The translations under genes were made by a program, and so were the position numbers. Positions 1 through 64,000 of a stretch of 64,000 bases of DNA are shown piece after piece. The DNA is from Spirochaetia bacterium (lineage in GTDB: Bacteria; Spirochaetota; Spirochaetia; DSM-2461). The stretch is from NCBI GenBank assembly GCA_963668315.1, contig OY764216.1, positions 672,001 to 736,000 of the forward strand, written 5' to 3'. Under the pieces are notes generated by a model, which was given only the letters and a program-made list of their open reading frames with translations, had not been told where the DNA came from and ran no database searches. Position 1 is the first letter of the stretch. Each line of letters begins with the position of its first letter.

Positions 1-1815
1 CTGATCAGGGAGATTATCGTCAGCCTCTTCAACCCCTTCGTCGATATGGGTTTCGCCGAAAGACTGGGATTCGGAATAAAACCGGTCATTCTTTCGGCCA
101 CCGCTCTGTTCTCCCTGATCTGTCTCGGGCTGATTTTCCATATCCTTAAGCCTCTTTTCCAATACCTTAACAGGGGCATAAAAGAAGAAAGCGCCCGTAA
201 ATCGGTACTGATCATCCCCTGGCTTCTCATTCTGTTTCATATAATCATCTGGATAATCGCCACCACCGCCATCTACGCCTTCGTATTTCACTGGAACAGT
301 CCCGGCGGCGTGGGTTTTCTCACCAGTATGTTCAACTCCGTTTCCTTCGGCTTTCTGACCGGCCTGATGTCCGCCATGGCGATGAACGCCCTGCTGACAG
401 CTCCCAAGAAAGAGTTGAATATGACGACGATCAAAGAGGGCGAGCGGAATATTTACCTCCGCTGGAAAAATCATCTCCTTATCCTTTCCCTCCTGATCCT
501 GACGGGAAACTTCAGCGTCTACTGCATCTCCTTTTATATGAATTCCCCCTCCATCCCGCCGGCCCTGTCAAATCCGGCGGTCTCCGTCTTCTTTCTCATG
601 CTCTTCTTCGCCGTCCTTTACTTCCTCATGAACCGATTCAGCCAGTACGAAGACCGGCGGCAGGAAGAACTCATGGCACAGAGACTGGATGAACTGAATG
701 AGGCGGGTGGGGACCTGCAGAAGCGGATCGTCCTGATGAACTTTGACAACCTGGGAAAAATCTGCCACCGGTTCAACCGCTTCCTCGCGATTCTGACGGA
801 GATGATCAAAGAGATAGGCAGGGCGGAACGGGACCTGGAAGAGAGCGGAATTAAACTGACGTCGGGAATAGAAGAGACCATGGAAAGCATGAAAGCCCTC
901 AGCGACTCTTTCCTGGTGATGGACGAACATTTCAAACAGCAGCGGGAGCATGTTTCTCAAACCAGGGATAACACGGAACTGATCGAGAAATCCACCGAAG
1001 AGCTGGATATTCAGCTTCAGCAGCAGTCCGTTGTTATCTCCCAGTCCTCGGCGGCCATAGAGGAGATGATCAGCAATATCACCTCCATAACGAATAATCT
1101 CAAAAAGAACAGCGATCTCTTCGCTCACCTGAATGATCTTTCCGACGAAGGCCAGTCGCGCATGCACGGCGTTATGGAGAGCATCGGAGAATTTCAGGCC
1201 CAGGCGGCCAAACTGACCGAAGCGAACAATCTCATCGCCGGGATAGCCGCCCGCACGAATTTGCTGGCCATGAACGCCGCCATAGAAGCCGCCCATGCGG
1301 GAACGGCGGGGCGGGGATTCGCCGTGGTGGCCGAAGAGATCAGAAAACTGGCTGAGAATTCCACTCTCCGTTCCAAGGATGTCAGCGTCACTCTCAAAGA
1401 GACGGGGACCCTAATGAACCGCATAGCCGGGGATGTGGAAAATACCGATGCTTCCTTCGAACAGCTGCGGGAGAGGCTCGGATCGACGGGACAGCTCCAG
1501 CAGGAAATCATGTCCTCCATGGAGGAGCAGGAACTGGGAGGGCGGGTCGTTCTTTCGGGACTCGGCGGCCTGAAGGAACAAGCGGAGGAAGTGGAGAAAT
1601 CCGCCCGTGAGGTAAGAGAGAACACCCGGAATATTACCAGAAGCATGGAAGAGCTGAACCGCTGCTCACAGGATCTGGAAAACATCCTGACGGAAGTGAG
1701 CGAAGGGAGCGGCCGGATTCACGCTTCCATGGATAAGATAGGCAGTCTGGACAAAATCAACCGGAAGAACATCAGTTCCATCGGAAATAAAATCAATCGG
1801 TTTAAAACCGAATAA
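1..1815 (+). CDS. Methyl-accepting chemotaxis protein with multi-TM N-terminus (probably 5'-truncated by the window)
   Basis: Frame is open from base 1. Several hydrophobic helices, a HAMP-like segment (GDLQKRI...FNRF) and the MCP hairpin [38 protein letters not shown]. Confidence 0.93.
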
Positions 1816-1837
1816 ACCTCAAAATTCTGCGAAACAC

Positions 1838-1866
1838 TTGACGAATCCTCCCAAAGGGTTTACGTT
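1838..1866 (+). promoter_or_regulatory. sigma70-type promoter for the ABC operon
   Basis: TTGACG(1838-43)-17 nt-TACGTT(1861-66), about 120 nt upstream of ATG 1990. Confidence 0.6.
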
Positions 1867-1989
1867 TCTTTCAGTAGAAACATAATTTTTACGATACGCG
1901 GAAAATCCCCCGGGAAATGTACCGCTCACCCCGTAGGCCGGCCGAAACCCAGAATGAACTGTCCGCCTATGCAACCAAAGGAGTCTCTC

Positions 1990-2976
1990 ATGAAAAAAAC
2001 GCTTACCATTCTTTCGGCGCTGTTCCTGCTGGTTTTTTCTCTTGCCGCCAACGGTAAAGCCGATGACGGAACCGTTAAAATCGGTATTTCCAAGATCGTC
2101 GCTCATCCCGCTCTTGACGCCCTTGAACAGGGTATTGTGGAAGTGGTGTCGGAAACCTACCCCGATGCGGAATTCGATCTTCAGAACGCCAACGGAGAAA
2201 TCAGTACCGCCTCTTCCATCGCCCAGAAATTCAAAGCAGGCAAGGTAGACGCCGCCGTAGGCATCGCGACTCCCACCGCCCAGGCTCTTGTTCAGACGAT
2301 TACCGACTCCCCTGTCATCTTCGCCGCCGTTACCGACCCTGTGGGTGCCGGACTTATCACATCCACCGACAAAGGGGAAGGCAACGTGACCGGTGCTTCC
2401 GATATGATCCCCGTATTCGAGCAGATCAAACTCCTCAAGGAACTGACGGGCATGAAAGCTCTCGGTCACGTATACACCTCTTCGGAGGATAACTCTTCCG
2501 CCCTGGCCGCCCTGACCAAGGATGCCTGCGATAAACTGGGCGTGGAATTCATTCCCAGTTCGGTCAGCAATTCCGCCGAAGTAAAACAGGCGGCCCAGGC
2601 GATAGCCAGCCGGGTCGACGCCTACTATGTAACCACGGACAACACCGTTGTTTCCGCTCTTTCTGCTCTGACCGATGTGGCCGCTGCCAACGGACAGCCC
2701 GTATTTTCTGCCGACCCCACCAGCGTGGAAGCGGGAGATATTTTCATGGCCTGGGGCTTCGATTACTACAAAATGGGCAAGGCGACCGGCCGGCTCATCG
2801 TCGACATTCTCAAGGGGGCCGATCCCGATTCCATCCCCACCCTCTTCATGACCGATCCCTCCGATATTGACCTGTATATCAACATGGACGTGGCTGATAA
2901 ACTGGGTATCGCGATTCCCGAAAATCTTCAGGAGAATGCCTCCACCCTGATCAAAAACGGAGCGAACGTTAAATAA
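1990..2976 (+). CDS. ABC substrate-binding protein (ABC_sub_bind; Trp/Tyr-type family)
   Basis: SD AAGGAG before ATG 1990; signal peptide; motifs IVAHPALDA, AVTDPVGAGL, GNVTGASD, TDNTVVSA, DYYKMG. Confidence 0.88.
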   Translation: MKKTLTILSALFLLVFSLAANGKADDGTVKIGISKIVAHPALDALEQGIVEVVSETYPDAEFDLQNANGEISTASSIAQKFKAGKVDAAVGIATPTAQALVQTITDSPVIFAAVTDPVGAGLITSTDKGEGNVTGASDMIPVFEQIKLLKELTGMKALGHVYTSSEDNSSALAALTKDACDKLGVEFIPSSVSNSAEVKQAAQAIASRVDAYYVTTDNTVVSALSALTDVAAANGQPVFSADPTSVEAGDIFMAWGFDYYKMGKATGRLIVDILKGADPDSIPTLFMTDPSDIDLYINMDVADKLGIAIPENLQENASTLIKNGANVK

Positions 2977-3881
2977 TGATTGAAGGTATTCTTGTAGAGG
3001 GTCTGATCTACGGAATCATGGCCCTCGGCGTATTCATCACATTCCGCATACTGGACTTTCCCGATCTTTCCGTGGACGGAACGTTTCCCCTCGGCGCGGC
3101 GGTTATGGCTTCAACCCTTACCGCCGGCCTTCCCCCGCTCCTCTGCCTCCTGCTGGCCTTCATCGCCGGCGGTCTGGCGGGCATGCTCACGGCCCTGATC
3201 CATAACACGCTCAAGGTCCCGGGGCTTCTTGCCGGAATCTTGACCATGACCATGCTCTGGTCCATCAATATCAGGATTCTCGGCGGCAGGGCCAACCTGC
3301 CCCTCATGCGGGTGGAAACCATGCTTACCCGCTTTCAGGACAGCATGGGAGCCATTCTCTCCCAGCCGGCCGCCCTTCTCGTTTTCTGCTTCATTGCCGT
3401 TCTTATCGTCAAGCTGGTTCTGGATTTCTTTTTCCATACCGACCTGGGGCTGACTCTGGGAGCCATGGGTTTCAACGAACAGATGGTGATCGCCCAGGGT
3501 ATTGATCCCCGCACTCTTAAGTACATCGCCCTGGGGCTGGCCAACGGACTCGTCGCCATGTCAGGGGCCTTCGCCGCCCAGTACCAGGGATTCGCCGACG
3601 TCAATCTGGGGCAGGGCATCATTGTGTCGGGCCTCGCCATGGTTATGCTGGGCGAATTCATCCTCCGTTCCAATAAAATCGGATGGCTGACGACCCGGGT
3701 CATCCTTGGTTCCATCGCCTACCGGGCGATCATGTACGCCGGACGATATTACGGCTACTACATCAACCTGACGCCCAACGACCTCAAACTGATTACGGGA
3801 ATCCTCATTATAGCCGCTCTCTGGATCACAAAACTCCAGGATAAGAAAGGGGCGCTTAAGAAGGGGAAGGCGAAGAAATGA
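2976..3881 (+). CDS. ABC permease (BPD_transp_2 type)
   Basis: FRILDFPDLSVDGTFPLG, LLAGILTMT, QYQGFADVNLGQG; hydrophobic; TAATG overlap with the SBP gene. Confidence 0.9.
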   Translation: MIEGILVEGLIYGIMALGVFITFRILDFPDLSVDGTFPLGAAVMASTLTAGLPPLLCLLLAFIAGGLAGMLTALIHNTLKVPGLLAGILTMTMLWSINIRILGGRANLPLMRVETMLTRFQDSMGAILSQPAALLVFCFIAVLIVKLVLDFFFHTDLGLTLGAMGFNEQMVIAQGIDPRTLKYIALGLANGLVAMSGAFAAQYQGFADVNLGQGIIVSGLAMVMLGEFILRSNKIGWLTTRVILGSIAYRAIMYAGRYYGYYINLTPNDLKLITGILIIAALWITKLQDKKGALKKGKAKK

Positions 3882-4669
3882 TAAAACTGCAAAACATACA
3901 TATGGTGTTCGGTATCGGTACCCCCGACGAGAATCATGTTCTGAACGATCTCTCCCTTCAGGTCAACAGGGGGGATTTCATAACGATCATCGGGTCGAAC
4001 GGAGCCGGAAAAAGCACCCTGTTCAATGTCATCTCCGGCAAATACACCCCTACTTCCGGCAAAGTCCTTTTCCAGGAAGGAGATGTCACCAATCTTCCCG
4101 AATACAGGCGGAGCCGGTATATCGGCCGGATTTTTCAGGATCCCCTGCTGGGAACAGCCGGCAATATGAGCCTGGAAGACAACATGGTCATCACCAGCAA
4201 AAAAGGCTTCAAGGGCCTGCGCGTCAGCCTGAACAACAAGCTGCGGGAAGAGTTCAAAAAAGAGCTGGTCCAGCTGGATATGAACCTCGAAAACCGCCTT
4301 TCCGACAATGTGGGAACCCTTTCGGGAGGACAGAGACAGGCTCTTACCCTCCTTACTACCGTTCTTTCCCAACCGGAAATACTCCTCCTTGACGAACATA
4401 CGGCCGCTCTGGATCCGAAGAACGCCTCAAAGGTGCTGGAACTGACCTGCCGTTTCATCGAAAAATACAGCCTGACGACCATGATGGTCACCCATAACAT
4501 GCAGCAGGCCATCGACTACGGCAATCGCCTCTTGATGCTTGATGCGGGGCAGGTGATTTTCGATGTTTCCGGTGATGAGAAGAAGAATCTCACCGTAGAC
4601 CAGCTGGTTAAAAAGTTCCACGAGATAAAGAAGAGCGATTTCCTTTCGGACGAAGCGCTTCTCTCCTGA
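3878..4669 (+). CDS. ABC ATP-binding subunit
   Basis: Walker A GSNGAGKS, signature LSGGQRQ, Walker B LLLDEHTAALD, H-loop VTH. Confidence 0.95.
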   Translation: MIKLQNIHMVFGIGTPDENHVLNDLSLQVNRGDFITIIGSNGAGKSTLFNVISGKYTPTSGKVLFQEGDVTNLPEYRRSRYIGRIFQDPLLGTAGNMSLEDNMVITSKKGFKGLRVSLNNKLREEFKKELVQLDMNLENRLSDNVGTLSGGQRQALTLLTTVLSQPEILLLDEHTAALDPKNASKVLELTCRFIEKYSLTTMMVTHNMQQAIDYGNRLLMLDAGQVIFDVSGDEKKNLTVDQLVKKFHEIKKSDFLSDEALLS

Positions 4670-4696
4670 GAGACTTTTTCAATAACACAATTTCTT

Positions 4697-5938
4697 TTAT
4701 AACCCGGAATCCTGCAAGGCTGGATCCGGGTTATTTTTTCTCTTCGGAAGAACCAGACTAAGGGCGGTATAAAAAAAGGCCGCCGCCATAATTAGCGAAC
4801 AGATTCCCATAAGGGAGCGGGTGCCCAGGGCTTTTACGATAAGAGAGGAGGCCAGACCGTTCACAATGATGACCAGGGAGACGGCCACGGTATACAGATT
4901 CTGATAGGTGGCTTTCAGATGGGGCGGAGCTATCTGATTCAGAAGGGGGACTATCCCGTTTATGTGGAGACAGACGCCCAGGCCCATCAGCATCTGCACG
5001 ATTATATAGAAGGCGGGGCTCTCCACCTGGGGGAAAAGATAAAAGATGATGAACCTGAGTGCCTGGAGAAGAAGATCGAACAGGATAAGAAATTCGCTCC
5101 CCCACTTCTCCCTCAGAACATGTCCCTTGAAAAAGAAGGGGACCTCCAGAACGGCAGCCAGCCCGAAGGCCAGCCCCATCTGGGAGTAGGTCAGATTCAT
5201 CTCAGAAAGAAAAACGCCGGTAAAGGCAAATCCCATTCCGAAACTGATCATGCGTATAAAGGTCAGCACAATTAAAACACGAAGAACGCGGTCGCTCAGA
5301 AGATGTTCCCAGGAAAGATCGACCTTTTTCACCTCCGTGGAGAAACCGCTCAGAGAAATGAATCCCAGAACCGCAAAGACCAGACCGTACACGAGAATGG
5401 CATCCACAAGCCTTCCTGAAAAATCGAGCCAGCGGCCTACAAGGAGACAGCAGAGAATCCATCCGATAGACCCCAGAACCCGTATCCGGCCATAATAATC
5501 GGCATGGCCGTCCTGTTCCTCCAGAGCCTTAAGGGAGCCCGTATCGATGAGAGGAACCAGCGGCCTCAGAAAAAACTGGGTCATCACGGCTCCGGGCAGC
5601 AGGAGCCAGAGCCTCCGGAGGATCGTCATGTGGACAAAGGGCCCCAAACCGGGGATCACGACTACGGCCGTGCCCAGGGATACACCGAAGGCGCACAGGC
5701 TTATGAGGCGGTTCGTAATCTGATATTTATCGGCAATATATCCCGCCAGGAGGGGGGAGAAGAAAGCGACCAGAGCCTGGACAAGCAGTATGACGCCGAT
5801 ATATTCGTATTGGGGATTTCCCGAAAAATCCACCAGATGCTGCTTATAATAAAGGGTGAAGTAGTTTGCCCCGCCGGCCAGCGCGAAATAGTAGAGAAAC
5901 TGCATTAGTCCCGCCTGCCGTACAGCCGTGTTTTTCAT
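4697..5938 (-). CDS. MFS transporter (MFS_1-like)
   Basis: About 12 TM segments; GYIADKY motif A; YGRIRVLGSIGW; start taken at ATG 5938 after a G-rich SD. Confidence 0.85.
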   Translation of the reverse strand: MKNTAVRQAGLMQFLYYFALAGGANYFTLYYKQHLVDFSGNPQYEYIGVILLVQALVAFFSPLLAGYIADKYQITNRLISLCAFGVSLGTAVVVIPGLGPFVHMTILRRLWLLLPGAVMTQFFLRPLVPLIDTGSLKALEEQDGHADYYGRIRVLGSIGWILCCLLVGRWLDFSGRLVDAILVYGLVFAVLGFISLSGFSTEVKKVDLSWEHLLSDRVLRVLIVLTFIRMISFGMGFAFTGVFLSEMNLTYSQMGLAFGLAAVLEVPFFFKGHVLREKWGSEFLILFDLLLQALRFIIFYLFPQVESPAFYIIVQMLMGLGVCLHINGIVPLLNQIAPPHLKATYQNLYTVAVSLVIIVNGLASSLIVKALGTRSLMGICSLIMAAAFFYTALSLVLPKRKNNPDPALQDSGL

Positions 5939-6013
5939 TACTACCCCCCGCCTTCCCACCGAAACCCGGTCTAACTATACGCGGTTGACTACTGATGAAC
6001 AATCCCCCGGCAT

Positions 6014-6043
6014 AAAAAAAGCCCCGATGATACCGGGGCTTTT
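6014..6043 (-). terminator. Intrinsic terminator after the YccA-family gene
   Basis: A7-GCCCCG-7 nt loop-CGGGGC-TTTT; U7 tail on the minus strand. Confidence 0.75.
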
Positions 6044-6062
6044 CTCATATATGAAAGGAAGA

Positions 6063-6767
6063 CTAGTTTCTTCTTCCGAAAATCCTCAGAATGAAGAGGA
6101 ACATATTGATAAAATCCAGATAGAGCTTCAACGCTCCCAGGATCGAAAGCTTAACGTAGGAAGCCTCATCCACCTGATGACTCATCTGATCGCTCATCCG
6201 TTTAATCATCTGTGTGTCGTAAGCGGCCAGTCCGGTAAAGAGGAGCACGCCGATGTAGCTGTAGATGGTAGCGAAAAGGGAGTTGTAAAAGAACATATTT
6301 ATCAGGCCCGCAACAAGAAGGCCGATCAGTCCCATGAAGAGATAGTGTCCCCAGCTGGACATGTCCTTTTTCGTAACGGTGGCCCAGAAGCTGACAACAC
6401 CGAACATAACGGCGGCGGCGATGAATGCCGAAGAGATGTCGCTTCTCGTATAGACGAGGAAAATGATGGAAAGGGTCAGGCCATTGAGGGCGGAATAGCC
6501 AGTAAAAGCGGCCACGGCTCTTCCCGTGCTCATGCTCATTATATTGCGTGAGAGGTATATAACAAGGGCGAATTCAGCGATCATGAGAAGAATATAGGTC
6601 ATGCCGCTGTAAATCTGCCGGTACAGACCTCCCTGAATGACAACCCATGCCACGCCGGCGGTTATGAGAAGCCCCATGGTCATCCACAGGTAAACATTCC
6701 TTAAAATGGTCTGCTCCTTCTGTGCCTGGGCTTCCCGTGAAAATGATCTGTTGAATAAGTCAGACAT
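6063..6767 (-). CDS. Bax inhibitor-1/YccA family membrane protein
   Basis: 7 TM; LRNVYLWM, AYDTQMIK, GALKLYLDFINMFLFILRIFG; SD AAGGAG. Confidence 0.93.
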   Translation of the reverse strand: MSDLFNRSFSREAQAQKEQTILRNVYLWMTMGLLITAGVAWVVIQGGLYRQIYSGMTYILLMIAEFALVIYLSRNIMSMSTGRAVAAFTGYSALNGLTLSIIFLVYTRSDISSAFIAAAVMFGVVSFWATVTKKDMSSWGHYLFMGLIGLLVAGLINMFFYNSLFATIYSYIGVLLFTGLAAYDTQMIKRMSDQMSHQVDEASYVKLSILGALKLYLDFINMFLFILRIFGRRN

Positions 6768-6875
6768 GCTTTACTCCTTGTAGGCCCCTGCGGGGCTTTC
6801 ATTATTATAATACTGAATTCTGCGGGGGAAAACTACTAAAAAAACCCCGGGGATGGTTAAAGTTTTGTAATGTTT

Positions 6876-7505
6876 TCAAACGCCCAGAAGAAAATAGGCG
6901 AAAAAGCCCGTTCCCAGAGGAATGATCACATTATCGTAATCCTTCAGGGGTATGGCCTCAAGAAGGGTGGTAAAAAGGGCGAGAAGAAAGGCATCCACCA
7001 GATTTCGCGTTACAAGAAAGGAGGACAGATAGACGGCCCCGAAGCAGGCCAGGGAGCCCTCGAGCGTCTTGCCGTGAAGAAAGGGGACAACCGTTCTGCC
7101 CCAGACTTTGCCCACAAGGCTGGCTAAACCGTCACCGAAGGCCAGAGCGTAAATTGCCAGAGTGGACGCGGGGTGGGGAAAGAAAATCAAAGCCAGCAAA
7201 ACCCCCAGCAAAAGAGTGAGGGGCCCCAGGACGAAATGCCCTTTGTCCCTTTCACGGGATGCCAGCTCCGTAATCCAGGAGACGGGGGAAAAATTTCTTC
7301 TATGTTTAAAGCGGAAATATTCGTTGAATGTGTAACTGAAAAGACCGAAAACGACAGCCCAGATAGTCATCATGAGATTCAGAGAAGCAAAAAACGGAAC
7401 CAGAGCGATAAGCATATGTATAGACTTTCGTAAAAGTTCGTTTGCTAAGGAATAATGCTTTTTATCAATCACCGTCGCACTAATGGTCAAGCTCCTTACC
7501 GGCAT
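6876..7505 (-). CDS. Phytol/dolichol kinase-like membrane protein (CTP_transf_1)
   Basis: ELLRKSIH, LAFGDGLASLVG, GKTLEGS, DYDNVIIP. Confidence 0.85.
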   Translation of the reverse strand: MPVRSLTISATVIDKKHYSLANELLRKSIHMLIALVPFFASLNLMMTIWAVVFGLFSYTFNEYFRFKHRRNFSPVSWITELASRERDKGHFVLGPLTLLLGVLLALIFFPHPASTLAIYALAFGDGLASLVGKVWGRTVVPFLHGKTLEGSLACFGAVYLSSFLVTRNLVDAFLLALFTTLLEAIPLKDYDNVIIPLGTGFFAYFLLGV

Positions 7506-7621
7506 AACCTACCATCCTTTTTTAAATCCTCGCCTAGTGACTACTAGTTTATAACCCCCCCGGTAAAAAAACAACGAAACTATTTTTTTTTTGCCAGAAA
7601 CCACCGAATTGACACAATTGT

Positions 7622-8761
7622 CTATTCGCGAAAGGAGATGGGCTGCCACTTGGCCGGATCGGTCATATTCGACGCAATCATTCCCATATCCACGTCCTTT
7701 GTCATTTCGGCGAACAGGTAGGATTCCCCTCCTACGTCAAAGGTATATCCCCCCCGGTCCACGGCCACTCCGGCCATGGCATGGGCGTACTCTTCGGATA
7801 CAAGCAGAATCCCGTCAATGCCGAAATGGTCAAGCAGAATGAGATAGGCCAGAGCCAGAGAATCGCAGTCTCCCACCCCTCTTACGGTACTGGCGAGGGG
7901 CGAAAGCAGATCGGAAAAAGTCCCGGAGCTGCCGTATTCAAAACCCTGAAACCAGTTCAGCAGAGTTTCCGCCGTTTCCAGAGATGATTTACCGGAGAAA
8001 TGCGGTTCCAGCGCCTCGTAAATTTCATCAAATCGGTGGAAATTATCCCGGTAGATAAGTTTGTAATAGCGGTCCCAGGCCAGGGCGGCGTCGGGAGTCC
8101 CACGATTATAATGGGTCAAAAGAGGCGCTTCCCGTTCAATAACCACCTGGGAGGCTTCCAGCTCAAAAGGATCGTAATCATATATGAAAGCCCTGCCGTT
8201 GAGAAAGTCGGTTTTCTTCTCGTAGGTCGCGTTTTCCTCGGGATAGAAGAGCCGGGAAATGATACCGGGTGATCTTCTTGATTCCTCTCCCGGACTGAAA
8301 CTATCCAGGCAGGAGAGAATATAGGGAAAGGCCGTTTCATAATCCCCTTCGGAGGAAAAAACAATAACCCGATAGTCAAAGTCGGCACCGTCGAGAAACA
8401 GGTACCACCCCCTGAAACGGTTCCCCCCGCTCTCAAAGGAGATATCGGCCAGCAGGGACTGCCATTCCAGATAGGGGAGCAGGGACTGATCGTTCTTCTG
8501 GGCCCCTATCCCCTCGGCGAAATACCGGTACATATCGTTGACATCATCGAACTGACTTCCCTCATACCAGGAGATCTGCATAATAACGCTCTGATCATCG
8601 GAAATGAAACTGAGATCCCTCGTCTCACCTTCTTCGCTATACATTTCCCATTTGACGGGAACATTAATACGGTAATTCCCCTCTTTCAGATAATACTGAT
8701 CCCCCCAGAGGGGAAAGAAGAATACCGTAGTGAAAAGGGCCGCGGCCAGTCGTATTTTCAT
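7622..8761 (-). CDS. Secreted protein with a C-terminal transglutaminase-like domain
   Basis: Signal peptide; GDCDSLALAY...AHAMAGV...LFAEMT suggests a Cys-His-acid triad. Confidence 0.65.
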   Translation of the reverse strand: MKIRLAAALFTTVFFFPLWGDQYYLKEGNYRINVPVKWEMYSEEGETRDLSFISDDQSVIMQISWYEGSQFDDVNDMYRYFAEGIGAQKNDQSLLPYLEWQSLLADISFESGGNRFRGWYLFLDGADFDYRVIVFSSEGDYETAFPYILSCLDSFSPGEESRRSPGIISRLFYPEENATYEKKTDFLNGRAFIYDYDPFELEASQVVIEREAPLLTHYNRGTPDAALAWDRYYKLIYRDNFHRFDEIYEALEPHFSGKSSLETAETLLNWFQGFEYGSSGTFSDLLSPLASTVRGVGDCDSLALAYLILLDHFGIDGILLVSEEYAHAMAGVAVDRGGYTFDVGGESYLFAEMTKDVDMGMIASNMTDPAKWQPISFRE

Positions 8762-8768
8762 ATTTTAT

Positions 8769-8796
8769 TTATCGGCAAAGAATTCCCCGATGCTTA
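8769..8796 (-). promoter_or_regulatory. sigma28-type promoter, probably leaderless
   Basis: Minus strand: TAAG-16 nt-GCCGATAA-7 nt-ATG(8761); no SD. Confidence 0.55.
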
Positions 8797-8803
8797 ACGG
8801 GCC

Positions 8804-9742
8804 CTAACGCTCTCGATTATTCCCGGCCCAGAAAATAACTCCCGTCCCGGCGGCCATCATGAGAAAACAGAGGATCTGGCCGGTGGAAAAGTTCAGGAGA
8901 GAATGGGTCAGGTTGAAGTTTTCCTCGGGGCCCCAGTTGATCACGTACCCGAGATTGGCGTCGGGCTCGCGGAAGTACTCGATGAAAAACCGGAAAAATC
9001 CGTAACCGAAGATATAGGATCCGATCATAAAGCCGTGAAAAGGTTTTCGGGGACGAATGACAAACCAGAGGATCAGCCCCAGAATGACGCCTTCAAATAA
9101 GGCTTCATACAATTGGGAGGGATGGCGCGGAAAATTAACCGAGCTTAACCCGCCCAGCCCGATGCCGAACTCGCGGGCCAGATCTTTAACCCAGTCCAAC
9201 TGGGTGGAGAAGCGGGACGCCTGGGGAAACCGCATTCCCCAGGGGACGGTGGTAACCCGCCCGTAAAGCTCTCCATTTATAAAGTTTCCCATTCGCCCGA
9301 AAAAATAGCCGAAGGGTATGGCCGTGCAGACCATGTCGCCCCAGAGCCAGACATTCAGCTTCTTCCTGCGGCAGTAAAAAATAAAACCGGCGGAAGCTCC
9401 CACCACGCCCCCGTGATAGGACATGCCCTGGAGACCGACGAGACGTCCGCCCTGAAAGGGCCAGAAGATAAGCCAGGGCCTGGTGAGATAGAGAAGACGG
9501 TCATCGGAATAGATGAAAACAGAGAAAAGCCGAGCCCCGAGAATCAGGCCCACAATCCCCCAGAAAAAGAAATCCCCTACCTGCTCTTTCTCCACTTCAA
9601 TTTTGTCCTTTTTCACCTGGAGGGAAAAAAAGAAATAAGCCAGCCCGAAGGCGATAATATACATGAGTCCATACCAGCGTACGGGGAACCCCGGAATAAT
9701 CTGAGGCCTGATCCAGGAGGGAAAATCAATATAGAAAGGCAT
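8804..9742 (-). CDS. lgt: Prolipoprotein diacylglyceryl transferase
   Basis: VRWYGLMY, GMSYHGG, GRMGNFINGELYGR, RHPSQLYEA, RFFIEYFREPD. Confidence 0.97.
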   Translation of the reverse strand: MPFYIDFPSWIRPQIIPGFPVRWYGLMYIIAFGLAYFFFSLQVKKDKIEVEKEQVGDFFFWGIVGLILGARLFSVFIYSDDRLLYLTRPWLIFWPFQGGRLVGLQGMSYHGGVVGASAGFIFYCRRKKLNVWLWGDMVCTAIPFGYFFGRMGNFINGELYGRVTTVPWGMRFPQASRFSTQLDWVKDLAREFGIGLGGLSSVNFPRHPSQLYEALFEGVILGLILWFVIRPRKPFHGFMIGSYIFGYGFFRFFIEYFREPDANLGYVINWGPEENFNLTHSLLNFSTGQILCFLMMAAGTGVIFWAGNNRER

Positions 9743-9783
9743 AAATAGAACTCCTTAATTTCTGGGAAGGGATTTTTTCCCCA

Positions 9784-12561
9784 TTATAGCGGTCTTTCGC
9801 TTATTTTACCGCTATTCCGGTCAAAATAGATCTCAACGGAGCGCTTTTTCGATTTCACCGTCATGGTACGGCCGTGGCTGTAGAACGTGGTCCCCACGTT
9901 CAGATCGCCCGTAACTTTGATGGATGATTCAAAATGCTCTTCAAATTTTTCCCGCAGAAGGAACAGTTTGACATTCTTTTTTTCTATGGTCTTCAGAATA
10001 CGCACCTTCTTGTCCCGGGCGTTCATCATAAGATCCTGTTTATCCGCGCGGCCTCTCGCCTTTTCGATGATTTCATCGACCCGCAAAATCTGCTGCTGGA
10101 GCTTTTCGGTCTCCCTGACAAGCTGGGAGATACGGTCTTCCACCAGAAAGTCCTGACCGAATTGGATGATGGTCTCCACTCCCCGCTCATTGCCGATGGA
10201 ATCCACGGTCAGGCCGTTGCGGACCTTGATCTCACCGCCTACAATGCGCGTTCCCGAATCGTCCGACTCTATCTGCCCGTTGCATCTGACCTGACAGCGC
10301 ATGATAGCCTTGCCGAAATGAATGGACTCGGCAGCCATGAGGGCGGCTTCCTCGGCGTATTCAAAACTGAGGGAAAGTCCTCTTAGTACAGCTTTCTCGC
10401 CGCCCTTAATCCCCTTTCCGATGGTTATCCTGTTCCCGGCCGAGACCAGGGCGGCCTGAACGACTCCCCCGATGTGAACATCCTCTCCGGCATTGATTAT
10501 GGCTCTGCTGAGCACCGATCCTTTGATCTCAACCACACCGGGAAAGATTATTTTTCCCAGGGTCACCGATAGGTCTCCCTCGATAGCAACGGTATCCTGG
10601 ACAAAAAGCTTGTTCCCCGTGAAAATGAGACGGCCGCTCTTTTCGGCGACGAGTTTGATCACGTCCTGCTCGTCGGTCTCCACTTCCCGGATATTCTCGC
10701 CGATTTCGACGGCTTCCTCATCCGCTTCAGGCCTGAGTTCCTCTCCCGTTACCGTATAACCTTCGGTGTCTCCCGAAGTAATCAGATAACCGATGTCATC
10801 TCCCTTCTTAAGGGAAACGGCATTCCTGTTTTTATCGCGGTAGTCAATGTCCTGAACAAGCTTGAGCTCCCGGGTACTGTCCATGGGCAGCTTTCCTTCG
10901 GCCACGACAAGGTCGGTGACCACTTCGCCCAGCCCGGAAGCCTCGGCCGCCTCATCCACCTTCTCGTTTAGAAGCCCCCTCTTCACGCCGGCTTTCTCCA
11001 GGGCTTCCTCGATATGCCGTCGGTCCGCGGGAAATCCCGTCCCCCGGGGAAGGCCGACGGAAAGGAAGGCGGCCATTTTATTGGATGAGATGGTTATATT
11101 TATGGGGGCGTTCGTATGTTCCCTGATCCGGGCATACCAGGTTCTGTTTTCCCTGTCTTCTCCCACTTCAAGGAGACCGGAGATCATGGCGGAACCGGCG
11201 CCGTTGCGGAAATCGATATTTTCAAAAAGATGAAGGATCGGGTCATTGCCCGGAAGTCCGGGAATAGGGTTGCCGAAGACGTCCTTTCCTTCCTTTCCCC
11301 TGACGTCGGCGCTGAGAGAGAAAATCTTCTGATCCTTCTCCACCACGGCTAGACTGCTGATATTCTCCATGGGAAAGACCTTAATCGATTCATAGAAGGA
11401 AACCAGGGACTCATCCAGCTCCACCTTATCCAAAAGGAGTTCGCGGTAGGAATCATCGAGAAACTTCACGGAAAAATTGACGTCCCTGTCTTTGCCCCGT
11501 TCCGGTTTTTCCGATTCACAGAGAAGAAGGGAGGTTTCCCGTTCGGCGGAATGATAAAATTTAAGAATCTCCTTTTTGGTCTTCTCCGTCTCAATACCCT
11601 TCAGGCCGGAGCTATTCAAAGCGGCACTGACATCCTTCAGAGAAAGGGATTTTCCCTTGCCCATTCCTTTTTTTAAGACAAGCCTTGCCGTCGTCCTGGA
11701 TGAATCCACTTCTATTTTTATTAAGCCGTCTTTCTCTTTCAGCAAGTTCAGTTCCGCCGGCTTCCGGGAATCAATGGTTGTATGAATAAAGGAATCGATC
11801 TCTTTCTCTTCCAGAAGATTATCCCGGGGAAATCCCTTTTCCACCGCTTCCTCACATATCTGGCCGCCCCGGGGCGGCTCAAAAGACCGCATTCCCGGCT
11901 CAAAGCGCAATATGGCCCCGCTGCCGTCCTTAGCCGGGATAATCTCCCAGCGGTGTTCCTGAAAGGGAATCAGATCAATCCAGTTCGATCCCAGCCTTAT
12001 GACTCCGCTCTTCTCGGCAAAAAGTTCTCCGTCGGGAGACTTTCCAATCCCTTTGCCGATTAAGAATTCCCCCTGTCCACTGGAGGAAGGAGCGATCTCA
12101 TTCCCGAAGACATCGATTCCAGGCCCGGGCGTCTCGGAAAATCCGTCCTTCAGCGAGCCCAGAGGCTCCCCTTCTTTGACGTAGGTGATTCCTTTCAGAG
12201 CGGAATCGACTTCTTTATCGAACTTAGGCGCCCCGGCCCTGCGTATGACCTCATTGATAATCCGGCGGAGCTGCTCGTCAAGCTCCCTTTCGGGCAGAGA
12301 GAAATTCACATTCCCATAGGAGACCGGCCTTCCCTGAGCCACGGGAACGGAGCGTGTTTTCTCATCTTGATCGCCGAACAGGGACAGACTCTCTTTTATT
12401 CTGTTCCTGTTGACGCCGTAAACGATACCCTTTCTTTCAAGAAGATGGATTACTTTCTGAAAATCCCACACTTCCCCGGGAGATTTCGGCGTATAGATCA
12501 GACGGACCTGAGTTTTCTCCGGATTGACGGAAATTTCAATTAAACCTTTTACCGTACCCAT
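9784..12561 (-). CDS. FapA/DUF342 family protein with multiple N-terminal modules
   Basis: Repeated modules (IEISVNPEKTQVRL, IKIEVDSSRTTARL, INITISSNKMAAFL; GIDVFGNEI, GKDVFGNPI, GYTVTGEEL), then a beta-helix (GKIIFPGVVEIKGSV) and a coiled coil. Confidence 0.8.
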   Translation of the reverse strand: MGTVKGLIEISVNPEKTQVRLIYTPKSPGEVWDFQKVIHLLERKGIVYGVNRNRIKESLSLFGDQDEKTRSVPVAQGRPVSYGNVNFSLPERELDEQLRRIINEVIRRAGAPKFDKEVDSALKGITYVKEGEPLGSLKDGFSETPGPGIDVFGNEIAPSSSGQGEFLIGKGIGKSPDGELFAEKSGVIRLGSNWIDLIPFQEHRWEIIPAKDGSGAILRFEPGMRSFEPPRGGQICEEAVEKGFPRDNLLEEKEIDSFIHTTIDSRKPAELNLLKEKDGLIKIEVDSSRTTARLVLKKGMGKGKSLSLKDVSAALNSSGLKGIETEKTKKEILKFYHSAERETSLLLCESEKPERGKDRDVNFSVKFLDDSYRELLLDKVELDESLVSFYESIKVFPMENISSLAVVEKDQKIFSLSADVRGKEGKDVFGNPIPGLPGNDPILHLFENIDFRNGAGSAMISGLLEVGEDRENRTWYARIREHTNAPINITISSNKMAAFLSVGLPRGTGFPADRRHIEEALEKAGVKRGLLNEKVDEAAEASGLGEVVTDLVVAEGKLPMDSTRELKLVQDIDYRDKNRNAVSLKKGDDIGYLITSGDTEGYTVTGEELRPEADEEAVEIGENIREVETDEQDVIKLVAEKSGRLIFTGNKLFVQDTVAIEGDLSVTLGKIIFPGVVEIKGSVLSRAIINAGEDVHIGGVVQAALVSAGNRITIGKGIKGGEKAVLRGLSLSFEYAEEAALMAAESIHFGKAIMRCQVRCNGQIESDDSGTRIVGGEIKVRNGLTVDSIGNERGVETIIQFGQDFLVEDRISQLVRETEKLQQQILRVDEIIEKARGRADKQDLMMNARDKKVRILKTIEKKNVKLFLLREKFEEHFESSIKVTGDLNVGTTFYSHGRTMTVKSKKRSVEIYFDRNSGKISERPL

Positions 12562-12567
12562 AGAAAC

Positions 12568-13713
12568 CTATTTATCTATGTACCCGGCTTTAATCGCCTT
12601 GGTGAGTTTATGCTTGAACAGGCGGTTCTCTTTTTTTAATTGGGTTAACTCATACTGCTGCATCTTAATTGTTTCTATCAGATCGCCCTGGGTCAGGGCT
12701 CCGCAGTGCAGGAGTTCTTCCAGCGATGTCTGCTTGTTCTCAAAATCCTGTTCAGCCTCATAGTTGGCTTCCAGAAAACTGGTGTCCCCGTCCCCCAGAG
12801 CCAGGGGCTCAACGGGAATGTCTTCCATCTCCATAATCTTATCGGCTATGCGGTACACCGCCTGGGAGAGAATGGACTGGGGCTTGTAAACGATGATGGG
12901 AAGCTGGGAGTTCAAGGCAAGATTCTGCAGATCGTCCCTGTAGATTATGCCCAGATGCTCCATTTCAAGCCCCAGATACTGCCGGCAAGAGAGCTTGAGC
13001 TTATTCGCCCGGTTGGTGTCCTTGGGATCTTCCAGCATATTCATTATAAGACGGGGGCGCATATGGGAGGTTTTCTCCATATACTCATTATAGACGTCTT
13101 CATCCAGTTTCTTAATATTGTCCAGAAGTTTCCCCACATGGATTTTCTGGAGGGAGACACCGTCTTTCCTCAGATTCTCCATATAGGTGAAAACCGGCGA
13201 ATCCCTCTTGAAACAGCTGTTAAGAACCCGGAAAACCGCATTTTTCAGAAATAGATAGGCATTCAGAGTCGATGTGAGCGTGGGGGTTGTCACCACGATG
13301 CCGCAGCTGGCCAGAAGGTAGAAATCCATGGTATTGAAGCTGGTTCCCGCCCCCAGGTCGAGGATGAGGAAATCGCACTCCAGCTTGGACAGATTGCGGA
13401 TAAGCCTGTTTTTCTCACCCGAGCGTATATTGGCCACACCGGGCAGCTCCGATTCTCCGGGGATAAACCTGAGGTTATCGAATGAGGTGGGGTAGATGAT
13501 CTCTTCCAGGGTAAGTTTGGAATTCTGCAAATAACTGCCTATGCCCGCGGCGACGGCCATCTGCCCCAGAATCAGGTGCAGATTCGATCCTCCCAGATCC
13601 AGGTCGGCCAGAACGACATCTTTTCCGGCTTGAGCAAGGGCAATGGCGAGATTGGCGGAAATGAGAGACTTTCCCACTCCCCCCTTACCACTGGCGACAG
13701 CTATCAATTGCAT
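12568..13713 (-). CDS. MinD/FlhG(YlxH)-like P-loop ATPase with C-terminal extension
   Basis: Deviant Walker A ASGKGGVGKS, DLDLGGSNLH, LILDLGAGT. Confidence 0.9.
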   Translation of the reverse strand: MQLIAVASGKGGVGKSLISANLAIALAQAGKDVVLADLDLGGSNLHLILGQMAVAAGIGSYLQNSKLTLEEIIYPTSFDNLRFIPGESELPGVANIRSGEKNRLIRNLSKLECDFLILDLGAGTSFNTMDFYLLASCGIVVTTPTLTSTLNAYLFLKNAVFRVLNSCFKRDSPVFTYMENLRKDGVSLQKIHVGKLLDNIKKLDEDVYNEYMEKTSHMRPRLIMNMLEDPKDTNRANKLKLSCRQYLGLEMEHLGIIYRDDLQNLALNSQLPIIVYKPQSILSQAVYRIADKIMEMEDIPVEPLALGDGDTSFLEANYEAEQDFENKQTSLEELLHCGALTQGDLIETIKMQQYELTQLKKENRLFKHKLTKAIKAGYIDK

Positions 13714-13764
13714 GAGTACCTCCGGGAAAAGGACTTACCGATGGAACGGAATTCCTGTTTTTTC

Positions 13765-13793
13765 AGTTTAAGCGCTTAATAGGGGTAAGTCAA
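13765..13793 (-). promoter_or_regulatory. sigma70-type promoter for the MinD-like/FapA/lgt operon
   Basis: Minus strand: TTGACT-17 nt-TAAACT. Confidence 0.6.
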
Positions 13794-13813
13794 CACATGG
13801 AGCGAATTGAACC

Positions 13814-13842
13814 TTGATTAAAGGGGCTGTTCCGCCTAGAAT
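13814..13842 (+). promoter_or_regulatory. sigma70-type promoter, leaderless ctpA
   Basis: TTGATT-17 nt-TAGAAT-6 nt-ATG(13849); no SD. Confidence 0.6.
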
Positions 13843-13848
13843 ATTGAC

Positions 13849-15255
13849 ATGGAGCGAAAAGTGGAACGACGAATTTGGGCCCTTGCAACGATAACCCTCT
13901 CTTTACTATTGACGCTGACCGTTTTCTCTCCCCGCCTCTTTGCCGAAGCGGGGGATTCCGATCAGAACGGGAAAAGCACGGAACAATACATGCGGGAGCT
14001 GCAGTATACTTTTTATCTGCTTCTTCAGAACTATGTGGACGAAACGGATCCGGAAGTTCTGTTCGAAGGCGCGATGAAAGGTATGATGGACAGCCTGGAA
14101 GATCCCTACACGGTTTTTGTCCAGGATCTGTTCCTTCAGGATCTGAGCGATACGACCAGCGGACAGTTCGGCGGCGTGGGACTTTACATCACCACGGAAG
14201 TGTACGACGAGGAGAATCCCCGGGGGCGGCTTCCCTATGTCCGTGTCGTTTCCCCCATCGAGGGTACACCCGCCTATAAAGCGGGCATCCATGCGGGAGA
14301 TTACATCTTCGACATAGACGGTGTCTCCGCCGAAGGCTATACCTCCGACGAGGCTTCGGACAAACTGCGCGGCAAGGCGGGAACCACGGTAAATGTCACC
14401 TTCCTTCAGGAGGGGGGTATTAAATATAATGTGGATATCAAGAGAGCCGTCATCGAAATTCCCACTATTAAATACGATACTATCGGCGATATCGGCTACG
14501 TCAGAATCATTGAATTCACCCCCTATACGGCGGACCGGTTCGAAGAAGCGATAAAGAGCTTCCTCAAGGATGACTGCACATCGCTCATCGTGGATGTGAG
14601 GAGCAATCCGGGCGGGCTGCTCGAATCGGTGGTGGACGTGGCCGATTACTTCTTCAAGGACGGGGTCATCGTTTCCACCAAATCCCGCGTGGAATCGGAA
14701 AATGAAGTGTTTGAGGCCAAGCGGGGCGTTCTGGTACCGGAGGAGTGGCCCGTCGCCGTACTGATAGACCAGGGCTCCGCCTCGGCTGCGGAAATTCTGA
14801 CCGGGGCACTTAAGGACAGGGACAGGGCCACCGTCATTGGGGAAACCTCCTTCGGAAAGGGCTCCGTTCAGCAGTTCCTCCGCCTGGGGGATAACGCCAT
14901 TAAGATGACCACGGCCCGTTACTATACCCCTTCGGGCGTGAATATCGATAAGACCGGAATCGATCCGGATATTACCGTAGCCGCCCATGAGCTTACCGAT
15001 GATGAGTTCGAATCCTACAAAAAAATCGTAGAAGAGGACCGCATCGGCAATTTCGTCCGCGAAGAGGGGACACCGTCCTCCCGTAAGATCACTCAGTTCA
15101 TAAGGAATCTGGCCGACGAAGGCATCGTCATGGATGACTACTACCTGCGGGTCATGATTCAGAACGAAATCAACCGCCGGCTGGATAATCCCCCCGTCTA
15201 CAATCTGGAATACGACGACGCGCTGAAGAAAGCCGTGGAAGAGGTGGAGAGATAG
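13849..15255 (+). CDS. ctpA: S41 family carboxyl-terminal processing protease
   Basis: PDZ region (FGGVGLYI, PAYKAGI), DVRSNPGGLL, catalytic SASAAEI, FGKGSVQ, TTARYYTPSG. Confidence 0.95.
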   Translation: MERKVERRIWALATITLSLLLTLTVFSPRLFAEAGDSDQNGKSTEQYMRELQYTFYLLLQNYVDETDPEVLFEGAMKGMMDSLEDPYTVFVQDLFLQDLSDTTSGQFGGVGLYITTEVYDEENPRGRLPYVRVVSPIEGTPAYKAGIHAGDYIFDIDGVSAEGYTSDEASDKLRGKAGTTVNVTFLQEGGIKYNVDIKRAVIEIPTIKYDTIGDIGYVRIIEFTPYTADRFEEAIKSFLKDDCTSLIVDVRSNPGGLLESVVDVADYFFKDGVIVSTKSRVESENEVFEAKRGVLVPEEWPVAVLIDQGSASAAEILTGALKDRDRATVIGETSFGKGSVQQFLRLGDNAIKMTTARYYTPSGVNIDKTGIDPDITVAAHELTDDEFESYKKIVEEDRIGNFVREEGTPSSRKITQFIRNLADEGIVMDDYYLRVMIQNEINRRLDNPPVYNLEYDDALKKAVEEVER

Positions 15256-15660
15256 ATGGGCTTCCATACGATAAATGTCAAAACGACCAGAAGGACGGAA
15301 TTTATCGACATAAGCTATTCCGTGGCCGAAGCGGTGAAAAAGGACGGACTGGTAAACGGCATGGTTCTGGTCTACTGTCCCCATACGACGGCGGGTCTGA
15401 CGATCAACGAGAATGCCGACCCCGACGTTCAGAGGGATATGCTGGCGGAGCTGAACAAAATCGTCCCCTTCGATGACGGCTACGCCCACGGGGAGGGAAA
15501 TTCCGCCGCCCATATAAAGGCGACCATGACCGGACTGAGCGTGACCATACCCGTTCGGGACGGACACATGACTCTGGGAACCTGGCAGGGGATCTACTTC
15601 TGTGAATACGACGGCTCCCGCTCGCGGCGCGTCCATATTCAGACCATCAAGGAATCCTGA
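15256..15660 (+). CDS. yjbQ: YjbQ/UPF0047 secondary thiamine-phosphate synthase family protein
   Basis: PHTTAGLTINENADPDV, HGEGNSAAHIK, LGTWQGIYFCEYDG. Confidence 0.93.
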   Translation: MGFHTINVKTTRRTEFIDISYSVAEAVKKDGLVNGMVLVYCPHTTAGLTINENADPDVQRDMLAELNKIVPFDDGYAHGEGNSAAHIKATMTGLSVTIPVRDGHMTLGTWQGIYFCEYDGSRSRRVHIQTIKES

Positions 15661-15665
15661 CAGGC

Positions 15666-16418
15666 ATGAAGCAGTTCCTACTCTCAGAAATTCCTTCCGC
15701 AGATGAGAATACCCTGAAACTGTCAGGCAAGGATTTTCATTATCTCTGCCACGTCCGACGCCTTTCTCCGGGAGACAAACTGAACGCCCGGGACAGGAAT
15801 GGCACAGCCTACCGTCTGATGCTTTCCGAAACGGGTTCGGATTCCGCCCTTTTTTCCATTGAGGAGCGGCTCTCCTCGGCCCCCCGGGAACAGTGGGACA
15901 TCACTCTCTTTCAGGCGCTGCCCAAGGGCAAGAAGATGGACCAGATCGTCCGCCAGGCCACCGAAGCGGGCGTCAAAACGATAGTCCCCTTCGAAAGCGA
16001 CCACTCCCTTGTTAAGCTGAGCACAGACAAGGACCGCAAGGCCAAGCAGGAGAGATGGGACCGCATCGTCAAGGAAGCGCTGCAGCAGAGCGGCTCGACA
16101 GTAGAGACCGCCGTGGAAGAGCCGACCTCCTTTTCCCGGCTGGAAAGCTTTCCCGGGGAAGGCATCGGGGGATTTTTCTGCCACCAGGAAGCCCTGGGGG
16201 ACGGATTGATTTATCCGGTTCTTTCCTCTGCCGGAGAAGGCCTCCGTGAAATAGGAATCGTCATAGGTCCGGAGGGCGGTTTATCCCCGGCAGAAGTGGA
16301 CAACCTTAAAAAATGGGGTTATGATTCGCTTTGGTTCGGCGATAATGTACTTAGAGCCGAAACGGCCGCCTTGTACGCCATCGCGGCGGTTAAAACGATT
16401 TTAAGGGAGTTGTCTTAG
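15666..16418 (+). CDS. rsmE: 16S rRNA m3U1498 methyltransferase
   Basis: KMDQIVRQATEAGV, EALQQS, IGPEGGLS, VLRAETAA. Confidence 0.95.
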   Translation: MKQFLLSEIPSADENTLKLSGKDFHYLCHVRRLSPGDKLNARDRNGTAYRLMLSETGSDSALFSIEERLSSAPREQWDITLFQALPKGKKMDQIVRQATEAGVKTIVPFESDHSLVKLSTDKDRKAKQERWDRIVKEALQQSGSTVETAVEEPTSFSRLESFPGEGIGGFFCHQEALGDGLIYPVLSSAGEGLREIGIVIGPEGGLSPAEVDNLKKWGYDSLWFGDNVLRAETAALYAIAAVKTILRELS

Positions 16419-17164
16419 TGGAATCCAGTCTTGTGAACCGAATCAATATACTAGACGTACCGGTGGACATAGTCAAAGAGGAAGACCTTGAGAAGGTCAT
16501 AACAACCCTTTCAGAAAACGGCGGAATCAACCAGATCATTCTATTGGATTTTGTCGGATTCATGAAAGCCCGCCGCAGGAAAAGCGAGTGGCACCGGGCC
16601 CTTAAGGAAGCCGCTCTGATACTTCCCGTATCCCACCGCATTATCAATGCATCCCGGTTCCTGAAAAAAGAGAAACTTGTTCACTACAAAGGATTTGATT
16701 TTATTATCTCCCTGATGGGCATTCTGGAGAGCCGGAGAAAATCGGCCTATCTGGTGGGAACGACCAAAAAGCGGATTCAGAAATCCTTCACCAATCTGAA
16801 GAACTCCTTCCCCGATCTCCGATTCGTCGGAAGGCATCAGGGGAAATGGGACAGAGACAGGGAAGGGGACATCCTTATGGCAATCAAGAAAGCCTCCCCC
16901 ACCCTTCTCCTTGCGGGAAGAGGAATTAAAGGGAAGGATCTCTGGCTTCACCGTCACAAGGACGACTTTAACCCGGGCATTATCCTTTGGAACAAAAACT
17001 GTTACGAAATCATCGGGGGCCGAAAGGGCAAACCTTCGGAAACGGCAGCGTCCCGGTTCTTCCGCAATACGGCCAAATGCCTTTTCCTTCCCTGGCGCTG
17101 GGTAAGAATCTTCCGTCAGATCTGGTACTGGCTGCTGCTACTCTGGACAAGACTGTTCAGGTAG
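16418..17164 (+). CDS. WecB/TagA/CpsF family glycosyltransferase (divergent)
   Basis: INILDVPVD, FPDLRFVGRHQG, IKKASPTLLLAG; GTG start overlaps the rsmE stop. Confidence 0.75.
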   Translation: MESSLVNRINILDVPVDIVKEEDLEKVITTLSENGGINQIILLDFVGFMKARRRKSEWHRALKEAALILPVSHRIINASRFLKKEKLVHYKGFDFIISLMGILESRRKSAYLVGTTKKRIQKSFTNLKNSFPDLRFVGRHQGKWDRDREGDILMAIKKASPTLLLAGRGIKGKDLWLHRHKDDFNPGIILWNKNCYEIIGGRKGKPSETAASRFFRNTAKCLFLPWRWVRIFRQIWYWLLLLWTRLFR

Positions 17165-17190
17165 CCCGACAGTCCGTCCCCTGTCTCTGA

Positions 17191-18459
17191 TTATTTATTT
17201 CTTATCAGAGACAAATCGCCCGTCTTAGCCGCTGCAAGAATGGGCCCCATAAAGGGGTCTACATCCTCCGCTTCCAGGGGAATGGGCATATTCTGCAGCT
17301 TCATCTTGAGCTGGGGGTCCTTCGCGGCAGCCAAAGCCCTCTCAATATACTTATCGCTGAACCCATCTACTTCGCCCAGAGTCAGGGGAAACCCGATTTT
17401 GCGGGAAAGACCGAACATGGCCCTGGCCGCTTCCAGGCCCAGCTCACGGCCGGAAAGACCGTCAAAATCAGCCTCGGAATAGCCGCACTCCCTGTAGAGA
17501 GAACCGATTTTCCTCAGGGAATCCTCCACTGCCGGAGCAAAGAATACGGTATAATAGGGATTCATCAAAGCACAGGCCCGGCCATGGCTCAGGAGGTCCA
17601 CAAGGGAGAAGCTGGTCAGGTGCCCCCCGTTCGTTCCTCCCACCATGATGGAGTAGCCACCAAGGTCCGTTGCCAGTCCGAGAGCTTCCCGGGCCCCGTA
17701 ATCCTCTCCGTTTTCCAATGCCTTGGGAAGATACTCGATAACCAGGCCGATGCAGGCCAGGGCGATCTCGAGACAGAGGTCATAATTATCCTTTCCGCTG
17801 GCACCGTAGAGAACTTCCAGGGAGTGGGACACCCCGTCCAGGGCGCCGTCCATGGTCAGGGAGGAAGGGGCTCCGCAGGTAACGGAATAGTCAAAAAAAG
17901 CGGCCTGGGGAACAATGGCCCCATCCACCACCAGTTTCTTCTGTCCCGTGGATACATCGGTGATGTTGGAGTATTTCGTCAGATGGGCCGCGCTGGAAGC
18001 CGCCGCCTGAATGGCGATATGGGGAGTGAGGGTTTTACCCGAAGCCGCCAGGGCCTCGGTAACTTTTCCCGTGCCGAAGTAATCCTCGATGGATCCGCCC
18101 AGCGTCCTCAGAACCTCGGCGGCTTTCACCAGATCGATGTTGCTGCCGCCGCCGAAGGTGATAAGCAGGTCCGGGTTTGCCTCGGTGATCGCTCTGGTGA
18201 TGCGGTCCAGATCCTCCCGCGGAGCGTTAGGCCTCCCTCCGGGGATTCTGGCCAGAAGCTTTACGCCGCCCTCTTCCAGGGCCGCCTCGATTTTGGCGAT
18301 CCATTCATCCGATCCGGAGAATCCGGAGTGGATCAGAACGGCCCGGCTGCCCAGTTTCGCGGCCGTTTCAGAGAGGCTGTCCAGGGCGTTTTTGCCATAT
18401 TTATATGAGTCACCCTTGAACTGCTTCAGCAGCGCGGCGGCTTTTTCTTTATTGGTCAT
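17191..18459 (-). CDS. Iron-containing alcohol dehydrogenase family protein
   Basis: FGGGSNIDLVK, ALDGVSHSLE, GGHLTS, LSHGRAC (metal-binding Asp/His positions). Confidence 0.88.
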   Translation of the reverse strand: MTNKEKAAALLKQFKGDSYKYGKNALDSLSETAAKLGSRAVLIHSGFSGSDEWIAKIEAALEEGGVKLLARIPGGRPNAPREDLDRITRAITEANPDLLITFGGGSNIDLVKAAEVLRTLGGSIEDYFGTGKVTEALAASGKTLTPHIAIQAAASSAAHLTKYSNITDVSTGQKKLVVDGAIVPQAAFFDYSVTCGAPSSLTMDGALDGVSHSLEVLYGASGKDNYDLCLEIALACIGLVIEYLPKALENGEDYGAREALGLATDLGGYSIMVGGTNGGHLTSFSLVDLLSHGRACALMNPYYTVFFAPAVEDSLRKIGSLYRECGYSEADFDGLSGRELGLEAARAMFGLSRKIGFPLTLGEVDGFSDKYIERALAAAKDPQLKMKLQNMPIPLEAEDVDPFMGPILAAAKTGDLSLIRNK

Positions 18460-18480
18460 CTATTCCATCCTTTAGGTCTG

Positions 18481-18500
18481 ATTGTCTTACAAAAGACAAT
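18481..18500. promoter_or_regulatory. Palindromic operator candidate upstream of the Fe-ADH gene
   Basis: ATTGTCTT-ACAA-AAGACAAT, perfect 8-bp arms, between the promoter and the SD. Confidence 0.5.
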
Positions 18501-18526
18501 TCCACCGTAAAATCAACGTTTCTTAA

Positions 18527-18555
18527 AGGATAGGCAGAATGGAGGGGAAAATCAA
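18527..18555 (-). promoter_or_regulatory. sigma70-type promoter of the Fe-ADH gene
   Basis: Minus strand: TTGATT-17 nt-TATCCT. Confidence 0.5.
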
Positions 18556-18585
18556 GCACAGCTTGTGTTTCAATCCCCGATATAC

Positions 18586-18623
18586 AAAAAAAGGGGGAGT
18601 CTCCCCGCAGGAAAACGCCCCCT
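18586..18623 (-). terminator. Intrinsic terminator right after the 12-codon mini-ORF
   Basis: Minus strand: AGGGGGCGTTTTCC-TGCG-GGGAGACTCCCCCT followed by TTTTTT. Confidence 0.7.
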
Positions 18624-18627
18624 CGTC

Positions 18628-18666
18628 CTAGAGGTTTTTCACCCCATAACTTTCAATATCAATCAC
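18628..18666 (-). CDS. Putative 12-aa peptide MIDIESYGVKNL
   Basis: SD AGGAGGTG (18671-78), GTG start, TAG stop, terminator 4 nt later, TATAAT at 18735-40 on the minus strand. Confidence 0.4.
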   Translation of the reverse strand: MIDIESYGVKNL

Positions 18667-18775
18667 AATACACCTCCTGTACTTGCCCGGGCCGGACCAA
18701 TTCCCGCCCTCGCTTTATTTACCGGTATGATCCCATTATAGGCCCCATCCTCCCTCCCCGAAAGGGAAAAAACGC

Positions 18776-18948
18776 TTCCTTTTGTTTTTTCACCGGGCAG
18801 TCCCCCCTGCCGGGGGGCCCCGCTTTCCGCTAAACTCCTCGTCCCGGGGACCTCCGGCCCTTCCCCTCCTTCACGGGCTCACTCCGTTCCGCCCTTCCCT
18901 CGGGCCGTTCCTGCGGGGTACCGCTTCAATCGGTACTGCAAAAAGGAA
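18776..18948. repeat. GC-rich multi-hairpin REP/MITE-like element
   Basis: Terminal IR TTCCTTTT/AAAAGGAA; internal stems C6/G6, CGGCCC/GGGCCG, GGGC/GCCC, GTACCG/CGGTAC; single copy in this window. Confidence 0.4.
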
Positions 18949-18980
18949 AGGGAATTTTCAAATTTAACAGATCTTTACCC

Positions 18981-19009
18981 TTTACAAATAATAAACACGG
19001 AACTAAACT
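18981..19009 (+). promoter_or_regulatory. sigma70-type promoter for the leader ORF and CD3324-family gene
   Basis: TTTACA-17 nt-TAAACT. Confidence 0.6.
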
Positions 19010-19041
19010 GTTCAGACATTACATCTCACCGGAGGTTTCAA

Positions 19042-19110
19042 ATGATTAAATACGATTATGTCGCATCAGCAGCACGGGTGCAGGAAATCTGCCGGACCGC
19101 AGGGGAGTAA
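19042..19110 (+). CDS. Putative 22-aa leader peptide MIKYDYVASAARVQEICRTAGE
   Basis: SD GGAGGT (19031-36) 5 nt before ATG; TAA at 19108-10; below the ORF-track size cutoff. Confidence 0.55.
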   Translation: MIKYDYVASAARVQEICRTAGE

Positions 19111-19213
19111 TTAAAACCTACCTCTCTCCTCATAGCAGTCCAGCAGAATCGGTAAACAGGTTCGATGACGGTTTGAACGAAGGAGTTCAAACGCACGCTA
19201 GCCCTTATGAGGA
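19101..19213 (+). promoter_or_regulatory. Candidate translational attenuator (alternative anti-SD and anti-anti-SD pairings)
   Basis: TCCTCATA(19127-34) pairs with TATGAGGA(19206-13, contains the SD); competing AGGGGAG(19101-07) pairs with CTCTCCT(19124-30); internal 8-bp hairpin GTTTGAAC/GTTCAAAC. Confidence 0.5.
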
Positions 19214-19221
19214 AACAAACC

Positions 19222-19512
19222 ATGTCATATCTAAAAGCGGAAGAGTGTCTTCCCGTAGAATTGGTTAAAGAAATACAGAAATATATTCAGGGTTCCCAGA
19301 TCTATATTCCCAGAATCGAGCAGTCACGCCTTTCCTGGGGAGAGAAGAACGGAACGAGAGATAAGATACGCGCCAGGAACGAGGACATCCGTCAGCTCAA
19401 AAGAGAGGGATGGACGATAAACGGCCTGGCCGACGAATACAATCTATCACCGGACAGCATCAGGAAGATTCTCTACTGCAGCAAAGAGACCCGGGAACGC
19501 AAAGCCAGTTGA
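19222..19512 (+). CDS. CD3324-family (Mor-like HTH) protein
   Basis: MSYLKAEECLPVELVKEIQKYIQGSQIYIPR...WGEKNG...RNEDI...LADEYNLSPDSIRKILY; SD GAGGA. An alternative ATG lies at 19207. Confidence 0.85.
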   Translation: MSYLKAEECLPVELVKEIQKYIQGSQIYIPRIEQSRLSWGEKNGTRDKIRARNEDIRQLKREGWTINGLADEYNLSPDSIRKILYCSKETRERKAS

Positions 19513-19544
19513 GATGAGCCGGGTAATCCGGCTCTCTCCGGTGA

Positions 19545-19573
19545 TTGATAATCCCCCCTTCCCCCCGTATAAT
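19545..19573 (+). promoter_or_regulatory. sigma70 promoter, leaderless chorismate mutase
   Basis: TTGATA-17 nt-TATAAT-6 nt-ATG(19580). Confidence 0.7.
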
Positions 19574-19579
19574 GGTGTT

Positions 19580-19855
19580 ATGAAAAAACTTCTCGAACTC
19601 CGCGAATCCCTGGACAGAATTGACCAGAATCTCATAGAACTGATTGCCGAACGTTTCCGCATAACCGGGGAAGTCGGCCTTCTGAAGAAAAAGGAAAATC
19701 TGCCCTCCACCGATCCCGAAAGGGAATCAAGGCAGATGGAACGGATCTCTCAAATTGCCTCTGACGCGGGTCTGGACCCTGAAATCGCCCGGAAGATCCT
19801 ACGCCTTCTTATCGACGAAGCGGTCAGAAATCACGACAGGATCAAGAAATCCTAG
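19580..19855 (+). CDS. Stand-alone chorismate mutase (AroQ/CM_2)
   Basis: LRESLDRIDQNLIELIAERF...VGLLKK...DPERE. Confidence 0.88.
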   Translation: MKKLLELRESLDRIDQNLIELIAERFRITGEVGLLKKKENLPSTDPERESRQMERISQIASDAGLDPEIARKILRLLIDEAVRNHDRIKKS

Positions 19856-19989
19856 GCAAAATATTTCAACATTCCATTTGATTTTCTTCTCCCGATATGG
19901 TATTATGAAAAGATTTAGACTGGAAAAGCGATAATTATCGGTAGTGAGAGCTTTTCCCATTATAGAATAAAGTTTACCGAGGAGAAAAA

Positions 19990-21414
19990 GTGGTAAAAAA
20001 AGACTTCCCCCTTGTTCACTACTATGACCAGGATTTTGTTGATATATATGAGCGTTCCTGGGTGTGGCTGAGCGATTTCCTGAACAAGGGCACAGCAGCA
20101 AACGGATTCGGTCCTTTCTATTTCAAGTATCCCGAAGGAACGACTATTAATTTATTCGAGACCTACATGGCCTCCTTCTTTCTCGTCTATAACAGCCGGA
20201 ACTTTCCCGTCTCCAACATCTTAGACATCTTCTACATGAAACAGGAGGAGAATGGCGCCATACGTTGCGAATACGACGATGAGACAGGAAAACCGGTTAC
20301 ATCCGATGACAATCCCGAAGGGCTATGCCCTCCTCTCTTTGCCTGGGTTGAATACAACCTCTATCATAAGGTAGGAGCTAAAAAGCGCATCAAAGAGGTC
20401 ATGCCCAGACTGGAAAAGTATTACGAGTGGATCGAGGAGAACTGGAAGGATGAAGCTTCCGGCTTCTATAAGGTGCCCCTTTCCGCCACCATGATGGGAG
20501 ATTCTCCCCGAGGCGATAGCGTCTATTTCGTGGATTTCAACGCCCAGATGGCGGTCAACTCCCTTTATATGGCAGCTCTCGGCGACGTTCTGAATGACAA
20601 GGAACTAAGCTTTAAATATAAAAAGAAATATTTTTCCCTTAAAACCCGTATCTCCAGCAAAATGTGGGATAAGGACGACTGCTTCTATTATGACCTGGAC
20701 GAGAACCTCGAACCGGTTAAATTGAAGACCATCGCCGCCTACTGGCCCCTTCTGGCAGAGATCCCCAACGAAGAGAGAGCCGAAGCCATCATCGCTCACC
20801 TGAGAGATCCCGAACTCTTCGGCGGTCCCAACCCCTTTCCCACGGTGGCGATCAACGAACCCTGCTTCAAGGAAGAGGGAGACGGCTGCAACGGATCGGT
20901 CTATCCCGCCTTTACTTTTATGGTAATCAAGGCTCTGGAAAAATACGGCAAATACGAAATGTCCCGTGAAATGTCCATTAAGCATATTTATTCCATTCTG
21001 GACACCTTCCATCCGGTAAGCGGCAAAAAGGGAACCCTGTGGGAAGCCTACGCCCCTCTGACAGACGGACCGGCCAAGATCAACGGCGGGCTTGATGACA
21101 ACAGGAAACTCTATCTGGGATGCACCGGCCTTTCCACCATCGCTCTGATGATAGAGAATGTCATCGGCCTCTATATCAGTCTTCCCAGAAAAACGGTAGA
21201 CTGGATTGTTCCCACCCTCGAGGTCATGGGAATCGAAGATCTGAACCTGAAACGGAACAAAATTACCATTCTCAGCAACAAGAGCGGAAGAGGCTGGGAA
21301 ATCCGCCTTGAATCGGAAAAACTCTACTATTTTACCATCGATATTCTGGGGGAAAAGAAAAAAACCCTCCCCATTCCTTCGGGTAAATGTTCGATGCTTA
21401 TTGATAAGCTGTAA
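19990..21414 (+). CDS. Trehalase/GH63-like (alpha/alpha)6 glycoside hydrolase
   Basis: PPLFAW, MGDSPR, VDFNAQM, MWD..CFYYD, GSVYP, LWEAY; SD AGGAG with GTG start. Confidence 0.75.
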   Translation: MVKKDFPLVHYYDQDFVDIYERSWVWLSDFLNKGTAANGFGPFYFKYPEGTTINLFETYMASFFLVYNSRNFPVSNILDIFYMKQEENGAIRCEYDDETGKPVTSDDNPEGLCPPLFAWVEYNLYHKVGAKKRIKEVMPRLEKYYEWIEENWKDEASGFYKVPLSATMMGDSPRGDSVYFVDFNAQMAVNSLYMAALGDVLNDKELSFKYKKKYFSLKTRISSKMWDKDDCFYYDLDENLEPVKLKTIAAYWPLLAEIPNEERAEAIIAHLRDPELFGGPNPFPTVAINEPCFKEEGDGCNGSVYPAFTFMVIKALEKYGKYEMSREMSIKHIYSILDTFHPVSGKKGTLWEAYAPLTDGPAKINGGLDDNRKLYLGCTGLSTIALMIENVIGLYISLPRKTVDWIVPTLEVMGIEDLNLKRNKITILSNKSGRGWEIRLESEKLYYFTIDILGEKKKTLPIPSGKCSMLIDKL

Positions 21415-21427
21415 ATTATCCGGATAT

Positions 21428-21462
21428 AAAAAAAGGGGCTGTCATAGGACAGTCCCTTTTTT
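21428..21462. terminator. Bidirectional intrinsic terminator
   Basis: A7-GGGGCTGTC-ATAG-GACAGTCCC-T6 between convergent genes. Confidence 0.8.
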
Positions 21463-21524
21463 CTTTATGGCGGTAGTCCCCATGTTTTTAGGGACCCCCG
21501 TATTTTCAGTTGATTTCACTTCGC

Positions 21525-21953
21525 TTAAGCTTGGGGATAATCGAGACTGGCTGCAAACTGATAGGACCCTATGGTCATGACAGCCTTTTCCGTTCCGCCC
21601 CTGTGAAGTTTGGATTTAAGCTCAGCATTGATCAGATCAACAACGCCGTCTCTGTTTTCACTGATGATGGCCGTCAGCTGCTCTCTGATCTCCTGGTTTA
21701 CGGGAGGAGGCAGAAGAAATTCATTATCATCATCGTCTTCGATGACTTCATTCAGAAGGTAGCCTGACTCAATACCGTTCGATTCAAATACGGCAAGGAT
21801 ATCGGCGGAGGGAGTTACGGTGATCACCCGGACCGGTTCGTATGTAAGCTCGGTCTGGCTGAAGCTGACGTCTTCCTGTGTCTCGGCGGCGCCGTTGGCC
21901 CAAAGTCCTAATGCTGCTAAAGAAATAATAAGAAATAAAACTGTACGTTTCAT
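21525..21953 (-). CDS. Secreted hypothetical protein (LWANG signal motif)
   Basis: SD AGGAG before ATG 21953; MKRTVLFLIISLAALGLWANGAAET; acidic mature part. Confidence 0.7.
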   Translation of the reverse strand: MKRTVLFLIISLAALGLWANGAAETQEDVSFSQTELTYEPVRVITVTPSADILAVFESNGIESGYLLNEVIEDDDDNEFLLPPPVNQEIREQLTAIISENRDGVVDLINAELKSKLHRGGTEKAVMTIGSYQFAASLDYPQA

Positions 21954-22055
21954 ATAAACGCTCCTGTTCAATTGATTTCGACCCCTGACGGATCGTTGAA
22001 TCAAATATAACAAGAATGAAAACAGGTGAGGTTAACACCCGTATAACAGTAATAT

Positions 22056-22092
22056 AAAAGGAGGTTAAATCCTCTTTCAAGATTTAACCTCC
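22056..22092 (-). terminator. Intrinsic terminator after lysC
   Basis: 12-bp stem GGAGGTTAAATC/GATTTAACCTCC, then TTTT on the minus strand. Confidence 0.75.
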
Positions 22093-22100
22093 CCTTAACC

Positions 22101-23477
22101 TTAGCCGAGGAAAGTCTCGTGAATGGCGTTTAACGCGGTTTCTCTCTGTTCCTTTCTGATAACCAGAGAGATGTTTTTTTCCGTAGATCCCTGGGCGATG
22201 GCAAGAATATTAACCTTTTTATTCCCCAGGGCACTGAACAGACGGCCGGAAAGACCTACCTGTCCCTTCATATTGTCACCGATAACCGCAATCAGTTCCA
22301 GTTCCCGCTGAATCCCTATGCGCTGTATGCGCTGAGCCGCGATGACATCGGCCAGATCCTTTTCCAGCTTGGCCTTTGCTTTCTCCGCCTCCGACTGGCG
22401 GCAGACGATGCAGATGCTGTGTTCCGAAGATGCCTGGCTGATCATGATGACATTCACCTGAGCATCGGCCAGGGAGGTAAATATCCGGGAAGCCACGCCG
22501 GGCATCCCCACCATACCACCTCCAATAATATTCACCAGCGCCACCTTTTCAATAGACGCGATTCCCGTAATCGGCGTATCCCGCAGGGGCTTCTCCCCCG
22601 AAATGATTGTCCCCGGCGCATCGAGGTTCATGGTATTTTTGATGATGACGGGTATTTCTTTCTCCACAGTGGGTATCAATGTGGAAGGATGAATGACCTC
22701 GGCCCCGAAATAGGAGAGCTCCTGGGCCTCCTCAATGCTGAGCCTGTCAATTACCTGGGCGGAGGGAACCACCCGGGGATCGGCGGTCAGCACGCCGTCG
22801 ACATCCGTCCATATTTCGCAGCAGTCGGCTTCCACTCCGGCAGCGACGATGCTGGCCGTGTAATCACTTCCGTTTCTGCCCAGAGTGGTTGTATATCCCT
22901 GCTCACTGGAGGCGATAAACCCGGTGATGATTGCCATCCCGTCTAGATTTTCGGTTCTCTTCTTAATCAGTTTATATGTTTCTTGGAAATCCACCGAACC
23001 GCTTCCGAAGTTACTGTCGGTCCGTATGATTTCCCTTCCGTCAATAAATTCCGCCTTGCGGCCCAGATTGTTCATATAGGCGGTAACAACGGTACAGTTC
23101 AGCCTTTCGCCGAAGCTCATGATTAAATCCAGGGAACGGAGGGAACACTCTCTTATCAAGGCCACACCGTGAAGGATATCGTGGTACTCTTCAAGCATGG
23201 TGCTGATTTTTTCACCGGTCTCTTTCAGCAGATTTTCCTCGGTGACCAGGGCCGCCAGGGTATCGTTTGTCTTTTTTTCCACCTGCCGATAAAAATCGAG
23301 ATAGGAGGGATCCCCCTTTTCCGCCGCCAGGGCCGAATCGATGAGAGTGTTGGTAATCCCCTTCATAGCCGAAAGAACAATATATTTATTCTCCTCAGAG
23401 AGAAGAATTATCCGCACAACCGATTTAATCTTTTCGCTGTCCCCAACGGAACTGCCTCCGAATTTCAAGACTTTCAT
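22101..23477 (-). CDS. lysC: Aspartate kinase, monofunctional, two ACT domains
   Basis: MKVLKFGGSSV, TTLGRNGSDYTA, IWTDVDG, ELSYFGAEVIHP, SQASSEHSI, AIAQGSTE; SD GAGG. Confidence 0.9.
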   Translation of the reverse strand: MKVLKFGGSSVGDSEKIKSVVRIILLSEENKYIVLSAMKGITNTLIDSALAAEKGDPSYLDFYRQVEKKTNDTLAALVTEENLLKETGEKISTMLEEYHDILHGVALIRECSLRSLDLIMSFGERLNCTVVTAYMNNLGRKAEFIDGREIIRTDSNFGSGSVDFQETYKLIKKRTENLDGMAIITGFIASSEQGYTTTLGRNGSDYTASIVAAGVEADCCEIWTDVDGVLTADPRVVPSAQVIDRLSIEEAQELSYFGAEVIHPSTLIPTVEKEIPVIIKNTMNLDAPGTIISGEKPLRDTPITGIASIEKVALVNIIGGGMVGMPGVASRIFTSLADAQVNVIMISQASSEHSICIVCRQSEAEKAKAKLEKDLADVIAAQRIQRIGIQRELELIAVIGDNMKGQVGLSGRLFSALGNKKVNILAIAQGSTEKNISLVIRKEQRETALNAIHETFLG

Positions 23478-23617
23478 GATACCTCTTTTTACTCCTCCCT
23501 GACATAAAAAGAGAGAAGATTCCGGATAAAGATAACATAGGGCTGTATATTTATACAAGATGGAAAAAATCTTTACGGGGAAGTAAAATATTCCATAAAA
23601 GCGCCACACTTAACGCA

Positions 23618-23646
23618 TTGACAGTAAATATCAGCAAAGGTAAATT
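23618..23646 (+). promoter_or_regulatory. sigma70 promoter, leaderless murA
   Basis: TTGACA-17 nt-TAAATT-7 nt-ATG(23654); no SD. Confidence 0.7.
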
Positions 23647-23653
23647 TGAACCC

Positions 23654-24937
23654 ATGAGTTGTACTAACAGTTATGAAATAATCGGCCGCCGGCCCATCAA
23701 GGGCACAATACAAGCCAGCGGCAATAAAAACGCCGCCCTGCCCTGCATTGCGGCCACTCTGCTGACCGATGAACCGGTCATTCTCCGCAACCTGCCCGAG
23801 ATAGAAGATGTCCATGTCATGCTGGAAATTCTTACCCACCTTGGTAGCCAGGTTGAAAAACTTGAAAACCATTCATATAAGATCACAACCCTTAATATAA
23901 AAAGTTGTGAAATATCCCGGGAAGATTCGGCCAAAGTGAGAGCGTCCATTCTCTTTGCCGGCCCCCTGATGGGACGGCTTAAAGAAGTCATCCTGCCCCC
24001 TCCCGGCGGAGATGTTATCGGACGCCGCCGTCTGGATACCCATTTTCTTGCTCTGAACGCTCTTGGAGCTCAGGTTGAGACAAACGGCGTGTTCCATATA
24101 ATAGCCGATAAGCTGACCGGATCTGATATCTTTCTCGACGAAGCTTCCGTTACGGCCACAGAGAACGCCATCATGGCCGCCGCCCTGGCCGAAGGGGAAA
24201 CGATTCTCCGCAATGCCGCCAGCGAACCCCATGTTCAGGACCTTTGCCAGATGCTCAACAGTATGGGAGCGGAAATAACCGGGATCGGTTCGAATATCCT
24301 TTATATCAAGGGGAAAAAGAAACTTCACGGGGCGGAATTCTCCATCGGGGCGGATTTCATGGAAGTGGGCTCCTTTATCGGTCTGGCTGCTGCGACCGGA
24401 GGAGAGATCGAAATTCTCAAGGCTGATCCGCAGCACCTGAGAATGTGCCGGCTGTCCTTCGCCAAACTCGGAATCAGCTGGGAGGACGACGGCTCTACCG
24501 TATTTGTTCCGTCAAAGCAGAGAATGACGGTTGTTCCCGACATGGGAGGAATGATTCCCACCATCGACGATGCCCCGTGGCCCGGCTTTCCCGCCGATCT
24601 CACCAGCATCATGACGGTAGTGGCTACACAGGTACAGGGTACCGTGCTTATCCATGAAAAGATGTTTGAATCCCGCATGTTCTTTGTGGATAAACTCATC
24701 GGCATGGGAGCTGGAATAATCCTCTGTGATCCCCATAGAGCCGTTGTATCGGGCCCCTCCCATCTCACCGGGGATAACCTTGTTTCCCCCGATGTCAGGG
24801 CCGGCATGGCCATGGTTATCGCCGCTCTCTGTGCGGAAGGGAAAAGTGTTATCAACAACGTTTACCAGATTGAAAGGGGTTATGAAAATCTGGCGAAAAG
24901 ACTATCTGACTTGGGTGCAGAAATTACCAGATTGTAG
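23654..24937 (+). CDS. murA: UDP-N-acetylglucosamine 1-carboxyvinyltransferase
   Basis: [64 protein letters not shown]. Confidence 0.96.
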
Positions 24938-24975
24938 AAATCTTCTAAACTCTTATTTTGTAAGAACTTTGAGAG

Positions 24976-25244
24976 TTATTCAGATAGTTTTCCACAGTTT
25001 TCCACAGTTATCCCAACTTTATCCACAAGTTATTCAGTAAAACACTTATGAGGCCTTTGTTCATTTTATTCAGCAAAGGCCTCACTAAATTCAGCTTTAT
25101 TTCATTATATAGAAAGCTTTTAAGCGATTGCCTGTAAGAATGATAACTAATATTAGGTTTTTTTTATGTTAATCGTTGGTTTTTGTAAGTATCGCCGGAA
25201 AGGGATTTATTCAGTTTTCCACAAGTTATCCACAGTTATCCCCA
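24976..25244 (+). promoter_or_regulatory. Two-part DnaA-box cluster (oriC-like or DnaA-titration locus)
   Basis: Perfect TTWTNCACA at 24988, 24998, 25019, 25215 and 25226; near-matches at 24976, 25008, 25030, 25207 and 25236; all co-oriented; AT-rich spacer at about 25085-25190. Confidence 0.75.
25049..25084. repeat. 11-bp inverted repeat inside the DnaA-box locus
   Basis: TGAGGCCTTTG-14 nt-CAAAGGCCTCA; may terminate murA and/or the convergent wHTH gene. Confidence 0.6.
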
Positions 25245-25698
25245 AGTAATACCCAATCATCCTTACTCCGTGAAAATCTATCCGGATCGGACTTCTCCCA
25301 GAGAGAAAATGGTTAAGCTTTGTCCTTAGGCGGCTCAGGGGAACTTTCACGGTATCCCCTCCGGCGATATGGCGAATTTCCCCATGGGAAAGAAACTTGT
25401 CCGGGCGGAGAAGAAACGTGAAGAGAAGGCATCTTTCCCTGTTCGACAGATTCAGGTTCTCGCCGCGGCATCGGAGGACATGGCCATCTACAACGGCAGA
25501 TCCGCCGGGAAGAACGAAATACTCCCGATTGAAATACCTGTGACACTCTCGGGTATCGGGAATACCGTACTCCTCTTCATTATAATAGAGGACCGGTATG
25601 GTACCTGTCCTGTAAGAACGGCTTTCTACCGTGTCAGGCAAAAGGCAAAGGGCGGGATAACGGGAAGGATCAGGCTTATACACAAACCGCCACTCCAT
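25207..25698 (-). CDS. OmpR/PhoB-type winged-helix protein without a recognisable receiver domain
   Basis: LNLSNRERCLL...FLSHGEI...TVKVPLSRLRTKL...VRMIGYYL. Start is uncertain: no SD, and the frame stays open upstream. Confidence 0.55.
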   Translation of the reverse strand: MEWRFVYKPDPSRYPALCLLPDTVESRSYRTGTIPVLYYNEEEYGIPDTRECHRYFNREYFVLPGGSAVVDGHVLRCRGENLNLSNRERCLLFTFLLRPDKFLSHGEIRHIAGGDTVKVPLSRLRTKLNHFLSGRSPIRIDFHGVRMIGYYLGITVDNLWKTE

Positions 25699-25752
25699 TC
25701 CAGGAGGAGGCTTCAGGGAACGAAACCTGTTTTCGCCTCCGATGACATCAAT

Positions 25753-25782
25753 AAAAAACCCGGGCTCCCACGAGCCCGGGTT
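25753..25782 (-). terminator. Intrinsic terminator after the STAS gene
   Basis: CCCGGGCTC-4 nt-GAGCCCGGG with a U6 tail on the minus strand. Confidence 0.8.
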
Positions 25783-25807
25783 CTTATCATCATAACTGGG
25801 AATAGAA

Positions 25808-26362
25808 CTAGCCCAGATAAACCTGACCGGAATTATCTATAGCCAGGATGGTCTTGCATTCACTGCAGCGGAAGCGCCCCGCCTTTGTGGCCTTCAGTTT
25901 CTTCGAACAGATCGGACAGCGGAAGATTTTAGGGAATACCGATTCGGAACGGCCGCCCCCTTCACTTGAAAAGAAGCCTACCGCTTCATCCAGATTATCT
26001 TTGATATTAAAAAACTGGGAAAAGCCGAGCAACTGAAAAACTTCATAGACCTTAGGCTGAATCTCAAGCAGAACCAGATCTCCGCCCTTGGGTTTTACGG
26101 CCTTAAGAAAATGTGTAAATGAACCGATGCCCGTACTGGATACATAATTCAGGCTACCGCAATTAAAAATCAGCTTGGTAAATCCTGTCTCTATGGCCTT
26201 ATTAACCCTCTTTTGAAAAAGGTTTGAATTATACGTATCAATATAGCCGGACAAATAGAGGACAAGACATCCTTTTACGCTGTCGATTTTTTGTAATCTA
26301 ATTTTTAAGCTATCATCTTTTTCGATGTCAAATCCAGGTATAATCTCATTATTGTTTGTCAT
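25808..26362 (-). CDS. STAS anti-sigma-factor antagonist with C-terminal Zn ribbon
   Basis: LSGYIDTYNS, LNYVSSTGIG (phospho-Ser), VFQLLGF; CPIC...CSEC; promoter TTGACA-17-TAAAAT at 26395-26423. Confidence 0.9.
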   Translation of the reverse strand: MTNNNEIIPGFDIEKDDSLKIRLQKIDSVKGCLVLYLSGYIDTYNSNLFQKRVNKAIETGFTKLIFNCGSLNYVSSTGIGSFTHFLKAVKPKGGDLVLLEIQPKVYEVFQLLGFSQFFNIKDNLDEAVGFFSSEGGGRSESVFPKIFRCPICSKKLKATKAGRFRCSECKTILAIDNSGQVYLG

Positions 26363-26476
26363 ATAACAACCTTGAATAGAATGTCTCTTTTGTTATTTTA
26401 TTAACTGCCTTTCCTTTTGTCAAACAGTTCTCACTTTTTTTTACTCTTTTTACATATAACCATATGAAAAAGGGGT

Positions 26477-27601
26477 TTAATTAAACAAGATATGTCTTGT
26501 TTCTATTTTTTCCTGTCCTTCGCATTCAATCAGCGCACGTTTGATTACGTTCTGCAATTCCCGTATGTTTCCGGGCCAATCATAATTAAGCAGCTTATCC
26601 AAAGCACCCTTTGTAAGGGAAACGTCCGCGCCGCCGCCGGTACAGAAGGAATCCGCCAGGAAGGGTACATCCTCCATCCTCTCCCGCAGGGGAGGAACAT
26701 GGATCATAAGGGTGTTTATCCGGTGGAAAAGGTCCGTCCTGAAATGACCCTCTTCCACGGATTTCCACAAATCTTCGTTTGTCGCCGATATTAAGCGAAA
26801 ATCAACATCTTTCTCTTCGGAAGAACCGAGAGGCCGTATCTTCTTCTCCTGCAGAACTCTCAGAAAAGCCATCTGGCTTTTCTGGCTGAGAAGGCCGATT
26901 TCATCCAGAAAAAAGACTCCTCCCCCGGCATGAATAAGCAGTCCTTCCCGGCTTTCCGCACCGGTATAGGCCCCCTTCTTCACACCAAAAAGATCGGAAG
27001 CAAGAAACTGGTCATCCGCATAGGAGGCCTGATAGGGAACGAAGGGGCGGCCTTCACCATGGCCGACTTCGTAGATAGCCCGGGCGACAAGTTCCTTACC
27101 CGTTCCATTTTCGCCCATGATCAGAACGGGAGAATCGCTATCGGCGGCATATTTGTCAATTTTCCGCCAGACAGCTTTCATCCCTTCGGAAATACCCAGC
27201 ATACCGTAATAGGATGCGCGTTCATCACCGGAATAGGTACCGGAACATCCCTCTTCCAATAAGCTTCGGCAGGATTCCAGCAGATCATTCAGCAGGGGCG
27301 GTCCCGAATATAATCCCGTCACGAGATAATGTTCCTCCAAGGCTCCCATCAGGGGGAAATCCTGAGGAGAAACAAGAAGAATCATGGGGAGGCGGGATTC
27401 TTTTTCCAGCGTATCAAGAAAGGCCCCTACCGCAGAAGAACCGGCCATGCCGTCGATCACCAGCAGATCGTAAGTGACCCGCTCATGTTTTTCCAGAAAA
27501 TCCCGCAGACTGAAACCGGATGCCAGGGTGACAGGACTCTTGTTGTCATTTTCCTCAAAGTAGAATCGATCACTATCCCCGAGAAAAAAAATCCGCTCCA
27601 T
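26477..27601 (-). CDS. sigma54-interacting AAA+ activator with degenerate receiver and no C-terminal HTH
   Basis: GENGTGKE, LFG..KGAYTGA, FFLDEIG, FRTDLFHRIN, WPGNIRELQN; protein ends about 20 aa later. Confidence 0.88.
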   Translation of the reverse strand: MERIFFLGDSDRFYFEENDNKSPVTLASGFSLRDFLEKHERVTYDLLVIDGMAGSSAVGAFLDTLEKESRLPMILLVSPQDFPLMGALEEHYLVTGLYSGPPLLNDLLESCRSLLEEGCSGTYSGDERASYYGMLGISEGMKAVWRKIDKYAADSDSPVLIMGENGTGKELVARAIYEVGHGEGRPFVPYQASYADDQFLASDLFGVKKGAYTGAESREGLLIHAGGGVFFLDEIGLLSQKSQMAFLRVLQEKKIRPLGSSEEKDVDFRLISATNEDLWKSVEEGHFRTDLFHRINTLMIHVPPLRERMEDVPFLADSFCTGGGADVSLTKGALDKLLNYDWPGNIRELQNVIKRALIECEGQEKIETRHILFN

Positions 27602-27609
27602 AACCGTCC

Positions 27610-28059
27610 TTAATTAATCAACAGAAAGAGGTACTCATTAATCTCATCCCAGTCCAATTGAAGTTTTTTTGTGATGAACTCGCCCAGCACTTTCCTGATG
27701 GGAAAAATCAGCAGAATGAAACCAATGAGAGTGCTGATGATTCCCGGATAGATCATATAGATTACAGCGGGGATGGAGCCGGCGTAGGCCAGATAGTAAT
27801 CCATGCAATTCTCTCCTTCGTCCTTTGCCTCCCTGATATTATCAATCAGAAGGGAAAAGGTTCGGAAGAGACCTACCTGTCCTACGGCCGTAAAAAAGAA
27901 GAAAACCGTAAAAGCCAGATAGGTTCCCATCAGTCTCATCAGGAAGACAAGAAAAAAGATGTCTCCCAGGAAAAGAAGCGACGCCAGGGTAAAAAAGAAA
28001 AGTATATTGAATATATTCTCTTTCTTAAAGAAATACAGAAAGAGCTGTATGTTAACCAT
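27610..28059 (-). CDS. FxsA-like membrane protein
   Basis: Hydrophobic; MIYPGIISTLIGFILLIFPIR resembles the FxsA PG motif. Confidence 0.6.
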   Translation of the reverse strand: MVNIQLFLYFFKKENIFNILFFFTLASLLFLGDIFFLVFLMRLMGTYLAFTVFFFFTAVGQVGLFRTFSLLIDNIREAKDEGENCMDYYLAYAGSIPAVIYMIYPGIISTLIGFILLIFPIRKVLGEFITKKLQLDWDEINEYLFLLIN

Positions 28060-28071
28060 AGACGGATTCTA

Positions 28072-28785
28072 CTATTTTAGCTTTACCGTTTCAACCATAT
28101 AACGGATATTTCCATTTTCATAGAATTTCGCTATGATAATGATAATCGATCTGTTATTCGGCCCGACAAGCACACGGTTTATGTTGTACTTCTCCACTCC
28201 CGATCTCTTGTAGTTGGGATGGCCCACGGTGTAGGTCTGCACCAGACCGTCTGAGGATCTTACGGACAGGTCCAGCGAAAAGGTCGAACTGACGGGAGTG
28301 CCTTCCTGTTTTTCCTGATTCAACGTGAGCTGATAATGATCACCTGTCACGAAATCGTTGAACTCAAGGTTATTCATTCCCGGATTCTCTTCGGATTCCA
28401 GGTTTTCGGGACTTTCGGGATTATCGTCAATCCTTATGTATACGGGCCGCCCCGTCTCCAGATACTCAATGGAGTAGGATGTCCGTACGGCAGCATTGTC
28501 TTCCAGTAGGGAAAAGAGCGCACCCTCCACGGACTGACCGGGAACGACCGTATAATCATAACTCCCTTTTGAGACGCCCTTAGGGACAAACAGATTTCTT
28601 TCCACATCCACCGTGTAAATTTCGGCATAGGAGTGGTGAACTTCGGCGTCGTATCCGTAAAACCCAAACATGAAATATTTGCCGTCCGGCGAAAATCCCA
28701 GATTTACGAACTCCGCCCGGTCACCCGCAGCCAGAGGGGCAATAATAAACATAAGGGCAAAGGCTAATAGTAATACTCTTCTCAT
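28072..28785 (-). CDS. DUF2259-like secreted protein
   Basis: Signal peptide, then AGDRAEFVNLGFSPDGKYFMFG; ends IRYMVETVKL; SD GAGG. Confidence 0.75.
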   Translation of the reverse strand: MRRVLLLAFALMFIIAPLAAGDRAEFVNLGFSPDGKYFMFGFYGYDAEVHHSYAEIYTVDVERNLFVPKGVSKGSYDYTVVPGQSVEGALFSLLEDNAAVRTSYSIEYLETGRPVYIRIDDNPESPENLESEENPGMNNLEFNDFVTGDHYQLTLNQEKQEGTPVSSTFSLDLSVRSSDGLVQTYTVGHPNYKRSGVEKYNINRVLVGPNNRSIIIIIAKFYENGNIRYMVETVKLK

Positions 28786-28804
28786 TTTCCTACCTCAGTA
28801 CTAA

Positions 28805-28831
28805 TTATCGGTCTTACAGGGGGAACCTTTA
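28805..28831 (-). promoter_or_regulatory. sigma28-type promoter
   Basis: Minus strand: TAAA-15 nt-ACCGATAA, 19 nt upstream of ATG 28785. Confidence 0.6.
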
Positions 28832-28859
28832 TCAGAATAAATCGAGAAAAGAATTTGTA

Positions 28860-29807
28860 TCAGCAAAATCCTTCCTGTCCTGACAGATGAACTTCTCCCT
28901 TATAGAAGTTCTTAATATTATCCCGTATCCTGCCAGAAAGGGAAGGTGCTTCCAGGGCCTGGATGTTATCCTTTAGATGTTCCAGGCTTCCCGTGCCCGT
29001 GAGAATCACGTCAAAAAGATCTTCATCCCTGACGAAACGATAGGCCAGACCGGGAAAACTCACCGAATCGGTCCCTCTGAAAAGCTCATCCTTAAATTCA
29101 TAAAAATCGCTCAGGGTAAAACGGAACCTTCCCTCTCCGATCATTTTGTCCATGTATTTTCCGAACTGCTCGTTATTTACCAGGGCTTTTCTGACGGCAA
29201 ACATATTCACTCTGAATATCCCCAGGGCCCCTGCCCGGCGCAGCAGGGAGGAAGCGCCCTGGTTCAACAGGTTGTATCCGACCATAAGGGCGTCCCAAAT
29301 GCTGTCCTTAACCGCCCTTTCCATCATTTCATGGGTCATATCCCGGCCGAACATTTCCGAAATGCCTATCATCCGTATCTTGCCTTCCCTCTTCAGGCTT
29401 TCCAGAAGGGGATAGGCCTCATCTACGGCTCTGTCATAGTCTTCGGGCATGACAGCATGAAGATAGTATACATCGAGATAGTCGGTTTTCAGTTTTCTCA
29501 GTGTGTCTTCGAGGGCATTCTTTATCTGAGCGGCGGATTTCCAGTTATCCTGATCCTTGAGCATGACCTTGGAGCAAAGCGTTATCTCCGAGCGGTCCTT
29601 ATCGCACAAGGCATCTCCCAGCACGGACTCCGTACCGTAGACTTCGGCCGTATCAAAGAAGCGGATTCCCAGCTCATAAGCCGTACGGACAACTCTCTGA
29701 GCCTCTTTTTCGGATGATCTCCGGGAGCCAATGCCCAGGCGGCTGAAACCGCCGCATCCCAACCCAATAGAGGAGGTCGATTTGCCTCCTGCCCATACCG
29801 TTTCCAT
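28860..29807 (-). CDS. Aldo/keto reductase
   Basis: IGLGCGG, FFDTAEVYG, CSK, LKTDYLDVYYLH, GKIRMIGIS. Start taken at ATG 29807 after TTGCTC-17-TAAACT-7 nt (leaderless). Confidence 0.9.
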   Translation of the reverse strand: METVWAGGKSTSSIGLGCGGFSRLGIGSRRSSEKEAQRVVRTAYELGIRFFDTAEVYGTESVLGDALCDKDRSEITLCSKVMLKDQDNWKSAAQIKNALEDTLRKLKTDYLDVYYLHAVMPEDYDRAVDEAYPLLESLKREGKIRMIGISEMFGRDMTHEMMERAVKDSIWDALMVGYNLLNQGASSLLRRAGALGIFRVNMFAVRKALVNNEQFGKYMDKMIGEGRFRFTLSDFYEFKDELFRGTDSVSFPGLAYRFVRDEDLFDVILTGTGSLEHLKDNIQALEAPSLSGRIRDNIKNFYKGEVHLSGQEGFC

Positions 29808-29955
29808 AAAAAGAAGTTTACCATGGAAATGGGGTGTGAGCAAAAGAAAACTGAAGAATCTGCCGGGGGAAAAACGGTTCAGAAAGAATTCCCTATGTCA
29901 AATTATGAAATTGCGTGGGCTTTCCAATTTCCGGCAAATCGGTTATTCTTTACCT

Positions 29956-30144
29956 ATGGAAATTAAAATCAATGTGAGGGACAATGGAGCCTGCCCGATG
30001 TGCCGATACCATGGGAAATGTACGATCCAGAATTTTGTCCGGGAATGCATCGGGGACAAAATAATAAACAAGGACGATTTCATGGAGTTGGTTATTTACC
30101 GCTGTCCTCAGTTCGCCGAAGACGGCCCCAGGCTGAAGCACTAA
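29956..30144 (+). CDS. Small Cys-rich protein (62 aa), putative metal-binding
   Basis: MEIKINVRDNGACPMCRYHGKC...LVIYRCPQF; TTTCCA-17-TATTCT-6 nt-ATG. Confidence 0.7.
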   Translation: MEIKINVRDNGACPMCRYHGKCTIQNFVRECIGDKIINKDDFMELVIYRCPQFAEDGPRLKH

Positions 30145-30157
30145 ACAGGAGTGCCTA

Positions 30158-30580
30158 ATGACAGAAATCTTTTTATTCAGAGGCTTTACCCAAGAGGATA
30201 TCAACAGAGGGAAATCGGAATTAACCTCTAAGGGCATCAATACCGGCGATATGATTTTTCTGCCGGCCGACAGGGCCATGCTTGAAGAAAACGTCGAAAG
30301 CCTCTTAACACGTATAGAACAAGAGGACGTCACATCGGAAGGAAACGCTCCCGGAAGCATGGCCGTTATTATGGCGGTGGGTTCCCAGGAGAAAGCCCTG
30401 ACCGTTATGAGAACCTTTAAAAGGATCCTCGAGACTCCGGAAAAGCCGGCCTTCGCCATGATTACTCCGACATCCTTAACCTGGACCCTCGGCTATTACA
30501 TGGATCATGTCACAAAGGAGCACGAGTACATGAAGACCCATAATCCGGCGGATGACCCGGATATGAAAAAGATCAACTGA
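30158..30580 (+). CDS. DUF3783-like protein
   Basis: C-terminal AFAMITPTSLTWTLGYYMDHVTKEHEYM; SD AGGAG. Confidence 0.7.
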   Translation: MTEIFLFRGFTQEDINRGKSELTSKGINTGDMIFLPADRAMLEENVESLLTRIEQEDVTSEGNAPGSMAVIMAVGSQEKALTVMRTFKRILETPEKPAFAMITPTSLTWTLGYYMDHVTKEHEYMKTHNPADDPDMKKIN

Positions 30581-30602
30581 AAACCGGAGCTTTTCGCTCC
30601 GG
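30581..30602. terminator. Terminator hairpin between convergent genes
   Basis: CCGGAGC-TTTTC-GCTCCGG, T-run on the minus strand. Confidence 0.55.
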
Positions 30603-30622
30603 ATTATCAGCGAAGGGTCTGC

Positions 30623-31477
30623 TTATCCCTTCAAACCTTCCGTACTGATTCCTTCTATCAGATACTTCTGCAAAGCAATAAATATCCCGAATACCGGCAG
30701 GAGAGAAAGAAACGACATGGCGTAGATCGCTCCCCAGTCGGTCTGTCCGCTGGGGTCGGAAAAGGAACGCAGGGCCAGGGAAATCGTATACAGCTTGGGC
30801 TTGTTAAGGTAGATCAGGGGCATCAGGAACTCTCCCCATGACCAGTAAAAGGCAAATATCGCCGCAGTAATCATGGCCGGCGTACAGAGGGGCATGATAA
30901 TCGTGAAGAACGTTTTATACCGGTTGCACCCGTCAATTTCCGCCGCCTCATCCAGAGAGCGGGGGACTCCGCGGATAAACTGAACGATCATAAAGATGAA
31001 AAATGCCCTTCCGAAAAAACTCGGCACGATAATCGGCTTGAAGCTGTTGACCCAGCCCAGCTTGGAGAACATGATGTACTGCGGAATCAGCTGGATCTGC
31101 AGGGGAAGCATCAGGGTGGCCAGCATACAGGCGAACCAGAATTTCTTCAGGGGAAAATTGAGCCTGGCAAAACCATAGGCGATAAAGGCAGAAGAGAAAA
31201 CCAGGGCCAGAGTGGTAACCACTGAGATGATAATCGTATTTTTATAGAAAACGGAAAAGGATATATTCCCGAATCCCTTCCAGCCGTCCATGTAATGCTC
31301 AAGAGTCGGCCTGAGAGGGTATATGGAGGACATGCGCGTCCAGATCTCTCCATCCGGTTTGAGGGAACTTCCCCCCAGCCATAGGATGGGATAGATCATG
31401 AAAATACCAATCAGGATTACCAGAGTATGGTAAATTATCGTGTTTCTCGTTCGTTTAGATCTGTTGACTTCAACCAT
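30623..31477 (-). CDS. Carbohydrate ABC permease (MalG-type)
   Basis: AYGFARLNFP; EAA loop LDEAAEIDGC. Confidence 0.93.
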   Translation of the reverse strand: MVEVNRSKRTRNTIIYHTLVILIGIFMIYPILWLGGSSLKPDGEIWTRMSSIYPLRPTLEHYMDGWKGFGNISFSVFYKNTIIISVVTTLALVFSSAFIAYGFARLNFPLKKFWFACMLATLMLPLQIQLIPQYIMFSKLGWVNSFKPIIVPSFFGRAFFIFMIVQFIRGVPRSLDEAAEIDGCNRYKTFFTIIMPLCTPAMITAAIFAFYWSWGEFLMPLIYLNKPKLYTISLALRSFSDPSGQTDWGAIYAMSFLSLLPVFGIFIALQKYLIEGISTEGLKG

Positions 31478-31480
31478 AAA

Positions 31481-32380
31481 CTACTCCGATTCGTAATGTA
31501 CCCACATGGGGGAGGATTTGAAGATGAGTCCCGTGAAAAGGGCCACAGTAATAAGGAGAACAATAGCCATGGCCGAACCGTATCCCATCTGGAAACTCTC
31601 AAAGGCACGGGTATAGAGGTAAAGCGCATAGAAATTGGTTGTATCAAGGGGGGTCCCCTGTCCATTGGTAACGATGAATGCCTGGGTAAAGGCGGTAAAT
31701 CCTGTGATCATCTGCATAATCAGGTTGAAGAGGAAGATGGGCGTGAGCATGGGCAGGGTGATTTTGAAAAACTGCCTGATAGGTCCGGCCCCGTCAATGG
31801 AGGAGGACTCATAAAGGTCTGAAGGAATCTGCTTAAGTCCCGCCAGGAAAATCAGCATGGGTGATCCGAACTGCCAGACGACCAGGAGGATCAACGTCCA
31901 TATGGCGAAGCGGGGATCTCCCAGCCATACCGTGTCGGAAGGTAGATTGAATTTTCCCAGTATGGCATTCAGCAAGCCATCGGGACCGAAAATTTCCCGC
32001 CACATGACAGCAACGGCGACGCTGGAACCGACAACGGAAGGAGCATAGTAAAGGGCTCTATAAAAATATGTTCCCCGTCTGTTATTATGCAGCATCATGG
32101 CTACAAACAGGGCAAAGATAAGCCGTACGGGAACTGATACAAAGGCAAAGTAAAGGGTGGCTTTAACCGATTTCCAATAACGGACATCATCGGTGAACAT
32201 GCGGATGAAATTCGAAACCCCGACAAATTCAGGCTTGGAAAGCATGTCGTATTCGGTAAAGCCGAGATAGAGGGTGGCGACCATGGGAATGAGGTTCAGC
32301 CCGAGAAATCCGATGAGCCAGGGTAGAATGAAAAGGTACCCGTCTATGGACTCACGGGTGGAATGTTTTTTTATTTTCAT
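31481..32380 (-). CDS. Carbohydrate ABC permease (MalF-type)
   Basis: GYLFILPWLIGF, IFLAGLKQIP..LYESSSIDGA, FQMGYGSA; SD GGAG before ATG 32380. Confidence 0.93.
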   Translation of the reverse strand: MKIKKHSTRESIDGYLFILPWLIGFLGLNLIPMVATLYLGFTEYDMLSKPEFVGVSNFIRMFTDDVRYWKSVKATLYFAFVSVPVRLIFALFVAMMLHNNRRGTYFYRALYYAPSVVGSSVAVAVMWREIFGPDGLLNAILGKFNLPSDTVWLGDPRFAIWTLILLVVWQFGSPMLIFLAGLKQIPSDLYESSSIDGAGPIRQFFKITLPMLTPIFLFNLIMQMITGFTAFTQAFIVTNGQGTPLDTTNFYALYLYTRAFESFQMGYGSAMAIVLLITVALFTGLIFKSSPMWVHYESE

Positions 32381-32400
32381 GTGAAAACTCCAGAAAAGGA

Positions 32401-32418
32401 GGTCCGGAAAGCCGGACC
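32401..32418. other. Intercistronic hairpin after the SBP gene (mRNA-stabilising type)
   Basis: GGTCCGG-AAAG-CCGGACC. Confidence 0.5.
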
Positions 32419-32442
32419 CCCTCAAAGGTATACTTCCTATGC

Positions 32443-33744
32443 TTATTTGTTTTTAGCCAGGATCTTCTTGGCTTCGGCCGTTAAGGTGGCAACGGCTTCC
32501 TTAGGAGTAATCACCCCGTAGCACATGGGATCGAGGAACTGGGGAGTAAAGACATTGTTCATTATGTCCGAGTGTCCCACAGGATCGGGATTGGGAAGAG
32601 GACTATTATCCATAGAAACCCGGTCAATGTAATTGAAGGATTCAAGCTGGGCGGGTCCCATCTGGCCCTTGATCCCTTCTCTGATGGCGGAGGAGATGGG
32701 CACTCCTCTTTCTGCAGCAAGGATCTTGTTCACATCCAGGTCGTTGGTGAAGTAATTGATGAAGTCGGCGGCCCTTTTGGGATTCTCGCTTTTGGCGCTG
32801 ATGGAGAAGAACATGCTGGGCTTGAGATAGTTGGCGGCGGGACCGTCTTTCGTCAGTCTGGGCTTGTGAGTCATATAGAAATGTCTGCCCTCGCCGGCGG
32901 CGGATGCCAGAGCGGTCAACTGGTTGCTCCAGAAATACTCCATGGCGGCTTCTTTCTGAACCATACCTTTCGTCTCGATGCTGATGCCGTATTTGGCCAG
33001 TTCTTCGTCTCTGCTGGGAATGACACCGTCTTTCTGCATGTTGACGATCATTTCGCAGTAATCCACAAAGAGGCTCTGGTCGGTGTAACCCACATCCGTA
33101 CCCGCATCATTATAGGCATATTCCCCATTGGAGAGGTAGATGGTTTTCCAGTTCTGATCGCCCAGAAGGCCGTCGCCCATACCGTAAATACCCAGTTTCG
33201 CGTGAAGCTCCCGGGCAATGGATTCAAATTCATCCCAGGTCCAGTTCTGGGGAGGAAGGGGAATTCCCGCCTTTTCAAAGGCGTCCACATCAAGGACGAA
33301 ACATTCCGAATTCATTCCCAGGTTGACGGCATAAAGATCACCGTCAATTCTTCCGCCGGCAATGGCGCTCTCCACCACATTGGAGAAATCGATCGTATTA
33401 TCGGCTACGTAGGGCTCCAGGTCGAGCATGAGCCCCTTATCCACCCATTCGGCCAGGCGGGCGTAGTCCTGCTGCATGACGTCGGGGAGCATACCTCCGG
33501 CAGCCATGGTGGTTGTCTTTGTCCAGTAATCGGTCCAACCGGCGAACTCATAGGTTGCTTCCACGTTGGGATTCTTTTCCATATACAGCTCGATAGCCTT
33601 TATGGTTCTGTCGTGGCGGTTCTGGGAACCCCACCAGATAACGGATAATTCTTCACTTCCCGATGCACCCTTGTCATCAGCGCCATTGGCGGCCAGGGGA
33701 AACAGGACAGTCAGAGCGATAAGCAGTAATACCGCTTTTTTCAT
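32443..33744 (-). CDS. Carbohydrate ABC substrate-binding protein (SBP family 1, YesO-like)
   Basis: WWGSQNRH, WTDYWTK, LPDVMQQD, WTWDEF, YLKPSMFFSI, ERGVP; SD GGAGGT. Confidence 0.9.
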   Translation of the reverse strand: MKKAVLLLIALTVLFPLAANGADDKGASGSEELSVIWWGSQNRHDRTIKAIELYMEKNPNVEATYEFAGWTDYWTKTTTMAAGGMLPDVMQQDYARLAEWVDKGLMLDLEPYVADNTIDFSNVVESAIAGGRIDGDLYAVNLGMNSECFVLDVDAFEKAGIPLPPQNWTWDEFESIARELHAKLGIYGMGDGLLGDQNWKTIYLSNGEYAYNDAGTDVGYTDQSLFVDYCEMIVNMQKDGVIPSRDEELAKYGISIETKGMVQKEAAMEYFWSNQLTALASAAGEGRHFYMTHKPRLTKDGPAANYLKPSMFFSISAKSENPKRAADFINYFTNDLDVNKILAAERGVPISSAIREGIKGQMGPAQLESFNYIDRVSMDNSPLPNPDPVGHSDIMNNVFTPQFLDPMCYGVITPKEAVATLTAEAKKILAKNK

Positions 33745-33797
33745 AAAATAAACCTCCCTAAATGGTTCAATATATATTCATTATTCGACCGTTTTGG

Positions 33798-34487
33798 TTA
33801 ATTGAAAATTGAAAAAAGCGATGTTTCCTTTAAAATATCCGACTTTTTGTTCTCTTTTTTTATGCATCTCCCCGATAGTTCCCTCTGATCCAGCTGCCAG
33901 GAAGGGTGAAACAGATCTATGACTGATTTTTCCGCCCCTATCCACTCGCGCGCTTTTTCCCCTGTCATAAGCAAGGGCATCCGCTTTTTCTCGTTATGCA
34001 CTTCCGCCAGAAAGTCACGGGCTTCCAGAGTAATAAGGCTGAATGTCCTTTCGGGAAAATCCCCCTGAAGAAGGGCGGATGTCTCGGCGTAGAGTCCTCC
34101 CAGAAAAAAGAATCCGCCGTCCGCCTTTTCGATAAGCCAGGTCTCCCTGCCCGCTTCTCCCAGATGGGGCTCGAAAAAACCCCGGACCGGCAGTATGCAG
34201 CGCTTTTCGGGCCAGCTGTTTCGGAAGGAGGGTTTCTGATGAACCGTTTCACTGCGGGCATTCACGGTGGCGGACCGGAGCTTTCCGGCCTGTTCCTTTT
34301 CCCTGACCCACGGGGGAATAAGCCCCCAGCCGGCGGAAAAGGCCTCTTCCCTGCCGGAAGCAAGAATCGGAAGGGAAGGAAAGGAGAAGGCGGAAAGCTC
34401 CCCTTCGGGCCAGCTGCGGTCCGACAGATTCCGGAATGAAGGGAGCTGCCCTATCACCGTTTTATCAAAGACGACCCGGAAGCACAT
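33798..34487 (-). CDS. SOS-response-associated peptidase (SRAP/YedK/HMCES) family protein
   Basis: Start MCFR puts Cys at position 2; WGLIPPW, NARSET, RCILPVRGFFE, VHNEKKRMP; TGATG overlap with the upstream regulator. Confidence 0.88.
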   Translation of the reverse strand: MCFRVVFDKTVIGQLPSFRNLSDRSWPEGELSAFSFPSLPILASGREEAFSAGWGLIPPWVREKEQAGKLRSATVNARSETVHQKPSFRNSWPEKRCILPVRGFFEPHLGEAGRETWLIEKADGGFFFLGGLYAETSALLQGDFPERTFSLITLEARDFLAEVHNEKKRMPLLMTGEKAREWIGAEKSVIDLFHPSWQLDQRELSGRCIKKENKKSDILKETSLFSIFN

Positions 34488-35212
34488 CAGTCCCTTCCCA
34501 GATATTCCCGGGGACTCATCCCGAGGACCTTTTTGAACTGGGTGGAAAAGTACTGCCCGTCCGGGGGAAAGCCGCACTGTTCTCCCACTTCGTAAATTTT
34601 TTCGCTGCCCCCTTCATCAAAGAGGATCCGGGCCTTATCCACCCTGAGCCGGCTGAGATAACAGGCAAAGGAAAGTCCGGTATATTTCTTGAACAGCCTT
34701 CCCAGATGTTCGCTGTTCTTATAAATCAGATTGTCCGCAATCCACCCCAGAGTAAGATCTCTCCGGCTGTAGTTATACTCAATGTATTCCAGAACCTTAT
34801 CAACCACGGCATTTCCCGTGGAAACCTCCCTGTGGGTCTCCCGGATCTCATTTCCCAGGCTGATGATTTTCTCTTCCAGCTCACCCTCGTCAAGAGGTTT
34901 GAGGAGATAGTGCTTCACCCCGAATTCCATGGCTTTCCGGGCGAAGGTGAAATCGTCATAGCCGGAAAGAATGATGTATTTCGGAGTCCATCCGTAACCT
35001 TGGGTCTCACGGATCATTTCAAGGCCGCTCATCCCGGGCATCCGAATATCCGTTATAACAAGGGCCGGCTTAGTTTCTCTTATCATATTCAGCCCTTCCC
35101 GCCCGTCCGCTGCGGTACCTACGAGCCGGCACCCCAGTCTGGTCCAGTTCATGGCCGCCGCAATACCTTCGCGAATCAGCCTTTCATCATCAATGACAAC
35201 CACCCCGATCAT
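34487..35212 (-). CDS. YesN-like response regulator (REC + AraC HTH)
   Basis: IDDE, ITDIRMPGMSG, YLLKP, YFSTQFKKVLGMSPREY. Confidence 0.93.
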   Translation of the reverse strand: MIGVVVIDDERLIREGIAAAMNWTRLGCRLVGTAADGREGLNMIRETKPALVITDIRMPGMSGLEMIRETQGYGWTPKYIILSGYDDFTFARKAMEFGVKHYLLKPLDEGELEEKIISLGNEIRETHREVSTGNAVVDKVLEYIEYNYSRRDLTLGWIADNLIYKNSEHLGRLFKKYTGLSFACYLSRLRVDKARILFDEGGSEKIYEVGEQCGFPPDGQYFSTQFKKVLGMSPREYLGRD

Positions 35213-36960
35213 AGGTTTGTCTTCTCCCTGAGAAGAGGAAATTCCAGGATACTGCAGGACCCCTTCACGGATTTGTTTCTGATAATCAATTTACCTCTTC
35301 CTTTATAATATAACTGAATTCTCTCGTAAATATTACTCAATCCCACGCCCAGCAGATTTTCGGAGATAAGTTCTTCCATTCCCTTTTCCCGGTATATCTC
35401 CATCAATTGTTCGGGAAAGCCCCGCCCCCCGTCGCAAACGCTGATCTCCAGCATGTCTCCCTGCTTGATTTTAATAATCAATTCGATAGATAGTTTTCCC
35501 TCGCCCTCTTCTATTCCATATTTAATGGCATTCTCTACCAGCGGCTGGAGAATAAAGGGGAGCATCATGACCGGTTCCGCCCCGGGATCGACTTCACAAT
35601 GCCAGTAAAGCCTTTCCTGAAAGCGGATTTTCTGAATGGCGAGATAGTCATCCAACAGGCTCAGTTCCTCCCTGACGGTAATCCTTTCCCTCCTCTCGCT
35701 CAGAGAGTGGCGAAGCAGCCGGCCCAGGGCCACCACCATTCGGGCGATATCCTGGTCTCCGGACCTCCTGGCCATCCAGTTGATGGAATCCAGGGTATTA
35801 TACAGAAAATGGGGATTGATCTGAGATCTGAGCATCTGCAGCTGCGTCGTCTGGAGAGACATCTGTTTTACATAATCCTGGTACACCTGCTCCTGTATTT
35901 TTTTCAAGGCCAGTTCCACGTCCCGGTATAAAGCAGCCGTTTCTTCCGTCAGGTACCGTTCCGAGGGAGGATTGAGGGAAATATTGAAGACGTTCTGCTC
36001 GATAGCCCTCAGATCCCGGCTCAGCAATTCAAGGGGTTTGGTGAAATGGCGAACATAAATTCTGCCCGTGAAGAACATGATGAAGGCGAGGACGGCATGG
36101 CCCAAAATCATGGCGGTCCACAGAGTGACATCAAGGCGTCTCATATCATTCAGAGAGGTGTAACCGATGAAGGACCAGCCTTCCTTTTTACCTGAAACAA
36201 CCGTGACAAAGTAATATCCGCTATCGTCCTTATAGAAAGAGAAACCCTCATCAAGATTATCAAGGGAGTGGAAAATCCTGTGGGAAAAGTCATCCTCGAG
36301 AAGCAGTTCCCCGTCCTTTACCAGCAGGAAATTCATTTCCGAGGAGAGGGGTATCTGCCTCTGGTATTTCTTTATGAGAAGCTTAACGTCGATGTATGTC
36401 AGCATCGTTCCCAGAGTGAAAAAATCCAGGGAAGAGATATCCCGTATATTCCTGACATTAACCAGATTATTCTGGCTGCCCACGAAATAGAAATCCTTCC
36501 CGTCTTCATAACCGGGATGCTCCTTGAGGGCGGGATTATACTCGCTCTTCATTGATCCCACGCTCCGCCCGATCTGAATCTGATCTCCCTCCAGCAGATC
36601 AAGCTCTATCTGGGAAATGTAGAAATCCCCGTATGCCTGGTTGAAGAGGATATCCTTAATCATATCCCTTACCTGAATCCGCTCATACCTGTCGGAATAG
36701 GAACTCTCATTTTTTATGGCATTTTGAAGCCTTTCATCGGCGGCTAGATAAAGGGTCATTTCGGAGATTTTATCCAGTTCGTATTCCAGATAGGTTACGG
36801 CAATTTCCAGGGTATTCCGGAATGTCCTGTAGAACTGAACATCAAAAGAGTGCTTCAGAGTTTTGAAAATAGCCATGGAGAAAAGAAGGCTGATGCAGAT
36901 TATGAGGATAAGCATCTGGGAGATTCGGGCAAACAGGGTTCTTTTCCATAAACCGGCCAT
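35209..36960 (-). CDS. YesM-like sensor histidine kinase
   Basis: Two TM, HAMP, LRSQINPHFLYNTL, LQPLVENAIKYG, DGGRG, GVGLSNI; TGG-TATATT-6 nt-ATG (leaderless). Confidence 0.93.
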   Translation of the reverse strand: MAGLWKRTLFARISQMLILIICISLLFSMAIFKTLKHSFDVQFYRTFRNTLEIAVTYLEYELDKISEMTLYLAADERLQNAIKNESSYSDRYERIQVRDMIKDILFNQAYGDFYISQIELDLLEGDQIQIGRSVGSMKSEYNPALKEHPGYEDGKDFYFVGSQNNLVNVRNIRDISSLDFFTLGTMLTYIDVKLLIKKYQRQIPLSSEMNFLLVKDGELLLEDDFSHRIFHSLDNLDEGFSFYKDDSGYYFVTVVSGKKEGWSFIGYTSLNDMRRLDVTLWTAMILGHAVLAFIMFFTGRIYVRHFTKPLELLSRDLRAIEQNVFNISLNPPSERYLTEETAALYRDVELALKKIQEQVYQDYVKQMSLQTTQLQMLRSQINPHFLYNTLDSINWMARRSGDQDIARMVVALGRLLRHSLSERRERITVREELSLLDDYLAIQKIRFQERLYWHCEVDPGAEPVMMLPFILQPLVENAIKYGIEEGEGKLSIELIIKIKQGDMLEISVCDGGRGFPEQLMEIYREKGMEELISENLLGVGLSNIYERIQLYYKGRGKLIIRNKSVKGSCSILEFPLLREKTNL

Positions 36961-37078
36961 GGCACAAATATACCAGACAAAAGAAATAAGGGAAATGCCC
37001 GCGGCCCCCCTGCCGCTCCTCTTTTCAAAGTAAGGAATTTATGGTTCACTGTTTTTCTTAAATTTTCTGGAGGAAACA

Positions 37079-37528
37079 TTGGAAAAAACCTTACTGATGC
37101 TCAAACCCGGCGTATTACAGAGAAGACTGGTCGGGGATATTATTGGAAATATTGAAAAAAAGGGCCTGAAGCTGACCGCCATGAAGATGCTGCAGTTGGA
37201 CAGGGAAATGGTCCGGGCCCATTATGCGGAACACGTGGAGAAGTCCTGGTTTGCCGACGTGGAAGCTTTCACACTCAAAGGTCCTGTCATCCTTATGATC
37301 GCCGAGGGAAAGAACGCCGTCATGATTATGAGAAAACAGGCGGGCGCCACTTATGTGGAAGAGATGGAACCGGGTACCATCAGAGGCGATTTTGCCCTGG
37401 GGACAACAAAGCCGGACAACTGTATTCACGCTTCCGACTCTCCGGAAAGCGCCGCCCGTGAAATTGAGCTTTTTTTCAAGAAAGAAGAGATCTGTTCATG
37501 GGAAGATCCTCTCGCCGGCTGGATGTAG
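37079..37528 (+). CDS. ndk: Nucleoside-diphosphate kinase
   Basis: TLLMLKPG, HYAEH, PGTIRGDF, NCIHASDS; SD GGAGG with TTG start. Confidence 0.96.
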   Translation: MEKTLLMLKPGVLQRRLVGDIIGNIEKKGLKLTAMKMLQLDREMVRAHYAEHVEKSWFADVEAFTLKGPVILMIAEGKNAVMIMRKQAGATYVEEMEPGTIRGDFALGTTKPDNCIHASDSPESAAREIELFFKKEEICSWEDPLAGWM

Positions 37529-37572
37529 AAAGAGCCATATCATCGGGACTCTTTACGGTATTATATATTCTT

Positions 37573-37616
37573 TCCCCCCTTCCCCGCGGCATAAACCCGG
37601 GAGGGGGATTTTTTTT
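37573..37616 (+). terminator. Intrinsic terminator after ndk
   Basis: TCCCCC..TCCC/GGGA.GGGGGA stem followed by T8. Confidence 0.6.
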
Positions 37617-37621
37617 GCCCT

Positions 37622-38248
37622 CTATTCCTGTTCGCTCTGAATTCTGAGGAAGTAATCATACGCACCGGCCAGCCAGGGATGAACAACGGCCAGTTTCCCT
37701 TTGTTATCCATCATATATTTGATCATGGCAAAGGCTCCCTTCTCCAGAGAGAGCTCCATACTCTCCTCAAGAAGAGTCAGATAGGGAGGATCCCCCGGCT
37801 GATCCCATGAGATCTTATCCGCCAGAAAGATTATCATATCCAGCCTCGTCGGATTCTGCCACAGGGTCGTATGGCAGGTAATCGCATCAAGTATCTCCTT
37901 ATCATCCACCCCCAGATAAAGGGAAGCGAACTTCCTGGATAAACGCTGATGAATGATCATGGGAAACTCTTTCTCTTCTTCAAAGAGACCGATACCCAGC
38001 GATTCGGCGGCTTCCACCCTCTTATCATTGGGGATTATGACGCTGATATCATGAAGCACCCCGGCGGTTTCGGCCTTTTCCGGATCTTCACCGAACCGCT
38101 CAGCCAGCTCAATGGCTTTCTTGGTCACCTGCGATGAGTGTTTGGCGGTCTGACGCATATTATGGGTTAGAAAGAGATTTATACAGTTCTCATATACGGA
38201 AAGATTATGATCTATAAAAGAGGGAATCTCCGTCAGAATTCTTAACAT
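37622..38248 (-). CDS. yqeK: YqeK-like HD-domain phosphohydrolase (Ap4A hydrolase family)
   Basis: HS..V, AGVLHD, IIHQRLS, AITCHTT, IFLADKI; TGA-TAAAAT-6 nt-ATG (leaderless). Confidence 0.8.
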   Translation of the reverse strand: MLRILTEIPSFIDHNLSVYENCINLFLTHNMRQTAKHSSQVTKKAIELAERFGEDPEKAETAGVLHDISVIIPNDKRVEAAESLGIGLFEEEKEFPMIIHQRLSRKFASLYLGVDDKEILDAITCHTTLWQNPTRLDMIIFLADKISWDQPGDPPYLTLLEESMELSLEKGAFAMIKYMMDNKGKLAVVHPWLAGAYDYFLRIQSEQE

Positions 38249-38364
38249 GCTACTATTTTATCACATAGAAGTGCTTCGGATGCAAAAAAACACAGGAAAA
38301 TCCCGATTTTTCTTGAAACATGAACAGTCTGTCCCTAAAGTTAACTATTATAGGAGTTTATTTT

Positions 38365-40446
38365 ATGGCCTTACAACCAATTATTGAGGTGGATGGGGAG
38401 AAATGCGTCAATTGTCATCAATGTATCGCTGTCTGCCCCGTCAAGTACTGCCAGGACGGCAGCGGGGATTCGGTAATGATACTGCATGAGACATGCATAG
38501 GCTGCGGAAACTGTATTTCGGCCTGTACACACCAGGCCAGAAGGCGAATAGACGACTGGCAACAATTCGCCGAGAGCTGCCGCAAAGGGGAGAAAATTGT
38601 GGCCATAGTAGCCCCCTCCGCCGCCGCCAGTTTTGAGGGCAGCCTTGAAAACCTTAACGGCTATCTTAAATCCATGGGTGTCCGCGCGGTGTTCGATGTC
38701 AGTTTCGGGGCGGAACTGACGGTAACCTCCTATCTCGATTATCTGAAAAAGAACAACCCTCCCCTCCTGATCGCCCAGCCCTGCCCTGCCATCGTCAATT
38801 ATATCGAACTCCTTCTGCCGGAACTGATCCCCTACCTGGCCCCTGCCGACAGCCCCATGCTCCATACGATGAAAATGATCCGAGAGTTTTATCCCCGGTA
38901 CGAAGATCATAAAATAGCGGCCATCTCTCCCTGCCTTGCCAAAAAAAGAGAGTTCGAATCCACCGGGATAGGCGATTATAATGTCAGTTTTTCCAGCCTG
39001 GAAGAGAGTATTGGAAAAAGCGGACGCCCCCTCTCTTCCTATCCGGCTGTCCCCTATGATTCCCCGGAGCCGGAGCGGGCTGTACTTTTCTCTTCTCCGG
39101 GCGGGTTAATGGCTACCATAGAGAGGGAAATGCCCGAGGCTCTTCCTTCCATCAGAAAAATCGAAGGGACCCATACGATTTACGACTATCTCAAATCCCT
39201 GCCCCTGGCGCTGAAGAATAATAAAAACCCCCTCGTCGTGGACTGCCTCAATTGTGAAAAGGGGTGCAACGGCGGAACGGGGACAAATCACCGCTCCACC
39301 CCTGTGGACATACTGGAGTCGGCCGTTTCGGAAAGGGCGGCTGCCGCCCGGAAAAAATACTCCTCCGGAACAAGCAACCAGACAGCATCGCGGAGGCTGG
39401 GAAAGGTAACGGACAAATACTGGAAGGACGGCCTCTATGAGCGGCGGTACAAAGACAGATCCGCCTACTCGTCCTGGAAGATTCCCGATGAAAAGGAGAC
39501 ATGGGCCATTTTCAACAGAATGCTCAAATTCTCCGAAGAGGATATCTACAACTGTTCCTCCTGCGGATACGGCAGCTGTGAAGGCATGGCCAAGGCGATT
39601 CATAACGGATTGAACAAACCGGAAAACTGTCACTACTACGAAGTGGCCCTGGTTAAGAAAGCCCATAGCAGACTGGATACGATCTCTTCCAGGCTTCACA
39701 GCCAGATCAATAACTGCGCCGATATTATGAAGCATGTGGAACAGCGGGTTGTGCAGATGAAGGAGAGTACCATAGAACAGGGATCGGCCATTGAGGAGTC
39801 CTCCGCATCGGTAGAAGAGATGCTGGCCTCCATCAAGAATATCGCCAAGCTCGTCAAACAGAGGCAGGAGATGATAATCAGCCTGCAGGAGGGGACACAG
39901 AACGGCGCCTCGGCCCTTGAAAGAACCGTCTCATCGGTGGGCAAAGTGAACGAAAGCGTCGACCGCATTCTGGAGGTAAACAGAACGATTGATAATGTCG
40001 CCGCCAACACAAACCTTCTTGCCATGAATGCCGCCATAGAAGCGGCCCACGCGGGGGAAAAGGGGAAAGGCTTTGCCGTGGTGGCCCAGGAGATTCGCAA
40101 GCTGGCGGAGGAAACGGCCGATAACGCCCGCATCATATCCTATGACCTGAATAAAGTGGCCCAGGACGTCCGGGATACGAAAGACCTCTCTCTGGTATCC
40201 CATCAGGATATGAATCAGGTCGTATCCCGGCTGACGGGAGTGGCGGACGGCTTCCAGGAACTGTCCACGGCCATGGATGAGATGAGCCAGGGCACCGACT
40301 TGATTCAGGAAGCTCTGGGAATTATGTTGCATACCAGCAAACATGTGGATACAATCGGTAACGGCGTAGCCGAATTAATTGAAAAAATGTCTCTGGCGTA
40401 TGAAGAACTTCACAGTATCTCCGTGGAAGCCCGGGGAATTCTCTGA
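38365..40446 (+). CDS. Soluble chemoreceptor fused to a sensory-type [FeFe]-hydrogenase domain
   Basis: Two CxxCxxCxxxC motifs; H-cluster-like [26 protein letters not shown]; Cx2Cx4Cx16C; MCP hairpin [33 protein letters not shown] before ATG 38365. Confidence 0.9.
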
Positions 40447-40467
40447 AAAGGAATAAGGTTTTAGAAT

Positions 40468-41271
40468 ATGAAGCACAATAGTCACTCCATCGTATATCTC
40501 TCCCACGGGGGAGGTCCCATGCCTCTTTTAAACGAGCCGTCCCATCTCAAGATGATCGATTTTATGAAAGCCCTCCCCTCCCGCATTGAAGAGCCGGAGG
40601 AAATTCTCGTCATCAGCGCCCATTGGGAGGAAAACGTACCCACCGTAATATCCGGGAAGACCCCTCCCCTTCTTTACGATTATTACGGATTTCCCGAAGA
40701 GACCTATAATCTCAGTTACGGGATTACCGGTCACCCTTCCCTGGCCCGGGATATTACGGATATCCTTGATAAGGCGGATATCAAATCAGCCTCCACCTCC
40801 CAACGGGGCTTTGACCACGGCGTATTTATTCCCCTGATGATGATGTTTCCCCAGGGAGGAGTTCCCGTGACGCAGCTCTCCCTGGTCAACAGCCTTGATC
40901 CCCGGGAGCATCTTGAACTGGGAAAGGCCCTCAGACCCCTTCTGGATAGAAACATTCTCATCATCGGATCGGGTTTTTCCTTCCACAACATGGGAGCCTT
41001 CCGCTGGGATACCACACGTGAGGCTGATTCCTCCAACGATGCATTCCAGGACTGGCTGGTGGATACTTGTGTAGACTCCTATTCGCCTGAAGAAAGCGAA
41101 AAGAGACTGAACGACTGGTCCAAGTCAGGCCCCCATGCCCGGTACTGTCATCCCAGGGAAGAGCATCTTCTGCCCCTGCATATCTGTTCCGCCCTGGCCG
41201 GAGCCAAAGCGGAATTATGCTTTGATGATTATATCCTGGGGAAAAGGGCCACGGCTTTCCTCTGGCAATAA
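40468..41271 (+). CDS. DODA/YgiD-type extradiol ring-cleavage dioxygenase (LigB family)
   Basis: LSHGGGP, ISAHWE, YDYYGFP, RGFDHG, GSGFSFHN, HPREEHLLPL. Confidence 0.92.
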   Translation: MKHNSHSIVYLSHGGGPMPLLNEPSHLKMIDFMKALPSRIEEPEEILVISAHWEENVPTVISGKTPPLLYDYYGFPEETYNLSYGITGHPSLARDITDILDKADIKSASTSQRGFDHGVFIPLMMMFPQGGVPVTQLSLVNSLDPREHLELGKALRPLLDRNILIIGSGFSFHNMGAFRWDTTREADSSNDAFQDWLVDTCVDSYSPEESEKRLNDWSKSGPHARYCHPREEHLLPLHICSALAGAKAELCFDDYILGKRATAFLWQ

Positions 41272-41275
41272 ATCC

Positions 41276-43576
41276 CTAAGACCGGGAATTGATCTTTCTC
41301 AAAAGCTCTGCCACCTGTTCCTCGTACATTTTTTTCCCTGCGAACAGGTGGATGGAGCGTAGGGGCAGTTCCTTGAAGAGTGTCAGGGCAAACTGCTTTT
41401 TCATGCCCCCCTTCGCCTCCATCTCATCAAAGACTTCATCCAAGAGAACCTTACCTTTCTTATTATCGTACACTTCCTGAACGGAAGAGTTTCTGGTGTA
41501 GATCAGGGGTTTTCTGTTTTCCGATTTAAGCGTTACCGTCTCTGCAAGATGAAGCGATTTTGACGAGCTTCCCGCCAGAATCTCATATTCCCCGTCGGCG
41601 ACATACCAGTCGGCGATTTCCGGGTCATAATAGGCAAAGGCTCTTTTATCCAGAGAGAAAACCGCTTCCCCCCTTTCTCCGGAAGAGAGAGTGATTTTCT
41701 CAAAACCCTTGAGTTCCTTGTCCGGTCTCTGTACGGGCGCATTCTTTGGCCGGACATATAGCTGTACCGTCTCTTTTCCCGCCCTTTTCCCGCTGTTTCT
41801 AATCTTCACCCTTACCTGCAGGGTATCCTTATCGGAAAGGACCTTTTTATCGGTCTCCATGCTTTCGTAGGTAAAGTCCGTATAACTCAATCCGAAACCA
41901 AAGGGAAAAAGCGTCTCCCTCGCTGCCGCATCATAATAACGGTATCCCACATAAAGCCCTTCTCTGTAATCAACCATATTGCCGTCCCCGGGAAAGAAAA
42001 GATAGGAGGGATTGTCCTCAACTCTCAGGGGATAGGTCTCCGCCAGTTTTCCCGAGGGATTGACTTCTCCGAACAGAACATCGGCGATAGCCCCGCCGAA
42101 AGCCTGCCCGCCAAGGTATCCTTCCACTACGGCTTTCACGCTGCTTAGCCAGGGCATCTCTATGGGCGACCCGTTACTCAGCACAACAATCGTATTGGGC
42201 TGAACAGAAGCGACGGCTTTTATCAGTTCTTCATGGCCCGCGGGAATGGATATATGTTTTCTGTCATATCCTTCCGATTCATAGGGCTCGGGAAGTCCTG
42301 TAAAGATGACAGCGGCAGCGGCTTTTTTCGCCGTCTCGCAGGCGGCTTCAATCAGGGCGGTATCCGGTTCATCGCTGACGGAATTAAACCTTCTGTGGGA
42401 ATATCTGTCCACAATCCTGTCTACCGGGTAACCCTCCTGATACTCGACTTTCATGCTCCTTCCGCCGGCTATTTTTTTGATTTCATCCAGAGGCAGATCG
42501 ATTGTCGTCGGATTCACGTGGGAGCTTCCTCCTCCCTGATAACGTGGATATGTGGCAAAGCCACCGATCACTGCGAGGGAGTCGTTTTTTTCCAGAGGAA
42601 GGATCTCTCCTTCGTTTTTCAGGAGGACCATGCACTGAGCCGCTGTCTTCCGGGCGAAGGCATGATGTTCTTTCTCATCAAAGGGAACTCCCTCTTTTCT
42701 GTTATCTACGGCCTTTTTAATTATCCCCAGAAACCGCAGAACAACTTTATCCAGAACCTTCTCGTCCAGTTCACCCGATTGTACGGCCTTAACGATAAGC
42801 TTATCCCGGTCGCCTTCACAGGCGGGCATTTCCAGTTCAAGCCCGGCTTTCACTCCCTCCACTCTGTCATTTACCGCACCCCAGTCGGAAACGACAAATC
42901 CTTCGAAGCCCCATTCATCCCGGAGAATTTTCGTTAACAGCCTGCGGTTTTCCGAACAGAAAGCCCCGTTGATCTTATTGTAAGCGCACATGACCGTCCA
43001 GGGCTGCGCCTTTTTTATGACCCCCTCAAAGCTGGCCAGATAAATTTCCCGCAGGGTTCTTTCATCGATAAGGGTATCGGTTATAAGTCTTCTGAACTCC
43101 TGATTATTAGCCGCGAAATGTTTAAGCGATGTTCCTATCCCTTCCCCTTGAACTCCCCGCACATGGGAGGCGGCCATTTCGGAGGACAGATAGGGATCTT
43201 CGGAAAAATATTCAAAATTCCTGCCGCACAGGGGAGATCTTTTTATGTTCGTTCCCGGACCCAGAATAATGTCAATATTCTGGGCCTGGCATTCCTTTCC
43301 CAGATGGGAGCCTACCTGCTGAACAAGGTCCCGGTCCCAGGAACAGGCCAGGGCCGAAGCGGCGGGGTAACAAGTGGCCGGGACGCTGCCCGAGAGAGCG
43401 ATATGATCGGGATCCTGCTCCTGTTTTCTCAATCCATGGGGGCCGTCGGCCATCATAATCGACGGAATCCCGAGACGTTCAACAGGTTTGGTCTCCCAAT
43501 GGTTTAGACCGGAACAAAGACTGGCTTTCTCTTCAAGAGTCAGTTTTTTGACAATTTCCTCCAGGTTATTCTCCAT
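41276..43576 (-). CDS. GH3 beta-glucosidase with Fn3-like domain
   Basis: DGPHGLRK, CGRNFEYFSED, KHFAANNQE, VVSDW, ESEGYDR, GYRYY, KELKGFEK. Confidence 0.95.
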   Translation of the reverse strand: MENNLEEIVKKLTLEEKASLCSGLNHWETKPVERLGIPSIMMADGPHGLRKQEQDPDHIALSGSVPATCYPAASALACSWDRDLVQQVGSHLGKECQAQNIDIILGPGTNIKRSPLCGRNFEYFSEDPYLSSEMAASHVRGVQGEGIGTSLKHFAANNQEFRRLITDTLIDERTLREIYLASFEGVIKKAQPWTVMCAYNKINGAFCSENRRLLTKILRDEWGFEGFVVSDWGAVNDRVEGVKAGLELEMPACEGDRDKLIVKAVQSGELDEKVLDKVVLRFLGIIKKAVDNRKEGVPFDEKEHHAFARKTAAQCMVLLKNEGEILPLEKNDSLAVIGGFATYPRYQGGGSSHVNPTTIDLPLDEIKKIAGGRSMKVEYQEGYPVDRIVDRYSHRRFNSVSDEPDTALIEAACETAKKAAAAVIFTGLPEPYESEGYDRKHISIPAGHEELIKAVASVQPNTIVVLSNGSPIEMPWLSSVKAVVEGYLGGQAFGGAIADVLFGEVNPSGKLAETYPLRVEDNPSYLFFPGDGNMVDYREGLYVGYRYYDAAARETLFPFGFGLSYTDFTYESMETDKKVLSDKDTLQVRVKIRNSGKRAGKETVQLYVRPKNAPVQRPDKELKGFEKITLSSGERGEAVFSLDKRAFAYYDPEIADWYVADGEYEILAGSSSKSLHLAETVTLKSENRKPLIYTRNSSVQEVYDNKKGKVLLDEVFDEMEAKGGMKKQFALTLFKELPLRSIHLFAGKKMYEEQVAELLRKINSRS

Positions 43577-43591
43577 AATAAAACTCCTTCC

Positions 43592-44797
43592 TTAATCTTC
43601 CAATTTTGATGTTATCAGGGTAAAAAGAAAAATCGACGAAAATACAATTACGCTGCAGGCGGTGAAGACATGCAGGAAACTTGTTCTCTCAAGCAGCAAG
43701 CCGAATCCCATGGACCCCGAGGCAAACCCCGTGTCCAGGGCCAGAAAATACACCGCCCCCGCCAATCCCTTCCTGTGGGACGGCAATGCCTTGATCTGCA
43801 TGAAATTCAAAAGAGGCTGCACCATAGCGAAGGCCGAGCCATACAGCACAGCTGAGGCAAGAACGGGAAAAATGGAGTGGGAATAGGCCAGGATCATAAA
43901 GGCCGAACATTGGAAAACAACAGCCGTTGCATAAAGCCTGAATGGTTTCAGCCTGTCCAGAAAATTCGACCCGAAGACCCTTACGCTTACGATGGACAGG
44001 GCGTAGAAAGAGAAGAAAAGTGAAATATTCGTCAGATTTCTCTCAATTCCCAGGACAGGCACATAGGTAAGAATCAGCCCCAGGGAAAAGCCCAGAAAAA
44101 CGATGAGTATGACCGGTGCGAACATGCCTGCCCTGAGCGGTTTTGCTTCTTCCGTCCCCCTATCTCCGGACTCCCGGATTACCACGGCTCCCTTCAGCAC
44201 GATATACATTCCCATGAAGACGATGATGCTCCCCATAATGATATTACCGAGGAAAAGATGGGTATAGGTTCCGAACTGAAGAATCCCCATCCCCAATGCC
44301 GGTCCGACAGCCGAGGCCAGCGTCCCGAACACGGCATAATAGCCTATTCCCGCTTTCAGTCTGGACTCATGGGTGATATCCACGATAAGGGTGATAATAG
44401 CCGTAGAGACAAGACTGAAGGCAACTCCGTTAACGGCTCTCAGCAGATATACCTGTTCAAGCGAATTGGCGGTCAGGAACAGCAATAAACTCAGGAAAAG
44501 TAAAAAACTGCCCATGATCAGAACTTTCATCCGGCCTATACGATCAAGAAGGATACCGGCGACCGGCCTTGTCGCCAGGGCGGAAAAGGAGAAAAACCCC
44601 ATGGAAACGCCTACGGAAGCCTTGCTTCCTCCCAGTCCCAATATATATTCGGGTAATGTGGCCACCTGTATGAAATTCGTACAGCCGATAAGGAAATTGA
44701 GGATGAGGAACCTGGTATAGTCCGCCGTCCACAGCCGGTTGAGGGGGATTCCCGATTCATCCTTTTCCGGAAGGCAGATGTTACGGCTTCCCGCCAT
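43592..44797 (-). CDS. MFS transporter
   Basis: About 12 TM; motif A GILLDRIGR; AVGPALG. Confidence 0.9.
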   Translation of the reverse strand: MAGSRNICLPEKDESGIPLNRLWTADYTRFLILNFLIGCTNFIQVATLPEYILGLGGSKASVGVSMGFFSFSALATRPVAGILLDRIGRMKVLIMGSFLLFLSLLLFLTANSLEQVYLLRAVNGVAFSLVSTAIITLIVDITHESRLKAGIGYYAVFGTLASAVGPALGMGILQFGTYTHLFLGNIIMGSIIVFMGMYIVLKGAVVIRESGDRGTEEAKPLRAGMFAPVILIVFLGFSLGLILTYVPVLGIERNLTNISLFFSFYALSIVSVRVFGSNFLDRLKPFRLYATAVVFQCSAFMILAYSHSIFPVLASAVLYGSAFAMVQPLLNFMQIKALPSHRKGLAGAVYFLALDTGFASGSMGFGLLLERTSFLHVFTACSVIVFSSIFLFTLITSKLED

Positions 44798-44856
44798 TAT
44801 TACACCTGTTGTATATCATATGTACCATAATAATCCGATCCTTTAAGCCATTTTAC

Positions 44857-45501
44857 CTATTTCTTAATACCATCCAGAAGAACTCGATGATATTTCTCCG
44901 TGATAATCCCCAGATTCTCCAGGGGGATATCAACCAGGATTTTTCCTCTTAGTATCATCCGCTGCTGAAAACTCCGTATCCCGTTGCCCAGGATTTCCTG
45001 AATAAGCTCCACATCCATATCGGTCCGGATCGTACCGTCCGCCTGGCCCTCTTGAATATATCGCCTGAGAAGCTTATCCAATACGGGCACCATGGCTTTT
45101 TCCATGACGGTTCGGAAACCTTCCGGGATACGTGATCCCGAATAATAGGCGTCAAATTCCGCCAGAAAGCGGTAGGAATCGTCATATTGGCTGTTCATCC
45201 ACCGCTCTTTCAGAAGATAACCGACACGGGATATTCCATCGGGAAGCTGATCTGCCTGAGGCCGGATATAGCTGTCATCCCCTATCTGCTCCAATCTTTT
45301 TACGACGATGGTCAGGGATAATTCAAGCTTGTCTCTGAAGTAGCGATAGAGAGATGTGCGGCTTAATCCGGTCCCCTTGGCAATACTGCTCATCGTGGTT
45401 TCGAATAAGCCTTTTTCAATAAATCTCTTTTCAGCATACTCCAGGATTTTATCTCGAGTCTCATCAATCTGGTAGATCATTCTTTCCGTTTTATATTCCA
45501 T
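44857..45501 (-). CDS. TetR/AcrR family regulator
   Basis: TTMSSIAKGTGLSRTSLYRYFRDK; TTGTCT-17-TAGAAT-7 nt-ATG (leaderless). Confidence 0.92.
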   Translation of the reverse strand: MEYKTERMIYQIDETRDKILEYAEKRFIEKGLFETTMSSIAKGTGLSRTSLYRYFRDKLELSLTIVVKRLEQIGDDSYIRPQADQLPDGISRVGYLLKERWMNSQYDDSYRFLAEFDAYYSGSRIPEGFRTVMEKAMVPVLDKLLRRYIQEGQADGTIRTDMDVELIQEILGNGIRSFQQRMILRGKILVDIPLENLGIITEKYHRVLLDGIKK

Positions 45502-45508
45502 GCCGGCT

Positions 45509-45529
45509 ATTCTATTGACTCAATTGAAT
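45509..45529. promoter_or_regulatory. Palindrome overlapping the TetR promoter (auto-operator candidate)
   Basis: ATTCtATTGA-C-TCAATtGAAT, 9 of 10 bp in the arms. Confidence 0.45.
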
Positions 45530-45557
45530 AAAGACAACAGTCTCCTTTATCATTTTT

Positions 45558-47837
45558 TTAACTCTCGTTTAACTTCTTGATAATCCCATTCAAATGATCA
45601 AAAGTGACTGATCCATCTCCGAAGCAGGCAAAATTTCTCAGGGGCATATAGCGGAACATCGCATCCCTCATTTCACTGGTAACTGCTTCCTCTGAAGCCC
45701 CGCCTTCATCATTTCCTCCCAGAAATGTTTTTTCCATCTGCCTTATGAGATCTTCCACTATCACGAATTTCTCCGGGTCATCCATAAGATCGCCGGCCAG
45801 GGTATTCATATCATATATCACGGGAATTTTTACCGTGCTTTCCACCGTGACGGCGGCTTCCGAACGTATATCCCGTGATGATGAACCTATCTGCAGTTTA
45901 TAGAGACCCGACTCCACATACCAGTCGTCAATCGCCTCATTGAAGTAGGCAAAGGATCTTTTATCCAGGGTAAAGCTGACGGTTTTCCCTTCACCCGGTT
46001 TTAGACAGATTTTCTCAAAGCCCTTCAGTTCTCTTACCGGTCTAATGGCTCCCCCTTCGGGCGGTGCCACGTACAGCTGAACCGCTTCCTTCCCGTAGCG
46101 GTTTCCCGTATTGGTTATTTCCAGGCTAACGGTTACGGTATCGCTGTCCTTAATCAGATCACGGCTTACCTTCGCGGGGCCGTAAGTAAAATCGGTATAA
46201 CTCAGACCGTGACCGAAGGGGAACAGAACGTCCATTTTCTTCTTGTCATAGTAGCGGTATCCGACGAATACACCTTCCCGGTATTCCACCCTGTCCTTCT
46301 CTCCCAGGTAGTAGAGAAAAGAGGGATTGTCTTCCATTTTAAGGGGAAATGTCTCTCCCAGTTTTCCGCTGGGGTTCACATCACCGAACAGGATATCCAC
46401 AACTGCCTCACCCACGGCCTGACCGCTCAGGTAGGCTTCAAGCACAGCGCTAACCTGGCTTAGCCAAGGCATCTCTACGGGGGATCCGTTATGAAGGACG
46501 ACAACGGTATTCTTCTGGACCCGGGCAACCGCTTCGATCAGGGAGTTATGACTTTCCGGCATGCCCATATGTGTCCTGTCATACCCCTCGCTTTCATAGC
46601 TGTCGGGCAATCCGGCAAAGATCACGGCGCAGTCAGCCTTTGCCGCCAGTGCCGCGGCTTCGTCAATCATCTTCTGATCCACACTGTCTTCCGTCAGGGA
46701 ATATCCGGGGGCGTAATCAATCTGAACGTTTCCGCCCAGCAGGGACCCGGCGGCCTCCAGGGCAGAACTCTGCTTGAAGGCATTGATGTGGGAACTTCCC
46801 CCTCCCTGGAACCGTGGCTGTTCGGCAAAAGCCCCCAGGAAGGTAATTTTCCCTTTTTTGGCGAGGGGCAGAATTCCCCCGTTTTTCAGAAGAACCATCG
46901 ATTCCCCCGCGACCTGCCGGGCTTTCCGATGCTGCTTCTCCCTGTCAAATACCGCTTGGGGGGGTTTCTTCTCGACATACATGAATACGATTCGGAGAAT
47001 TCTTTCCACGGCCTTGTCCAGAACAGCTTCGTCCAGGGTCCCGGCTTTTACGGCTTCGACAATTTTACCGTCGTTCAACCCGTGGGAAGAGGGCATCTCC
47101 AGATCAAGCCCGGCCTTGACTCCTTCAACCCGCTCGTTTACGGCCCCCCAGTCGGAAACGACAAAACCTTCAAATCCCCATTCATTCCTGAGTATTTCCG
47201 TGAGGAATCTATGGTTCTCGGCGGCGTAGGTTCCATTTATCCGATTGTAGGAGCACATAACCGTCCAGGGTTGGGCTTCCTTGACGGCCTTCTCAAAGGT
47301 GGGAAGATAAATCTCACGCAAGGTACGGTCATCAATCCGGGAATCGGAGGACATGCGCCGGTGCTCCTGGCTGTTGGCCAGATAGTGCTTGATGCTGGTT
47401 CCGACTCCCTGACTCTGAATACCCTTAATCTGGGAAGTAGCCATTTCGGCAGACAGATAAGGATCCTCTGAAAAATACTCAAAGTTCCTGCCGCACAGGG
47501 GAGATCTCTTGATATTGACAGCCGGTCCCAGGAGAACGCCCAGATTCTCTGCCTGACAGGCTTCTCCCAGGTACTCTCCCATTTCCCGGATAAGTTCTTT
47601 ATCAAAGGAGGAGCAGACGGTAACTCCCGTGGGGAAGCAGACGGCTTTTATACTTTCATTTATTCCTACATGGTCGGCCTGGTCGTCCTGTTTTCTCAAT
47701 CCGTGCGGTCCGTCGCTCACCATCATCTGGGGTACGCCCAATCTCTCGACTCCTTTCGTCTTCCAGAAATCGGCGCCCGAACACAGACCGGCCTTCTCTT
47801 CCAAGGTCATCTGCGAGATGATTTTCTTAATGTCCAT
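45558..47837 (-). CDS. GH3 beta-glucosidase with Fn3-like domain (second paralogue)
   Basis: Same motif set as 41276..43576. Confidence 0.95.
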   Translation of the reverse strand: MDIKKIISQMTLEEKAGLCSGADFWKTKGVERLGVPQMMVSDGPHGLRKQDDQADHVGINESIKAVCFPTGVTVCSSFDKELIREMGEYLGEACQAENLGVLLGPAVNIKRSPLCGRNFEYFSEDPYLSAEMATSQIKGIQSQGVGTSIKHYLANSQEHRRMSSDSRIDDRTLREIYLPTFEKAVKEAQPWTVMCSYNRINGTYAAENHRFLTEILRNEWGFEGFVVSDWGAVNERVEGVKAGLDLEMPSSHGLNDGKIVEAVKAGTLDEAVLDKAVERILRIVFMYVEKKPPQAVFDREKQHRKARQVAGESMVLLKNGGILPLAKKGKITFLGAFAEQPRFQGGGSSHINAFKQSSALEAAGSLLGGNVQIDYAPGYSLTEDSVDQKMIDEAAALAAKADCAVIFAGLPDSYESEGYDRTHMGMPESHNSLIEAVARVQKNTVVVLHNGSPVEMPWLSQVSAVLEAYLSGQAVGEAVVDILFGDVNPSGKLGETFPLKMEDNPSFLYYLGEKDRVEYREGVFVGYRYYDKKKMDVLFPFGHGLSYTDFTYGPAKVSRDLIKDSDTVTVSLEITNTGNRYGKEAVQLYVAPPEGGAIRPVRELKGFEKICLKPGEGKTVSFTLDKRSFAYFNEAIDDWYVESGLYKLQIGSSSRDIRSEAAVTVESTVKIPVIYDMNTLAGDLMDDPEKFVIVEDLIRQMEKTFLGGNDEGGASEEAVTSEMRDAMFRYMPLRNFACFGDGSVTFDHLNGIIKKLNES

Positions 47838-47878
47838 AAATCTCCATCCTTTTATTTTATACTATTACTTCCGCCCTC

Positions 47879-48685
47879 TCAGACGGTTGAAAGATCCCAT
47901 TCCTCATGAATTTTCGGAACGTCGCTGATAAGCCTTTTTGTGTATTCAGCCGTAGGCTTGAGAATAACTTTCTCCGCCGGACCGAATTCCACGATATTGC
48001 CCTTTTCCATGATATAAACCGTATCGGAGATATAATAGGCAAGGCCGATATCATGGGTAATGAATATTATCGTCATGCCTATCTCGTTTCTCAGGTTCTG
48101 CAGCATATCCAGGATAGTCGCCCGGGAACAGGCATCGATCATGGAAGTTGGCTCATCGGCCAGCAGGATTTTCGGCTTCAAAAGGAAAATCCGGGCAATC
48201 ATGAGCCTCTGCATCTGACCACCGGACAACTCAAAGGGATACTTGTTGGTCAGTTCTTCAAATTTCAGATTGACGAAACTGCATGCTTCCGTCATCATTT
48301 CCACTTTTTTCTCGTAGGGGAGGCTTTTTCCACCCCTCATCTTTATACAGTCCAGAAGAACCGCATCAATCTTATGAAACACATTATAGGAGGAAAAGGG
48401 ATCCTGAAAGATCGCCTGGATATCCTTCCAGTACTCTCTCTTCTTTTTTCTCCCCTTGATATCCCGGGGCTTGCCCAGAAAGGAGATCTCTCCTTCCGTC
48501 TCATTCAAAAGCCCCAGAAGCATTTTGGCCAGAGTCGTTTTACCGCTTCCCGATTCACCGACGATGGAGACAAATTCTCCTACGTGGAAATCGAAATCCA
48601 CATGGTTGACAGCAATGGTTTTTTTATCGCCCAGTCCGAAAACCTTAGTCACGTTTTTTCCGCTTAAGCAAAGTTCCTCTTTCAT
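47879..48685 (-). CDS. Opp/Dpp-type ABC ATPase (OppF-like)
   Basis: [22 protein letters not shown]. Confidence 0.93.
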
Positions 48686-49686
48686 TTTCCGTAGATCTCC
48701 CTCAAATGTTCCACGCTGAACCGGCAGCGCTGGCTCCTGCCTTCTCCGAACTCCGTCATCTCCATATTGAACACCTTACACTCCGGGGTCGCGTATTTGC
48801 ACCGGGCGGCGAAACGGCATCCGGACGGGGGTTTCTTGAGATTCGGGGGGGTCCCGGGAATGGCGAGGAGTTCATGCTCTCTGGTCCCCGTTTCCGGAAC
48901 GATAATGGAGCCCATAAGCCCCTTTGAATAGGGGTGAACAGGATCAAAAACCATCTCCTTGGCCGATCCCTTTTCCACGATCTGCCCGGCGTACATAACC
49001 ATGATGTCGTCGGTGACATTATAAAGAAGAGGGAGTTCATGGGTAATGAAAATCATCGATTTGATGTAGCCCTTTTCCATGAGCTCCCGGAGCATTTTAA
49101 TGACCATTTTCTGACTGGTTACATCCAGAGCGCTGGAAGGTTCGTCGGCAATAAGGACCTTGGGGGACAGAATGGTGGAGATGGCGATAACCGTTCTTTG
49201 TTTCATACCGCCGGAAAGTTCCACCGAATGCTGATTCAGCACCTTCTCGGGCAGTCCGAGGATTTCAAAACGCTTTTTCGCCATTTCGTAGACTTCAGGC
49301 TTGGTCATTTCCGGCTTGTGAACATTCATCACGTCCTCGATGAAACGGATGATTTTCTGAGTCGGGTTCAGGGCGTTCATGGCGGCCTGGGGAATGTAGG
49401 CGACCTCCTTTCCCAGGATATTCTTGCGGATATCGTCCGGATCCATTTGGGATATATTTTTCCCGTCGATGATGATATCGCCGCTCGTATAGTGGAGAGG
49501 GGGGAAATAATACCCCATGAGGCTCAGAGCCAGGGTGGACTTTCCGCACCCCGATTCTCCGGCTATCCCCAGGGATTTGCCCTCCTCGATTTTCAGAGAG
49601 ACCCCGTCTACGGCATACACATCCTCTTTGAAACGGGTGATATACTTTGTTTTGAGGTTGTTGACCTCTAGAATTGTTTTTCCCAT
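48682..49686 (-). CDS. Opp/Dpp-type ABC ATPase (OppD-like)
   Basis: [31 protein letters not shown]. Confidence 0.93.
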
Positions 49687-49695
49687 GATGTCCTC

Positions 49696-50946
49696 CTAAT
49701 CTCTCAATGTGGGGTTAAACACCTGATCGAGACCGGTATTCATCAGGTTCAGAGAAAATGAAATTAAAGCGATAGTCAGAATAACCGGGAAATAGGCCCA
49801 CCAGGAACCGTTCAGATGGGCCGAATAGAGCATGGACCAGTTCATCATCAGTCCCAGGGTGGGAACTTCCGTTGTCTTGGGTCCCAGTCCCAGCATGGAG
49901 AGCTGCGCTTCCGCCAGAATAGCCGAAGAGATCTGAAGGATCAGGGCCATGACCACGTAGGAGGCGATGTAGGGAAGGATATCCGTCAGGATGATGAGAA
50001 CCAGGTTATGGCCGGACAGCTTACTCAGATTAACATGATCCCGGTTTCTCAATGAGATAACCTGCGAACGGACGGCACGGGTTGTCCATACCCAGCGGGT
50101 CACGCCGATGACGATAGCCACCGTCATGGCTCCCCTCTGATCCTGGCCTATGGAATAGGAGATGAGGATAAGGAGTACAAAGGCGGGAATGACCGTGAAA
50201 ATGTTGGTGATGAACATAATGATATCATCGAGAAGTCCCCCGATAAATCCGGCAAGCAAACCCAGTGTGAGCCCGATCAGGGTCGCGATGATTCCCGCCA
50301 CGATACCGATGAGCATGGATGTTTTTATGGCCGAAACAAGTTCTTTCAGAACATCACGGCCGAAGTTATCCGTCCCCAGGGGAAGGCGTTTGACATTTGC
50401 CACATTTTTCAGATTGACGTAATCGGTATCTTCAATCGTTTTGACTTCGGCGAGTTCGCCAGTCTCACCGTCCCGGTTAGCCAGTACTTTCTCCTTGACG
50501 TCTGTAATGCTCTTCAGACTGTTATCCAATCTCGTGAAATAATTGCGCTTTGCCTTGGTAAACCCTTCCAGTCGAAGAGCCGGATCATAATTCTGGGTCC
50601 AGAGGGACAATAGGGCTTCCGTATCATTGATATCTAGGCCTTCTATGGATACGCCGGCTGTTTCGAACCACATGATCATTTCCACCCGGTCTTCCCTCTT
50701 GAGAACGCTGTCCAGACGGTTTGCCTCGGCATTATCCAGTTTGAATATGTTCTTCTCCGAATCCACGGCATCGTATAAGGAGACATAAGTTCCCGGATGG
50801 GCAAATGTCCCTATCGAAACCAGGGCCAGAGGATCGCCCGGATTAAAGAGGGGATAGAAGACCATGAGGAGCATTATTGCCATGAAAATGGCGAAGCCCG
50901 TGGTAAATTTGCCCGTATGGAAAATTTGCTGTAGTAAATGTTTCAT
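49696..50946 (-). CDS. Opp/Dpp-type ABC permease (OppC-like) with large soluble insertion
   Basis: [24 protein letters not shown]; about 130 extra polar residues after TM1. Confidence 0.9.
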
Positions 50947-50958
50947 CCGTCTCCCCTC

Positions 50959-51966
50959 CTACTCGTCAAACTGCGCCGCTTTCACGCGGGGGTCGACAAA
51001 GGCATAAATAATATCGATGCCGAAGGTGGTGATAAGCACCATGATGGTGATTATTAGCGTGGTTGCCGACAGCAGGGGGTAATCCGCCATGGTGATGGCG
51101 GAAAGCAGGGTCGTCCCCAGCCCGGGATAACTGAAAATGATCTCGGCCACCAGAGCACCGCCGATCATGGTTCCCAGGGCCAGGGCCAGTCCGGTGATCT
51201 GGGGCAGCATGGCGTTTCTGAAAACGTAACCGACGATCTTCCTGTCCTTGATGCCCAGAAAACGGCTGTACTTCACGTAATCCGCGTTAAGCTCATAGAT
51301 GGACATGGCCCTCATGCCTATGGCCTGACCGCCGGTAGCGAAGATAACAATGGACCAGAAGGGCAGCTGATAATGGGAAATGACCGACTTCACGAAGCTC
51401 CAGCTGAAATTGGGAATCATATCGAACCCGTAGCCGCCGGAAGTAGGAGCCAGATCCAGCTTAATAGCGAATAAAACCAATAATATCACAGCCATTCCGA
51501 AAGCGGGAATGCTGCTGAAAAACAGGGCGATGGGCATTATTACCTTATCAAATCCCTTGCGGATATAGGCAGCCAGGGCACCCAGAATATTTCCAATAAA
51601 CCAACCGATGATTATTGCCGGCAACTGTAAGGCGACCGTCCACCAGACAGCGTCGTTTATAATGTCCGAGACTTCCCTCGGATACTGACTGAACGATAAT
51701 CCGAAATCTCCTTTCAAGGCATTTTTAAAATAGGTGAAAAACTGAACATACATCGGGTCATTGACTCCGAATTCCTCTGCATACTGCTCATAAATCTCTT
51801 TGACGGCTGACGCCTCTGACATTCCCTGAGCACTTTTGGCCACGATTACGGCAACCGGGTCACCGGGCATTAAACGGGGCAGAATAAAATTTAATAAAAC
51901 GGCAACTATAAAGGTTATAGTAAACCATAGTATTTTTTTTCCGAAATACTTACGGTATCCGCTCAC
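50959..51966 (-). CDS. Opp/Dpp-type ABC permease (OppB-like)
   Basis: [44 protein letters not shown] with GTG 51966. Confidence 0.92.
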
Positions 51967-51996
51967 AAAGCACCTCCTGTCGATTTTTTCCATAAA

Positions 51997-52025
51997 CGCC
52001 CTGCCCCCCTAACCGGGGCAGGGCG
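51997..52025. other. Strong intercistronic hairpin after the family-5 SBP gene
   Basis: CGCCCTGCCCC-7 nt-GGGGCAGGGCG (11 bp). Confidence 0.65.
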
Positions 52026-52041
52026 AATAAACAAGTCCTAA

Positions 52042-53877
52042 TTACTTAACTAACGTGATGTTATACAAATCGGCAACACTGTACCCGTGGATCAGATCTC
52101 CCGGGGGAATGTTTTTCCCATCGCCGGATTCGGCGAAGTTCGTCCAGACGGATTCGTTAACAGCATGGAAGCAGTTGGGTCTGTACATAAGGGTGAAAGA
52201 AGGTACGTCGGTAAGATAGATCTTATTGGCTTCCGTATAAAGAGCCTTCAGCTGGGCGGGATCGGTTGTGCCGGGAATGGCAGCAATAATCTCATCAACT
52301 CTGGAGTTGGAATAGTGTCCCCAGTTACCGGACCAGTTACCCTCTATGCCGTTGTACTCGGAGCTCATAAGCTGGCGGACGCGGTTCCAGGGCATGGTGG
52401 GGGAAGAGCCGTCGGACCACATCATCAGGATCTCATACTGGTCCTGCTTGGCGGCGGTTACGACGGTCTGGTATACGGACCATTCGGGGAATTCGGAAAC
52501 GATCTCGATTCCGATCTTATCGCCGGCGGCTGCCACGATTTCGATAGCGGCCATCCAGTCGCTCCAGCCGTTGGGACAGCAGGCGTTGAAGGAAAGCTTC
52601 TTGCCGTTCAGCTCTCTGATCCCGTCTCCGTCGGTATCCTTGATTCCGGCTTTGTCGAGAAGAGCCTTTGCTCCGGCAACATCGTTTCCGGCCCACTGCA
52701 GGGAAGCAACTTCTTTCTGGTTGTAAAGTGACTGCTCACCGGGAGTCGGGTTCATTGTGGAACGGGGAACCTGATCGAAGGTGGGAGACTGGTTTGTCAT
52801 AGCGTTGGCGATAATGGCATCGTAATCAACGGCCATGGCGATGGCTTTTCTGACGTTTACGTTGTCCAGACCGGGAATATCAAGATTGAAGTAACAGGTG
52901 GGCAGGGAACCGGAAACTCCGTAAGGGGCATTTTCCATATAGGTGGAAATGGGAAGATTGTCCCTGAGCCACAGGTTCTGAATATTGGGAATGAACTGCT
53001 GGCAGACATCAACTTCACCTGCTTTAAAAGCAACCTCACCTGCTGCGTTGTCGGCGTAGATCGTATGGACAGCATACTTGGGAGCGGGCAGTTTGCCCCA
53101 CATGGAGGAATCCTTTCCCCAGTATCCTTCGTTTCTGACGAGGACGACTTTCTGGTCATCGGCAAAGTAGGGTCCGTAAGCTCCGGAGTAGGGAACATCT
53201 TCGGCAGCGTCGGTCTTCATTTTCGTGGCATCGCCGCCATTGCGGCTTTCCAGCTTCTGAAGCCAGGCTTTCTGAGCCACATATTCCTGGGCAAGATAGT
53301 TGTCAATCATAAGGGGATTTTTGGCTTTTCCGTTAGACGTAAGAGCTGCTTTAATCACCAGAGTTCTGGCATCTTTCGCTTCCACAGAAGCGATATAGGG
53401 CTTATTGGAATTTCCGGCGGTATTACCCACTTTCAGCGAGGTAGCCCAGGTATAGGCGACATCGTTTGCCGTTACGGGCGTACCGTCACTCCACTTGGCC
53501 GCGCTTTTAATTTTCACGGTAACTTCCGTCCGGGCGGCGTTCCAGACCGGAGCTCCATCAGCCAGGAAGGGAACAAGGGAACCGTCCATGAAGTTGAACA
53601 TGTACAGAGTTTCAAACATGATGCTTCTGGAACCGTATGCCTGTCTGCTTACAGCCATGCCGTTGTTCATATCATCGGAGATCGGGTTCCAGCCGTTGAT
53701 AGAGCCCCACTGGAGTCCGGCCCAGTACAATGTCTGATTTCTGGGGAGGTTTCCGCTGGAGGCGTCTACCACGACTTCCTGATCCTTCGTGCTTTTTCCT
53801 TCATCGCTGTTTCCATTGGCAAATACCAAGGAAAAAGCCATAAGAAAGAACAAAACGAGAACGACTTTCCTTTTCAT
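52042..53877 (-). CDS. Family-5 ABC substrate-binding protein, likely cello-/beta-gluco-oligosaccharide
   Basis: [42 protein letters not shown]. Substrate is inferred from the linked GH3 genes. Confidence 0.88.
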
Positions 53878-53904
53878 AAAATACTCCTAAACTTTGATTT
53901 TCAC

Positions 53905-53974
53905 ATAACACAAGCAATATAACCCATGTTATATGACACTTGTATTATTCTATCATAGAAGAAAGAGCTGTCAA
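53905..53974 (-). promoter_or_regulatory. Promoter plus three tandem 14-bp operator-like units
   Basis: Minus strand TTGACA-16-(TGA)TAGAAT; units ATAACACAAGCAAT, ATAACCCATGTTAT, ATGACACTTGTATT at 53905, 53919, 53933. Confidence 0.6.
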
Positions 53975-54009
53975 TGAATTTCTAGCTATTTATAAACCGG
54001 GGAAAATTA

Positions 54010-54651
54010 TTAGATCCAGGGCTCCAGGAGGGATTCCAGGGCGTGGCATAAAATTTCCCTGTAATAATCCTTTCCCGTGGGAAGATGGTGATCCCTGCGA
54101 GCCCTGGTCTGCTTCCCGTCCAGTTCGAGCAGAGGGAGGAAGCCGGTGATCTGCGCCTGAATCACCAGGAGGAATTCGTTAATGTCATCCTTCTCCGTGG
54201 AAGGGTATAGCCCCCGTATCAATCTGTTCAGCCTGTCCATTCCCCTTTTATACGTATCATACCAGAGAGAAAGGGCCTTTTCTCCGGCGTTTTTCTCCAG
54301 GATGGACAGGGAGAGCGAAAGGAGTTCGGGGAGGCGGGGGTTGTTCAGCATGATGTCTACCCAGATATGGGAAAATTCCTTGAGCCCGTAACTCCTCTGG
54401 GGAAAGGCCTCTTCGGTCTTCTCCACCCAGGAGAGAAAATCCTCCGATAGGAGCTGCAGGAACAGATCTTCCCGGCAGGCGTAGTACTTGTACAGATTGG
54501 ACCGGGTGAACGACGCATAACGGGCGATATCGGCCAAAGTCATTTCAGAGAAGGGGCAGGTTTCGTTCAGCGCCAGAGCGGCGTCGCAGATCTCTCTTCT
54601 TCTTATCTCTTTCTGATCATCTCCATTGGCTCTTTTCCAGGTGCGGCTCAT
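54010..54651 (-). CDS. TetR family regulator
   Basis: MTLADIARYASFTRSNLYKYYACREDLFL. Confidence 0.88.
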   Translation of the reverse strand: MSRTWKRANGDDQKEIRRREICDAALALNETCPFSEMTLADIARYASFTRSNLYKYYACREDLFLQLLSEDFLSWVEKTEEAFPQRSYGLKEFSHIWVDIMLNNPRLPELLSLSLSILEKNAGEKALSLWYDTYKRGMDRLNRLIRGLYPSTEKDDINEFLLVIQAQITGFLPLLELDGKQTRARRDHHLPTGKDYYREILCHALESLLEPWI

Positions 54652-54746
54652 CCTTGCGTTTATCCTTTGAATACTTTATCAAATACCATTTAATTGTAAT
54701 ATCGGCGGGAAGGATTTTTCAATAGAAGATCGTAAAGAGATATCGG

Positions 54747-55964
54747 CTATGGCCTGACGGTATTATTGGCATAAGTATCACAACTAGCCCAGTTATTGAG
54801 AGAATTCGTATCTTCGCTTGACTGGATGACCACATAAAATACGTATGAACGGCTTCCATCCGTGATTTCATAGCCATTCTGATCTGAGACCGCGATCGTC
54901 CGGGAGCTTCCTGTTGTCAAGGGAATTTCATACCCGCTGTTGATCAGCGTACCATTATCTTTGATATCACCGATGCTGCTGTAATAGGCCGATGAAACAT
55001 AAAGATACCAGTACAACGGAAACAGTCCCGTATCCGCTCCCTCGTTGGTAAAGGTGCTTTCCAGGGACAGGACGTCTCCAAGATACACATTCCCCGCGGG
55101 AGTACAGGTCACCGACGAACAGGAATAATCCACATCCCTGGGATCGGGCGGCGTAAGGGCCACCGCGACAGAAGCGGTATTGTCGGAGAGGGTCGTTTCG
55201 TATTCGTCGTTGGCGTCCACGGTTACGATAAGATAAAAACTGCCGCCGTCAATGGGCCAGGTTCCCGTAAAGGAAACGGTTGACGCCGCTCCGGGGGCGA
55301 GGGCCGATGCGGACCCCGTATCGATCAGAAGATCTCCGTTTCCCAGAGAACTGTTTTCGGAAATATAGGCGTACCATTCGACATTGTAGTTGCCGGACGT
55401 ATCACCATTGTTCTGAAAAGTGAAATCTCCTGAGAGGGAACTCCCCCCCTGGGTGCTTCCCGTATTGGTGACGGATGTCACCGCATAATCCACCGAAGAG
55501 CCGCTTCCCGTAATCGTATAATAGTCCGAACTGACTCTCCTGTCATTGTAGGAGTACACATCGTCTTCAGCACTCAGGTTTAAAATCAAATAGTACTGCC
55601 CGTCCGTTAACGGCCATGCACCTGAAAAATCCACCGTCTGGGAGACCCCTGCCTTAAGAGGCGAAAGGGTGCCGCCGGTTATATAAAGATCGTCGCCGTT
55701 CAGGGTTTTGTCATAGGAGGAGTAACATTCCCAGGTGATATCCACCGAGCCGTCTTCGCTTCCCCTGTTCGTACAGGTAAAGCTGCCGGTTAAGGGAGCT
55801 CCTGCCGCGGGAGTATCGGTACTGGAAATACTGTCGGGATAATAATCCACATCGGGACGGTTCTCCAGACCGTTCAGGATCTGATCAAAGGTAAACGCTT
55901 CGCCGCAGGCGAGGAGAAAGAATGAGAAACCTAAACATATTCCTATACGCATCAAAGCTTTCAT
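54747..55964 (-). CDS. Lipoprotein with three CARDB/Ig-like repeats
   Basis: Lipobox FLLAC; three repeats starting (D/S)VDY, each with F.N.G, W.(A/C/L)Y.S and L..G.S.T; the first two end WP..G..YLI. Confidence 0.75.
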   Translation of the reverse strand: MKALMRIGICLGFSFFLLACGEAFTFDQILNGLENRPDVDYYPDSISSTDTPAAGAPLTGSFTCTNRGSEDGSVDITWECYSSYDKTLNGDDLYITGGTLSPLKAGVSQTVDFSGAWPLTDGQYYLILNLSAEDDVYSYNDRRVSSDYYTITGSGSSVDYAVTSVTNTGSTQGGSSLSGDFTFQNNGDTSGNYNVEWYAYISENSSLGNGDLLIDTGSASALAPGAASTVSFTGTWPIDGGSFYLIVTVDANDEYETTLSDNTASVAVALTPPDPRDVDYSCSSVTCTPAGNVYLGDVLSLESTFTNEGADTGLFPLYWYLYVSSAYYSSIGDIKDNGTLINSGYEIPLTTGSSRTIAVSDQNGYEITDGSRSYVFYVVIQSSEDTNSLNNWASCDTYANNTVRP

Positions 55965-55966
55965 AA

Positions 55967-57082
55967 CTAAAAATGATACCCCACCCCGAAGGCGGGACAG
56001 AATCCGGAGAGATTCACCGATTCCTCCAGATACAGCATATAATCAACGGTGAGGACGGCCCCCCAGTGCCTGCTGAAATTAACGCCTGTTCCCATGCCCC
56101 CGGACACAAAGGGAATGATTTTGCCCCTGAGATCTTCTTCACCGTCCTCCATCAGCAGCAGACTCCCCCCGAAAACGCCCTCTCCAAAGAGGCGAAATCG
56201 ATCGGAAAGGTGCGGTTCCCATCCCAGGACGGCGCCCATCGAACAGAGGGAAGACCGGGTTTCCCCATTAATTCCTTTGGCCGTGAAGCCGTCATAGTGC
56301 ACAAGGATACCGCCCTCGAGGTAGGAGCGGGGAAGGGCATAGCGATAAAGTCCTTCCAGGGAGAGGGAACGGGCATAGGAAAAATACTCCGCCGACTCAA
56401 AAGTCGATATCAGTGCGCCCCCTTTCAGGGAAATAAGGAAGTCATTGTCCCTCTCTTCCTCTGGTATCATCACCTGATTCTCCTCGGGCGGCCGGGAGAG
56501 GGGAACGTCCTCCGCCCTGCTCTCCCCCGCTTCGCCGCCGGTCTCCTCTGTCATTCCGGCAGCCACGGCGGGTTCGCCGTACTTTTCATAGACCATATTG
56601 AGCTGCGAAGCGAGGTCCCGGGCCTCATCGGTATTCAGATACTCCCTCAGGATAGGGGGGAGCGTCATTCCTGAAACGAGGAATGCCTCTTCGTCAAAGC
56701 GGGAGAAAACGTTTTTTTCCTCGTCTATAAGTGCCTTATCCCAGGTACTGTATGCCCGGATACAAAGATTTTTTTTATCGTCACTATCGATATAGATTAT
56801 CTCAATGACAAAAAAGGCTCCCATGAAAAGGCCGGAGTCGATAACGTTGATAACGGATGAATCATTCTCAATGAAGATGGAGTTGAACCCCCCGTCGTAC
56901 AAATTTCCTGAGACCTGCTTATTAAGAAGGGAAATGAGATCCGGCCGGGGCTCCTTGACATTCATAAGGGATGTACAGACCAGAACATTCGGCTCCCTGG
57001 ATCTATCTTCCTGGAGAAAAAGGGGCTGCAGAACGAGGATGAAGAGGATAAAGGCAAAGGGAAAGACAGAAGGTCTTTTCGT
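55967..57082 (-). CDS. Putative outer-membrane protein with C-terminal beta-barrel and non-canonical (ACG/ATT) start
   Basis: Frame is open upstream of ATG 56965 through a signal peptide KRPSVFPFAFILFILVLQPLFLQE to ACG 57082 / ATT 57085 behind SD GGAGGAG; amphipathic strands end GVGYHF. Confidence 0.65.
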   Translation of the reverse strand, partial: TKRPSVFPFAFILFILVLQPLFLQEDRSREPNVLVCTSLMNVKEPRPDLISLLNKQVSGNLYDGGFNSIFIENDSSVINVIDSGLFMGAFFVIEIIYIDSDDKKNLCIRAYSTWDKALIDEEKNVFSRFDEEAFLVSGMTLPPILREYLNTDEARDLASQLNMVYEKYGEPAVAAGMTEETGGEAGESRAEDVPLSRPPEENQVMIPEEERDNDFLISLKGGALISTFESAEYFSYARSLSLEGLYRYALPRSYLEGGILVHYDGFTAKGINGETRSSLCSMGAVLGWEPHLSDRFRLFGEGVFGGSLLLMEDGEEDLRGKIIPFVSGGMGTGVNFSRHWGAVLTVDYMLYLEESVNLSGFCPAFGVGYHF

Positions 57083-57085
57083 AAT

Positions 57086-58546
57086 TTACTCCTCCGGATC
57101 AAAGATTAATTGATCGCCGATCTCCGGTTTGTACCGCGTATTGAAAAGGGAAAGGATCTTTCCGGCAGGAGGATCGACCGAAGTTATCTCTCCCTGTCCG
57201 ATTTCCAGTCTGTTTCCAGCCCCTTCCTGGCGAATTATCCTGAAGGAAGCTCCCAGGCTTATCTCCGCTCCTTCGGAAAGGGTGATTTCTATCTGATTGA
57301 ACTGAATGGTCCCGATGACTCCGGTCCTCACGGGTATCTGCACTGCGGCCTGTACGGTGTTTTCCCCGGCCGCCTCTTCTTTCTCGGGAATCACGGCCTT
57401 CTCGTCTTCCAGAAGGGAAAAGGCCTTTTCAAGGAGAGGATCGCCTGAGATATAACTCAACAGGTCCTCTCTCGCCGCCAGACGGGATGTGTCGTCAGGA
57501 GAAGATTCAAGGGCCTCGATCAGCGTTTCCAGCCGATTCCTTACATCCGGCTCTTCTACCGGCGCGTCTTCCTCCATCCCGGAAAAATCGGTCTTTCCCA
57601 GCATGAAGCTCCTCATGGAATTCAGGAAATCCAGATCCCGGATCAGAACATCATGGTCAATGGCACGGAAAGGGGTCTCCTCCGGATGGCTCAGCAAAGT
57701 AATAATCTGGTCTATCCGAAAAGCCGCGTCTCCGTACAGCTCTTCCCTCAGCAAGGCCAGGATTCCTTTATACTCTTCCATCAGATAGAGGTTATATATC
57801 TCCTGCCGGTCCTGCTCCTGCTGCTGCTCTTCATTCTCCAGGGAGGAAGTCAGCTGACTGTTCTCCGCCAGAAGATCGTCCCTTTCCTTCAGGCTTACCT
57901 GAAGCTGCTGCTCGCTGTTTGTTCTCTCATCCAGGATGCGGTCAATTTCCAGATTAATTTCCGTGAGGTTCAAACTGTAATTATCCGCCATTTCCGGGGT
58001 AAACTCAGAGATCTGCTCCTCTTCCAGTCGTGACAGTTCTTCTGTGATCCGAGCCTGACTGTACCCCTTTCCCTTCATTTCAGCGGCAGATTTATTCAGG
58101 AAGGTCTCCGTTTCACGCTTCGTCACAATAAGCTGCCTCAGCATGGCCAGTTTCCTGTCGTATTCGGCAATTTGCTCCCGATAGGACAGGATTTCCCTGT
58201 TTTTATCAAGAAGGGCCTGATCGGACTGCTCTTTGAAATACTGGAGGATTCTCCATTCCGAATCATTCGTCATTTCCACGGTCGCCGGATCTATGGTTTC
58301 CCATTGGGAACGGAAGCTCCGGGAATAAAAGAAAAGAATGATGACGGTCAAGAAGATGATTCCCAGAGAGACGAGGAAATAGGCCAGAGCTCCGCTGGGG
58401 ACGTCATCGGAGGTAAAATCCTTTTCCGATGGATTGAAAAAACGGGAGAACTCTCTCTCGACGGAATCAAGGATCTCTTCTCTCTCCTTTGTCGAGATAA
58501 TATTCTCTTCATTTAACATTTCTGATTCGCTGGATAGCACGTCCAT
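57086..58546 (-). CDS. Single-pass membrane protein with long coiled coil and C-terminal beta domain
   Basis: TM LAYFLVSLGIIFLTVIILFFY; E/Q/L-rich heptads; C-terminal strands (FRIIRQ..LEIGQGEITSV..PEIGDQL). Confidence 0.75.
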   Translation of the reverse strand: MDVLSSESEMLNEENIISTKEREEILDSVEREFSRFFNPSEKDFTSDDVPSGALAYFLVSLGIIFLTVIILFFYSRSFRSQWETIDPATVEMTNDSEWRILQYFKEQSDQALLDKNREILSYREQIAEYDRKLAMLRQLIVTKRETETFLNKSAAEMKGKGYSQARITEELSRLEEEQISEFTPEMADNYSLNLTEINLEIDRILDERTNSEQQLQVSLKERDDLLAENSQLTSSLENEEQQQEQDRQEIYNLYLMEEYKGILALLREELYGDAAFRIDQIITLLSHPEETPFRAIDHDVLIRDLDFLNSMRSFMLGKTDFSGMEEDAPVEEPDVRNRLETLIEALESSPDDTSRLAAREDLLSYISGDPLLEKAFSLLEDEKAVIPEKEEAAGENTVQAAVQIPVRTGVIGTIQFNQIEITLSEGAEISLGASFRIIRQEGAGNRLEIGQGEITSVDPPAGKILSLFNTRYKPEIGDQLIFDPEE

Positions 58547-58618
58547 ATAATCTTTATCGAAGTATTTCGTTTATTTTTCCAATTAATATTTCAAGAATAC
58601 ATTAATTAAACCATTAAA

Positions 58619-60037
58619 ATGGACAATAATATAGTAACAATGGGTAAAATGAATAAAAGATTCGGCCTAAAGGCAAAAAGTCTTCTCCTGATCATTCCGC
58701 TGCTGCTCTGCTGTTTCAGCATAAGCAGTACGGTTGTCGTAAAAAGATCTCAGAAATATCTCATTAATGAATCAAACCGCTTCATGAGTTATAAGCTCAA
58801 TCTTGTCAGTCAATACGCGACAGGGCAATGGTATCATTTCATAAGCAATAATCTGACGGATAACGACACCATCCGCCGTTTTGTCATTGCCTCCATCGGC
58901 GATTATGCGTCCTCGGCCATAGAAGAGAGCGAAGCGATTTTCGCCCGGGACGGAGGGGGCAATCTCATTTTCAGTACCGGCGAACTCTCTCCCGATCCCG
59001 CCGAGCTTGACGGGGAATCTCTTTTTAACAGCGGATTGTACATCTACCGGATCGGCGAAAACAGTTTCATCGGCAAAACAAAATATCTTACCGGTATGGA
59101 CTGGACGATTTATATAATACAGAGAAAAAACGCCTTTGACGAAGCCATTCAAAAAATGACGCATAATCTTATCCTTTTTTTCTCCGGCACGTTCATCGTC
59201 ATCATTTCCAGTTTCATTCTCATTCTCAATATCATCATCAATCCCATTAACCAGGTCCGCGTGGCAATACAGAAAAACTTATCGACCAGAGATTTCTCCC
59301 ATACCGTTCCGGTCCACTCCTCCGACGAACTGGGAGAGCTCTCCGTCAGCTTCAATAATCTTATCACCAGCCTGGATCTCTCATACAAAAAGATGAAAAG
59401 GAACGCAGAAGAAGAGGCCGTGGCCTATAAATCGCTGCATATCAGAGAGCTTGAAAGCCTGGCACTTCTGGGCAGGGCATCGGATTACAAGGACTCCCAT
59501 ACGGGTAGCCATATCAGAAGGGTCAGCTCCTACTCGCGGGTTATCGCGAAAGCCCTGGATCTCGATGAGGAGTATATCGACCTCCTCTATCATGCCGCGC
59601 CCCTCCATGACATAGGCAAATTGGGTATTCCCGATTCCATTCTGCTCAAAGAGGGACCTCTCGATGAGGAGGAGTGGCGCATAATTAAGGAGCATACCGT
59701 CATCGGCTATAACATTATGCAGAACTGTTCCAGTAAATATCTGAAAGCGGGAGCGGTCATCGCCTACTCCCATCATGAAAAATACGACGGCAGCGGCTAC
59801 CCCCGCGGGCTCCAGGGAAGCGAAATTCCCCAGTTCGGAAGGATCGTCAGCCTTGCCGACGTCTTCGATGCGCTGATTACGAAAAGGCCCTATAAGGAAG
59901 CCTGGAAACCGGAAAGAGCCCTTGAACTTATCAGAAGCGAAAGGGGCCGGCAGTTCGATCCCCGTTTGGTAGATCTGTTCCTTGCTCGTCAAAATGAGAT
60001 TATCGAGATTTTCAGAAATACAGTGGAAGAGGGTTAG
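58619..60037 (+). CDS. Membrane-bound HD-GYP phosphodiesterase with extracytoplasmic sensor and HAMP
   Basis: Two TM, DELGELSVSFN, TGSHIRRV, LHDIGKLGIPD, HHEKYDGSGYP, ADVFDAL..RPYK. Start may instead be 58640 or 58649. Confidence 0.92.
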   Translation: MDNNIVTMGKMNKRFGLKAKSLLLIIPLLLCCFSISSTVVVKRSQKYLINESNRFMSYKLNLVSQYATGQWYHFISNNLTDNDTIRRFVIASIGDYASSAIEESEAIFARDGGGNLIFSTGELSPDPAELDGESLFNSGLYIYRIGENSFIGKTKYLTGMDWTIYIIQRKNAFDEAIQKMTHNLILFFSGTFIVIISSFILILNIIINPINQVRVAIQKNLSTRDFSHTVPVHSSDELGELSVSFNNLITSLDLSYKKMKRNAEEEAVAYKSLHIRELESLALLGRASDYKDSHTGSHIRRVSSYSRVIAKALDLDEEYIDLLYHAAPLHDIGKLGIPDSILLKEGPLDEEEWRIIKEHTVIGYNIMQNCSSKYLKAGAVIAYSHHEKYDGSGYPRGLQGSEIPQFGRIVSLADVFDALITKRPYKEAWKPERALELIRSERGRQFDPRLVDLFLARQNEIIEIFRNTVEEG

Positions 60038-60042
60038 GAAAC

Positions 60043-60471
60043 CTATTCGTCCCCGTTTTCCGGGATTTCGGGATCTGAATCATCCTCCGACTCTCCGGAT
60101 TCCTCTTTGGATTCTCCTTTGCAATCGGTACAGAGGTAGCCTTCGTCGATAAAAATATCCTTGAGGGTCAGCTTCTTCCCGCATTTGGCGCACTTCAGGC
60201 GGTAGGGAAAAAAACGGTCCCTGAAAAAACCAAAGGACGAGCCGAAAAGCAGAACAAAAAGCACAGAAGGAAGATAGGCGGGAAGATTTTTCTGCTTTGT
60301 CAGAACCGCAGAAATCATGACTATAAAGAATAAAAGGGCCAGAAAGAAGAGGGGTATCCTCTTGGTCAGGTCTTTTGTTTTCCTCCCCAGAACCATATAG
60401 GCAAAGAGAAGGGCAATAAAAATATAATAGAAATATTTCAGTATATAGACATTTGCAATTTCAAAACTCAT
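60043..60471 (-). CDS. Small 3-TM membrane protein with C-terminal CxxC..CxxC Zn ribbon and acidic tail
   Basis: CAKC...CTDC; start ATG 60471 after TTGATA-18-TAAGAT-5 nt. Confidence 0.65.
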   Translation of the reverse strand: MSFEIANVYILKYFYYIFIALLFAYMVLGRKTKDLTKRIPLFFLALLFFIVMISAVLTKQKNLPAYLPSVLFVLLFGSSFGFFRDRFFPYRLKCAKCGKKLTLKDIFIDEGYLCTDCKGESKEESGESEDDSDPEIPENGDE

Positions 60472-60526
60472 GGTTGATCTTATCATCCGCCCGTGGTATT
60501 TATCAACAGATAGAAGAGGAGAAGCT

Positions 60527-61585
60527 ATGAAAAACAGGTCGCCGCGTATCATTCTTTTTGGATTTTTTCTTATTTGCACCATGGGACTGCCCCTTTTCTC
60601 GAATGAGACCGATTCGTTGAACTGGCGGTGGGGGCTTCAATCGGCCTATTATTTTCCCCATCAGGACGGACTGAACAGTGATAACGGCTGGGATCCCCTC
60701 TCCTACCGTGTTTCCGAAGCCCCCTCTTCCCTGCCTGCCCCCGATACGGGCCGCGACCTGGGAACCGGCTGGGGAGCCCTGGAACTGCAGGGCTGGATTG
60801 AAGCCTCCAGGCAGATTCCCCTTTTGCGGGGAGACGGCCCCCTGACGGAGGGCAACAATCTGCTTCTCACCGGGACGATGGATCTCTCTCCGGCGACGGC
60901 CGATCTGAACCTGTCGTTCCGGCTGACGCCCCTGGCCTTCTTGAATTTCGAACAGGGAAACCATCTGGGCACCGGCTGGAACGCCGGAATCGCCAACGGG
61001 CTGGGGCTCAATAACGACGGCACGGGGGATCCCTTAACCGATTCTTTTCCCGGCGTCGTCTACCGCGGCTGGATCTCGGGAACGTTCCAGTTTGATCTGG
61101 CGGCGGTTCTTCCCGAGCCGAAGGACTGGAAGCATGTGGTTGTTTCCGCAACGGCCAAATGGCAGTATCAGGTCTTTTCCGCCGCCGGCGAAGACGATCC
61201 CTGGCAGTATCAGGCGGACAGCGGGGAAAACTTCAACGGGTGGCAGTTCCACTCTTCCACCGTACTGGGATATATGATTCCCCGTTCCGCCATTAATCTG
61301 GCCGGAATCATGATGGAAACGGAACGGAGGCTGGGAGAGATCTCGACGTCCAGCACCGTCTCCTCCGAAGGATGGGGGTCGGACTTCACGAAAATCAGGA
61401 TAGGGCCTCTCTTCAACTGGGCCATTGATGACAAGAGCGGTCTTACCGTTCTTATCCAGTGCCACAATGGGGTTCAGTACAGCGACGACACCATCTACTA
61501 CAACGACTTTAGAAACAGAAGCAGTACGGGTGAGACGTACTGGTATTTCGACAGAATCGCCCTGGCCTATACGATGAACCTATAG
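60527..61585 (+). CDS. Secreted, probably outer-membrane beta-barrel hypothetical protein
   Basis: SD GAGGAG; signal peptide; aromatic-rich amphipathic strands; ends RIALAYTMNL. Confidence 0.7.
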   Translation: MKNRSPRIILFGFFLICTMGLPLFSNETDSLNWRWGLQSAYYFPHQDGLNSDNGWDPLSYRVSEAPSSLPAPDTGRDLGTGWGALELQGWIEASRQIPLLRGDGPLTEGNNLLLTGTMDLSPATADLNLSFRLTPLAFLNFEQGNHLGTGWNAGIANGLGLNNDGTGDPLTDSFPGVVYRGWISGTFQFDLAAVLPEPKDWKHVVVSATAKWQYQVFSAAGEDDPWQYQADSGENFNGWQFHSSTVLGYMIPRSAINLAGIMMETERRLGEISTSSTVSSEGWGSDFTKIRIGPLFNWAIDDKSGLTVLIQCHNGVQYSDDTIYYNDFRNRSSTGETYWYFDRIALAYTMNL

Positions 61586-61593
61586 CCCGTTTC

Positions 61594-62943
<1,350 letters not shown>

Positions 62944-63999
62944 CTAATGTGTATCCGGTAAACTAATCCGGGCGATTCCTTTTCTTCCGTTCATGATGAC
63001 CTGGAACGGCTCTTTGAGCCGTACATGGCGGAAATACTCTCCCTTTCCGTACAGCGGGAGGGATTCCAGTTTCTTCCAGTCGCACAGGGAGGAGGTTTCC
63101 CCTTCCCGTATCATCAGATAGCCGATGCCCCCCGCCGTGAGGTTATGGAAGAAATGGGAGCCCTGGGAGGGTTCCACCATCAGTTCGTGCACGGCCGCTT
63201 CCACGATGACCGCCGCCTGGTCAATCTGCGGCCAGTTGACCGGTATCCCGAGAAACCGGTCCGCCGACCCCCAACGGCCCGGAGCCAGTAGAATATACCG
63301 CCTCCCCTCCTCCTTCATTCTCCGGTTCATCCCGCTGATCTCTCTGACCATTTCCTCCGTCCGGATTTTATCGAATAAAGGGGGGGGCAGAAAAATCAGA
63401 TCGGCGAGACCCGGTACCGTTCCATGGCCCAGGCTGTTCTCCGTATAGATGAGGGCCCCCTCCTTAACCGGTTCCGGCAGGATTCCCGTTCCGTTGAAAA
63501 CGGTCATACCCATGGGCCTGACCTGAAGGAGATAGAAAACGGGCAGGGGCAGGGTATCCAGATCGACGGCAAATTCGATCTCCGAAGGGCCTCCCAGCGC
63601 CTTGTCCAGCAGGACCAGAAGGCGTGACAGTATGGCATTAAGGGGAAATATGTCGTATTTCACAATATCGGGGAAATTGATGATCCGAGGCCCTTCGCGG
63701 TAGAGACCTTCCTCAATTTCCCCCTGGGTCAGAACCGAGGCGAGATGATCCATCATGCCGTCCTCCTCTGCTGCAGAAAGGGGATAGGGGATTTCCCGCT
63801 CTTTTCCTGTTCCCCCCTCCTTCGGGGGACTCTCATCACTCATATTCAGCGCGATAAATTCCGTCTGGGTGTACCGGATCAATTCATCCCGGCTCTGACA
63901 GGGAACTTCCGGCCTGAGGGGGCAATAGCGAAAGGCCCTTCCCCCTTCCACGACGCTCCTTCCCAGTCCCACGGCCATAAGTGCCACCGGATCCTCATG
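62944..63999 (-). CDS. PEP/pyruvate-binding-domain (PPDK_N/PEP synthase-like) protein, 5'-truncated
   Basis: AVGLGRSVVEG, EIEFAVD, LLQVRPM, PGRWGS, SQGSHFFHNL; frame open to the window end. Confidence 0.75.
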   Translation of the reverse strand, partial: HEDPVALMAVGLGRSVVEGGRAFRYCPLRPEVPCQSRDELIRYTQTEFIALNMSDESPPKEGGTGKEREIPYPLSAAEEDGMMDHLASVLTQGEIEEGLYREGPRIINFPDIVKYDIFPLNAILSRLLVLLDKALGGPSEIEFAVDLDTLPLPVFYLLQVRPMGMTVFNGTGILPEPVKEGALIYTENSLGHGTVPGLADLIFLPPPLFDKIRTEEMVREISGMNRRMKEEGRRYILLAPGRWGSADRFLGIPVNWPQIDQAAVIVEAAVHELMVEPSQGSHFFHNLTAGGIGYLMIREGETSSLCDWKKLESLPLYGKGEYFRHVRLKEPFQVIMNGRKGIARISLPDTH

Positions 64000-64000
64000 G

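Follow-up and report, generated by a model that had tools for sequence, protein, structure and literature searches.

What does the long 5′ leader in front of a CD3324-family regulator gene do, and which promoters might the regulator read? The locus lies in a 64,000-nt stretch of Spirochaetia bacterium contig OY764216.1 (the window, in whose coordinates positions are given below), and a preliminary description made from the sequence alone had proposed that the leader is a translational attenuator. Comparison of related loci leads us to consider rather probable a two-tier circuit, in which a translational attenuator would gate a Mor/C-like activator of a translation-stress regulon. The first tier, the attenuator, is very probable; the second, which casts the regulator as a Mor/C-like activator with a 31-bp box as its binding site, is likely if the first mainly holds. 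The box, its candidate regulon and a divergent RNA carrying a mini-ORF are new here, and the box and the RNA were missing from the preliminary description.

A Conserved Upstream ORF Precedes CD3324-Family Genes

The leader and regulator are preceded by a σ70-type promoter (18981..19009, + strand; TTTACA and TAAACT separated by 17 nt, 9/12 consensus), whose -35 element is invariant in 4/4 aligned close relatives. Downstream of it, a strong Shine–Dalgarno (SD) sequence (19032..19037, +; -10.7 kcal/mol), with a GGAGG that is invariant in 8/8 aligned sequences, precedes a 22-codon leader ORF (uORF; 19042..19110, +), the proposed sensor, which is separated from the ATG of the regulator gene (19222) by a spacer of 111 nt. 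The coordinates previously given for the promoter, SD, ORF, spacer and three pairing arms were all correct. The ATG at 19207, which had been put forward as an alternative start of the regulator, was ruled out: it is not conserved, and it is out of frame with the regulator gene in two relatives (L002 and L004) and therefore belongs to the SD arm. A terminator scan called no terminator-like site on the + strand of the leader (19010-19222), and neither the leader nor the divergent RNA matched an Rfam 15 family at gathering score (best E 0.19 in window positions 18400-20100; 0 matches in 20 of 80 related loci).

In the comparison that the preliminary description had proposed, a uORF is a conserved feature upstream of CD3324 homologues. 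A uORF of at least 8 codons, with an SD energy of -7 or below and within 300 nt, was found at 86/90 family loci and at 136/571 control genes (those ordinary genes in this genome whose gap is at least 250 nt); at an SD energy of -9 or below, the numbers were 80/90 and 64/571. The picks at four family loci (L019, L031, L040 and L041) are probably unrelated ORFs. The set of 90 comprises 80 related loci, nine further spirochaete loci and the window. Outside it stand L100 (unparsed), the locus of the window itself, seven loci that duplicate L001-L007, and L083 and L085, near copies of L082 and L084, both of which are without a qualifying uORF. A uORF was also present in 68/72 held-out metagenome loci, after 8 of 80 had been dropped for short flanks.

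The position of the uORF is conserved and its peptide sequence is not: the peptides differ among relatives, while the RNA under the second half of the uORF is conserved, and such residues as are conserved coincide with paired RNA. A conserved drug-specific arrest sequence of the ermC/cat subtype is absent from these leaders, in which peptides differ and frames shift among relatives, so that no specific arrest motif is shown. The first 12 codons are of broad composition with no dominant residue in 86 uORFs, and no runs of single residues were seen, which rules out an amino-acid attenuator of the trp/his/leu type.

Some members depart from this pattern. At the more distant spirochaete loci L082-L085 and L087 the leader is shorter and folds into other hairpins, its SD signals are weak or far away, and the divergent RNA is lacking. 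At L031, L040, L041 and L042 the regulator gene overlaps the next gene (for MutS2 or an RNHCP-domain protein) by 8 nt, and the leader looks different.

Mutually Exclusive Helices Cover the uORF and the Regulator's SD

Two helices compete for one arm of the leader. In the ON hairpin (19088..19147, +), the last seven uORF codons (19088-19107) are paired with an anti-SD arm (19124-19147) through 18 bp, with interruptions, at -26.6 kcal/mol. In the OFF helix (19127..19213, +), the anti-SD (19127-34) pairs with positions 19206-13, inside which the regulator's SD lies, and encloses a variable hairpin (19171-19192) that is absent from L004, L005 and L007. The SD-blocking pairing is thus as first described, and it is conserved in relatives. 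The competing pairing at 19101-07 is real as well, but the 7 bp originally assigned to it are the inner part of the 18-bp ON hairpin; as a duplex this short helix has -10.2 kcal/mol, compared with -15.3 for the anti-SD:SD duplex. The folding energy of the leader as a whole lies within chance (z = -1.41; 22/200 shuffles fold as well), and the case therefore rests on comparison among loci.

Folding of the window's leader with a modelled ribosome masking part of the uORF gave the position-dependent switch that the preliminary description had predicted. The probability of the SD-blocking pair is at most 0.36 with the ribosome at codons 1-13, 0.89 at codon 14 and 0.66 at codon 15; once codon 16 is reached it stays at 0.95-0.99 as far as the stop. 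The ribosome-position logic is thus supported, in the model and in relatives, with one change: it is passage of codon ~15, and not arrival at the stop, that the OFF state needs. The effect in the window is modest, the cost of opening the SD site rising from 3.6-5.7 to 7.0-8.5 kcal/mol past the switch point, and in the modelled ON state the regulator's SD is only 26-42% open.

The same switch was modelled across 59 leaders (86 minus 27 that were near-duplicates or shorter than 16 codons), among which kin are not independent. Its median was 2.7 kcal/mol, compared with 0.25 when the uORF was shuffled, and it exceeded 1 kcal/mol in 48/59 leaders versus 8/59 shuffled controls, at codon positions chosen after an earlier fold analysis had been seen. 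The other 11 leaders shift by 1 kcal/mol or less, one of them in the wrong direction. Both states could be seen by eye in 11/17 spirochaete-type leaders of differing sequence, L006 keeping them around an insertion of ~110 nt in the loop of the ON hairpin; six (L003, L086, L092, L097, L099 and L139) gave no clear two-state picture. The first 39 nt were held open in these 17 folds, and the start of the ON hairpin there is for this reason not independent evidence.

The covarying anti-SD stems that the preliminary description had envisaged were seen in Firmicutes, whose leaders have an extra upstream helix that competes with the ON helix. In 33 sequences, three helices are 93-99% paired; two helices, at 99.4% and 94.5%, carry two-sided changes at 5/10 and 7/16 pairs, most of which track the split between Clostridia and Bacilli. 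None of 500 shuffles scored as high on cells paired or on covariation.

The ON arm begins 42 or 45 nt from the uORF start in 47 of the 64 leaders that have this arm, and the reading frame over it varies in five of the 64. Such a spacing would suit ribosomes that are halted within about ten codons of the start. The naked spirochaete leader RNA is predicted from the folds to be in the ON state, unlike that of ermC, in which the untranslated RNA state differs from ON. Judged by comparison, then, the leader is a real, conserved attenuator, and it probably triggers an undescribed activator regulon.

The Regulator May Resemble Mor and C of Phage Mu

The gene behind the leader (19222..19512, +) encodes a helix-turn-helix (HTH) protein of 96 aa, the proposed activator, and its assignment to the CD3324 family was borne out by a match to NF040785 (99.8 bits versus a cut-off of 65, model positions 1-82 of 82). 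It is present as a single copy in the 5.6-Mb genome, and its closest named relatives belong to Spirochaetaceae MAGs (89-93% protein identity). The Mor/C model PF08765 was missed at gathering score (22.7 bits, E 1e-4, cut-off 24.9); a paralogue at L013 passes it with 35 bits, and the nearest Atlas clusters of the regulator are mostly PF08765. The structure model (pLDDT 84) has a C-terminal HTH. The best structural neighbours of the C-terminal half are Mor and C of phage Mu, C standing first (Z 6.1, rmsd 3.8, 52 aligned) and Mor fifth (Z 5.6, rmsd 3.8, 50 aligned), with middling Z values that tie with DeoR-type and other HTH domains and with the N-terminal part barely covered. A Foldseek search with the model gave no match at E ≤ 0.001, and a sequence search of solved structures at E < 0.1 returned only a designed repeat protein. 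There was no WhiB match in Pfam or NCBIfam, and the protein has no conserved cysteines.

Mor binds just upstream of a poor -35 element, at a site of ~16 bp. In contrast to Mor and C, the regulator is chromosomal, leader-controlled and about 90 aa long, and the box described below is about twice as long as the Mor site.

The regulator was found in 20/401 genomes of this class and in 76/118 scored Clostridiaceae genomes, with up to 11 copies each; clostridial paralogues stand partly in tandem, as at L013. Bacillus subtilis carries a member, which we take to be yraL. A literature search that covered little of the subscription literature found no description of the CD3324 family, its leader or its box, although supplements could list the leader. 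The names yraL and yraK are absent from the text of PMC13689557 and from one supplement of PMC11761127, and "3324" is absent from the text of 10.1101/2020.08.10.244764, in whose supplements 17 premature-termination events could bear on novelty.

A 31-bp Box Adjoins Weak -35 Elements

Independent motif searches in 20 clostridial and in 13 bacillar regions, picked by eye behind the terminator of the regulator gene, each brought up a 31-bp motif. It is pseudo-palindromic and AT-rich, and in these regions it always ends at a weak -35 element, with a -10 element at 17-18 nt. The bacillar and clostridial boxes are one motif in opposite orientations: when the clostridial matrix is reversed, it gives the bacillar sites a score of 0.54, compared with -34.1 ± 2.8 after shuffling (0/2000 as high). 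The box precedes fusB in Bacilli; in Clostridia it faces the other way and stands before genes for GNAT, rRNA-methylase and ABC proteins. Of 77 proteins found downstream of regulators, 55 were scanned, and these included 18 FusB-family and 11 GNAT proteins, the remainder comprising SpoU methylase, ABC, beta-lactamase-fold, RidA-like and MutS2 proteins among others; hydrolase and YhbY genes are also among the candidate targets. A box score of at least 12 bits was obtained behind 28/71 held-out loci versus none in reversed sequence. At the own promoters of Firmicutes regulators the box is absent (best ≤ 4.2 bits). In five Bacillus cereus-group loci (L055, L061, L068, L069 and L080), the leader is kept and followed by a YetF/DUF421 gene without the box.

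In 121 Clostridiaceae genomes, a box pattern that included no -10 element gave 38 matches versus 5 for a control pattern. Matches occurred in 18/76 genomes with the regulator and 2/42 without it, three genomes being unscored for the regulator and two of the positive genomes having supplied training sites. Of thirty matches inspected in their context, 28 fall between genes, and in 25 a -10-like hexamer follows after a spacer of 17-18. Seventeen of these 25 lie away from any CD3324 gene, in front of 11 GNAT genes, 2 SpoU methylase genes and single genes for beta-lactamase-fold, SnoaL and EEP-family proteins and one unassigned gene. The pattern was met in 0/28 single-copy and 18/48 multi-copy genomes, the latter also being larger; the box may for this reason belong to one paralogue group, and since single-copy clostridial genomes lack it, other boxes probably exist.

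Two candidate boxes lie near the regulator in the window. One (18764..18794, -) adjoins the -35 of a divergent promoter. A matrix made from Firmicutes sites only, combined with a -10 term, places it first in the genome; without that term it comes 43rd of 5.6 million. A spirochaete matrix places it second, and it had been spotted by eye before the Firmicutes-matrix scan. The other (18950..18980, +) adjoins the regulator's own -35, 155 bp from the divergent promoter and its box (18794-18735). It ranks first with the spirochaete matrix, a result that is partly circular with close kin in the training set, and 984th with the Firmicutes matrix; autoregulation is possible on this arrangement. The spirochaete matrix was built from 27 of 29 promoter sites from related loci, the window excluded. 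Its ranks 1-6 are the own promoter, the divergent promoter and the promoters of genes for an MsbA-like ABC exporter, YhbY, transaldolase and a ribosomal-protection-like ABC-F protein, and these six sites score at least 23 bits, a value that no site reached with any of 30 column-shuffled matrices.

Orthologues were compared in small and partly related sets of genomes. The box stands before the ABC-F orthologue in 4/4 genomes with the regulator (22.8-35.9) and 0/2 without (-1.5 and 10.2); the site at the ABC-F promoter of G000 spans C1:1780448-1780478. The comparison is less sharp for the ABC exporter (26.4, 20.6 and 11.9 with the regulator versus 8.4, 5.9 and 0.4 without), and at yhbY the box is present in 2/8 genomes with the regulator and 0/21 without. 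This low yhbY count and the transaldolase at rank 5 are weak points of the second tier. The ABC-F protein itself scores 280 bits against NF000355, below the cut-off of 380. In 4/4 regulator-bearing genomes, the ABC-F gene has below its box promoter a uORF of 3-5 codons with a Met-Ile-Asp start and a structured leader (G000:C1:1780302-1780420, -; L257-L260), which may be a second layer of control; the Met-Ile-Asp start is common to many mini-ORFs. Box arrangement varies among spirochaete loci: at L097, L099, L139 and L140 a single box is shared by both divergent promoters, back to back, and L004, L005, L006 and L093 have two boxes in tandem.

Could the attenuator be real and the box be read by another factor, or be a conserved promoter flank (UP-like or an extended -35) that travels with gene cassettes? 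The AT-richness of the box would suit such a flank, and since many of the unlinked targets have homologues among the linked ones, gene and promoter could have travelled together. The box is also absent from 58/76 regulator-bearing clostridial genomes, at a pattern sensitivity of 43/74 known sites, and a genome in which no regulator was found nevertheless has one good site (L233). A flank would not, on the other hand, allow the motif to be reversed between Bacilli and Clostridia before unrelated genes; the Firmicutes matrix puts the promoter beside the regulator at the top in a spirochaete genome; and the box tracks the regulator at ABC-F orthologues. We consider this explanation fairly improbable, and continue with the box as the putative binding site of the regulator.

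The Proposed Circuit and Its Relation to Known Systems

In the proposed circuit, ribosomes would load on the strong SD of the uORF, which is presumably translated, and those passing codon ~15 would melt the ON hairpin, upon which the freed anti-SD arm would pair over the regulator's SD and turn its synthesis off. When initiation or early elongation is slowed, as by ribosome-targeting drugs, the ON hairpin would persist and the regulator would be made; in this way the leader may respond to antibiotics. The regulator would then bind the pseudo-palindromic box just upstream of weak -35 elements. We infer activation from where the box sits, from the weakness of the -35 hexamers and from the way the leader would operate. 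In this genome the targets would be the regulator's own promoter, the divergent RNA, the ABC-F gene and the ABC exporter gene; in Bacilli, fusB; in Clostridia, GNAT, rRNA-methylase and ABC genes. Such activation might confer resistance.

The sign of regulation is not readable from sequence, and a protein that binds the box and represses was considered together with a circuit that senses general slowing of translation (in starvation, cold or stationary phase) and not drugs. The box lies upstream of poor -35 hexamers and not over them, as expected for an activator, and if stalling led to the synthesis of a repressor, fusB and ABC-F genes would be silenced just when they are needed. General slowing fits the lack of a dominant residue in the first 12 uORF codons, the shifting frame of the ON arm and the presence of RidA-like, hydrolase and YhbY genes among the targets; the whiB7 uORF, too, senses amino-acid starvation according to 10.1101/2023.06.02.543512. 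A general-slowing sensor is compatible with the two-tier circuit and differs from it only in the natural signal. Repression or a non-drug signal together appear quite improbable to us, and the circuit is compared below as a drug-responsive activator system.

Descriptions of inducible resistance to ribosome drugs in Firmicutes usually deal with single genes, each under its own leader; a global activator gated by a sensor is known from Actinobacteria, namely WhiB7. WhiB proteins are Fe-S proteins, and WblC reportedly controls intrinsic resistance to translation-targeting drugs. vmlR-type leaders are said to place antibiotic-resistance ABC-F genes under uORF-based control. Here, too, uORF control appears tied to ABC-F ribosome protection, the ABC-F gene having its own uORF; but vmlR-type leaders act in cis on one gene, whereas a trans-acting activator is proposed on top here.

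For whiB7, 10.1101/2023.06.02.543512 describes a uORF of variable sequence that senses translation stress and gates a small transcription activator, which feeds back positively on its own promoter. As in WhiB7/WblC, a variable-sequence uORF would here gate a small transcription activator, and feedback is proposed; the own-promoter box that suggests it is found in spirochaetes and not in Firmicutes, and the regulon here is a candidate one, drawn from motif and context. WhiB7 is gated by a rho-independent terminator, whereas here the scan called none in the leader and the OFF helix covers the SD; and a Mor/C-like HTH protein without a cysteine cluster, in other phyla and with a 31-bp box, takes the place of the Fe-S WhiB protein. 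By analogy, the circuit may work like that of WhiB7/WblC with another protein fold, having neither the Fe-S protein nor the terminator of the WhiB7 type.

With the ermC, cat and toiL attenuators the leader shares a uORF with its own SD and mutually exclusive helices over uORF and SD, so that the position of the ribosome on the leader ORF would choose between an SD-blocking and an SD-freeing helix. Their output is a resistance enzyme or toxin, whereas here it is a regulator; the spirochaete leader is three-armed with a predicted untranslated ON state, the Firmicutes form adds its upstream helix, and the arrest peptide of ermC and cat has no conserved counterpart. In PMC12121999, toiL is reported to answer to at least five drug classes.

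If true, the two-tier circuit would provide a function, a binding site and targets for the widespread and unstudied CD3324 family, and with a member in B. subtilis it could be tested at once. It names candidate resistance genes by their promoter (tandem GNATs, SpoU methylases, and FusB and ABC-F homologues). Rather unlikely, and offered as a tentative extension, is a family-wide reading in which CD3324 proteins, gated by a ribosome-sensing leader, are unrecognised WhiB7-like master activators of an inducible defence against translation inhibitors in Bacilli, Clostridia and spirochaetes, with separate regulons for paralogues and with the spirochaete mini-mRNA as the most conserved target, acting on ribosomes by its translation (as a decoy, by drug ejection or in feedback).

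A Divergent RNA with a Mini-ORF

The divergent box precedes a predicted promoter (18735..18763, -) with a poor -35 (18763-18758), a 17-nt spacer and a consensus -10 (18740-18735). The RNA of ~150 nt that would start there consists, in order, of an A-rich stretch, a hairpin, a near-perfect SD (18671..18678, -; GGAGGT invariant in 12/12 aligned), a 12-codon mini-ORF with a GTG start (18628..18666, -), at the end of which the final codons fold into a small hairpin that reaches to the stop, and an intrinsic-terminator-like hairpin with a U tract (18586..18624, -), a similar hairpin being found in folded relatives. In 15 relatives the mini-ORF has 10-12 codons and a stop 0-2 nt behind the hairpin, while the peptide varies, which argues for translation.

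The RNA stands opposite the regulator in 11/13 spirochaete loci examined and in all four of the held-out spirochaete-like loci whose flanks were long enough, three of them recognised by the model and one by eye; in L004, L006, L007 and L093 a convergent gene ends behind it, so that it stands alone. A model of the RNA that contained no base pairs (R1) gave 8 strong matches in 38 family genomes; these are its own training set, and only its negatives count: among 29 family genomes that lack the regulator it gave no strong match, the one exception in kind being a match at E 0.002, and it gave no strong match either in G151, which has the regulator. A fixed-spacing pattern run on 401 genomes carries no information, since it failed to pick up even the copies already known.

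A translated decoy or feedback RNA, in which the act of translation matters, has a slightly less than even chance of being the right reading. A peptide effector is unlikely, and an orphaned ABC-F-type leader and some other function are, each to the same degree, more improbable still. Macrolide-ejecting mini-peptides are described in PMC2928234 as very short ORFs that act by translation, with 4-6 residues required. The mini-ORF resembles them in being very short and in that translation rather than product could matter, and differs in having 10-12 codons. A mini-mRNA whose translation itself acts on ribosomes would, if true, be a kind of effector not described before; in any case, the analysis exposes a conserved mini-ORF RNA outside known families.

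The RNA also enters into a further explanation of the leader, namely that it is an autogenous operator whose structure is flipped by the regulator protein or by the divergent small RNA, the uORF only keeping the default state. The RNA over the helices is indeed better conserved than the peptide, and the SD of the small RNA could pair with the anti-SD arm. Pairing in trans was nevertheless rejected, cognate small RNA-leader pairs being no stronger than non-cognate ones (-23.6 versus -22.2 ± 3.2 kcal/mol, a comparison into which the window entered with a wrong fragment); 88 other loci, mostly of Firmicutes, keep the leader, and no small RNA was found there; and a ribosome footprint would account for the constant spacing between the uORF start and the ON arm. 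We regard an autogenous operator as very improbable. Chance pairing in an ordinary 5′ region, for which the unremarkable folding z-score and the uORFs of control genes at the looser SD threshold might speak, is hardly credible and already contradicted by a uORF and both helices conserved in spirochaetes, Clostridia and Bacilli with compensatory changes.

Surroundings of the Locus

The regulator gene is followed by a GC-rich hairpin (19517..19535, +), which is the probable end of the regulator transcript, the terminator scan being negative there (no U tract). The chorismate mutase gene behind it (19545-19855, +) has its own promoter (19545-19573) and follows the regulator only in the three closest relatives, and attenuation of this gene by the leader was rejected on both grounds. 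In the window, L001 and L002, its start lies 6-7 nt behind the -10 hexamer, a spacing that suggests a leaderless mRNA.

Between the two divergent promoters lies a GC-rich palindromic insert (18806-18945) with a weak match to Flavo-1 (E 0.19). It is shared with L001, has one other, distant copy in the genome and is absent in L002, whose boxes sit close together. On the other side, a gene for an iron-containing alcohol dehydrogenase that falls into no assigned subfamily (17191-18459, -) lies behind the terminator of the mini-ORF RNA, a neighbour shared only with L001 and L002.
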